From the NCBI RefSeq assembly GCF_000011805.1, contig NC_006841.2: a DNA stretch of 32,000 bases, one strand, 5' to 3'. The translations under genes and the position numbers were made by a program. Under the pieces are notes generated by a model, which saw only the letters and a program-made list of their open reading frames with translations, was not told the origin of the DNA and did not search any database. This document shows, piece after piece, positions 1 through 32,000 of the stretch. How positions within the stretch are numbered: position 1 is the stretch's first letter; each line of letters starts with the position of its first letter. This DNA comes from Aliivibrio fischeri ES114. Lineage in GTDB: Bacteria; Pseudomonadota; Gammaproteobacteria; Enterobacterales; Vibrionaceae.

Positions 1-101
1 TTAGTTAAAAATTGACTAATAAATATCAATGGCACAAGCGAGCAAATAATCAAAACGTAAGTGAATGCTTTACGTAAGCTCACATATGGGCGAGAAATCA
101 T
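1..101 (-). CDS. 5' end (33 codons visible) of a membrane-anchored protein; the gene runs off the left edge
   Basis: The ATG at 101..99 overlaps the TGA stop (100..98) of the upstream binding-protein gene as an ATGA junction. The hand translation MISRPYVSLRKAFTYVLIICSLVPLIFISQFLT has a basic stretch followed by a hydrophobic helix. The frame is open to position 1. Confidence 0.4.
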   Translation of the reverse strand, partial: MISRPYVSLRKAFTYVLIICSLVPLIFISQFLT

Positions 102-1261
102 GATCCTTCTACCTTTTTAGAAAAACGATCAATCAATTGATTAATATAAAGCATGGTTTCTTCTTTAGGCATACCATCAGAATAACGAGATACGCCTCTT
201 GCTAGAGCTTCCCAAATAAACGAGACTCGCACACTTGTTGGCATCGGCTGCGATTGTAAATATTGTTGATACACTGCATACATCACTTCTTGATCAGGTT
301 GTATCGATATTTGATTTACTTCCGTTGAAGCCGAGATATATTGATGCTCATTAATTAATTTAGTCAAAAATGCTTTGTCTTGAACCATAGTCAATAACTG
401 TTTAATCATCACTCTTTTAGCTGGGTTCTGTAATGCTGTTTTCGTGATCATTAGTACTTTACCTGCAGATAGAGATTTCATTGGTATACCACGATAACTT
501 GGTAATGAGGCAATGCCGAGGTTACTACCGAACTTTTCACGTAAATCACTTACCGCCCAGTCCCCATCAATAAGGTATGACGCTTTACCATCTATAAATA
601 ACTGTCGACTACATAAACTATTACATTGAGACCCCAAGTGATTCAATCTTACTAATTCATGAAAGAAAACTAATGTATTCATGCATTCATGATCTTTAAA
701 ATGAATCTGATCAAGCGGTATCTCTGGATGAAATAAACTAAAAAAAGCCGAAAAGAAATACATATCACGCGAGCTAAACGCAATGTGTGTTTTCTCTGGT
801 TCTTTTTCAGATAACGCTTGTAATTGCTCCCACTGAGTAACAGGGGTAGGAGTCTTACTCTTATCGTAAAAAAGCATTAAATGATTACCAAGAAATAGAG
901 GTAAGCCCATATAACTATCACCTACCATCGCACTTTGGCGCGCAGCTGGCTCTAACTGATCTTGATTTATCCACACTTTTGGAATCGGTGAAATACCTAT
1001 AAATTTATGCAACCCAAGAAAATCAGAAGGCACCCACGCCACATCTGGCATGTAATTTTTAGATCTTGAAGCTAATAAGAGTTCTGCTTTCATTTCATCA
1101 ATTGAGAATTTACGAATCATCAATTGGTTCCCTGTTCTTACTTCAAATTCAGCTGCTAACTCCTGATCAACGTTATCGCCAAATGCACTCCAAAATTCAA
1201 GCATTTCCGCTTTCGATATAAATGAAATAAATAATAATATAAGGGTGAAGAATTTAGACAT
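98..1261 (-). CDS. Periplasmic family-1 (MalE-like) solute-binding protein
   Basis: 387-aa ORF with an N-terminal signal peptide (MSKFFTLILLFISFISKAEM). It has MalE-like blocks: PDVAWVPSDFLG corresponds to the PDIIFWAHDRFGG region, and IDGDWAVSDL to INGPWAWSNI. Confidence 0.75.
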   Translation of the reverse strand: MSKFFTLILLFISFISKAEMLEFWSAFGDNVDQELAAEFEVRTGNQLMIRKFSIDEMKAELLLASRSKNYMPDVAWVPSDFLGLHKFIGISPIPKVWINQDQLEPAARQSAMVGDSYMGLPLFLGNHLMLFYDKSKTPTPVTQWEQLQALSEKEPEKTHIAFSSRDMYFFSAFFSLFHPEIPLDQIHFKDHECMNTLVFFHELVRLNHLGSQCNSLCSRQLFIDGKASYLIDGDWAVSDLREKFGSNLGIASLPSYRGIPMKSLSAGKVLMITKTALQNPAKRVMIKQLLTMVQDKAFLTKLINEHQYISASTEVNQISIQPDQEVMYAVYQQYLQSQPMPTSVRVSFIWEALARGVSRYSDGMPKEETMLYINQLIDRFSKKVEGS

Positions 1262-1518
1262 GGGATTGTTTTTACAAGTCAGATAAAAATGGAAAATATG
1301 CAGAGTAAATTAGTATAGTTTTAAGGTTGAATATTATATCAGATAAAGCTTAATTTACCTCTTTCTATTTATAAAATACCTCTTTAGGAGTTCATATTAG
1401 GTATTGAACTTCGCCCTTTAAATTTCCAAAAAAGAAAAGACTCTTTGAATTAATTTCACTAACTGAAACAGCAATAATTTCATTAGAATATAACCATACT
1501 AATAAAAAGGGTTTTATC

Positions 1519-3045
1519 ATGAGTCAAGAACGTTTCTATAGCATCATTACCGATGCCAATTTGTCACCAAAACAAAAATCAAACTACTTAGCATTAGAAG
1601 CTGAAGCAAGTTTGCCTTATATGGAAATTAATACAGAAACTCGCAAAGCAATGGATGACGGCGTTCTTTGTGATATGTTTGAAGGCCATGCCCCTTTTAA
1701 ACCTCGCTATGTATTACCTGATTACGCTAAGTTTTTAACTCAAGGTTCAGAATATTTAGAGTTAAGCCCAGCAGAAAATTTTGATGATGCATTAAATTTA
1801 CTCACCATCATTTATCATCATGTCCCTTCTGTTACTTCTATTCCTGTTTATCTTGGTCAACTTGATACTGTACTTCTGCCTTATGTTGGCGCCCTTAGCG
1901 ATGAAGAAATTTACCAAAAAATAAAACGTTTTTGGATCATGTTAGATCGCACCCTTCCTGATGCATTCATGCACGTAAACATTGGCCCAACGGACAATAT
2001 CATTTGTCGCACCATCTTACGTGTCGATGCTGAACTAAAGCAAATTGCTCCAAACTTGACCTTCATGTATGACGCAGACATCACGCCTGACGACCTACTG
2101 CGCCAAGCGGCATCTAATATTTGTGAATGCAGCAAGCCTCACATTGCTAACTACCCTGTACATGCACAAGCGTATAATAATACAGGCTTTGGCATTGTAA
2201 GTTGTTATAACTCACTGCCTCTTGCTGGTGGCTCAAACACCTTAGTTCGTATGAACTTAAAAGAAGCCGCTAAGAAAGCAGAAAACAAATCCGATTTCGT
2301 TAACCATGTTCTGCCTCATTACTGCAATATCATGTTTGGCTTAATTGAAACTCGTAGTGCTTTCTTACATGAAAAATCAAACTTCTTTGAAGGCTTCTTA
2401 ACTAAAGAAGGCCTTATCAATGAAGACCGCTTTGCCCCCATGTTCGGTATTTACGGCATGGCTGAAGCTGTTGATATTTTGATGGAAAAAGAAGGTATCG
2501 AAGCCAAATATGGTCATGATGAAATCGCAAACCAATTAGGTCATGCGATTTCTAAACAATTATCAGAAATCGTTGATGCGACAGATGTAAAATATGGCTA
2601 TCACGGTAAAGCACTGCTTCATGCTCAAGGTGGTATCAGTTTAGATATCGATGTAACACCAGGGGTTCGTATTCCTTATGGCACAGAACCGGATCCAGTT
2701 AGCTATGTACAAGCAACCGTTGGCCACCACCAATACTACACGTCGGGTATTAGCGATATTTTAACGATTGATGAAACAGTAAAATCAAACCCTGAAGCTA
2801 TGTTTAATTTAGCTAAAGGGGCCTTACAATTAGGTTATCGTGAGTTTACCGCAAACGTTGCTTCAAATGATTTAGTTCGAATCACAGGTTACATGGTGAA
2901 ACTGTCTGATATCGCAAAATACGATGCTGAAGGCTCACGAACCAATACCACTTTCTTAGGGGCAGAAGCGGCGAAAAATACAGAAGTATTAAATCGTACT
3001 CCGCGTGTTGCTGCGTTAGAAACGACACCAACCTACGCTAAGTAA
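1519..3045 (+). CDS. yjjI: YjjI-family glycyl-radical enzyme (substrate unknown)
   Basis: 508-aa ORF whose size and overall sequence resemble E. coli YjjI. A C-terminal glycyl-radical-type motif VRITGYMV is present, with the Gly codon at 2887..2889. An activase gene follows immediately. Confidence 0.8.
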   Translation: MSQERFYSIITDANLSPKQKSNYLALEAEASLPYMEINTETRKAMDDGVLCDMFEGHAPFKPRYVLPDYAKFLTQGSEYLELSPAENFDDALNLLTIIYHHVPSVTSIPVYLGQLDTVLLPYVGALSDEEIYQKIKRFWIMLDRTLPDAFMHVNIGPTDNIICRTILRVDAELKQIAPNLTFMYDADITPDDLLRQAASNICECSKPHIANYPVHAQAYNNTGFGIVSCYNSLPLAGGSNTLVRMNLKEAAKKAENKSDFVNHVLPHYCNIMFGLIETRSAFLHEKSNFFEGFLTKEGLINEDRFAPMFGIYGMAEAVDILMEKEGIEAKYGHDEIANQLGHAISKQLSEIVDATDVKYGYHGKALLHAQGGISLDIDVTPGVRIPYGTEPDPVSYVQATVGHHQYYTSGISDILTIDETVKSNPEAMFNLAKGALQLGYREFTANVASNDLVRITGYMVKLSDIAKYDAEGSRTNTTFLGAEAAKNTEVLNRTPRVAALETTPTYAK

Positions 3046-3053
3046 TTGCATTT

Positions 3054-3965
3054 ATGGTTAACACTGCCCTTTTAAACGGTGATAGCGTCAACTATGAAAA
3101 AACAGGAATGGTCAGTAAAGTGCTGACCTTTTCTTGTGTTGATGGACCGGGTAATCGCCTTGTGATCTTCTTACAAGGCTGTAACTATGACTGCATTACT
3201 TGTCATAACCCTCATACCATTAATCATTGTGACCACTGCGGTGATTGCGTCGCTCATTGCCCTACTAACGCATTAACGTTTGATGACTCACCAAGTCCAA
3301 AAGTCATCTGGAATGAACCTCTGTGTACTCAATGTGACAAATGCATTGATGTTTGCCCAAGTAAATCGAATCCTAAAATCACCCTATATTCGGTTCAACA
3401 ATTACTTGATTTGACCAAAAAACATGCACCTTTTTTAAGTGGAGTAACGGTTTCAGGAGGAGAAGCGACACTGCAACTTCCCTTTATTATTGAGTATTTT
3501 AAAGCAATTAAAGGCACTGATTCGTTACGTCATTTAACCTGTTTTATTGATAGTAACGGCAGCTTATCTGAGCAAGGTTGGAACAAAGTCCTACCTTATT
3601 TAGATGGTGCCATGATTGACTTAAAAGCATGGCAAAATGAAACGCATTTATGGCTCGTTGGTAGAGACAATCATCGAGTATTAAACACAATAAGCCTACT
3701 AACTCAGCACAATAAACTTCATGAAGTACGTTTACTGTATATTCCCAATAAAACCGATTTACTCACTGAAGTGGATGCGGTGAGCGACTATCTAAAAACG
3801 TTACCTGAACACGTTCAGATCCGATTAAACGCCTTTCAACATCACGGCGTTATTGGTGAAGCATTAACGTGGGAAAAATGCAGCAAAACACAAATGGAAG
3901 AATTTGAAGCCAACCTAGTACAAAGATTAGGTCGTAAAGTGATAACTCCATCTATTTATACTTAA
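3054..3965 (+). CDS. yjjW: Glycyl-radical enzyme activase (radical SAM, YjjW-like)
   Basis: FSCVDGPGNRLVIFLQGCNYDCITCHNP contains the radical-SAM CX3CX2C motif. Further Cys clusters (CDHCGDCVAHCP, CTQCDKCIDVCP) are typical of the ferredoxin-like insert of GRE activases. The start is 9 bp after yjjI. An alternative start lies at 3108 (MVSKVL). Confidence 0.8.
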   Translation: MVNTALLNGDSVNYEKTGMVSKVLTFSCVDGPGNRLVIFLQGCNYDCITCHNPHTINHCDHCGDCVAHCPTNALTFDDSPSPKVIWNEPLCTQCDKCIDVCPSKSNPKITLYSVQQLLDLTKKHAPFLSGVTVSGGEATLQLPFIIEYFKAIKGTDSLRHLTCFIDSNGSLSEQGWNKVLPYLDGAMIDLKAWQNETHLWLVGRDNHRVLNTISLLTQHNKLHEVRLLYIPNKTDLLTEVDAVSDYLKTLPEHVQIRLNAFQHHGVIGEALTWEKCSKTQMEEFEANLVQRLGRKVITPSIYT

Positions 3966-4012
3966 AAGATAACAATATGTTAAACACTAGAATAAAAACA
4001 AATTCCTAATAC

Positions 4013-4052
4013 AAATAGCCAACACCATCCCCCTTGTGTTGGCTATTTTTTT
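4013..4052 (+). terminator. Rho-independent terminator after yjjW
   Basis: Perfect 13-bp stem: aaatagccaacac (4013-4025) pairs with gtgttggctattt (4036-4048). The loop is 10 nt and the T-run extends to 4052. Confidence 0.8.
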
Positions 4053-4108
4053 ATAGTTATTTTGAAAATACTGCGGCTAAATAACGATTATTTAAGCCTT
4101 TAGTAACA

Positions 4109-5053
4109 TCATTCGAATGTTATATCGCTTACTTGTTCTTTTATGCGATTCAACAACCAACTCAATGCTTGATCATTCAAACTCAGCTTATTATAAACCA
4201 CGCTATAAGCGACTTGACCATAACCAAATGGCAATGTTTTTTGAACTAATCCTTGCGCTTGTTTTGTCACTTCAAACCACTTTTTTGAACTTGTAAATAA
4301 AAAATCAGATTGCTGACACATAGCTGCTGCGCTACCGAAATCAGCAACGAACATCGCCATCGTTCTAGACTGATGCTGTTGTGTTAGTAGCTGTTCAAAA
4401 TAAGGCTTATTAAGTTCTTTATCAAAAATACCTATGTGTTTATAAGAAAGATAATCTTCAATAGTTAATTCATCTTTTGCTAAAGGATGATCCTCTCGCA
4501 TTAAACAAACCATCTCATCTTCGATAACACTTTCCCATACTAGCTGCTTTTCATTTGTCGGTGGCTGACTCTTATCATGAGGTAAAATAATCAGGTCAAC
4601 TTGCCCATTAAGTAATGCATCAAACCCCAATTGCTCCTTTGAATGAATATTTATTTGAGCATTTGTCGCTTGATTTGACAAAATATCGCTAATAACAGGA
4701 GCAAAAACTTCAAGAGTACTTTCTCGCATAGAAAGAGAAAAACGACCAGAAAACAATGCCGGATCAAACGTAGATTGGTTAAGCAGGCCATTCATATTAT
4801 TTAAAATCAAATGAACCGTTGGTCCTATTTTCACGGCATAAGGTGTTGGAATTAGCTGTGTTCCATCTCGATAAAACAATTCATCATTCAATACCTTTCG
4901 TAGTTGAGTTAATGTTTTACTGACACTGGATGGACTCATGCATAGTGTTTCAGCACTTTTAGTAACACTGTGAGTCGAAAGCATAATATGCAAAGCCGTC
5001 AAATGCTTAAAACTAATACGAGAAAGTTGAATAAGATCCATTAGTGTCCACAA
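4109..5053 (-). CDS. LysR-family transcriptional regulator
   Basis: N-terminal HTH region (LTALHIMLSTHSVTKSAETLCMSPSSVSKTLTQLRKVL) followed by a substrate-binding-domain-length C-terminus. The true start may be the ATG at 5041 (MDLIQL). Confidence 0.85.
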   Translation of the reverse strand: MWTLMDLIQLSRISFKHLTALHIMLSTHSVTKSAETLCMSPSSVSKTLTQLRKVLNDELFYRDGTQLIPTPYAVKIGPTVHLILNNMNGLLNQSTFDPALFSGRFSLSMRESTLEVFAPVISDILSNQATNAQINIHSKEQLGFDALLNGQVDLIILPHDKSQPPTNEKQLVWESVIEDEMVCLMREDHPLAKDELTIEDYLSYKHIGIFDKELNKPYFEQLLTQQHQSRTMAMFVADFGSAAAMCQQSDFLFTSSKKWFEVTKQAQGLVQKTLPFGYGQVAYSVVYNKLSLNDQALSWLLNRIKEQVSDITFE

Positions 5054-5135
5054 ATAAGAATTAACCGAGAATACACATTATAAAACATTTTGTAGTTGAA
5101 ATGACAAATGACATCCTTTACCATCCATCACCTTA

Positions 5136-5272
5136 CTCTTTGGGGAGTAGCCTGCTTTCTCGTTTTCATAAAAATACATAAAACAGAAAGCTCATATATC
5201 AACATAATTGATGCAAAATCATCATGGTATATGAGACAAGCCTGAGCAGCTTGTTTGGCAAGACCTTAGATT
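5136..5272 (+). promoter_or_regulatory. yybP-ykoY (Mn2+) riboswitch
   Basis: Both conserved loops of the motif are present: CUUUGGGGAGUAGCC (5138-5152) and AUAUGAGACAAGCC...UUGGCAAGACCUUAGA (5228-5270). The element sits directly upstream of a UPF0016 Mn-exporter-type gene. Confidence 0.75.
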
Positions 5273-5338
5273 AACATCACGAACCATTGGGTGGGCGTGA
5301 GGTTTTTCTATGGTTTTTATAATTATAATCCCACCCTA

Positions 5339-5908
5339 ATGAGTAATGTCGTGAGTGTATTAGCAATATCAATAACCACCGTAGCCTTAGCGGAGATCGG
5401 TGACAAAACCCAACTCCTCTCTTTACTGCTTGCCAGTAGATACCGAAAACCAATTCCTATTATTGCCGCAATTTTTTTTGCAACCATAGTAAATCATGCT
5501 TTAGCTGCCTATTTAGGTGTCGTCGTTGCTGACCTTTTAACTCCTGAAACACTAAGATGGGTGTTAATCATCAGTTTTATAGCAATGGCTGGTTGGGTAT
5601 TAATTCCTGATAAGCTAGATGATGATGAAGCTATATCAAATAGAGGCCCTTTTGTTGCCAGTTTCATCGCCTTTTTTATTGCTGAAATTGGAGATAAAAC
5701 TCAAATAGCTACTTCTATTCTAGGAGCTCAAAATGCAGATGCGCTGCATTGGGTTATTTTAGGCACAACCATTGGCATGCTATTAGCAAACGTTCCTGTT
5801 GTATTAATAGGAAAGCTTTCAGCAAATAAGTTGCCATTAACTCTAATCCATAGAATTACCGCTGTTATTTTCTTGGGACTGGCTGTCGGTACGTTCTTAG
5901 GGGTGTAA
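5339..5908 (+). CDS. mneA: UPF0016 (GDT1/TMEM165) family Mn2+ exporter, MneA-like
   Basis: The family signature E-x-G-D-K-T occurs twice (AEIGDKTQLL and AEIGDKTQIA) in a two-repeat polytopic membrane protein. I prefer the ATG at 5339 (MSNVVSVLAIS) to the GTG at 5291 in the ORF track, because the extra 16 residues fall in the riboswitch expression platform. No clear SD is visible for either start. Confidence 0.8.
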   Translation: MSNVVSVLAISITTVALAEIGDKTQLLSLLLASRYRKPIPIIAAIFFATIVNHALAAYLGVVVADLLTPETLRWVLIISFIAMAGWVLIPDKLDDDEAISNRGPFVASFIAFFIAEIGDKTQIATSILGAQNADALHWVILGTTIGMLLANVPVVLIGKLSANKLPLTLIHRITAVIFLGLAVGTFLGV

Positions 5909-6085
5909 CCTCAATCAGTTTTAATTCTCTTCAATAAGACTGATTCATGAAAAGCGAATTATAAAATGACTCAAACTACAGGTTAACTTGTTTTCTATTA
6001 ATAAGCCCTTATGTTTGTAATAGAAGCAGATCATCCTTGGATGATCTGCAGCCTATTTTACAGACGTTTAATAATGGACTGCCTT

Positions 6086-6808
6086 ATGAACCCAGTTATC
6101 GATACCATTTTAGAGCATTGCTCTATTCGCTCTTTTACTAATGAACCTATCCCTAAAGAACAATTAGATACCATCATCAGCGCTGGTATTGCGGCCTCTT
6201 CTTCTAGCTTGCTCCAAGTCAATTCGATTATTCGAATTACCGATAAGGAAAAACGAAAAGCATTAGTTGAGCTATCAGGAGGCCAACCTTATGTTGAAGG
6301 TGCGGCTGAGTTTCTTGTTTTCTGTATTGATTTTCAACGTCATTATGAAATGAACCCAGAGATCAAAGCCGAATTTACCGAACTTACTCTTATTGGTGCT
6401 GTTGATGCAGGTATTATGGCGCAAAATTGTCTTTTAGCTGCAGAATCTATGGGATTAGGAGGTGTGTATATCGGTGGGTTACGTACAAACGCACAAGGCG
6501 TAGATGATTTATTAGAACTGCCAAAAAACACAGCTGTTTTGTTTGGTATGTGCCTAGGTTACCCAAATCAAGCGCCTCAAAAAAAGCCACGTTTAAGTCC
6601 TGATGTTATTGTTCATGAAAATACTTATCAGCCGCTGGATAAAAGTAAAATTGATGAATATGACGAAATAATGCAAAGCTATTATGCAAGGCGTTCAACA
6701 AACCAAAAACAAAGTTCATGGTCAGAACAAATTACAGGAAAACTGTCGCAAGAATCTCGCCCTCACATTAAAGGCTACTTAAATAATAAAGGTCTAGCTA
6801 TTAAGTGA
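6086..6808 (+). CDS. nfsA: Oxygen-insensitive NADPH nitroreductase / flavin reductase (NfsA/Frp family)
   Basis: LEHCSIRSFTNEPIPKEQLDTII...SSSSLLQVNSIIRITDKEKRKALVELSGGQPYVEGAAEFLVFCIDFQRH is close to collinear with the E. coli NfsA N-terminal region. The start at 6086 (MNPVIDT) is preferred to 6011. Confidence 0.85.
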   Translation: MNPVIDTILEHCSIRSFTNEPIPKEQLDTIISAGIAASSSSLLQVNSIIRITDKEKRKALVELSGGQPYVEGAAEFLVFCIDFQRHYEMNPEIKAEFTELTLIGAVDAGIMAQNCLLAAESMGLGGVYIGGLRTNAQGVDDLLELPKNTAVLFGMCLGYPNQAPQKKPRLSPDVIVHENTYQPLDKSKIDEYDEIMQSYYARRSTNQKQSSWSEQITGKLSQESRPHIKGYLNNKGLAIK

Positions 6809-6872
6809 TATAAGCATAAATAGAGAAAACAACTAAACTTAAAAACAATAAATACGATTTTAAGGTGTTGTT

Positions 6873-8243
6873 ATGCTTTCTATCTTTGATATTTTCAAAA
6901 TTGGTGTTGGTCCATCAAGTTCTCATACTAATGGACCAATGATTGCGGGTTATCATTTTACTCAACTGATTGAGCCCTACTTACCTCAAATAACACGCAT
7001 TCAAGTCGATCTTTATGGCTCTCTTTCATTAACAGGTATAGGGCACCATACTGATCGTGCAACGCTTCTGGGTTTACTTGGAAACAAACCCGATACGATA
7101 AAAATAACCAGTGCTAATCGCACTATGCGTAAGGCAATAGAAGAACATGCCCTCCAACTCTCTGGCAAATCAACCATCTCCTTCGATTATGAAACGGACA
7201 TGTTGTTTCATAAAACGAATTTACCTCTTCATGAAAATGGCATGACTATTTCTGCTTTTACTACTGATAATAAACAAATTGCAATCGAAACATATTACTC
7301 TGTTGGCGGCGGTTTCATCGCAACCGAAAGCGAGCTTAAAAATGAAAATCAAACACCAGAAATCAAAGTAGAATTCCCTTTTAGCTCTGCGGATGAAATG
7401 CTAGAAAAAGCAGAAAAGCATGGACTCAGCCTAAGTGGATTAGTCTTACGTAACGAAGTCTCATTCCAATCAATAGAAGCAATTAACTCTAAAGCAGACC
7501 AAATCTGGAAAGTCATGTCCCTTTGCATGGAAAGAGGCTTTCAAACTGAAGGCATTCTTGAAGGTGGCTTAAATGTCACCCGTAGAGCACCGGCATTACT
7601 CAAAAAATTAGAAGTGAATACATCCACACATAATGACCCTATGGAAGTATTAGATTGGGTGAATCTGTTTGCTTTTGCCGTTAGCGAAGAAAATGCAGCG
7701 GGAGGTCAGGTTGTAACCTCCCCAACTAACGGTGCAGCAGGTGTGATCCCAAGTGTTTTGATGTACTACCACAAATTTATTAAACCCTTAGACACTAAGC
7801 AACTTAAAGACTTTTTAGCCGTATCGGGTGCTATCGGTATTTTATACAAAACTAACGCCTCTATCTCTGGAGCCGAAGTTGGTTGCCAAGGCGAAGTTGG
7901 TGTGTCGTCCTCCATGGCGGCCGCTGGGCTAACATCGCTTCTTGGTGGCAGTAATGAACAAATTTGCATGGCCGCTGAAATTGCAATGGAACATTCCTTA
8001 GGCATGACTTGTGACCCCATTGGGGGACTGGTTCAGGTTCCTTGTATCGAACGAAACGCAATGGGAGCAATGAAAGCCATAAATGCTTCACGTATGGCGT
8101 TAAAGCGCACAAGCAAATGCTTAATCTCACTAGATAAAGTCATTGAGACCATGTACCAAACAGGAAAAGACATGAATAAGAAATATCGAGAAACTTCATT
8201 AGGAGGATTGGCTTTAATTCATATGGCTCCTCCTTGTGAGTAA
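6873..8243 (+). CDS. sdaA: L-serine ammonia-lyase (L-serine dehydratase, 4Fe-4S type)
   Basis: The characteristic N-terminus MLSIFDIFKIGVGPSSSHTNGPM is present. The protein is 456 aa with a fused beta/alpha arrangement. An aaggtg SD precedes the ATG. Confidence 0.9.
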   Translation: MLSIFDIFKIGVGPSSSHTNGPMIAGYHFTQLIEPYLPQITRIQVDLYGSLSLTGIGHHTDRATLLGLLGNKPDTIKITSANRTMRKAIEEHALQLSGKSTISFDYETDMLFHKTNLPLHENGMTISAFTTDNKQIAIETYYSVGGGFIATESELKNENQTPEIKVEFPFSSADEMLEKAEKHGLSLSGLVLRNEVSFQSIEAINSKADQIWKVMSLCMERGFQTEGILEGGLNVTRRAPALLKKLEVNTSTHNDPMEVLDWVNLFAFAVSEENAAGGQVVTSPTNGAAGVIPSVLMYYHKFIKPLDTKQLKDFLAVSGAIGILYKTNASISGAEVGCQGEVGVSSSMAAAGLTSLLGGSNEQICMAAEIAMEHSLGMTCDPIGGLVQVPCIERNAMGAMKAINASRMALKRTSKCLISLDKVIETMYQTGKDMNKKYRETSLGGLALIHMAPPCE

Positions 8244-8398
8244 TAATGACCGTTCTATTCTTCCATGAGGATCTTCTTCTACAGGTCTAAATAACTCGAT
8301 TAAGCCCTATTTCCATAGTTTGATTTACATAACAGAAATACAAATCAACCACTTTAATTTGTGACTACTATCATACTATTCCCACACAAATAGATAAG

Positions 8399-8422
8399 AG
8401 CGGAAAAATTTCCGCTTTTTAC
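8399..8422 (+). terminator. Short GC-stem hairpin plus T-run in the sdaA-nupC spacer
   Basis: agcgga (8399-8404) pairs with tccgct (8411-8416), followed by tttt-ac-tttttt. The stem is only 6 bp. Confidence 0.5.
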
Positions 8423-8474
8423 TTTTTTAGCCGCCGTATTGTCTCATTACCTTTTAAATCCTTTGGAGTATTTC

Positions 8475-9695
8475 ATGTCATTATTCATGAGCTGTGTTGG
8501 AATCTTGGTGCTATTGTTCATTGGATTTTTACTATCCGAGAATAAAAAAGCCATCAATGTAAGAACGATTGTCATTGCGCTTATTACTCAAATATCATTC
8601 GGTGCTTTTGTAATGTACGTTCCTTTAGGTCAAGGAATACTACAAATGATGAGTGATGCCGTTAACCATATTATTAATTTCTCAAATGAGGGATTAACCT
8701 TCGTATTTGGCGATCTCGCTAACTATAAAGTCGGCTTTATTTTTGTAATTAACGTTCTTTGTGTCGTTATCTTTATTTCTGCTCTTATCTCCGTGCTTTA
8801 TTACCTCAAAATAATGCAGTTCGTAATTAATTTAATCGGTGGTGCGTTATCTAAATTGTTCGGTACGAGTAAGGCGGAATCAATGTCTGCTACTGCCAAC
8901 ATTTTTGTTGGTCCTATCGAAGCTCCTTCAATGGTACGTCCGTTAATCAAAAAAATGACTCGTTCTGAACTGTTTGCGGTAATGACAGGCGGATTAGCGA
9001 GCGTTGCTGGCGGCACAATGATTGGCTACATCAATTTAGGGATAGACCCAAAATATATTTTAACCGCTTGCTTTATGACGGCTCCTGCTGGACTTCTGTT
9101 TGCCAAATTACTTTGCCCACAAACAGAACAAGAAAAAATCACTAATGAAATTGAAATCGATGACGAAACCACACCTAAATCACTCTTAGATGCGATAACT
9201 GATGGTTCTATCATGGGGATGAATCAAGTCGCCACCGTGACAGCCTTACTTATCTCCTTTGTTGCTTTGATCGCATTAGTAAATAGCTTAGTTGGCGGTA
9301 TTGGTGATTTAATCTCGATTGAAGGTTTAAGCCTAGAACTGATTATCGGTTATATATTATCTCCTCTGGCTTTTTTAATGGGGGTTCCTTGGAGCGAAGC
9401 CGTTACCGCAGCATCACTAATTGGCCAAAAAATTGCGGTTAATGAGTTTGTTGCCTATATCAACTTTATTGAAATAGCGGAAACCTTATCTCCAAAAACT
9501 CAAGCTATTGTTGTATTTAGCCTTTGTGGTTTTGCCAACATTGGTTCTTTAGCGATGGTTATTGGTGGCCTTGGTGCTATATGTCCAAATAAACGCCATA
9601 TTCTTTCGGAAATTGGACCTCGTGTTTTAATGGCCGCAATTCTTGCAAACTTAATGTCAGGTACCATTGCTGGTGCGCTTCTTTCATTTTCTTAA
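8475..9695 (+). CDS. nupC: NupC-family (CNT) nucleoside:H+ symporter
   Basis: Polytopic membrane protein of NupC size and character, directly upstream of deoD. The ATG at 8475 is preceded by a ggag SD (8463-8466); the TTG at 8439 in the ORF track is less likely. Confidence 0.85.
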   Translation: MSLFMSCVGILVLLFIGFLLSENKKAINVRTIVIALITQISFGAFVMYVPLGQGILQMMSDAVNHIINFSNEGLTFVFGDLANYKVGFIFVINVLCVVIFISALISVLYYLKIMQFVINLIGGALSKLFGTSKAESMSATANIFVGPIEAPSMVRPLIKKMTRSELFAVMTGGLASVAGGTMIGYINLGIDPKYILTACFMTAPAGLLFAKLLCPQTEQEKITNEIEIDDETTPKSLLDAITDGSIMGMNQVATVTALLISFVALIALVNSLVGGIGDLISIEGLSLELIIGYILSPLAFLMGVPWSEAVTAASLIGQKIAVNEFVAYINFIEIAETLSPKTQAIVVFSLCGFANIGSLAMVIGGLGAICPNKRHILSEIGPRVLMAAILANLMSGTIAGALLSFS

Positions 9696-9717
9696 CATGT
9701 ACTTATAAGGATTAATC

Positions 9718-10437
9718 ATGTCGACTCCACATATTAATGCACCACTGGATGCATTTGCAGATACTATCTTGATGCCAGGTGATCCACTTCGCGCAAAATT
9801 AATAGCAGAAACTTATTTAGAAAATGTTGTTCAAGTTACTGATGTTCGAGGCATGTTAGGTTTTACTGGCGAATTTAAAGGTCGAAAAATCTCAGTCATG
9901 GGTCACGGAATGGGCGCACCGTCTGCATCTATTTACTTTCATGAACTAATGACAACTTATAAGGTAAAAAACTTCATCCGTATTGGAAGCTGTGGCGCTA
10001 TTCATGATGATGTGAAACTTAAAGATCTTATTGTAGCTATTGGTGCATCAACCGATTCAAAAATGAATCGCATTCGTTTTAAAGATAACGATTTTGCTGC
10101 AACTGCAAATTACAATATGCTTAGCGAGTGTGTTAATACGTTAAAAACGACTGACATTAATTACCTTGTAGGTAACGTTTTTTCTTCTGATCTATTTTAT
10201 CGTCCAGATGAAGAGCAATATGACATGATGGCACGCTATGGCATTCTTGGAGTAGAGATGGAAGTTAATGCACTTTATAGTGCAGCAGCAGAAAACCACT
10301 GTAATGCCGTTGCCCTATGTACCGTGACTGACCATATTAAAAACCATGAACATTTGACGGCGGATGAACGTCGAACTGAACTTCATGAAATGATTAATGT
10401 TGCACTGGATGTAGCATTAAAATTACCAACTGAATAA
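9718..10437 (+). CDS. deoD: Purine nucleoside phosphorylase DeoD-type
   Basis: MSTPHINAPLDAFADTILMPGDPLRAKLIAETYLENV is collinear with the E. coli DeoD N-terminus. The protein is 239 aa, with an aagga SD. Confidence 0.9.
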   Translation: MSTPHINAPLDAFADTILMPGDPLRAKLIAETYLENVVQVTDVRGMLGFTGEFKGRKISVMGHGMGAPSASIYFHELMTTYKVKNFIRIGSCGAIHDDVKLKDLIVAIGASTDSKMNRIRFKDNDFAATANYNMLSECVNTLKTTDINYLVGNVFSSDLFYRPDEEQYDMMARYGILGVEMEVNALYSAAAENHCNAVALCTVTDHIKNHEHLTADERRTELHEMINVALDVALKLPTE

Positions 10438-10449
10438 AACATATCTTAG

Positions 10450-10475
10450 AGGCCAATTAATCATTGGCCTTTTTT
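10450..10475 (+). terminator. Rho-independent terminator after deoD
   Basis: aggccaat (10450-10457) pairs with attggcct (10463-10470). The loop is 5 nt and a tttttt run follows. Confidence 0.8.
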
Positions 10476-10494
10476 CAAAGTGTAGAAATAACTA

Positions 10495-11841
10495 ATGAAT
10501 ATAAAAAAAGGCGTCGTTGGTAAAGTTTATCATTGCCCGATTAAAGGGGAATTTGAATTTATCTCTAATGGGCTGATTACTATCGATCAGCAAGGTAAGA
10601 TATGTGACGTTCTCCATCCTTCCGATCCTAATTATTCAAAAACGCTTAACTTTTTAAAAGAAAAAGATTCTCTACAAGAGTTAACCGAACAACAATTTTT
10701 ATTACCTGGCATGGTTGATCTTCATATCCATGCACCACAATGGCCTCAAGCTGGGAAAGGGTTAGATCTTCCTCTCAATGAATGGCTTGACCATTATACG
10801 TTCCCTTTAGAACATAAATTTAGCGATCTATCATTTGCAGAGCAGTACTACCCTCACCTAGTAAAAACCTATTTAGCTAACGGCACTACAACAGCAACCT
10901 ATTTTGCGACTATAGATACTTCATCTTCTCTTTATTTGGCAGAAACTTGCATTAAATATGGCCAACGTGCATTAGTTGGTAAAGTCTCAATGGATGATAA
11001 GGAGATGTGTCCTAATTACTACGTGGAAGAGAGCGCAGAACACTCTATTCAAGAAGCTGAAAGATTCATAACATCCTTTTCTCAACTAGCTAATAACAAT
11101 AACTTAGTCGAACCAATTATCACGCCTAGGTTTATTCCTACCTGTTCGTTAGAAGCATTAAAAGGGTTAGGTGATTTAGCGAAAAAATATCAATGTGCGG
11201 TTCAAACTCATGCTTCAGAAAGCGATTGGGCAAGAGACTTCAGCCAAGAAAAATACAATAAAACAGATATCGAAATTTACAACGAAGCTGGACTACTTGG
11301 TGAACGAACCATCTTAGCTCACTCTATCTTCTTAACCGATTCAGACATTGATACCATCAAGCAAAAAGGTTCAGGAATCGCTCACTGTCCAAGGTCCAAT
11401 ATCTATTTTGCAAATGCAGCATTGCCATTACGTGAATACTTAGATCAAGATATTCAACTAGGATTAGGCTCTGACATTGCAGGTGGCCCTTTTCCCTCGC
11501 TATTTATGGCTTGCTCAGATGCAGTCCTTCACTCAAGAGCACGAGAATGTGGAACAAATGCGAGTCTACCGGCAGAGATAAGGGGGCAAAAAAATAGTCG
11601 AGTCTCATTATTAGAAGCTTATTGGATGGCAACCACGGGTGGCGGTCAATTGCTAAAGCTACCAGTTGGACAATTTAAAAAGGGTTACTGCTTCGACGCT
11701 CTAGTTATTGATGATGAAGATTCGAACCTATTGATTTGTCCTGATCTCGATTCACCTCAAGACATACTAGAAAAAATCATCACTCACACAACAAGAAATA
11801 ATATCCGCCAAGTCTGGGTTGATGGCAATCAAGTAAAGTAA
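10495..11841 (+). CDS. guaD: Guanine deaminase (amidohydrolase superfamily)
   Basis: LLPGMVDLHIHAPQWPQAGKGLDLPLNEWLDHYTFPLEHKF...NGTTTATYFATI...GQRALVGKVSMD follows the guanine deaminase pattern, including the HxH metal site and the later THASES block. Confidence 0.8.
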   Translation: MNIKKGVVGKVYHCPIKGEFEFISNGLITIDQQGKICDVLHPSDPNYSKTLNFLKEKDSLQELTEQQFLLPGMVDLHIHAPQWPQAGKGLDLPLNEWLDHYTFPLEHKFSDLSFAEQYYPHLVKTYLANGTTTATYFATIDTSSSLYLAETCIKYGQRALVGKVSMDDKEMCPNYYVEESAEHSIQEAERFITSFSQLANNNNLVEPIITPRFIPTCSLEALKGLGDLAKKYQCAVQTHASESDWARDFSQEKYNKTDIEIYNEAGLLGERTILAHSIFLTDSDIDTIKQKGSGIAHCPRSNIYFANAALPLREYLDQDIQLGLGSDIAGGPFPSLFMACSDAVLHSRARECGTNASLPAEIRGQKNSRVSLLEAYWMATTGGGQLLKLPVGQFKKGYCFDALVIDDEDSNLLICPDLDSPQDILEKIITHTTRNNIRQVWVDGNQVK

Positions 11842-11978
11842 AACGTTTAGAGCTGAGTTTGCAGAAAGAATCACGAACTGAGATAAAGCAGAATATTCTG
11901 CAACTCGCTCTTTATTATTATCGCATTTTTTTATGAAACCATTACCATAGAGCTATCTTTAATACACAGAGATAGAGC

Positions 11979-12617
11979 ATGGATCTGTTTCAACAATTAA
12001 TCTCAGAGCTTAATTTACCTAAGATCTCTTATGTTAAGAATGAGTTGCTTTTACAGCAATCGACACCAATTAATTCGCTTCTATTTTGCCAAGACGCCGA
12101 TTTAACCATTTTCCATATAAATGAACATGGTAAAGAATTTATTCTTGGGGTAGATACGAATTATTCAGGTCCTCTAGGTGAGATGGAATTCTTCCAACGA
12201 AAGCCTTATTCAACGTTGAATGTTAAAGCTAACAAAGCTGGCTATCTCTATAAAATTCCTAAACTTAAACTTCTTGAATTATTAAGAGAAAAACCAGAAC
12301 TAACGATTCTTCTGCTCGAATTCATTTCAACAAGATATAATAAAAATATCACTAAGTTAATGAATAACATTACATTATCAGCAAGGATTAATGTCATCGA
12401 ACAGATCCTCGAATTAAAACAGCACTCAAATAGTCCGCTATTTAAAATTCCAGTGACCTTAAAAGCCAAGCAGCTAGGTATAACTGACCGATGTTATCAC
12501 CAAATTTTACAAGTTTTGGAAAAAGAAAATAAGCTAATCAAACAAGGGCATGAGTTTGAGTTACTGGATGAAAAAGCACTAAAAGACGAAGTGCTTTATA
12601 CCGAAGTAGACAAATAA
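11979..12617 (+). CDS. Crp/Fnr-family transcriptional regulator (divergent)
   Basis: 212-aa protein with a cNMP-binding-like beta-roll region (GPLGEMEFF) and a C-terminal HTH (KAKQLGITDRCYHQILQVLEKENKLI). The sequence is divergent, so only the family call is supportable. Confidence 0.6.
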   Translation: MDLFQQLISELNLPKISYVKNELLLQQSTPINSLLFCQDADLTIFHINEHGKEFILGVDTNYSGPLGEMEFFQRKPYSTLNVKANKAGYLYKIPKLKLLELLREKPELTILLLEFISTRYNKNITKLMNNITLSARINVIEQILELKQHSNSPLFKIPVTLKAKQLGITDRCYHQILQVLEKENKLIKQGHEFELLDEKALKDEVLYTEVDK

Positions 12618-12629
12618 AAATGATCATCG

Positions 12630-13409
12630 CTATTTTCTATATGGCGATATGATCGTATTTCCTGTCACAGCATGATGAGAGACCATCACCAAGTCTTGAT
12701 ATAACGTGCGAATATTCTCTTCACTCAACACATCGTTTGGCTTTCCTTCAGCCATAATTTCACCTTGATTAATCAAAATCAAACGATCACAAAACTCAGC
12801 AGCGGTATTTAAGTTATGAATAGCAACCAATGCTGATTTTCCTTTTTGGCATTCTTGATATAAGACATTCATCAATTGAGATTCATGGCCAATATCTAAA
12901 CTCGCTGTCGGCTCATCAAGCAACATTAAAGGAGTATCTTGAACTAAAGTTCGGGCAAAATGAACGAGCTGTTTTTCACCACCAGATAAATCAGTAACAT
13001 TACGCTTATGTAGATGCTCTATTCCCACTTTTTCTAATGCAGCTTGACTTTGTTTCTCTATCTCAGCTGGAGATATAATTGAGTGTTGCTGTCTCGCATG
13101 AAAACCAAACCCAATGGTTTCCATCACATTAAAAGGAAAAGCGGCTTCACTGTATTGAGGCAAATAACTCATACATAACGCACGCTCAATATGAGATAAG
13201 ACAGCAAGAGATTGACCTTGGATCTCAATTCTTCCTTCGGCATAAGGCTGGAATCCACTGATGCATTTCATTAATGTACTTTTACCCGCGCCATTCGGGC
13301 CAATAATACCAACCAATTCACCAGAATTGACGGTAAATGAAATCGACTTTAATAATGCTTTAGTCCCAACCTGATAGTTTAATTGTGAGACATTTAATAA
13401 TGGTTTCAT
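12630..13409 (-). CDS. ABC transporter ATPase (BtuD/FecE type)
   Basis: Walker A GPNGAGKST, signature LSGGEKQ and Walker B LMLLDEP are all present. The start at 13409 (MKPLLNV) overlaps the permease stop. The upstream extension in the ORF track (to 13460) lies inside the permease gene. Confidence 0.9.
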   Translation of the reverse strand: MKPLLNVSQLNYQVGTKALLKSISFTVNSGELVGIIGPNGAGKSTLMKCISGFQPYAEGRIEIQGQSLAVLSHIERALCMSYLPQYSEAAFPFNVMETIGFGFHARQQHSIISPAEIEKQSQAALEKVGIEHLHKRNVTDLSGGEKQLVHFARTLVQDTPLMLLDEPTASLDIGHESQLMNVLYQECQKGKSALVAIHNLNTAAEFCDRLILINQGEIMAEGKPNDVLSEENIRTLYQDLVMVSHHAVTGNTIISPYRK

Positions 13410-14446
13410 GCTAAACGTCCCTTTCTTTGAAATCGAATGATCAAGCCAATAAAGTAGCAACCACCAATAAATGAAGTAATAATCCCCGCTTTCAATTCAT
13501 TAGGCGCAATGATCCAACGCCCTAATAAGTCACAAACCAATAGAAATATCACACCAAATATGGCTGAAAACGGCAATAATTTCTCATGACTTGGTCCTAC
13601 TAATAGACGCACTAAATGAGGAACCATCAAGCCGATAAAACCAATAGGTCCAGCAATAGCAATCGACATCGCCGTTAATAACGTAGCAAACAACAATAAT
13701 TTAAATCGTGTCTGTTTTACATTTAGACCCATACCATGAGCACTCTCCTCACCTAAAGCGAGTAAATTGAGAGAACGGCTTTCTTTGAGTAACAAGGTAG
13801 ACACAATAATAATCACAGGTGTTGGCCATAATAAATGCTGCCACATACGACCATCTAGCCCCCCCATTGCCCAGAAAACAAATTGGCTGACTTCATACTG
13901 TTGCGCCATTAATAGCAGTCCCATACGAGCACCGCCCAATAAACTCGATAGCGCCAATCCAGTTAATATGAGAAATAAAATTTGTGAAGAAGAGTGACGA
14001 GATGCAAGAACATAAATAAACGCAGAAGCAGTAAGAGCACCAACCGTTGTAAAAACAGGTAACCACATCGGATTCATAAAAGAAAAACCCGTAACAATAG
14101 CGATAACAGCACCAAAACTGCTTCCCGAGCTTACCCCCAATACATCAGGACTCGCTAATGGGTTTTTAAATAATCCTTGAGTACAGGCTCCAGCTAAAGC
14201 CAATGCACCACCAGCCATAATTGCAGCACACGCCCTTGGCAAACGAATGTGCATCACTATTGCAGAAGCAAGCGGATACTCTTTAGTTGCTAACTCACTC
14301 CCACCAAATATATAACTCTTAAACATAGCTAAAATATCAATGATTGGAATGTGAACCGCACCAAGACTTAAATATGTTAAGAATAATCCAATAAATAAAC
14401 ACGTAGAGACAATAGCTTGAAAAGAGGTTAAACGATAAAAAGGCAT
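13406..14446 (-). CDS. FecCD/BtuC-family ABC permease
   Basis: 346-aa polytopic protein with typical FecCD blocks (RLPRACAAIMAGGALALAGA, GPIGFIGLMVPHLVR). Its start overlaps the binding-protein stop as ATGA at 14446. Confidence 0.9.
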   Translation of the reverse strand: MPFYRLTSFQAIVSTCLFIGLFLTYLSLGAVHIPIIDILAMFKSYIFGGSELATKEYPLASAIVMHIRLPRACAAIMAGGALALAGACTQGLFKNPLASPDVLGVSSGSSFGAVIAIVTGFSFMNPMWLPVFTTVGALTASAFIYVLASRHSSSQILFLILTGLALSSLLGGARMGLLLMAQQYEVSQFVFWAMGGLDGRMWQHLLWPTPVIIIVSTLLLKESRSLNLLALGEESAHGMGLNVKQTRFKLLLFATLLTAMSIAIAGPIGFIGLMVPHLVRLLVGPSHEKLLPFSAIFGVIFLLVCDLLGRWIIAPNELKAGIITSFIGGCYFIGLIIRFQRKGRLA

Positions 14447-15363
14447 CAGAGTTTCTTATAGGCAGAGTGATTAACAAACAGAATCGCATCAATAATATAT
14501 TGGCTATAAACACTTCTTAACACATGTGGCATTTGATAGACCCGACCTTCTTTAATGGCATTAACGGATTGTAATGAAGGATCAGATAAAACGTCTTGCT
14601 TAAATTTATCAGCACCTTTTTCATCTCCATACACCCACGCTGGTATAAATAAAATATCTGGATTTAATGCAATGACCATCTCTTTTGATACGGGAACTTG
14701 CCCGTATTTATCACTCACTAGCCCTTCAATGGCATTATTCAGATTTGCCTGTTTTAAGACTTCATCCCAAGTAGAATCTTGACCGCTCGATGTTCCCCAC
14801 GGATTATAATCCAAAGCAGTTAATCGCTTTTTAGGTAAGATAACCTCTTGCTGTAAACGCTGTTGCATATCTTCGATGACTCGCTCAGCAGCAAGTCGAC
14901 GATTAACAATATCACCGACTCGCAAAATCTCGGTTTCAACCTCTTTTAAGGTATTAGGCGTTTGAATGCGATAAACCGGGATACCAGCACTCTCAATAAT
15001 CGCTAACTTTGATGCATCACTCCAATTAGCAGCAAAAACAATGTCAGGACGATTCGCTATGATCATTTCCACATTAAGTGCTAACAAAGGTATTGATTTT
15101 GGCAATATATCTTTAATCGCTGAATAGTTAGGATTATTAGCAAGATCTGTCAAACTGGATAATTGTTCTTTATCAACCAACTCCAATAATACGGCATCGG
15201 TGAATAACGTTTTTGACGATATTTTTGTAGGTGCTTTCTCTAAAATAACGGTATTACCTAACCCATCAACAACATGTAATGGATAGGTAGTTTCGGCCAT
15301 CGTTGACCAAGAAAGCAAAAGAGAAAAAACAATAATAAATGGGTTTAACGCAAGCCAACGCAT
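14446..15363 (-). CDS. Periplasmic binding protein, class 8 (BtuF/FecB-like), probable corrinoid binding
   Basis: The start at 15363 gives MRWLALNPFIIVFSLLLSWSTMA as a signal peptide, with an aggag SD at 15369-15373. The ORF-track extension to 15462 would run through the riboswitch. The gene is the first of a riboswitch-controlled btu-like operon. Confidence 0.8.
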   Translation of the reverse strand: MRWLALNPFIIVFSLLLSWSTMAETTYPLHVVDGLGNTVILEKAPTKISSKTLFTDAVLLELVDKEQLSSLTDLANNPNYSAIKDILPKSIPLLALNVEMIIANRPDIVFAANWSDASKLAIIESAGIPVYRIQTPNTLKEVETEILRVGDIVNRRLAAERVIEDMQQRLQQEVILPKKRLTALDYNPWGTSSGQDSTWDEVLKQANLNNAIEGLVSDKYGQVPVSKEMVIALNPDILFIPAWVYGDEKGADKFKQDVLSDPSLQSVNAIKEGRVYQMPHVLRSVYSQYIIDAILFVNHSAYKKL

Positions 15364-15384
15364 GGCAACTCCTGTAAATCGCGT

Positions 15385-15545
15385 ACATAATATGAACCAA
15401 CTTCGTATCTGACTCAAACTCTTGCAAGCTCTCACAGTGGCGCGCCCGTTACGGATTCTCACCGTATTCCGAAGTAATCTTCATTGTACGATGCTATGTT
15501 GAGATATTCTATCTATAACCCTGAAAACATGGGATTAATTAGAGA
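15385..15545 (-). promoter_or_regulatory. Cobalamin (B12) riboswitch
   Basis: The minus strand reads CUUCGGAAUACGGUGAGAAUCCGUAACGGGCGCGCCACUGUGAGAGC (plus-strand 15428-15474), matching the conserved GGUG-AAUCC...CCCGCCACUGU core. A B12-box-like GAGUCAGAUACGAAG follows (plus-strand 15401-15415). The outer boundaries are approximate. Confidence 0.7.
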
Positions 15546-15601
15546 TACCCCATACAACGTGATAAAATTCATCACCTCTTTAATCAACAAAGTAATTAAT
15601 T

Positions 15602-16138
15602 ATGGCACTTAAAGCATCTGGAAATATTGGTGAACTTTCATACCCATTCATTTTTGAAGACAGCCCATTATGCGACTTTGAAATCTTAACGGATGAATTA
15701 TGTGCCTATACTGGCTTAGCGTTATCACAAATAACTAATCAAGAAGTCCGTGAATCGCTAGAACGTCTACAACCAAAAATATTTCACCTTAATGGCTCGA
15801 TTCGTGGGAAATGTGGCATCTTTGAGCAGGACGTTCAAGAACTCGTGTCTGAAATGTTTTACTTTAAAGAACAAGTTCATGACAAAGGTAAGCGCTTTGT
15901 TCTTCCTCGTGGAGCCGGCCCTGTAATTCAACTTCATCAATGCCGTAGCTTAAGTAAAAAAGTGGTTCGCGCCTTAGTCCTAATTGACAAATTAACCAAT
16001 AAAACCATCCCAGAAACACTTCCTCGTTTTGCAAATGCGCTCGCTAATTATTATTTCGTGCTTACACGAGTACTAAATCAAGACATGAACATTGATGAAC
16101 CTGAATATATAAGCATTAACTATCCAAAGCCTGAATAA
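15602..16138 (+). CDS. ATP:cob(I)alamin adenosyltransferase, PduO-type (probable)
   Basis: Three PduO-family blocks are matched: SGNIGELS (TGDKGETS), FEILTDELCAYTGLA (EAYGTVDELNSxIGLA) and FVLPRGAGPVIQLHQCRSLSKKVVRALV (FILPGG..A..LHxAR...RRAER). Its position next to a B12 riboswitch supports the call. Confidence 0.6.
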   Translation: MALKASGNIGELSYPFIFEDSPLCDFEILTDELCAYTGLALSQITNQEVRESLERLQPKIFHLNGSIRGKCGIFEQDVQELVSEMFYFKEQVHDKGKRFVLPRGAGPVIQLHQCRSLSKKVVRALVLIDKLTNKTIPETLPRFANALANYYFVLTRVLNQDMNIDEPEYISINYPKPE

Positions 16139-16362
16139 ATCAAATATTATGTAAATACATCGTTAAGTGAATTATGAAAAAGAATATTAATAATAGGAAC
16201 TATAATATTCTCTTTCATTATCAATGGTAGTAACACGATACAGGTCAATGCAACTCTATTTATAGCCTTTAATTATATTGATAGCGAACCTCATATATTA
16301 TAAAGTCCACCTCAATTGTTACAGTCATGCAATAAATGACTTTTTTGTTAAACTTAGGTTAA

Positions 16363-17964
16363 TTGATTAAAGTGATTACATTTGGTAAGTCCAATAAATT
16401 ATTTTTTTGGCCACGCTTTATCGTTTTATTTACAATATTAAATATCTTGTTATTTTCAGTATTTTATTTTTACAAATACTCACAAAACCAGATAGAGATA
16501 AGTAAAATAAAATCAGAACAAAGTGCTCTAATTTCAGCACAAAAAAAATACATTGCAATGACCCTAAACAGCATAGGGCAAGATTTACTGCTGCTTTCTG
16601 ATTTCATTGAAATTAACAAAGCATACCAAAAGCACGAACGTAAACTCATTAAACTAGCTGAAATGAACACGCTCGCTCTGAGCTTACGTAAAGGACTTTA
16701 TGATCAATTAAGATACCTTGATCTTGAAGGTAATGAGCTCATTCGTATTAACTATAATAATGGCATTCCAAGTGTTGTTACAGGAAATGAATTACAAAAT
16801 AAATTTGACCGTTATTATTTTCAAGACAGCTTATCTTTAAATGATGGGGATATTTACGTTTCTATTTTAGATTTAAATATTGAGCATGGTGAAATCGAAG
16901 AACCTTATAAACCTATGATTCGTCTAGCTACGCCTGTATATGATGATCAGGGAAATAAAAGAGGTATCGTTATATTAAATTACCTTGCAGCGCATTTATT
17001 AGATGGTCTAAAACTATTTTCTTTGGATAAAAGAAACCATCACATGCTAATAAACAGTAATAATTACTTTTTATTTTATGATAAAAGACCAGACCTTGAA
17101 TTTGCTTTCATGTTTAATGAAGACGAAAGTAAAACCTATCCTGCGATTTACCCAATAACTTATTCTTGTATTGAGAAAGAACCTAAAGGTCAATATGAAA
17201 TAGGTTCAGGAATTTTAACGTTCGATTCTGTATTTGCTTATCCAAAAAATTTAGATTCAGCAAAATCAGTCAAAATTGTTAAAAAAGACTCATGCTGGCG
17301 CTTAATCACTTTTGTTCCTAATTACCCTAAGTGGTCAATTGAGCGAATCTCAAGCAGTGAGATAATTCTTGTTGGTTGTTTTATTTTACTTTCTTTCATT
17401 GTATCGCTGGTTATAACTCAATTACAGCTAAAGAAAAAAATTGATCACAACGAAATAAAGAAATTAGCTCACCACGATAGTCTGACAGGCCTAATCAACC
17501 GTGGATACTTTAAAAAACTGTTTCATTGGAAAATGCAAAAAGCACGAAAAAATGAAACTAAATTAGCTTTGATCTACATTGATTTAGATGGATTTAAAGA
17601 TCTCAATGACAACTTTGGCCACAGTGCTGGTGATTTGGCATTAAAGGCAGTAGCTCGAAATCTATACAGCACTTTCTCAGAAAATAGTTACGTCGCTCGA
17701 TTAGGTGGTGATGAATTTGCCGTACTTATTCATACCGTTATTGATGAAGAAGAGATATTTGCTCTTGTTGAGGAATTTTTAGAAAGTAGTAATACTCCAT
17801 TAATGCTTGAAGATATTCCATATCAACTAAGCACGAGTATTGGCTTAGCTTTCTTCCCTGAACATGGTCGCTCCATTAACGAGTTAATGCATAATGCCGA
17901 TGCGGCAATGTATGACATCAAACGCTCAGGAAAGAATGGATTTAAAGTATTTGAAAAGCTATGA
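16363..17964 (+). CDS. Membrane-bound diguanylate cyclase (GGDEF) with a large periplasmic sensor domain
   Basis: Two TM segments (about residues 15-37 and 333-355) bracket a domain of about 295 aa. The C-terminal GGDEF domain carries RLGGDEFAV. No RxxD I-site is present at the usual offset. The start is non-ATG (TTG 16363 or GTG 16372). Confidence 0.85.
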   Translation: MIKVITFGKSNKLFFWPRFIVLFTILNILLFSVFYFYKYSQNQIEISKIKSEQSALISAQKKYIAMTLNSIGQDLLLLSDFIEINKAYQKHERKLIKLAEMNTLALSLRKGLYDQLRYLDLEGNELIRINYNNGIPSVVTGNELQNKFDRYYFQDSLSLNDGDIYVSILDLNIEHGEIEEPYKPMIRLATPVYDDQGNKRGIVILNYLAAHLLDGLKLFSLDKRNHHMLINSNNYFLFYDKRPDLEFAFMFNEDESKTYPAIYPITYSCIEKEPKGQYEIGSGILTFDSVFAYPKNLDSAKSVKIVKKDSCWRLITFVPNYPKWSIERISSSEIILVGCFILLSFIVSLVITQLQLKKKIDHNEIKKLAHHDSLTGLINRGYFKKLFHWKMQKARKNETKLALIYIDLDGFKDLNDNFGHSAGDLALKAVARNLYSTFSENSYVARLGGDEFAVLIHTVIDEEEIFALVEEFLESSNTPLMLEDIPYQLSTSIGLAFFPEHGRSINELMHNADAAMYDIKRSGKNGFKVFEKL

Positions 17965-17988
17965 CTTAGGCTTTTATTACTGACTTAC

Positions 17989-18021
17989 ATTACGCCCAAG
18001 CCACTTTAGCTTGGGCGTAAT
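17989..18021. terminator. 13-bp perfect hairpin between the convergent GGDEF and MFS genes
   Basis: attacgcccaagc (17989-18001) pairs with gcttgggcgtaat (18009-18021). It overlaps the last codons of the MFS gene. Neither side has a good U-tract, so termination is uncertain. Confidence 0.4.
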
Positions 18022-19198
18022 GATTTAAACGCCAACATAAAGCAAAAATAATCATATATAGAAAACCGGCTCCAATCATCACCGCATTCCACCCACCATG
18101 CTGCCAACAATACATTAGATAAAAACCACCTAAGCTACCACTGACATAATAATGCACTAAGTATAATGCTGTTGCTGTAGATTTAGCCGTTTCTGCTTGC
18201 TGACTCACCCAACCATAAGCCAAGGAATGAGTAAAAAACGCACCAAAACTTAATACATTTAAACCAATGACCATTGTAATTAAAGAGTCATTTGTCGTAA
18301 TAACCATTCCAATTAAACTAATGAGTGTCCCTACAAACATACCAAATACAGAACTAAAGCGTTGACTCCATAGTCCAACTAACCTTGAGCTTACAGTGCC
18401 GGATAGATAACAAAGAAAAATCATAGAAGTGACGCTTAAAGGTAAAGAGTAAGGCTCAGCAATTAGTCGAAAGCCAATAACAGAATAAAGGTTTACAAAT
18501 AAAGCGAAGTTGACTCCTCCAATAAGCATAGCAAGAAAGAGACGTCGATTTCGTAAATGCTGCACAACAACTCTGACATAAGAAGATAATTCAGCTTTAT
18601 TTAAAGCTTTATCACCCTCTTTAGGCAATAAAATAGCGACAAGCATGGCACCAATCAAACTCAGGGCAGCCATAAATATCACCGCTGTTTGCCAATCAAA
18701 ATAGTCGGTTATAATTCCGCCAAACAACCGTCCTGAAATCCCGCCTAGTGAGTTGGCGCTAATATAAGCCCCTATCGCATAACTGAAGGCTTTTGCTGTA
18801 AACGCTTCAGCCATATAAGCAACGGCAACAGCCGTAAATCCGGCTAAAGCCATTCCCATAACGGCACGACTTAAGATTAATATAGCTAGATGACTTGTTA
18901 ATAAAGACAATAAACCAATGACTGGCAAGAGAAATAAACTCAATAACATCACATTACGACGACCAATAAAATCAGAAGCGATAGCCCAAGGTAGCAACAT
19001 AAAAGCTAAGGTGAATGTTCCAGCAGCTAACAACCAATTGATTTTAGTTGCAGATACCGAAAAATGTTCTGCCAAAACAGGAAGCATTGGCTGAAACAAA
19101 TATAAATTACAAAAAACAATAAAAGACCCAAATGCAAGAGCTGCACTTACTTGATAATAGGCCTTACTTTTAAACTCAATCATCTTAGTGATCGCCAT
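17990..19198 (-). CDS. MFS transporter (12-TM, drug/metabolite efflux type)
   Basis: 402-aa hydrophobic protein with the MFS loop motif DFIGRRNVM between TM2 and TM3. It is divergent from a LysR regulator gene. Confidence 0.85.
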   Translation of the reverse strand: MAITKMIEFKSKAYYQVSAALAFGSFIVFCNLYLFQPMLPVLAEHFSVSATKINWLLAAGTFTLAFMLLPWAIASDFIGRRNVMLLSLFLLPVIGLLSLLTSHLAILILSRAVMGMALAGFTAVAVAYMAEAFTAKAFSYAIGAYISANSLGGISGRLFGGIITDYFDWQTAVIFMAALSLIGAMLVAILLPKEGDKALNKAELSSYVRVVVQHLRNRRLFLAMLIGGVNFALFVNLYSVIGFRLIAEPYSLPLSVTSMIFLCYLSGTVSSRLVGLWSQRFSSVFGMFVGTLISLIGMVITTNDSLITMVIGLNVLSFGAFFTHSLAYGWVSQQAETAKSTATALYLVHYYVSGSLGGFYLMYCWQHGGWNAVMIGAGFLYMIIFALCWRLNHYAQAKVAWA

Positions 19199-19284
19199 TA
19201 GAAAACTGTACTAAAACTGTAGCAACTCCATTTGAATAGTGAAAATATATTATAATTATCATTTCAATAGCATTTGGTTATCAC

Positions 19285-20154
19285 ATGGACACTCGACTTC
19301 TTACTTATTTTGTCTCTATTGCTGAACACAAAAATATGACGCACGCAGCTCGTGCTCTACACATTGCTCAACCAGCACTAAGCGTTGCGATAAAAAAACT
19401 AGAGACCCAATTAGAGCTGGAGCTATTTCGTAGAGATGAGAGAAAAATGATACTGACTCATGAAGGGGAAGTATTACTGACTCATGCAAAACAGATCCTA
19501 CAACAGTTGGACGACGCCACTTTGGCGATGAAAGAGTTACGAGGTTTAGAAAAAGGAGAGGTGCGCTTAGGCGTGCCAAGCATCATGGGAACCTATTATT
19601 TCCCTGATGTTTTAATGGCATTTAAAAGTCGTTATCCAAAATTAAAACTCACCATTGTTGATGCGGGTGCTCAATCAATACAAAAAATGCTACTTGATGG
19701 TGAGATTGATCTTGGAATAACACAAATACGAAACCTGCCTGATGAACTGGATTCTGATCATTTACTTCGATCCCAAATGGTCGCTGTCGTCAGTAACGAG
19801 CATGAATTTTCTGATAAAAAATCACTCACTTTTTCCGAGTTTTTCTCTCAAGAGTTAGTGATGTTCAAACAAGGATACTTTCATCGAGAAAAACTGGATG
19901 CCATCTGTAAACAAGAAGGATTAAATGCAAACTTTTCTTTTGAAACCAATCTACTAGCGGTAATAATGAAAATTGTAAAACGTGATTTTGCCATTAGTGC
20001 ATTATTAGAATTAGCCACAGAAAATGAGCCCGATATCGTTTCTATTCCATTTAGTGAGCCTATCTATCTGGATATATCCATCGCATGGAGAAAGAACGGC
20101 TATCTATCTAGAGCTGATAGAACCTTTCTCGAATTCGTGAAACAAAATCATTAG
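19285..20154 (+). CDS. LysR-family transcriptional regulator
   Basis: MDTRLLTYFVSIAEHKNMTHAARALHIAQPALSVAIKKLE is a canonical LysR HTH. The protein is 289 aa. Confidence 0.9.
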   Translation: MDTRLLTYFVSIAEHKNMTHAARALHIAQPALSVAIKKLETQLELELFRRDERKMILTHEGEVLLTHAKQILQQLDDATLAMKELRGLEKGEVRLGVPSIMGTYYFPDVLMAFKSRYPKLKLTIVDAGAQSIQKMLLDGEIDLGITQIRNLPDELDSDHLLRSQMVAVVSNEHEFSDKKSLTFSEFFSQELVMFKQGYFHREKLDAICKQEGLNANFSFETNLLAVIMKIVKRDFAISALLELATENEPDIVSIPFSEPIYLDISIAWRKNGYLSRADRTFLEFVKQNH

Positions 20155-20365
20155 AAGCTACATCAAGAAGCACGAAAAGTTCCCTAAAATCACCCCTCAT
20201 AAATGCAAAGTATGACTACCAAATTTGGTACTGACATTACTAAAGATTAGTGGAATATTAAATCTTACTTACTTTCTAGGTCAGTAATGAAAGTAATTAC
20301 AAGATGATAATGAAGATTAAAAACAACAGCGCGAAACACTGTTTGCTAATAAATGAGGTGTCACA

Positions 20366-20977
20366 ATGAAAAAATATATTCCTGTTCTATTTGCTCTAAG
20401 TGCTGTATCTGGTGTTAGTTATGCAGGTACAACAAAACAAAGTGATTCTGTTAATTACTTACAAATGCGTAATGGCATTGCCTATCAAGTAAACCAAGAG
20501 ACACCTTATACAGGGAAATTTGTTCAAAAATACGATAACGGACAAATCTCAACAAAAGCTCAATTCAAAGATGGCGTTGAAATTGGTACAGAAAGTAATT
20601 GGTATCCAAATGGCCAAATGGCTTCAAAACTTAATTATAAAGATGGCAAGCTTGATGGTTTAATGCAAACTTGGTACGTGAATGGTCAGAAAAAAACAGA
20701 ATTCACGTATAAAAATAATCAGTTAGATGGCCAAGCAACACGTTGGTATGACAATGGTGAAAAAAATCTAACCGTTAATTACGATAATGGCCAAAAAGAT
20801 GGCCTATACACCAGCTACTACGCTAATGGTAAAAAAGCCACTCAAGCAAATTACGACGATGGCAAAATCAAAGATGGCTCAGTTACCCAATGGAATAATC
20901 ATGGTGACAAAGTAGAGCAATTAACCTTCAAAAACCAAAAAGTCGTGTCAGAGCAAACATGGATGCCAGAGAGTTAA
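20366..20977 (+). CDS. Secreted MORN-variant repeat protein (YwqK-like)
   Basis: A signal peptide (MKKYIPVLFALSAVSGVSYA) is followed by about six tandem repeats of about 23 aa with the pattern W/Y-Y-x-N-G-x-K/x...Y-K/D-x-G-x-x-D-G. A gaggtg SD is present. Confidence 0.8.
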   Translation: MKKYIPVLFALSAVSGVSYAGTTKQSDSVNYLQMRNGIAYQVNQETPYTGKFVQKYDNGQISTKAQFKDGVEIGTESNWYPNGQMASKLNYKDGKLDGLMQTWYVNGQKKTEFTYKNNQLDGQATRWYDNGEKNLTVNYDNGQKDGLYTSYYANGKKATQANYDDGKIKDGSVTQWNNHGDKVEQLTFKNQKVVSEQTWMPES

Positions 20978-21138
20978 TGCTGTTTGTAGTAAGATTCTAT
21001 CGTAAATAATACTATTAAATATTAGAGTTGTCTTATTTATATTAGTTTGTTTAAACAATCAACATATCACGTCGAAAATGAAATAAAAAGACGTAATTAA
21101 ATTCCAAAATCAATTTATTACACTTAAATAAATAAAAC

Positions 21139-21177
21139 GATGAGCACGTACTATATTTATAATAATACATGCTCATC
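21139..21177. repeat. Inverted repeat (11/12 bp arms) upstream of the Mor-like gene
   Basis: gatgagcacgta (21139-21150) and tacatgctcatc (21166-21177) are separated by a 15-nt AT spacer. The repeat lies about 105 bp upstream of the ATG at 21283. Confidence 0.4.
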
Positions 21178-21282
21178 AATTGGAGAGCATTGCTAATAGG
21201 GAAATACTTCCTCATAGCCATTATTACTGTAAACTGATTTGATTACACCTCCTTATTAATCCCCTAAAAAAAGGAGTAAATA

Positions 21283-21666
21283 ATGCAGAAAAAAAGTAAT
21301 GATCTCATTAAACAATATCTATTAAATACAAATGTCGAAACACTACCAAAACAGCTAAAAGAATTGGTTGAACTAATTGGACCAATTGATACATATATAT
21401 TTATTAGCCACTACGGAGGGCAAATAAAATACATAGCAAAAAATCCATCAAGAACAAAAATGAAACATATAATGAACGAAAAAGCACTTAAACATCTGTG
21501 TGCCAATTACGGAGGGTCAACAATCGAAGTACCAAAACAAGAACATTTAGAGCGGCAAATTAGAAATAAATTAATAAAAAATGCGAGTATGAAAGGTATT
21601 TCACGCTCACAATTAGCGACTCAATTCAATCTAAGCGTTAGGCATATCGGTAATATAAAAAAATAG
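21283..21666 (+). CDS. Mor/C-family (phage Mu middle/late activator-like) transcriptional regulator
   Basis: The 127-aa protein compares with Mu Mor at 129 aa. ANYGGSTIEVPKQEHLERQIRNKLIKNASMKGISRSQLATQFNLSVRHIGNIKK aligns with Mor HLGGGQVYIPRGQALDSLIRDLRIWNDFNGRNVSELTTRYGVTFNTVYKAIRR. A strong aaggag SD is present. Confidence 0.7.
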   Translation: MQKKSNDLIKQYLLNTNVETLPKQLKELVELIGPIDTYIFISHYGGQIKYIAKNPSRTKMKHIMNEKALKHLCANYGGSTIEVPKQEHLERQIRNKLIKNASMKGISRSQLATQFNLSVRHIGNIKK

Positions 21667-21670
21667 CGGT

Positions 21671-21701
21671 TTTAGGGGGAAGTCATATCATTCCCCCTAA
21701 A
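21671..21701 (-). terminator. Hairpin between the convergent Mor-like gene and the minus-strand operon
   Basis: ttagggggaa (21672-21681) pairs with ttccccctaa (21691-21700). On the minus strand a T7 run follows 7 nt later, which is non-canonical spacing. Confidence 0.45.
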
Positions 21702-21704
21702 TAG

Positions 21705-21977
21705 TTAAAGTACAGGTTTTCTTTTAAATCCTATATGATAAGCAACATGTTGAGATATAACTGTATTTTCTCCTATTTTTATCACTTTAAATCCAGAATC
21801 TTTACCAATCAAAATACCTTTAGGGTGAATATCTAAGTAATGATTCAATTTATCTATTTGTCGTTGCATAAAATCATCATCATCAGGATTGTTGGGGTTA
21901 TAACGACCAATAACTATCCGTTCGATATAACGAACATCCGTTAAATCTAAAACAGAGGAGTTCCTATCTGATAGCAT
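21705..21977 (-). CDS. Hypothetical 90-aa protein, third gene of the islet minus-strand operon
   Basis: The ORF starts 20 bp after the upstream gene, with an aagg SD. It has an acidic patch (NPNNPDDDDF) and a beta-rich C-terminus. I recognise no family. Confidence 0.6.
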   Translation of the reverse strand: MLSDRNSSVLDLTDVRYIERIVIGRYNPNNPDDDDFMQRQIDKLNHYLDIHPKGILIGKDSGFKVIKIGENTVISQHVAYHIGFKRKPVL

Positions 21978-21997
21978 ATTTTATTGCCTTATTTTAT

Positions 21998-22849
21998 TTA
22001 TGCAGCACTCTTACTTTCTTTTATATTTGCATCTTTTTCATCTTGCAAGGCCATATTTGCTTGTTGTAACTCTATTTCAGCATCTACAACCGCTATATTT
22101 GATTCATTTACCTTTTTTTCTAATTCACTTGTATCACTTTTCGGGTTCTTTAACTTACTTTGTTCTAGTTTCATTTGCTGTAAAGTCAAATCAGCTTTAG
22201 CCTTGGCTACTTTTTTTCGAGCCTGAGCGACTGCAATTGCACGCTGACCACTCGCCTTCACCTTACCGGAGCGCTCAATAGACTTTGGTGCAACTGACCC
22301 TCCTATAATATCTAATACACGCATCAATCCCTCAGGAGTTCCAGATTGTGATGCATGCACAGCAACATGATATTTGGCAGAATTATCGCTTGATCGAGTA
22401 TTTTCTTTATGTGATGCAACACTTCCTGAAACACTAGCAGTCAAACTAAAAGGTCCCCAACCAACAGATGCTTTAGCTGAAAATTCTCCTTTTTTATCTT
22501 CTGTTTCATGATAAGTTTCTGATGACTTAACTTCCATATCAAATGTAATATCAACCTCATCAACCATTAAACTTGGTACATTTACAATCGCAAGAACAGG
22601 AACTTCTAAACCCACTTTTTCTTGTTCAATAATATCATTATCTAAACCATCCTTGCCTGTAACCACATTTCGTACATACGAAAAATCCGCCGTTCGTGTT
22701 TTTGCACCATCAAAACCAACATTCTGAATAAAATCAACAGTCGAACGTGCTAACATAATTTGTGAGTCACATGCTGCTTTTAAAGGTGAACCAATTAAAC
22801 TTTCCATTGGTAAACCTGAAAATTGATTTTGCATACTTTCTAAAGCCAT
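21998..22849 (-). CDS. Unknown-function protein, long paralogue (DUF2589-like from memory) with a coiled-coil tail
   Basis: 283-aa protein with an aggaaa SD. It contains GLPMESLIGSPLKAACDSQ and VGLEVPVLAIVNVPSLMVDEVDITFDMEV blocks and an amphipathic hairpin FSAKASVGWGPFSLTASVSGSVAS. Residues about 200-283 form a Lys/Glu/Ala/Gln-rich heptad-like tail. Confidence 0.8.
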   Translation of the reverse strand: MALESMQNQFSGLPMESLIGSPLKAACDSQIMLARSTVDFIQNVGFDGAKTRTADFSYVRNVVTGKDGLDNDIIEQEKVGLEVPVLAIVNVPSLMVDEVDITFDMEVKSSETYHETEDKKGEFSAKASVGWGPFSLTASVSGSVASHKENTRSSDNSAKYHVAVHASQSGTPEGLMRVLDIIGGSVAPKSIERSGKVKASGQRAIAVAQARKKVAKAKADLTLQQMKLEQSKLKNPKSDTSELEKKVNESNIAVVDAEIELQQANMALQDEKDANIKESKSAA

Positions 22850-22864
22850 ATTAATTTCCTTTAT

Positions 22865-23413
22865 TTAATGTGAAGTATTAACTTCGGGAGGTGTCATCTC
22901 TGATGACGAATCTGAAACAATTTTTTTAGGTATAATTTGAGTATTAAATTTATCTATAATTTTCATCACACACTCAGGAGCGTCACTTGATTTAAATTTC
23001 ACTTTAAAATCAATAAAATCCTTATTTATTTCACCTTTATTTCGATGACTTGGTGAAATATCTACAATTAATTTTGGATATTTATCTTTAAAATCTTGCT
23101 GTAAATTATCAGTATCAACACCAGTGACTCGAACTGAAAAATCAACACCTAATTCATCAAGATAAAGGCCTTTCGCATCTGTAACTGCGATTAAAGGCAT
23201 AGTTATTTCATGCTCATCATCTAGCATTAACTTGATTGTTTTTGGTTTATATGTGCATTTTTCTTCATCATAATCAAAATATTGTGAAATTAAGTTTTGA
23301 TAGTGAGATAAATTCATATCACTTGCGCTATTAGCTACATAATTTAAACCTCTTATAATTCCATCTAAAAACTGTGGTGAAATCGGTTTATTATTTCTTC
23401 CAAAAATATTCAT
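22865..23413 (-). CDS. Unknown-function protein, short paralogue (DUF2589-like from memory)
   Basis: 182-aa first gene of the operon. It shares three blocks with the downstream gene: HEITMPLIAVTDAKGLYLDELGVDFSVRV, the N-terminal LDGIIRGLNYVANSA, and the C-terminal APECVMKIIDKF. Confidence 0.8.
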   Translation of the reverse strand: MNIFGRNNKPISPQFLDGIIRGLNYVANSASDMNLSHYQNLISQYFDYDEEKCTYKPKTIKLMLDDEHEITMPLIAVTDAKGLYLDELGVDFSVRVTGVDTDNLQQDFKDKYPKLIVDISPSHRNKGEINKDFIDFKVKFKSSDAPECVMKIIDKFNTQIIPKKIVSDSSSEMTPPEVNTSH

Positions 23414-23422
23414 AACATAACC

Positions 23423-23452
23423 TTTATTATTAAATGATGAGAAAATAATAAA
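23423..23452. repeat. Perfect 9-bp inverted repeat in the divergent control region of the islet
   Basis: tttattatt (23423-23431) and aataataaa (23444-23452) flank the 12-nt spacer aaatgatgagaa. The arms are AT-only, so statistical weight is low. Confidence 0.3.
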
Positions 23453-23474
23453 CCATATAATTTTATAAAATAAT

Positions 23475-24932
23475 ATGGAAATAATTCCAAATACTAAAAA
23501 AATTAAAAAAGTACATTTTAGTCAACAAATAAATAATAAGAGTAACTTTATGCTAAAATTAACAAATTTATTCGCTTTTTTATTATTGACACTTGTAATC
23601 ACTACAATCAGTCAATTTATTTTTGTTCCAGAGATAATATATTTAAGTAGTACTAATAATAAATCTAATAAAAATACGTTAGAAAAGATAAAAAAGAGAG
23701 GTTTTTTATTAGTTGCAACAAAGCTTGATGGTGTTGGTTGTTACTATAAACGAGGACAACTTAGAGGTATTGAATGTGAATTATTACAAGAATATGCTAA
23801 CTATCTTGATGTTGAATTAAACATTCTTTTTTTTCCAGACTTACATAGTCTTTTTACGGCATTAGACAATAAAAGGGTTGATATTATAGCTTCAGATCTC
23901 ACACCAAACAATGAACGTAAAAAAAAATTCTTGTTTTCTAATGCATTATTTCATACTGAAGAATGGCTAATACAAAGAAAAGACAACGCTATATCAAATT
24001 TAAAGCAATTAAATGGAAAAACAATTTCTATAAGAAAAGGAACTACTTATAAGGATGTGATCTTAACATTACAACAGGAAATGAACATAAATATTAAAAT
24101 AGAATTACTTCCCGAAACCCTATCAACATTAGAAATCATTAAAGGTGTTGCGAATAGTATTTGGAGCTACACCTTAGCAGATCAACACATTGCACAAAAT
24201 CAACATGCACAATATCCCCAATTAAGCCCACCATTAACAATAGGGCAACCACGAGAAATTAGTCTAGCTTTATTCAAAGATGATAAAGAATTATTATTAC
24301 ACTTAAATTCTTGGCTAGCGAATAAAAAAGCTAAGGATATCCTTAATAAAAAAAATAGAACTGATATAAAAAAACAATATTTAATCACACCTTGGGACAA
24401 TATATTCAAAAAGAATGCTTCTCAACCATTTGATTGGTTATGGTTAACTTCACAGGCTTTCGCTGAATCTTCATTTGATCCAAATGCAATCTCCTCCTCT
24501 GGTGCAAAAGGATTAATGCAATTAATGCCAGAAACAGCGAAAGATATGGGTGTAACGCAATTATTTGATCCAAATGAAAATATTAAAGGTGGCGCAAAAT
24601 ATAATAAATGGCTGTATAAAACCTATTGGAATTATTTACCAGAAAAAGAAGCTCTTGCCTTTACGTTTGCATCTTATAATGCTGGTGTTGGACATATAAT
24701 AGATGCACAAAGATTAGCTTTAAGAAACGGAGATGATCCAAACGTTTGGTTTAATAGTGTTGAAAACCATATTATCAAACTAGAAAAAAAATCCATATTT
24801 ACTCTACCATATATTAAATATGGTTACTGTAGAGGTAGTGAAACCAAATCTTATGTTAGAAAAATCTTTTTTCAAAAAAGAATATATTCTAATAATAAAG
24901 CCCTATTAAATAAACAACATCTAAATAATTAA
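23475..24932 (+). CDS. MltF-like membrane-bound lytic murein transglycosylase (SBP_bac_3-like domain plus SLT domain)
   Basis: The N-terminal domain is collinear with E. coli MltF: IKKRGFLLVAT, GIECELLQEYANYLDVELNI, LFTALDNKRVDIIASDLTPNNERKKKF. The SLT catalytic block is SQAFAESSFDPNAISSSGAKGLMQLMPETAKDMGV, with the Glu codon at 24465..24467. The hydrophobic anchor is LFAFLLLTLVITTISQFIF. The start is either 23475 or, more plausibly, 23550 (MLKLTN). Confidence 0.85.
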   Translation: MEIIPNTKKIKKVHFSQQINNKSNFMLKLTNLFAFLLLTLVITTISQFIFVPEIIYLSSTNNKSNKNTLEKIKKRGFLLVATKLDGVGCYYKRGQLRGIECELLQEYANYLDVELNILFFPDLHSLFTALDNKRVDIIASDLTPNNERKKKFLFSNALFHTEEWLIQRKDNAISNLKQLNGKTISIRKGTTYKDVILTLQQEMNINIKIELLPETLSTLEIIKGVANSIWSYTLADQHIAQNQHAQYPQLSPPLTIGQPREISLALFKDDKELLLHLNSWLANKKAKDILNKKNRTDIKKQYLITPWDNIFKKNASQPFDWLWLTSQAFAESSFDPNAISSSGAKGLMQLMPETAKDMGVTQLFDPNENIKGGAKYNKWLYKTYWNYLPEKEALAFTFASYNAGVGHIIDAQRLALRNGDDPNVWFNSVENHIIKLEKKSIFTLPYIKYGYCRGSETKSYVRKIFFQKRIYSNNKALLNKQHLNN

Positions 24933-24943
24933 GAAGTCATCAT

Positions 24944-26161
24944 ATGAAAAAATATATAACTATTTTATTATTCCCTATGTTTTTATTAATCTCTGGTTGT
25001 TCAGAACAAAAAAAACATTGTGATATTTTTAACGCAGACACCAGTCATATGTCAGAAATTTACAAACACTATTTATTAAAAAAACAGAAAATTGAGCCTC
25101 TATATGAATTAAGAGTCATCGAAATAGATGAAAAAGGATTATTTTTAGAACGCTATAAATTTAATGAATTGAAAAAATACATTAAACAAAAGACACAAAT
25201 AAAAGACACGTTAATTTATATTAAAATAAATGGATGGCAGCATGACACCAGTATTGATGAACTTAGTCTTAATAATTTTAAAAAGCAACTTAATAACATA
25301 AGTAACTACGTCTCAAAAAACAAAAGAGATGTCATTGGAATTTATGTGAAATTAAGAGAAGAAAAAACATCCATGTTTAGATATCTTACATTTTTTAATA
25401 AAAAAAAATCTATCCATCAAGTTTCTAATGGAAATATCATAGAAATATGGAATTTTCTCAAAAAGATAAAAGATAACAGCGTTTCAGATACAAAAATAGT
25501 AACAGTAGGCCATAGCTTTGGAGCAGATATAATATTTAATTTAATGAATATTGACAATAGAGCAGAGTCAAATGAAAATCATAAATATAAAAAAAACTTA
25601 TCAGGTATAGGTAACCTGATACTATTAATCAACCCAACATTTGATGCATTAAAATATGTTGAATTTAGAAAAAGCAATAATAACAAAGAACCTTCAAGTA
25701 AAAACAATCCTATTATATCTATTTTTACATCAGAATCTGACTGGATAACTAAATATGTGCTTCCAGCAGAACGTATCATTAGTAATCTATTTAAGCAACA
25801 TAATTACATGGAGGCGACAATAGGAGAAAACAAAGTATTAATCAATAAAAAAATAGCACAAATAACAAGCATTGGGCATTTTAAACCTTTTATTACCCAT
25901 AGACTTGAAATGACAAACAAAAGTATCAGTTCAACACAATATAATAAACTAATAAAAAATTTAAAATCTGATTTGGTCAATGGAATAAATCCACTTAATT
26001 TCGACAAAACCATATTAGTAAGAAATCCAATAATAAAAGCTAACACCCCTTACTTAGTTGTTCAAGTCGATAAAACTTTGATACCAGACCATAGCAACAT
26101 TTTTGGTAAAGAAATTGAAACATTTTTTCATGACTTTTTATTGCTTTCTATCAATGAATAA
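24944..26161 (+). CDS. Lipoprotein alpha/beta-hydrolase (putative esterase/lipase, Ser-Asp-His)
   Basis: Lipobox LLISGC (Cys19) with Ser at +2. The nucleophile elbow is VTVGHSFGADI (Ser191, codon 25514..25516). The candidate acid is SESDW (D266) and the candidate His is PDHSN (H383). The gene starts 11 bp after the MltF-like gene. Confidence 0.75.
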   Translation: MKKYITILLFPMFLLISGCSEQKKHCDIFNADTSHMSEIYKHYLLKKQKIEPLYELRVIEIDEKGLFLERYKFNELKKYIKQKTQIKDTLIYIKINGWQHDTSIDELSLNNFKKQLNNISNYVSKNKRDVIGIYVKLREEKTSMFRYLTFFNKKKSIHQVSNGNIIEIWNFLKKIKDNSVSDTKIVTVGHSFGADIIFNLMNIDNRAESNENHKYKKNLSGIGNLILLINPTFDALKYVEFRKSNNNKEPSSKNNPIISIFTSESDWITKYVLPAERIISNLFKQHNYMEATIGENKVLINKKIAQITSIGHFKPFITHRLEMTNKSISSTQYNKLIKNLKSDLVNGINPLNFDKTILVRNPIIKANTPYLVVQVDKTLIPDHSNIFGKEIETFFHDFLLLSINE

Positions 26162-26190
26162 ATCCAAACAAAAAAAGTTGTATTATGAAT

Positions 26191-26218
26191 AAAAAGGCAC
26201 TCAATAAAGTGCCTTTTT
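26191..26218. terminator. Bidirectional rho-independent terminator at the right edge of the islet
   Basis: aaaaaggcac (26191-26200) pairs with gtgccttttt (26209-26218) across an 8-nt loop. A- and T-runs on both sides serve the convergent genes. Confidence 0.8.
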
Positions 26219-26234
26219 ATTAACCTATTTTCAA

Positions 26235-26822
26235 TTAGAAATGATCAAAATAAATATGCTGTGCTTGCCACTCTACTTTTTCAACATTATCAAACAAAAG
26301 ATATTTGGCTACGGTAAAGGCAAATTCAAAGCTCACTCCAAGACCTTTACCACTGATGAATTTTCCATCAACAACCACTTTCTTATCTTGGAAACAACCA
26401 TCAGTAAATTTCTTTTCCAGTCCACCACCAGTTGTATAGTTTCGTCCATTAAGAAGGTGATTAGCGGCTAATACCTTAGCTCCAGATGAACATAACGCAC
26501 ATATGTATTTATCTTTCTCTATGTGGCACTTTAGAAAATCGATCACCATCGAATTTGCAGATAAGTTATCTGTTCCTTTAGGCCCTCCAGGCATCATGAC
26601 TGCGTCATAGAGAACATCTTTTTTGTCTTTTAGCGTATAATCTGCAGATATTCTTGTTTCAAAATAGGTTTCTAACGCCGTTGTTTCCATGCAAGATAAA
26701 ACATCAACCTTAATGTCTAAGCGACGCATTATATCGATAAAAACAACCGCTTCTCCCTCTTCAAAACCATCTGCAAGCAATACCGCAACGTGCTTTGTCA
26801 CTTGATTATTTTCCATCGTCAT
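26235..26822 (-). CDS. DJ-1/PfpI (ThiJ/YajL-like) family protein
   Basis: VAVLLADGFEEGEAV, MMPGGPKG and the nucleophile-elbow Cys in ICALCSSGAKVLA are present. The gene overlaps the eda stop by 11-17 bp. Confidence 0.85.
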   Translation of the reverse strand: MTMENNQVTKHVAVLLADGFEEGEAVVFIDIMRRLDIKVDVLSCMETTALETYFETRISADYTLKDKKDVLYDAVMMPGGPKGTDNLSANSMVIDFLKCHIEKDKYICALCSSGAKVLAANHLLNGRNYTTGGGLEKKFTDGCFQDKKVVVDGKFISGKGLGVSFEFAFTVAKYLLFDNVEKVEWQAQHIYFDHF

Positions 26823-27456
26823 TACCCACCACTAAAGAACAAGTTTCACGTACATTTTTAGCAATAATGTCCCAATCATGATTCCGAATCGCTTCAGTTG
26901 GAGCTATCCATGTTCCTCCACAAGCAATCACTTGGGGAATGGCTAAGTAACTAAGTAGATTATTTGGATTCACTCCCCCTGTAGGCATGAGCTGAATATT
27001 TCCATAAGGCCCCGTTAATGACTTCAGCATATTCAAACCGCCTGAAGCTTCTGCTGGGAAAAACTTTAATGCAGATAATCCCATCTCTAATGCTTGTTCT
27101 ACCAAGCTTGGATTATTAACCCCCGGAATGATTTTGATATCGTTATCTAAACAATACTGAACGGTATTTGGATTAAAACCTGGACTAACCACAAAATCAG
27201 CTCCAGCTTCTGTTGCCAGCTGCGCTTGTTCTTTGGTTAATACGGTTCCTGCACATAACACAATATCTGGATACGCTTGACGAATACGACGAATTGACTC
27301 TTCTGCCGCTTCAGTTCTAAAGGTAATTTCAGCCGCAGGTAATCCATTTTCAACTAACGCTTTGGCTAACGGCACTGCATCTTCTGCGTTCTCAATTTGA
27401 ATCACAGGCATAACACGAAGTGCTCTTAACGTTTCTATCCATAAATTATTTTTCAT
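26806..27456 (-). CDS. eda: 2-dehydro-3-deoxyphosphogluconate (KDPG) / KHG aldolase
   Basis: VMPVIQIENAEDAVPLAKAL, EITFRT and the Schiff-base Lys block LKFFPAEASGG are present. The protein is 216 aa. Confidence 0.9.
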   Translation of the reverse strand: MKNNLWIETLRALRVMPVIQIENAEDAVPLAKALVENGLPAAEITFRTEAAEESIRRIRQAYPDIVLCAGTVLTKEQAQLATEAGADFVVSPGFNPNTVQYCLDNDIKIIPGVNNPSLVEQALEMGLSALKFFPAEASGGLNMLKSLTGPYGNIQLMPTGGVNPNNLLSYLAIPQVIACGGTWIAPTEAIRNHDWDIIAKNVRETCSLVVGNDDGK

Positions 27457-28408
27457 TAATCTGTCCCATATCGGTAATTAGTGTTTGTAAGTAATCCATC
27501 GGAATAATGGCGCCTTTGTGCTGAATGACTTGAGAAGCAAGGCGATTACCCCAAGCACAACTTTCTGCCATGGACGCACCTTGACTGTATGCCGCAATAT
27601 AAGCTGCATTAAATGAATCCCCAGCCGCTGTCGTATCAACAAGCTTATCGACTGACTCCCCATCAACATAGCCGGATTTTCCCTCAAGAGTTGACCACAT
27701 CGCACCTTTAGCGCCGAGCTTCACGACCACATGCCCCACCCCTAGTGCATGCAGTCGATCCGCGACTTCTTTTTCTGGCATATTCGGTTTATCAAGGAGT
27801 AACTCTTCATCATCTCCTGTCACTAAAGCCATATCACTTAATCGGTATAAATTATCTAACCAAAACTTTGCATCCAGATTATTTTTCCATAATCTTGGAC
27901 GATAATTAGAATCCGTAATAATCGTTGCGCCATGTTTTTTTAATGTCGCTAATACGTCGAATAAAATTTCACGATCATGAGTCGGTAAAATAGCCAATGA
28001 AATACCAGATAAATAGATAATGTCTGCATCCATAATTTTGGCGATATTAGGCACAAATAAAAGGTGCTGACACATATACTTTGCAGCTGAATTGTCTCGC
28101 CAATAATGAAAACTACGTTCGCCTTTATCATCAATATTTATACTATATAGACCGGGTAGGCGCTCTTGGTCTCGCAATACCAGCGAACAATCTATATTTT
28201 CTTTCTCCCACGCTTTTAGCATCAAGGAACTGTACTGATCTTGACCTAACGCCGTTAGATAATAAGGGGAAACATGTGGAAGTAAGCGAGAGAGGTAAAC
28301 CGCAGTATTAAGCGTATCACCACCAAAAGATTGAGTTTGTGTAGAGAAAGCATTCCCACTAAGTTCAATCATACATTCACCAATAATGGTAATTTTCGTC
28401 TTTTTCAT
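27446..28408 (-). CDS. kdgK: 2-dehydro-3-deoxygluconokinase (PfkB family)
   Basis: PfkB signatures GGDTLNTAVY and DTTAAGDSFNAAY are present. The start at 28408 (MKKTKITIIGECM) is preferred, because the ORF-track extension to 28432 runs into the terminator hairpin. Confidence 0.85.
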   Translation of the reverse strand: MKKTKITIIGECMIELSGNAFSTQTQSFGGDTLNTAVYLSRLLPHVSPYYLTALGQDQYSSLMLKAWEKENIDCSLVLRDQERLPGLYSINIDDKGERSFHYWRDNSAAKYMCQHLLFVPNIAKIMDADIIYLSGISLAILPTHDREILFDVLATLKKHGATIITDSNYRPRLWKNNLDAKFWLDNLYRLSDMALVTGDDEELLLDKPNMPEKEVADRLHALGVGHVVVKLGAKGAMWSTLEGKSGYVDGESVDKLVDTTAAGDSFNAAYIAAYSQGASMAESCAWGNRLASQVIQHKGAIIPMDYLQTLITDMGQINEK

Positions 28409-28418
28409 ACAATAACCT

Positions 28419-28468
28419 AAAAAAAGCCGCATTGATTCAATTAGAGGGTTTGATTAAATCAATGCGGC
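28419..28468 (-). terminator. Hairpin plus T7 run between the aldolase gene and kdgK
   Basis: Perfect 12-bp stem: gccgcattgatt (28426-28437) pairs with aatcaatgcggc (28457-28468). The minus-strand T-run corresponds to plus-strand A7 at 28419-28425, only 10 nt before the kdgK ATG. Confidence 0.65.
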
Positions 28469-28504
28469 AAAACCATATAAGGCTAAAATGGAACAAAACT
28501 CGTA

Positions 28505-29371
<867 letters not shown>

Positions 29372-29554
29372 TCAAATTCTTCGTTTACTTTCGCTATTAT
29401 ATTATTCGAAAGAAAACATAAATAAGATGAGCAAGATCACAGAACAAAAAATCAACGAAAGCAAATGAAAGCATTTTAATAAGATTAAATCCCATAACAT
29501 GCCCAAAATTAACTTTCGAAACCTTTCATTGTTTGTTTTATTAATCATTATGCA

Positions 29555-29590
29555 TAAAAAAGCCCAAACAGCAGCCATGCTATTTGGGCT
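29555..29590 (-). terminator. Rho-independent terminator after the molybdoenzyme gene
   Basis: agcccaaa (29561-29568) pairs with tttgggct (29583-29590). The minus-strand T-run corresponds to plus-strand A-run 29555-29560. Confidence 0.8.
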
Positions 29591-29615
29591 TAAATAAAAC
29601 GAGAAATTATTTACA

Positions 29616-32000
29616 TTACTGCGCGTCTTTAGCGTTAGCTTCAAGAAATGCCATTACCTCTTCTCGCTCTAATGGGTTTAACCCGGCACGAGGGAACATA
29701 CTTTTGGTAATACCATGCCATTGCGATTTAGTGTACTGCTTCGGATCTTTTGCAGAATGACACATAGTACAACGTTGATAAAACAGAGCTTCACCAACAC
29801 TCTGTTTGGTTTCACTCGAACTTGTATTTGCTTCACCAAGGGTGGTATTCACTTTATCGACACGAATATCACTGTCTACCGTCACCGTTCTTGGAGGTTC
29901 AAAGGCCAAGTTAGATGACTCAGGATCACGACAACGCTGAATATAAGCTAAGCAGGTATTGGCACTGTTTGCCTGACTTAAATCACTGCATGCTTGGCTT
30001 GATGTTAATACATTAATAGAACCACTATTGCATCGCCCTTGACTATCAAATTGCAGCCAAGCTCCCTCTTCTAAACTAATGACTCCGGGCATGATCTGAT
30101 CAGATACTTTTGCACCCGCAATAACACGTCCTCGCTCATTGTAGATTTCCACTAACTGCCCTGAACGAATACCGTGTTTTTGTGCATCCATGTCATTAAT
30201 CAGTACATACTGACGTCCTTGAACACTTTCATATTTACGAACCTCTGTATTTGCCAGCTGGGAGTGTAATCGCATGTAAGGATGAGGGCTCACAACATGA
30301 ACTTGGTTTGGTTTTGCGTTTCCTAAATATTCAAACGGTTCTAAAAATGTTGGCATTGGTGGACAATTTTTCACATCAAAATTTGCAATATCTTGGCAGT
30401 AAAGCTCTATTTTTCCTGATGTGGTATGCAAAGGATGCTTATCTGGATCTTGATAAAAATCACCATGTCTTACCCACTGATTTGCCTCTTGAGGTACAGG
30501 TAATAAAGCGACTCCATTTTTCCAAAACTCATCAAATGATAAGGTTGCTGATGAGGCGTGATAAGCACGTTTCAAAATATCATCAAACGCTAAACCATCT
30601 GTAAATTTCTCTTCAACATTGAATATCTCGGCTAATTTACGAAAGATTTCGAAATCATCAAGACTTTCACCGTAAGGCTTAATGACCTGACGCATAGCAT
30701 AAATTTTATCGTTACTGTACGTACCACCAGAAGAAAGATCATTACGCTCTAACGTACTGGTTGCAGGCAATACAATATCGGCATATCGAGAAGAAGCACA
30801 CCACCATGGGTCTTGGCAGACAAACGTTTCAACCTTTTCATTAAGTGCATTAATAAGTTCATTCGTATCTTGCTGATGAGAAAGAAGATTATTGCCTGCG
30901 TTATACACCATTTTGATATCAGGGTACGTGTATTCAATACCATCTCTAGTAAAGCTTTTTCCTGGATTCATCAGCATTTCAGAAATACGAGATGCAGGAC
31001 AAATCGCACTCACTGGATTTTTACCTTGAGATAAGCCAATAGGAAGTGTTTTCCCTGATTGTGGCATACCACCATTACCATAATGCCAACTAAAGCCAAC
31101 CCCTTCTCCCGGCTTACCAATTTTGCCTAGCATAGCTGCAAAATTAATGATCGCCCAATGGATCATCTCACCATGATCGGCTCTTTGTAATGACCAACCC
31201 GCCGCAAATTGGGTTTTACTGGTTGCGAATCGAATGGCCATTTTTTGAATATCCTCAGCAGGAATACCCGTGATCTTTGCAGCCCATTCTGGTGATTTTA
31301 CGATGCCATCATTTTTTCCCATTAAATGGTCGATGTATTTGTCAGCCCCTACGGTATAACGAGCCAAATAAGCGGTATCATGAAGATCGTTAACATAAAC
31401 ATGCTGTGCCATGGCTAAAAATAAAGCGGTATCTGTATTTGGAACAATTTTCACCCACTCCGCATCCAATTCATCATCGGTACGGGTCTGTTGTGGGTTA
31501 ATTGAAATAAACTGAATGCCATTTTCAGCAAACTGCTTCCAATGAGAATACATTTGATGATCCGCAACACGAAATTCAATGCGGTTGTTTTTCCAAGGAT
31601 CACAGCCTATCAGAACAAAGATTTCTGTGTTCTCTTGAATTACAGGCCATGCGGTTTGTGGTGAGTATACTTCCATATCACCAATAACATGAGGAAGAAT
31701 AACTTGTGAGGCACCACCAGAATAATCACCCGTCGTCGTACTCTGTCCACCAATTAGATTGAAAAAACGCCCTTGTAATACTTGAGGACGCATTAAACCA
31801 GCATGCGACCATCCACCATAAGAACTACTGAAAATAGCTTCATTCCCATGTTCTGTTGCAGTAGTTTGAATTGCATCAGCAACCAAAGATAAAGCGGTAT
31901 CCCAGCTAACTCGCACAAAAGGTTCTTTACCACGCAAGTGCGGTTTCGTATCCCCTTTTGGATCGGCTAAATAGGAAGCCCTTACCATCGGGTATTTAAC
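29616..32000 (-). CDS. TorA/TorZ/BisC-family molybdopterin (bis-MGD) S-/N-oxide reductase with a C-terminal CxxCH domain; 5' end outside the window
   Basis: The frame stays open upstream of the ORF-track ATG: 32000..31989 reads VKYP, then MVRASYL, matching the family block (I/V)(R/K)YPMVR. It is collinear with S-/N-oxide reductases through ...NTCLAYIQRC. A linker of about 50 aa follows, then FYQRCTMCHSAKDP (CxxCH at 29757..29771). Confidence 0.9.
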   Translation of the reverse strand, partial: VKYPMVRASYLADPKGDTKPHLRGKEPFVRVSWDTALSLVADAIQTTATEHGNEAIFSSSYGGWSHAGLMRPQVLQGRFFNLIGGQSTTTGDYSGGASQVILPHVIGDMEVYSPQTAWPVIQENTEIFVLIGCDPWKNNRIEFRVADHQMYSHWKQFAENGIQFISINPQQTRTDDELDAEWVKIVPNTDTALFLAMAQHVYVNDLHDTAYLARYTVGADKYIDHLMGKNDGIVKSPEWAAKITGIPAEDIQKMAIRFATSKTQFAAGWSLQRADHGEMIHWAIINFAAMLGKIGKPGEGVGFSWHYGNGGMPQSGKTLPIGLSQGKNPVSAICPASRISEMLMNPGKSFTRDGIEYTYPDIKMVYNAGNNLLSHQQDTNELINALNEKVETFVCQDPWWCASSRYADIVLPATSTLERNDLSSGGTYSNDKIYAMRQVIKPYGESLDDFEIFRKLAEIFNVEEKFTDGLAFDDILKRAYHASSATLSFDEFWKNGVALLPVPQEANQWVRHGDFYQDPDKHPLHTTSGKIELYCQDIANFDVKNCPPMPTFLEPFEYLGNAKPNQVHVVSPHPYMRLHSQLANTEVRKYESVQGRQYVLINDMDAQKHGIRSGQLVEIYNERGRVIAGAKVSDQIMPGVISLEEGAWLQFDSQGRCNSGSINVLTSSQACSDLSQANSANTCLAYIQRCRDPESSNLAFEPPRTVTVDSDIRVDKVNTTLGEANTSSSETKQSVGEALFYQRCTMCHSAKDPKQYTKSQWHGITKSMFPRAGLNPLEREEVMAFLEANAKDAQ

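Follow-up and report, generated by a model that had tools for sequence, protein, structure and literature searches.

Here, we report that the AT-rich islet at 20981-26190 of the analysed window, i.e., the whole 32,000-nucleotide stretch of Aliivibrio fischeri ES114 DNA, is best explained as the A. fischeri form of a cassette that is widespread and has spread horizontally, and that this cassette may constitute a regulated envelope-breaching or release module working by an undescribed route, a reading to which we assign a probability of roughly 40%. The first-pass annotation had treated all six genes of the islet as one unit. The evolutionary unit is instead a three-gene cassette, since DUF2589-A, DUF2589-B, and p90 occur together in 81/81 non-redundant loci drawn from a one-genome-per-species collection, whereas the Mor-like, MltF-like, and lipoprotein genes are clade-limited. 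The loci span at least seven bacterial phyla, monoderm and diderm alike. The features of the islet are as follows (coordinates in the window).

21138..21178, minus strand: terminator-like hairpin beyond mor, a 17-pair stem followed by a T run
21283..21666, plus strand: Mor/C-family transcriptional activator, 127 aa (Pfam PF08765 (Mor), E=5e-8)
21705..21977, minus strand: p90, a 90-aa protein of an unnamed family, third gene of the cassette
21998..22849, minus strand: conserved DUF2589 protein (B type), 283 aa (PF11655, E=2e-52)
22865..23413, minus strand: divergent DUF2589 protein (A type), 182 aa (PF11655, E=2.5e-37), first gene of the operon
23414..23549, no strand: AT-rich divergent control region with the palindrome TGGAAATAATTCCA at 23476-23489
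23550..24932, plus strand: MltF-like lytic transglycosylase paralogue, 460 aa, with SBP_bac_3 and SLT domains
24944..26161, plus strand: lipoprotein, 405 aa, with lipobox LISGC
26188..26221, no strand: right-border bidirectional terminator hairpin, a 14-pair stem between an A run and a T run

The drop in composition first noticed by hand counting is borne out by calculation: the G+C content of the islet is 29.1% (0.291) against 37.7% (0.377) in the remainder of the window, the minimum among the other 5.2-kb windows (n=164) is 0.350, and GC3 is 0.15-0.23 in the six islet genes and 0.26-0.33 in flanking genes. Recounting the 60-nt lines that begin at 25021, 9721, and 7861 gave exactly the original 16, 26, and 35 G+C, and the deoD and sdaA identities were correct. 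The six genes, their spacers (15 and 20 bp in the minus-strand operon, 11 bp in the plus-strand pair), and the right-border terminator were all found as described; the limits of the control region are correct provided that ATG 23550 is the start of the MltF-like gene, as taken here, the longest ORF running from 23475. Neither the tRNA nor the flanking direct repeat that had been reported missing was found at the islet, nor was any Rfam element, phage structural gene, integrase, transposase, or att-like repeat. Synteny with Aliivibrio sp. EL58 stops at the right-border terminator, and the blastn alignment to locus L007 ends at 26159. The TGGAAATAATTCCA block, which has a single exact match within the whole window, is kept between A. 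fischeri and EL58 while the sequence around it has diverged; no good sigma-70 match is present in the control region, which would be compatible with activator dependence. The hairpin at 21138..21178 is likely the end of the minus-strand DUF2589 operon, so that its transcript would be antisense across mor; a search of the 38 bp separating the stops of p90 (21705) and mor (21666) gave no terminator.

Purifying selection acts on each of the six genes (dN/dS 0.08-0.29), and none of the three cassette proteins varies among strains. Every A. fischeri contig read in which the flanking DJ-1 protein is exactly matched (24/24) contains the islet; it is not a strain-variable island within the species, and it also occurs in EL58. 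The full six-gene set was seen again in five Vibrionaceae species. The genes belong together and fall outside every named defence, secretion, toxin-antitoxin, or lysis system, in agreement with null results for the DUF2589 proteins and p90 from PADLOC, NCBIfam, and PHROG. p90 adjoins the conserved DUF2589 gene and a second DUF2589 gene is found in every one of the 81 loci; the p90 family comprises 86 clusters at 50% identity and has no Pfam, NCBIfam, PHROG, or PADLOC match. The A-type and B-type profiles are related (hhalign probability 98%), and the B-type protein, which ends in a C-terminal coiled-coil tail, shares 50-61% identity with homologues from other phyla. Signal peptides and transmembrane (TM) segments are absent from all three cassette proteins, B type included. 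NCBIfam and PHROG link the DUF2589 proteins to no named system, and our literature search for DUF2589 / PF11655 returned incidental mentions only and no functional paper.

The envelope link suspected for the islet is real and much stronger than it appeared from the sequence alone: a peptidoglycan hydrolase or binding protein adjoins the cassette in at least 49 of the 81 loci, and the adjacency was repeated in extra loci beyond these. The partner hydrolases belong to at least 10 unrelated families, i.e., SLT, GH19, GH108, CHAP, VgrG3-like_C, Muramidase PF11860, GH25, GH24, a weakly pesticin-like lysozyme, and Amidase_2, and one further locus has a PG_binding_1 domain alone. When five seeded hydrolase families were searched from -7 to +8 kb of the cassette, all matches lay within about 3.4 kb of it and most within 2.2 kb. 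The swapping of unrelated hydrolase families at the same position is a classic sign of functional partnership with the cassette. A natural fusion of p90 with a GH19 muramidase (one protein, P0182, on 11 contigs) was also found. Outside Vibrionaceae, a signal-peptide-like N-terminus was seen in 0/44 hydrolases, so these partners need some other means of exit; 16/36 operons with a hydrolase lacking a signal peptide encode no small TM protein (at least 60 aa).

We infer from this coupling a sequence of events in which the Mor-type activator would switch on both divergent operons via the shared AT-rich control region, and the three soluble cassette proteins would gather on the inside of the cytoplasmic membrane, which they would then disturb or open. 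The wall hydrolase, with p90 perhaps as its partner or adaptor, would cut peptidoglycan locally; in A. fischeri this enzyme would be the Sec-exported, membrane-anchored MltF-like transglycosylase, possibly aided by the lipoprotein esterase. The outcome would be a controlled breach of the envelope, i.e., lysis of a subpopulation, or release of contents or peptidoglycan fragments, and overall the logic would resemble that of type 10 secretion or phage lysis, minus the holin. Among the three hypotheses of the first-pass annotation, peptidoglycan-assisted release with type-10-like logic fits best. It speaks against this reading that the A. fischeri transglycosylase, having its own signal anchor, needs no help crossing the membrane here.

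Type 10 secretion and phage lysis use a holin and an endolysin-type peptidoglycan hydrolase, in some cases together with a spanin, as in Serratia ChiWXYZ, the Yersinia entomophaga lysis cassette, and C. difficile TcdE/TcdL (PMC10847048, PMC9527704, PMC10109510). The DUF2589 cassette is likewise small, tightly linked with a hydrolase that mostly lacks a signal peptide and whose family is freely swapped between loci, and is served in the islet by a dedicated transcriptional activator, envelope breach or release being the expected outcome. It differs in that a holin is absent from the A. fischeri islet and many other loci, its core consists of three soluble proteins without a recognised fold, this core is highly conserved while holins are not, and it almost never occurs in phages (DUF2589 in 1/50,697 phage genomes and 3 of 2.9 million viral contigs). 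Another parallel is chaperone-assisted, holin-independent endolysin export in mycobacteriophage Ms6, where Gp1, a small soluble protein encoded beside the endolysin gene lysA, works with the Sec system and is required if the enzyme is to get to the wall. A comparably direct partnership is suggested by the p90-GH19 fusion; Gp1, however, has no DUF2589 partners, and a sequence relationship to p90 is not expected. Bacterial gasdermins and beta-pore-forming toxins are also soluble, TM-less proteins that make membrane pores from amphipathic beta-hairpins, and a protease adjoins some DUF2589 loci, but no significant structure or sequence match was obtained (Foldseek, all E>0.1, TM<0.2), and this resemblance is only a lead.

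Several observations touch on the breach reading. The conserved motif VPLLAIVKVPxL is the most hydrophobic element of the DUF2589 family, and one third-paralogue variant, L017, has a C-terminal TM anchor (read by eye); both count as hints of membrane contact. Against it, the DUF2589 proteins have no TM segment, their AF2 models are poor (pLDDT 63-64), the B-type model being poor in the conserved residues 109-154, with no significant Foldseek fold match from such models, and the 50-61% identity of the B type across phyla is unlike holins, which are very diverse in sequence. A recognised wall hydrolase was not seen in about 40% of loci, some of which carry an astacin-like peptidase, DUF6765, a patatin, or a nuclease, and this too weighs against it. 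So do several Pseudomonas operons, in the order DUF2589-A, DUF2589-B, p90, third paralogue, small TM protein, periplasmic protein, GH19, where the small TM and periplasmic proteins could be true holin-like and spanin-like parts.

The islet-specific genes are more restricted. Both Pfam and PHROG place the 127-aa regulator in the Mor/C family (PHROG 836 late transcriptional activator, E=3e-21), and a Mor homologue adjoins the cassette in about 10 loci, all gammaproteobacterial. Like the Mor/C activators of phage Mu, whose phage homologues activate late genes according to PHROG, the regulator adjoins the genes that it presumably activates; in contrast to them, it lies outside any prophage and its putative targets are non-phage genes. 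The MltF-like protein resembles housekeeping MltF in carrying the SBP_bac_3 regulatory and SLT catalytic modules at full length, with ES...GLMQ...YNAG motifs (translation read by eye), and residues 61-464 match P. aeruginosa MltF structures (PDB 5aa2, E=5e-37). It differs from MltF in scoring under the NCBIfam equivalog cutoff (259.8 bits vs 354), in its AT-rich gene within the islet, in having an N-terminal signal anchor (the single hydrophobic segment LKLTNLFAFLLLTLVI) and no clear lipobox, and in being kept only beside the cassette in Vibrionaceae. Together with the lipoprotein gene it accompanies the cassette in five Vibrionaceae loci (five species) and nowhere else. The 405-aa lipoprotein, annotated at first as a Ser hydrolase, is probably an alpha/beta serine hydrolase judging from the motifs HGW...GHSFG...SExDW...PxH, which are kept with the lipobox in five Vibrionaceae homologues; no profile library recognises the protein and the PDB has no match.

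It is possible, if rather doubtful, that the DUF2589 A/B-p90 complex is cargo and not machine, i.e., a self-assembling or toxic product released by the neighbouring hydrolase, aided by small membrane proteins where present, like Tc toxins or chitinases via type 10 secretion systems. The Pseudomonas operon order resembles cargo followed by a lysis cassette, very high conservation and paralogous subunits are typical of self-assembling structural proteins, and AF2 does poorly on the most conserved region, as is common for parts that fold only on assembly. The p90-GH19 fusion, however, links a cassette protein directly with the enzyme, a candidate holin is missing from the 16/36 hydrolase operons noted above, and no target or receptor-binding domain is evident.

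We consider it unlikely that the cassette serves to deliver or secrete antibacterial effectors, with the adjoining muramidases, amidases, phospholipases, proteases, and nucleases as polymorphic toxins against competitors. The partner set (VgrG3-like lysozyme, CHAP, the weakly pesticin-like protein, patatin, EndoU, and colicin-DNase/WHH nuclease) does match classical interbacterial effector classes, and the small conserved protein that follows EndoU could be an immunity protein. Yet EndoU carries its own signal peptide, most hydrolase partners have no adjoining secreted immunity candidate, membrane channel and ATPase are both absent, and cluster c4, the only recurrent periplasmic protein, pairs with unrelated hydrolase families, unlike a specific immunity protein.

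Quite unlikely, too, is an abortive-infection module in which the infected cell is killed by membrane permeabilisation and wall degradation. The earlier proposal of a defence module gained no positive evidence, PADLOC giving only a spurious coiled-coil match. The patchy, horizontally spread distribution, the low G+C in A. fischeri, restriction, Abi, or OLD-like genes or integrases near some loci, and a phage-type late activator that could respond to infection would suit it, but a sensor or NTPase component is absent, conservation of the B protein far exceeds that of typical defence proteins, and the islet, present in all 24 A. fischeri contigs read, lies outside a variable defence island.

Very unlikely is a DUF2589-based structure passing through the wall where the hydrolase opens peptidoglycan locally, as in secretion systems, pili, and flagella. 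The A. fischeri enzyme, being a Sec-exported, membrane-anchored lytic transglycosylase, is of the class used by such machines (e.g., VirB1 and EtgA), but the partners outside Vibrionaceae are endolysin-type enzymes lacking signal peptides, the cassette lacks membrane, ATPase, and secretin-like components, and it is unchanged between monoderm and diderm bacteria. A decayed, now functionless Mu-like prophage remnant with a late activator and lysis genes, as also proposed at first, is largely refuted and its probability close to negligible: the Mor/C-family regulator, the AT-richness, and the SLT domain matching phage lytic proteins (PHROG) recall phages, but phage structural and mobility genes and att-like repeats are absent, DUF2589 is essentially missing from phage collections, and the six genes are selectively maintained, with cassette proteins unchanged between strains.

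The islet at 20981-26190 encodes six proteins, three of which, an A-type and a B-type DUF2589 protein and an unnamed 90-aa protein (p90), make up a cassette that we found beside wall hydrolases in bacteria ranging from Vibrionaceae to Bacteroides. The six genes are as follows.

21283-21666, plus strand: Mor-like, a Mor/C-family activator (Pfam E=5e-8; PHROG 836 "late transcriptional activator", E=3e-21)
21705-21977, minus strand: p90, 90 aa, no match in Pfam, NCBIfam, PHROG, PADLOC or PDB
21998-22849, minus strand: DUF2589 B type, 283 aa (PF11655, E=2e-52)
22865-23413, minus strand: DUF2589 A type, 182 aa (PF11655, E=2.5e-37)
23550-24932, plus strand: MltF-like, a lytic transglycosylase paralogue
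24944-26161, plus strand: lipoprotein, 405 aa, a probable serine hydrolase

A B-type DUF2589 profile search of one genome per species (185,579 species) returned 459 coding matches, the best 80 of which were fetched and, together with one A. fischeri locus, gave 81 non-redundant loci. All 81 (best 80 of 459 plus A. fischeri) contain the B-type gene, a second, A-type gene and a p90 homologue; there are two DUF2589 genes in 80 of them and three in one. The cassette genes lie on one strand, mostly in the order A, B, p90, and the A. fischeri genes (22865-23413, 21998-22849 and 21705-21977) have the arrangement seen throughout. At 24 loci a third protein follows p90, which is a further A-like paralogue (hhalign 97%). 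Among the hosts are Vibrionaceae, Aeromonas, Plesiomonas, Rheinheimera, Luteibacter, Rhodanobacter, the Pseudomonas putida group, sphingomonads, Oxalobacteraceae, Myxococcota, Desulfobacterota, Fusobacteria and Fibrobacteres as well as Negativicutes, Lachnospiraceae, Oscillospiraceae and Bacteroides. Across phyla the B protein keeps 50-61% identity to the A. fischeri copy, p90 29-48%, and the A protein about 25% where detectable.

The first-pass annotation had treated all six genes as the unit. They do co-occur elsewhere, but the core is three genes and the rest varies by lineage: the MltF-like gene and the lipoprotein accompany the cassette in five Vibrionaceae species only, three of which have a mechanosensitive-channel gene between the two, and a Mor homologue lies next to the cassette at about ten loci from gammaproteobacteria (two Aliivibrio species, V. 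sonorensis, V. ouci, V. europaeus, a Vibrio MAG, Plesiomonas, two Rheinheimera and an Enterobacterales MAG). The six-gene set is a lineage-specific elaboration of a much older three-gene core.

A wall hydrolase or wall-binding protein is adjacent to the cassette in at least 49 of the 81 loci (best 80 of 459 plus A. fischeri), and the hydrolase families are mutually unrelated: GH19, mostly with PG_binding_1 (17 loci), GH108 with PG_binding_3 (9), CHAP (8), SLT/MltF-like (4), a VgrG3-like C-terminal lysozyme with LysM (4), Muramidase PF11860 with PG_binding_1 (2), GH25 (2), and one locus each of GH24, Amidase_2, PG_binding_1 with a weakly pesticin-like part (Pfam E=9e-4, below cutoff) and a PG_binding_1 protein whose catalytic part is uncharacterised. 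Separately fetched loci repeat the pattern (Aeromonas GH24, Bacteroides GH25, Rhodanobacter GH108, V. europaeus SLT, and PG_binding_1 on a Fibrobacteres-like contig). For five seeded hydrolase families, no hit is more than about 3.4 kb from the cassette and most are 2.2 kb away or less, the outer parts of the searched range of -7 to +8 kb being free of hits. A signal-peptide-like N-terminus was seen in 0 of 44 hydrolases outside Vibrionaceae; these enzymes are built like phage endolysins and, to reach the wall, must somehow cross the cytoplasmic membrane. Please note that a 209-aa protein of a Vibrio MAG, considered as a lysozyme, had no Pfam, BLAST or PDB support and was not counted. The cassette-linked GH19 proteins of Pseudomonas (group c7, e.g., L023 12050-12832 and L039 11989-12771) lack a signal peptide and share the N-terminus MCI(T/K)xSVGxGG, whose second residue is Cys.

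The link between p90 and wall hydrolysis is also found within a single polypeptide. In the fusion protein P0182 (11 contigs) a p90 domain is joined to a GH19 domain homologous to the cassette-linked GH19 (E=7e-27); the genomic context of the other p90 fusion, P0214, was uninformative. The P0182 gene (6001-7092 of metagenome contigs L102 and L103) lies between large site-specific recombinase and IS605 TnpB genes, without DUF2589 genes. In the p90 family, 86 clusters at 50% identity, nearly every member stands alone and has a length of about 80-110 aa, and the idea that p90 is a shortened DUF2589 protein was ruled out (hhalign probability below 1%).

Both A. fischeri DUF2589 proteins pass the PF11655 gathering score (178 and 129 bits vs a cutoff of 23), being only about 19% identical to each other, and neither they nor p90 have a signal peptide. 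AF2 models of the B protein, built from alignments of 25 and then 127 sequences (mean pLDDT 64 and 63), concur in two helices, a long N-terminal one at 15-45 and another at 173-185, as well as a beta-hairpin at 53-84 and further long strands; the conserved residues 109-154, which take in part of the family's most conserved motif, ENTRSSDNSAKYH, have pLDDT <50 in both. Foldseek with these models gave no significant PDB or viral fold match, and a PDB sequence search with the DUF2589 profile was empty. The modeled strands are amphipathic, and hydrophobicity is highest in the conserved VPLLAIVKVPxL motif, a pattern that would be compatible with a membrane-active or self-assembling protein. Literature searches on DUF2589, PF11655 and DUF6765 (a family found beside some cassettes) gave two incidental mentions, in papers with a DUF2589 gene in transcriptome tables, and no paper assigning a function was found.

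Our main reading, to which we give a probability of roughly 0.4, is that the cassette breaches the envelope together with a wall hydrolase, because the hydrolase family is exchanged from locus to locus, signal peptides are lacking, p90 occurs joined to a muramidase, and holins are frequently missing: 16 of 36 same-strand hydrolase operons encode no small TM protein (ORFs ≥60 aa considered). The cassette's site of action would be the membrane or its cytoplasmic side, with p90 as the partner of the hydrolase, and in A. fischeri the hydrolase would have been replaced by the Sec-exported MltF-like transglycosylase and the lipoprotein esterase. More specifically, it is possible, although we consider it less likely than not, that A, B and p90 form a hitherto unrecognised, holin-independent apparatus that carries folded envelope-degrading enzymes lacking signal peptides across the cytoplasmic membrane, or opens that membrane for them. 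Such an apparatus would represent a categorically new class of lysis, export or protein-release mechanism and would be common to monoderm and diderm bacteria of at least seven phyla, and A. fischeri would have adapted it, under a Mor-type activator, to an extra lytic transglycosylase.

In its logic the islet is similar to type 10 secretion and phage lysis cassettes, which differ from it in their defining component. No holin (a small protein with 1-3 TM helices) is present, every small ORF with a TM-like stretch in the islet being nested in another gene. There is a dedicated hydrolase, the MltF-like SLT, which unlike most endolysins has its own export signal; the lipoprotein, at 405 aa, greatly exceeds the size of an o-spanin and resembles a hydrolase. 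The three-gene core is itself new. The suggestion of an undescribed envelope-acting system was right in substance, with a different unit and a different evolutionary reach.

The main rival is that the DUF2589 complex is cargo that is released, rather than the machine. We regard the cargo reading as unlikely. Other neighbours of the cassette also lack signal peptides, namely an astacin-like metallopeptidase (11 sphingomonad loci), DUF6765, patatin and a colicin-DNase/WHH nuclease, and some proteobacterial operons include a small TM protein, a periplasmic protein of about 130 aa (26 loci) and a secreted EndoU nuclease, after which comes a small protein. Interbacterial antagonism seems quite unlikely to be the function of the cassette. 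A defence module with an envelope-attacking effector had been proposed at first; the sole match in PADLOC-DB v2 was a weak coiled-coil one to PbeC (E=0.004, 13.8 bits), and anti-phage defence is very unlikely in our judgement. Wall remodelling for building a structure we consider highly improbable.

Prophage decay is barely credible. The degraded Mu-like late/lysis module first envisaged would agree with the Mor/C-family activator; neither phage lysis or structural genes nor a transposase lie nearby, and the family is next to absent from phages, with DUF2589 in 1 of 50,697 genomes of the phage collection and in 3 of 2.9 million IMG/VR contigs (plasmids, 8 of 72,556). PHROG gave no match to either DUF2589 protein, to p90 or to the lipoprotein. 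The cassette is not a phage module. In A. fischeri versus Aliivibrio sp. EL58 the six genes have dN/dS of 0.08-0.29, and the three cassette proteins are identical among A. fischeri strains, with flanking proteins 1-4% different; the genes are therefore functional and not decaying. Two lone homologues were noted. One, at 7959-8546 of an IMG/VR contig binned as a giant virus (L098, 30% G+C), is 42% identical and has no p90 with it; the other, at 1295-2131 in Vibrio cholerae CT 5369-93 (L099), is a B-type gene between transposase (DDE) and integrase genes that lacks A-type and p90 companions and resembles a disrupted cassette copy.

The MltF-like protein can be aligned from end to end with MltF structures of Pseudomonas (E=5e-37) and scores 259.8 bits against the NCBIfam MltF equivalog NF008112 (cutoff 354); with its architecture conserved and its score under that cutoff, it is therefore a paralogue and not the housekeeping enzyme. 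Its N-terminal signal anchor is the sole hydrophobic segment in it and in all six islet proteins. The lipoprotein was recognized by none of the profile libraries searched, and a PDB sequence search was empty; its lipobox and the HGW, GHSFG, SExDW and PxH motifs are invariant in five homologues sharing only 31-57% identity, which supports, on motif grounds, an alpha/beta-type serine hydrolase.

Both operons are probably driven by the Mor-type activator from the divergent control region (23414-23549), in which we saw no convincing sigma-70 promoter. A PDB sequence search with the Mor protein was empty, and the V. fischeri literature on Mor and lytic transglycosylases yielded nothing relevant. 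In the middle of this region is a palindrome, TGGAAATAATTCCA (23476-23489), kept in Aliivibrio sp. EL58; as a common Mor site it was rejected, since it recurs in Aliivibrio alone and the corresponding region of other Vibrio loci lacks it. Its overlap with the ATG of the longest MltF ORF (485 aa) speaks against that longer start; the likely start is the ATG at 23550. The mor gene and the DUF2589 operon are convergent and 38 bp apart (21666-21705) without a terminator between them; the DUF2589 operon transcript would be antisense to mor because the minus-strand terminator (21138-21178) lies past mor, and this overlap could provide feedback by transcriptional interference.

The composition drop from the MORN-repeat gene to the terminator, read by eye in the first-pass annotation, is borne out by calculation: G+C is 0.291 in the islet vs 0.377 in the remainder of the window, where other 5.2-kb sliding windows reach a minimum of 0.350, and GC3 is 0.15-0.23 for the six genes vs 0.26-0.33 for neighbour genes. 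Three hand counts of G+C in 60-nt lines were exact on recount, the six ORFs, their strands and the spacers of 15, 20 and 11 bp agree, and the bidirectional terminator at the right end is a good hairpin (26188-26221). As noted before, no integrase, transposase, tRNA or flanking direct repeats are found, and no Rfam element is present at the islet. Of the marks of a genomic island it has deviant composition (G+C, GC3), and neither integrase, tRNA target or flanking direct repeats nor strain-to-strain variability. Six A. fischeri assemblies have the same locus, and the islet is kept in 24 of 24 A. fischeri contigs read that have an exact match to the flanking DJ-1 protein; it is not variable within A. 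fischeri. It is also kept in a second Aliivibrio species, EL58, in which the islet and left flank are syntenic and homology stops at 26159, the right border.

Between A. fischeri and EL58 (L007), dS is 0.43-0.47 for the two DUF2589 genes (21998-23413) and 1.1-2.7 for flanking genes; extreme constraint on codons or AT content could explain this, as could an exchange of the cassette at a later date. In one A. fischeri assembly (GCA_051906255.1; L006 6868-9300) the MltF-like and lipoprotein genes are each fragmented, with mor and the three cassette genes intact; the cause could be either true pseudogenisation or sequencing errors at homopolymers of this AT-rich DNA.

If the main reading is true, it would add a new way of exporting wall enzymes and large proteins without signal peptides from the cytoplasm without a holin, and would give a function to the DUF2589 family and the unnamed p90 family, which occur in gut Firmicutes and Bacteroides, soil Pseudomonas and sphingomonads, and marine vibrios. 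Peptidoglycan monomer released by A. fischeri is a morphogen for its squid host, and therefore an extra, separately regulated transglycosylase module could bear on symbiotic signalling or vesicle release. With three to six genes, the cassette is small enough to be directly testable by heterologous expression.

Several further observations concern the surroundings of the cassette. In gut Firmicutes a two-TM DUF4231 protein and a tyrosine recombinase are also found at it, and in Bacteroides a recombinase; recombinase genes follow the cassette in 12 Firmicutes loci. At the Bacteroides locus L091 a pair of 36-nt inverted repeats (3489-3524 and 3620-3655, 95 nt apart) immediately precedes the first DUF2589 gene, and a tyrosine recombinase gene (6544-7359) comes right after the GH25 gene; this arrangement could represent an invertible (phase-variable) promoter. 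In Vibrio europaeus (L089 and L090) the surroundings of the six-gene set are rich in putatively secreted enzymes and toxins, among them RNase T2, Peptidase_M91, an Exo_endo_phos protein, an alpha/beta hydrolase and, about 8 kb away, a 2016-aa TcdA/TcdB-pore protein. Elsewhere in the window, a second low-G+C patch (16001-17500, 0.28-0.32) covers an intergenic region and the 5' half of a GGDEF sensor gene (16363-17964) whose called length differs among strains (468 vs 530 aa). The genes at 1519-3965 encode a glycyl radical enzyme of the YjjI family (774.7 bits) together with its activase, YjjW (409.6 bits), each scoring above its cutoff; they form an enzyme pair of uncharacterised substrate that is unrelated to the islet finding.

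Follow-up and report, generated by a model that had tools for sequence, protein, structure and literature searches.

That holin/endolysin cassettes can be domesticated to release signal-less proteins is well established (PMC10847048, PMC10109510). Phage-derived cassettes of this kind and type 10 secretion systems (T10SS) are exemplified by Serratia ChiWXYZ, Salmonella TtsA, the release of the Yersinia Tc toxin and C. difficile TcdE/TcdL. Also close to the locus described here are the beta-barrel pore-formers (aerolysin/ETX-MTX2, alpha-haemolysin, bicomponent leukocidins and bacterial gasdermins) and the conflict systems (T6SS cargo effectors, polymorphic toxins, CBASS and Lamassu). PF11655 (DUF2589), as Pfam describes it, is a domain of unknown function and nothing more. 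Thousands of members are spread over the bacterial phyla, relatives have been reported in an archaeon, and we found no published function for the family: literature searching, including full-text and T10SS-related searching, gave only two incidental mentions and no characterisation, in agreement with a preliminary description of this locus, which had stated that no function is established.

Here, we have analysed a stretch of 32,000 nucleotides from Aliivibrio fischeri ES114 (contig NC_006841.2; the window) that carries two adjacent DUF2589 genes. The two open reading frames and the 15-nt spacer with its Shine-Dalgarno site are as the preliminary description gave them (Table 1). Both proteins match PF11655 end to end, the long form with E=2.1e-52 and 178 bits (model positions 1-152) and the short form with E=2.5e-37 and 129 bits (model positions 1-154), where the curated gathering threshold is 23 bits. 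The preliminary description had suggested this family, correctly; as full-length members, both proteins are already so annotated by NCBI. Three collinear blocks had also been seen by eye in the two products. Pairwise BLASTP finds significant similarity (E=3e-6, 22% identity over 111 aa) in an alignment that takes in blocks 2 and 3, and in an alignment of 77 sequences all three blocks fall in common columns of the short and long subfamilies, with eight columns invariant in both (G20, P84, L94, F103, P172, E173, D180 and P188; long-form numbering). The short and long proteins are true distant paralogues within DUF2589. The proposal of a duplicated pair thus holds for diverged paralogues, but the picture of a recent duplication is wrong, because the split into two subfamilies predates the spread of the module across phyla.

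Table 1. Features of the DUF2589 locus; coordinates are those of the 32,000-nt window.
Feature	Coordinates	Strand	Basis and remarks
Mor-like transcriptional activator, 127 aa	21283..21666	+	Pfam Mor E=5e-8; phrog_836 'late transcriptional activator' E=3e-21
Stem-loop TTAGGGGGAA-N9-TTCCCCCTAA (GGGGGAA/TTCCCCC), just past the c1 stop; probable terminator	21672..21700	.	Read from sequence
c1, 90 aa, operon gene 3, unnamed family	21705..21977	-	Motif GEHQVVxQxxxYHxGFxRKP
Long DUF2589 paralogue, 283 aa	21998..22849	-	PF11655 match; DUF2589 domain at residues 14-183
Putative amphipathic beta-hairpin, inserted in the long paralogue at residues 121-146, GEFSAKASVGWGPFSLTASVSGSVAS	22412..22489	-	Sequence pattern; AF2
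Spacer ataaaggaaattaat (15 nt, with AAGGAA Shine-Dalgarno site), from the TAA of the short gene to the ATG of the long gene	22850..22864	-	Read from sequence
Short DUF2589 paralogue, 182 aa, operon gene 1	22865..23413	-	ORF; PF11655 match
Palindrome CCATATAATTTTATAAAATAATATGG, inverted repeat I9, divergent control region; candidate operator	23453..23478	.	Inverted-repeat search
MltF-like lytic transglycosylase (SBP_bac_3 + SLT)	23475..24932	+	Pfam SLT E=1e-21; NCBIfam MltF E=4e-77, below the model's cut-off
Predicted lipoprotein, 405 aa, LISGC lipobox, GHSFG nucleophile-elbow-like motif	24944..26161	+	ORF; motif read from sequence

The conserved unit is not the pair but a triad of short DUF2589, long DUF2589 and a third gene, which we call c1 and which starts 20 nt downstream of the long gene with its own AAGG site. 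Across genome loci from many phyla, the short form accompanies the long form in 79 of 80, usually adjacent and on the same strand. Such near-universal pairing agrees with the hetero-oligomer suggested in the preliminary description and supports it indirectly. Similarly, c1 is present in 80 of 81 sequences, that is, in the window and 79 of the 80 loci, and the single locus without short form and c1 lies on a contig that breaks off 140 bp upstream of the match. The same triad order is seen in independent gene calls that have precomputed Pfam domains. The two paralogues had been regarded as the core of the operon; both are indeed conserved, but since the operon has a third gene, the pair is not the whole core. 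We found at least 1058 homologues of c1, none with a Pfam domain, and c1 itself has no match in Pfam, NCBIfam, PHROG, PADLOC or the PDB. That c1 could be a remote DUF2589 paralogue was rejected (hhalign probability 0.2%). In the literature searched, neither the short and long subfamilies nor the obligatory c1 partner nor an effector association of DUF2589 is described.

The members of the triad differ in how fast they change. The median pairwise identity across loci is 52% for the long form, 49% for c1 and 25.5% for the short form. At least 2482 homologues of the long paralogue were found, with identity of 50-57% across phyla, and its coiled-coil tail (about residues 200-283) occurs only in Vibrio-like variants. 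The short subfamily evolves fast and has no hairpin insert, and its relatives number 25 close ones in a word-indexed search and 179 representative clusters in an exhaustive search. The module is found in both Gram-positive and Gram-negative bacteria.

What the triad might do is suggested by its neighbours. In 42 of 81 loci, an enzyme of the GH108, GH19, CHAP or SLT type is encoded no more than 2 kb from the cassette, in most cases on the same strand and at 150 bp or less, whereas one is found anywhere in the remaining, about four times larger flank in only four loci. Elsewhere the same position is taken by other hydrolases (VgrG3-like C-terminal muramidase, PF11860 muramidase, pesticin-like lysozyme, Rv2525c-like glycosidase, GH25) or by patatin, DUF6765, WHH/colicin-DNase, EEP or a zincin-like peptidase. 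In all, at least nine non-homologous families of peptidoglycan hydrolases, together with phospholipases and nucleases, occupy the place beside the triad, often at a spacing of 4-150 bp on the same strand. These loci show the association of the triad with variable enzymes. It could nevertheless be argued that DUF2589 genes and lytic enzymes co-travel on mobile islands and that the role of the pair is unrelated, as mobile contexts recur (integrases, a Rep3 protein, the low-GC islet of the window), about one third of loci have no recognisable enzyme adjoining the triad, and the SLT gene of the window is divergently transcribed. That so many unrelated hydrolases, lipases and nucleases share one closely spaced position, that the near and far flanks differ so strongly, and that DUF2589 is all but missing from phages (1 of 50,697 GenBank phage records), where endolysins usually come from, makes such an explanation very unlikely. 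The enzyme association, the main functional clue, was absent from the preliminary description.

Almost all of the neighbouring enzymes are signal-less. An N-terminal hydrophobic export signal was found in none of 18 GH108, 13 GH19 and 9 CHAP enzymes, nor in the other enzyme types, in a test in which the window's exported control proteins score positive. The lack of an export signal is as usual for endolysins. Small and without signal peptides, the neighbours could also be read as cargo: the triad would then bind the adjacent enzyme and export it to the medium or into competing cells, much as T6SS cargo is carried by Hcp, VgrG and PAAR, and the short form would serve as an effector-specific adaptor. 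VgrG3-C muramidase, pesticin-like lysozyme, colicin-DNase/WHH, patatin, CHAP and EEP make up a classic antibacterial effector set, and an adaptor role would agree with a short paralogue that evolves fast against a conserved long form and c1. We consider this unlikely, as three small soluble proteins would hardly traverse both envelope types, yet the module is found in both; GH108+PG_binding_3 and GH19 have the simple architecture of endolysins and carry no trafficking domain; and the locus maps show neither a conserved same-strand immunity gene behind the effectors nor secretion-system genes co-conserved with the triad.

In the window, the MltF-like enzyme is the local version of the adjacent peptidoglycan hydrolase. 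Its gene is divergent from the operon, and three loci (L001, L003 and L005) have an SLT homologue at most 150 bp away from the cassette. Since the MltF-like protein has a hydrophobic N-terminal segment (membrane anchor), the signal-less character of the hydrolase applies only partly to the window. The predicted 405-aa lipoprotein (cluster c33) is found in the same three loci and is co-conserved with the SLT gene in Vibrionaceae. Its motif suggests that it is possibly an alpha/beta-hydrolase; it has no significant Pfam match, and homology to an alpha/beta-hydrolase neighbour in Rheinheimera is not significant.

The Mor-like gene is convergent with the operon, and the same cluster (c10) adjoins the cassette in Vibrionaceae, Plesiomonas and Rheinheimera loci, so that the Mor-like protein is a candidate for a dedicated regulator. 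The regulator beside the cassette differs by lineage and may be Mor-like, REC-LuxR, AraC or MazE/AbrB-like. Dedicated, lineage-specific regulators fit tight control of a dangerous function. The stem-loop between the convergent c1 and Mor-like genes is probably the terminator that closes the operon, although a consensus terminator scan did not pick it up; the palindrome in the divergent control region is a candidate operator, judged from its sequence. A scan of the region ahead of the operon gave no sigma-70-like promoter. The cassette sits in a low-GC islet, at whose boundaries no flanking repeats or tRNA were found.

No TM helix or signal peptide was found in the short, long or c1 protein. 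The long form has, however, an insert that the short form lacks: 26 residues in which hydrophobic and polar positions alternate strictly around a G-P turn, with an aromatic tip. This pattern is kept in 95 homologues. The insert is rich in Ser and Gly, and its putative lipid-facing positions are conserved, with the remaining positions varying among polar residues. After the hairpin comes an invariant R-x-x-D-x-S-A-K-Y motif (R152, D155, S157, A158, K159 and Y160). AF2 places a hairpin at residues 125-140 with pLDDT below 50 despite the highly conserved sequence. A conserved, alternating insert of low confidence fits a segment that folds only when assembled or membrane-bound. The alternating pattern is present and conserved, but an interface strand would show a like sequence pattern, and the hairpin may just as well lie buried between the subunits of an oligomer.

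The AF2 models are of moderate quality only (mean pLDDT 68.7 and 62.6), and Foldseek searches with them gave no significant match to a pore-forming toxin, gasdermin or holin (best PDB E=0.54, TM about 0.1). PDB sequence searches with DUF2589 and with c1 were empty, and 120 DUF2589 and 56 c1 members compared with Pfam (E<=10) pointed to no consistent second family. Matches to Fil_haemagg_2 in that scan look compositional. A pilin-like reading, of an N-terminal helix followed by a sheet, was dropped: the helix has no hydrophobic segment and no pilin fold was matched.

It is conceivable that the long paralogue self-assembles into a cytoplasmic filament, tube or shell, with the short form and c1 as minor or capping subunits, that stores or scaffolds the neighbouring enzymes. 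Identity of about 50% across phyla suggests dense protein-protein interfaces, the low AF2 confidence for the monomer would be expected, and assemblies of this sort often have paralogous major and minor subunits. Runs of several paralogues point the same way, namely one with three DUF2589 genes (L010/L164) and AF0414-0417 (PMC3949148). The models, however, have no likeness to a tube, shell or filament fold, matches to tube proteins being non-significant (E>0.5, RMSD>20 A). Moreover, the neighbouring enzymes are very different and have no common targeting peptide, and their specifically lytic nature would be left unexplained. We give a scaffold of this kind only a slim chance.

We argue instead that the triad may be the membrane-breaching core of a regulated cassette for cell lysis or toxin release, doing a holin's job for the adjacent enzyme, and put the probability of this reading at roughly 35%. 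The triad is a conserved, horizontally mobile module, beside which lie an interchangeable and usually signal-less enzyme acting on peptidoglycan, phospholipid, DNA or protein, and a lineage-specific regulator. Upon induction, the long paralogue would oligomerise and its amphipathic beta-hairpin would enter the cytoplasmic membrane. The short paralogue, having no hairpin, and c1 would be obligatory partners that assemble or restrain the long one, and we infer a hetero-oligomer of this kind. The lesion would give the neighbouring signal-less hydrolase access to the cell wall, resulting in lysis or leakage as with a holin. Lysis could serve altruistic suicide upon phage infection or the release of cell contents, and either fits the data.

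Several observations speak against a pore. The models have no fold match to a pore-forming toxin, gasdermin or holin. The peptidoglycan enzyme of the window is Sec-anchored and divergently transcribed, so no pore is needed there, and no membrane lesion would be required for nucleases and patatins, whose targets are in the cytoplasm or the inner leaflet. Many cassettes, though not all, encode small TM proteins, which could be true holins; none is encoded in the window's operon. Identity of about 50% for the long form and c1 across phyla is unusual for holins, and one group of uncultivated viruses has the pair with no detectable c1.

Viral sequences bear on two further readings. In IMG/VR, 194 contigs carry a relative. 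The triad proteins have no match in PHROGs and no holin family match in Pfam or PHROG; that the triad is a phage lysis gene was rejected, given its near absence from GenBank phages and PHROGs, and the candidate endolysin v3, a viral neighbour, gained no confirmation. Suicide upon infection could also come about with no pore formed by DUF2589, if the triad were to sense phage and switch on the variable killing effector next to it. Anti-phage systems typically combine a conserved core with an exchangeable effector, as here with patatin, HNH-type nuclease, TM/SLATT-like DUF4231 or peptidase, some loci adjoin integrases, type I R-M subunits, AAA_21/RloB or Abi_2, and the window cassette lies in its low-GC islet. 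However, PADLOC-DB 2.0 has no defence-system model for the triad, apart from a weak PbeC match (E=0.004) to the coiled-coil tail only, and domains of the NTPase, nuclease or nucleotide-signalling kind are absent from the core. The conservation of the long form and c1 goes far beyond what phage-sensing proteins usually show, peptidoglycan hydrolases are uncommon as defence effectors, and some viruses themselves carry the pair. Taken together, these points make abortive infection by phage sensing quite improbable.

An isolated pair of DUF proteins thus becomes a defined system, made up of an invariant core of three proteins, an exchangeable enzyme of lytic or toxic action and a dedicated regulator, with the conserved hairpin and the R-x-x-D-x-S-A-K-Y motif after it as the candidate functional element. 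If the core does permeabilise membranes, it would provide a holin-independent route to regulated lysis or to the release of signal-less proteins, and would be relevant to abortive infection, to the release of toxins and DNA, and to the formation of vesicles. Peptidoglycan fragments are signals in the squid symbiosis of A. fischeri, and the cassette could then also bear on their release; as ES114 is genetically tractable, the prediction is directly testable. In its widest form, the proposal would be that the DUF2589 triad is a new membrane-breaching machine, built of soluble non-holin proteins with a new fold, spread from Firmicutes to Proteobacteria, taking almost any degradative enzyme, and representing a family of programmed lysis or protein release independent of phage holins, gasdermins and known secretion systems. 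We regard that wide form as rather doubtful.

Like the T10SS, the DUF2589 cassette is non-phage and chromosomal, has a signal-less endolysin-type hydrolase (GH108 is the TtsA-type family) under dedicated transcriptional control, and presumably needs a membrane-permeabilising partner. It differs in that the triad has no TM helix or PHROG/Pfam holin match and its conserved partners are not holins, that the adjacent enzyme may also be a nuclease, phospholipase or peptidase, and that DUF2589 is nearly absent from sequenced phages. The long form resembles the beta-barrel pore-formers in being soluble, with long beta-strands and a putative amphipathic hairpin, and the paralogous two-component arrangement recalls the bicomponent toxins. 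Unlike these proteins, DUF2589 proteins have no significant fold or sequence match to them, are cytoplasmic with no secretion signal, carry the hairpin in one paralogue only, and have no recognised protease or other activating partner. As for the conflict systems, the DUF2589 core has no detectable shared domain and no NTPase, cyclase, Hcp, VgrG or PAAR, and immunity genes are not evident; it is, however, likewise an invariant core in mobile or defence-type neighbourhoods, flanked by swappable genes whose products are peptidoglycan hydrolases, peptidases, HNH/WHH nucleases, patatin or TM (DUF4231) proteins.

The two proteins at the centre of the islet, a low-GC stretch of the window (Aliivibrio fischeri ES114), belong to DUF2589, which is also the existing annotation of both genes. 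PF11655 is matched over the whole model by the 182-aa product (short form, E=2.5e-37) and by the 283-aa product (long form, E=2.1e-52; identical to AAW88052.1), so that the family assignment suggested in the preliminary description was correct. Its proposal that the two are paralogues is likewise supported: BLASTP aligns them with E=3e-6 and 22% identity over 111 residues, spanning the central and C-terminal of the three collinear blocks it had marked, and all three blocks fall in common columns of a 77-sequence alignment, where G20, P84, L94, F103, P172, E173, D180 and P188 are invariant across both subfamilies. The 15-bp gap with a Shine-Dalgarno sequence was also read correctly, the 15 nt between the genes containing AAGGAA.

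Features of the window discussed in the text
Feature	Position	Strand	Remarks
Low-GC stretch	15500-17500		30-33% GC
ORF	15602-16138		within or overlapping low-GC stretch
ORF	16363-17964		within or overlapping low-GC stretch
Islet	20300-26200		26-30% GC
Mor-like regulator	21283-21666
c1	21705-21977	-	90 aa; just downstream of long gene; neighbour clustering
Antisense ORF	21984-22226	+	80 aa
Antisense ORF	22000-22200	+	66 aa
Long DUF2589 gene	21998-22849	-	283 aa; ORF listing
C-terminal coiled-coil extension	21998-22250		residues ~200-283 of long form
Short DUF2589 gene	22865-23413	-	182 aa; ORF listing
Palindrome	23453-23478		26 nt; CCATATAATTTTATAAAATAATATGG
MltF-like gene	23475-24932		SLT family
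Lipoprotein gene	24944-26161	+	405 aa; GHSFG motif
Inverted repeat	26188-26221		perfect, 14 bp; AATAAAAAGGCACT/AGTGCCTTTTTATT

The short and long forms are not equivalent, nor are they alone at their locus. Whether the genes are regularly paired, a question raised by the preliminary description, was addressed in 80 genome loci with 10-kb flanks, using a locally iterated profile for the short form. The short-form gene was found at 79 of them, usually immediately upstream of the long form and on the same strand; the sole locus without it is a contig ending 140 bp before the match. For the long form there are at least 2,482 relatives, and identity stays at 50-57% between Vibrionaceae, Xanthomonadales, Burkholderiales, Myxococcota, Fibrobacterota, Negativicutes and Clostridia. 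For the short form, a word-indexed search returned 25 relatives, whereas an exhaustive search returned 179 representative clusters, most of them 25-35% identical. A third, weaker DUF2589-like gene is added at about 24 loci. Some Fibrobacterota loci (L010, L164) carry three or more tandem paralogues, and in the archaeon Archaeoglobus fulgidus four short "DUF2589 related" genes in a row, AF0414-AF0417, are reported to be induced on lactate (PMC3949148).

The pair had been described as the core of the operon; the paralogous pair is real, but the conserved unit also includes c1 (AAW88051.1, UniProt Q5DYU5), present in 80 of 81 sequences (the window and 79 of the 80 loci). In pairwise comparisons across loci, the median identity of long forms is 52%, that of c1 49% and that of short forms 25.5%. 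In the window, c1 starts 20 nt past the long gene, with an AAGG site before it and a GGGGGAA/TTCCCCC hairpin after it; the operon order is therefore short-long-c1. The motif GEHQVVxQxxxYHxGFxRKP is strongly conserved. We found no match for c1 in Pfam, NCBIfam, PHROG, PADLOC or PDB, and no Pfam domain on any of its at least 1,058 homologues, of which every named one is "hypothetical". Profile-profile comparison ruled out c1 as a DUF2589 relative. Two antisense ORFs overlap the 3' end of the long gene; their products are hydrophobic and of low complexity, and both most likely arise as artefacts because the antisense strand is AT-rich.

The main functional clue to this triad is the enzymes beside it. 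Four peptidoglycan hydrolase families recur: Glyco_hydro_108+PG_binding_3 (Xanthomonas, Luteibacter, Rhodanobacter, Roseateles), Glyco_hydro_19 (Oxalobacteraceae, Paraburkholderia, Pseudomonas, Cystobacter), CHAP (Lachnospiraceae, Eubacterium) and SLT (Vibrionaceae, including the window's MltF-like gene). Others occur in single lineages, namely a T6SS_VgrG3-like_C muramidase, PF11860 muramidase+PG_binding_1, PG_binding_1 plus pesticin-like lysozyme, an Rv2525c-like glycosidase and Glyco_hydro_25 (Bacteroides). Phospholipases or lipases (Patatin; DUF6765, with a weak Zn-phospholipase-C-like match), nucleases (WHH/colicin-DNase, Exo_endo_phos) and zincin-like metallopeptidases (weak matches) are also found. 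In local profile searches, a hydrolase of the four recurrent families lay within 2 kb of the cassette at 42 of 81 loci, in most cases on its strand and at a distance of 4-150 bp, but the rest of the flank, about four times larger, held one at only 4 loci. Integrases, a Rep3 initiator, restriction-modification subunits and AAA_21/RloB were found near cassettes. We regard mere co-travelling of triad and enzymes on mobile DNA as improbable, and an abortive-infection role for the triad, as a sensor, as doubtful. On Bacteroides contigs L161-L163 the order is DUF2589, DUF2589, 90 aa, 212 aa, Glyco_hydro_25, integrase; since an AAA_21/RloB pair adjoins the cassette, the surroundings resemble a defence or mobile island.

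An N-terminal hydrophobic segment was detected in none of 18 GH108, 13 GH19 and 9 CHAP enzymes, nor in the other enzyme types, in a test for which the window's exported proteins were the positive control and scored positive. The Vibrionaceae SLT enzymes are the exception, as all six are membrane-anchored. The cassette regulator family differs from lineage to lineage: Mor-like in Vibrionaceae, Plesiomonas and Rheinheimera, REC-LuxR in Luteibacter, AraC in Pseudomonas and MazE/AbrB-like in Eubacterium. Three elements make up the architecture: a small core that does not vary, a degradative enzyme that can be exchanged and has no export signal, and a regulator of the cassette's own. That the triad exports such cargo, or acts as an adaptor, in antagonism is unlikely, though less so than the sensor role. 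In the window, the DUF2589 operon and the MltF-like gene diverge from a short region that contains the palindrome. Since no sigma-70-like promoter was found upstream of this operon, its promoter is possibly activator-dependent, perhaps on a Mor-like activator.

The islet (genome roughly 38% GC) holds a MORN-repeat lipoprotein, the Mor-like activator, the triad, the MltF-like enzyme and the 405-aa lipoprotein, with no tRNA or flanking direct repeats. Aliivibrio sp. EL58 (L001) has the same islet and the same LysR and MFS flank. The 405-aa lipoprotein has no Pfam match and, in Vibrionaceae, is conserved together with the SLT gene (neighbour-gene cluster c33); judging from its nucleophile-elbow-like motif, it may be a lipase or esterase, which would parallel the phospholipase neighbours at other loci. 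The inverted repeat between the convergent lipoprotein and DJ-1/PfpI genes probably terminates transcription in both directions and marks the islet's right-hand edge. A further low-GC stretch lies elsewhere in the window.

The module is mainly chromosomal, as relatives are encoded by 1 of 50,697 GenBank phage records, 8 of 72,556 plasmids and 194 IMG/VR contigs. Among the last, a coherent group of uncultivated viruses (L084-L160, about 50% GC) carries the short-long pair after a module that by eye looks like RecT/YqaJ, and before convergent small TM proteins plus v3, a neighbour with a SAGCQVF motif for which every homologue in crAss-like and Bacteroides phages is annotated "hypothetical". The c1 profile did not detect c1 in this group, where it may be dispensable.

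No TM helix or signal peptide was found in the short form, long form or c1. AF2 models of the long form are moderate (mean pLDDT 68.7 for the full protein, 62.6 for residues 1-200) and begin with a helix of 30 residues at the N-terminus, which is followed by four long antiparallel strands, then a short helix and a last strand. Vibrio-type variants alone add a coiled coil of 80 residues at the C-terminus; this extension is confined to the variants of Vibrionaceae, Aeromonas, Plesiomonas, Rheinheimera and Fibrobacterota, most family members ending at about 200 aa, and it accounts for a weak PADLOC PbeC match and for the Foldseek coiled-coil matches. A self-assembling scaffold is, in our view, hardly probable. 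An insert of about 45 residues, absent from the short form, separates strands 3 and 4 of the long form. In its first half (residues 121-146, GEFSAKASVGWGPFSLTASVSGSVAS), hydrophobic and polar residues alternate strictly to either side of a G-P turn with a W/F tip; the hydrophobic positions are kept across 95 homologues, and those between are filled variously by S, T, K, D, E, N or H. The second half of the insert hardly varies (H147, N150, T151, R152, D155, N156, S157, A158, K159, Y160, H161). The hairpin is the best-conserved part of the sequence, yet its pLDDT is below 50, a combination suggesting that it could become structured only within an assembly or membrane. Foldseek against PDB gave nothing significant for either model (best domain-model match E=0.54, TM about 0.1), and the sole significant viral match was another DUF2589 protein. 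Pore-toxin rows among the non-significant matches are no evidence, with RMSD above 25 A.

Endolysin-type enzymes require a membrane lesion to get to the cell wall. The triad is the sole constant partner of the variable enzymes, and its most conserved member, the long form, has the conserved amphipathic hairpin. Because of these points and an architecture shared with lysis cassettes, we tentatively favour, at a probability of roughly 0.35, a complex of long form, short form and c1 that would breach the membrane in a holin-like role for the adjoining enzyme. This holin-like reading is weakened by the lack of a structural match, by separate small TM proteins in many cassettes, by effectors such as nucleases that require no pore, and by the Sec anchor of the window's own peptidoglycan enzyme.

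In the full-text literature searched, DUF2589 has two incidental mentions only, a B. fragilis gene in a meropenem-response table and the Archaeoglobus run AF0414-0417, and this literature nowhere describes the split into subfamilies, the association with effectors or c1 as an obligatory, unnamed partner. We detected no relationship between the triad core and any characterised protein. A swappable effector in a lysis or conflict cassette is a familiar general logic: the same arrangement of core, enzyme and regulator is found in phage-derived lysis and type 10 secretion cassettes (PMC10847048, PMC10109510) and in conflict systems with swappable effectors.
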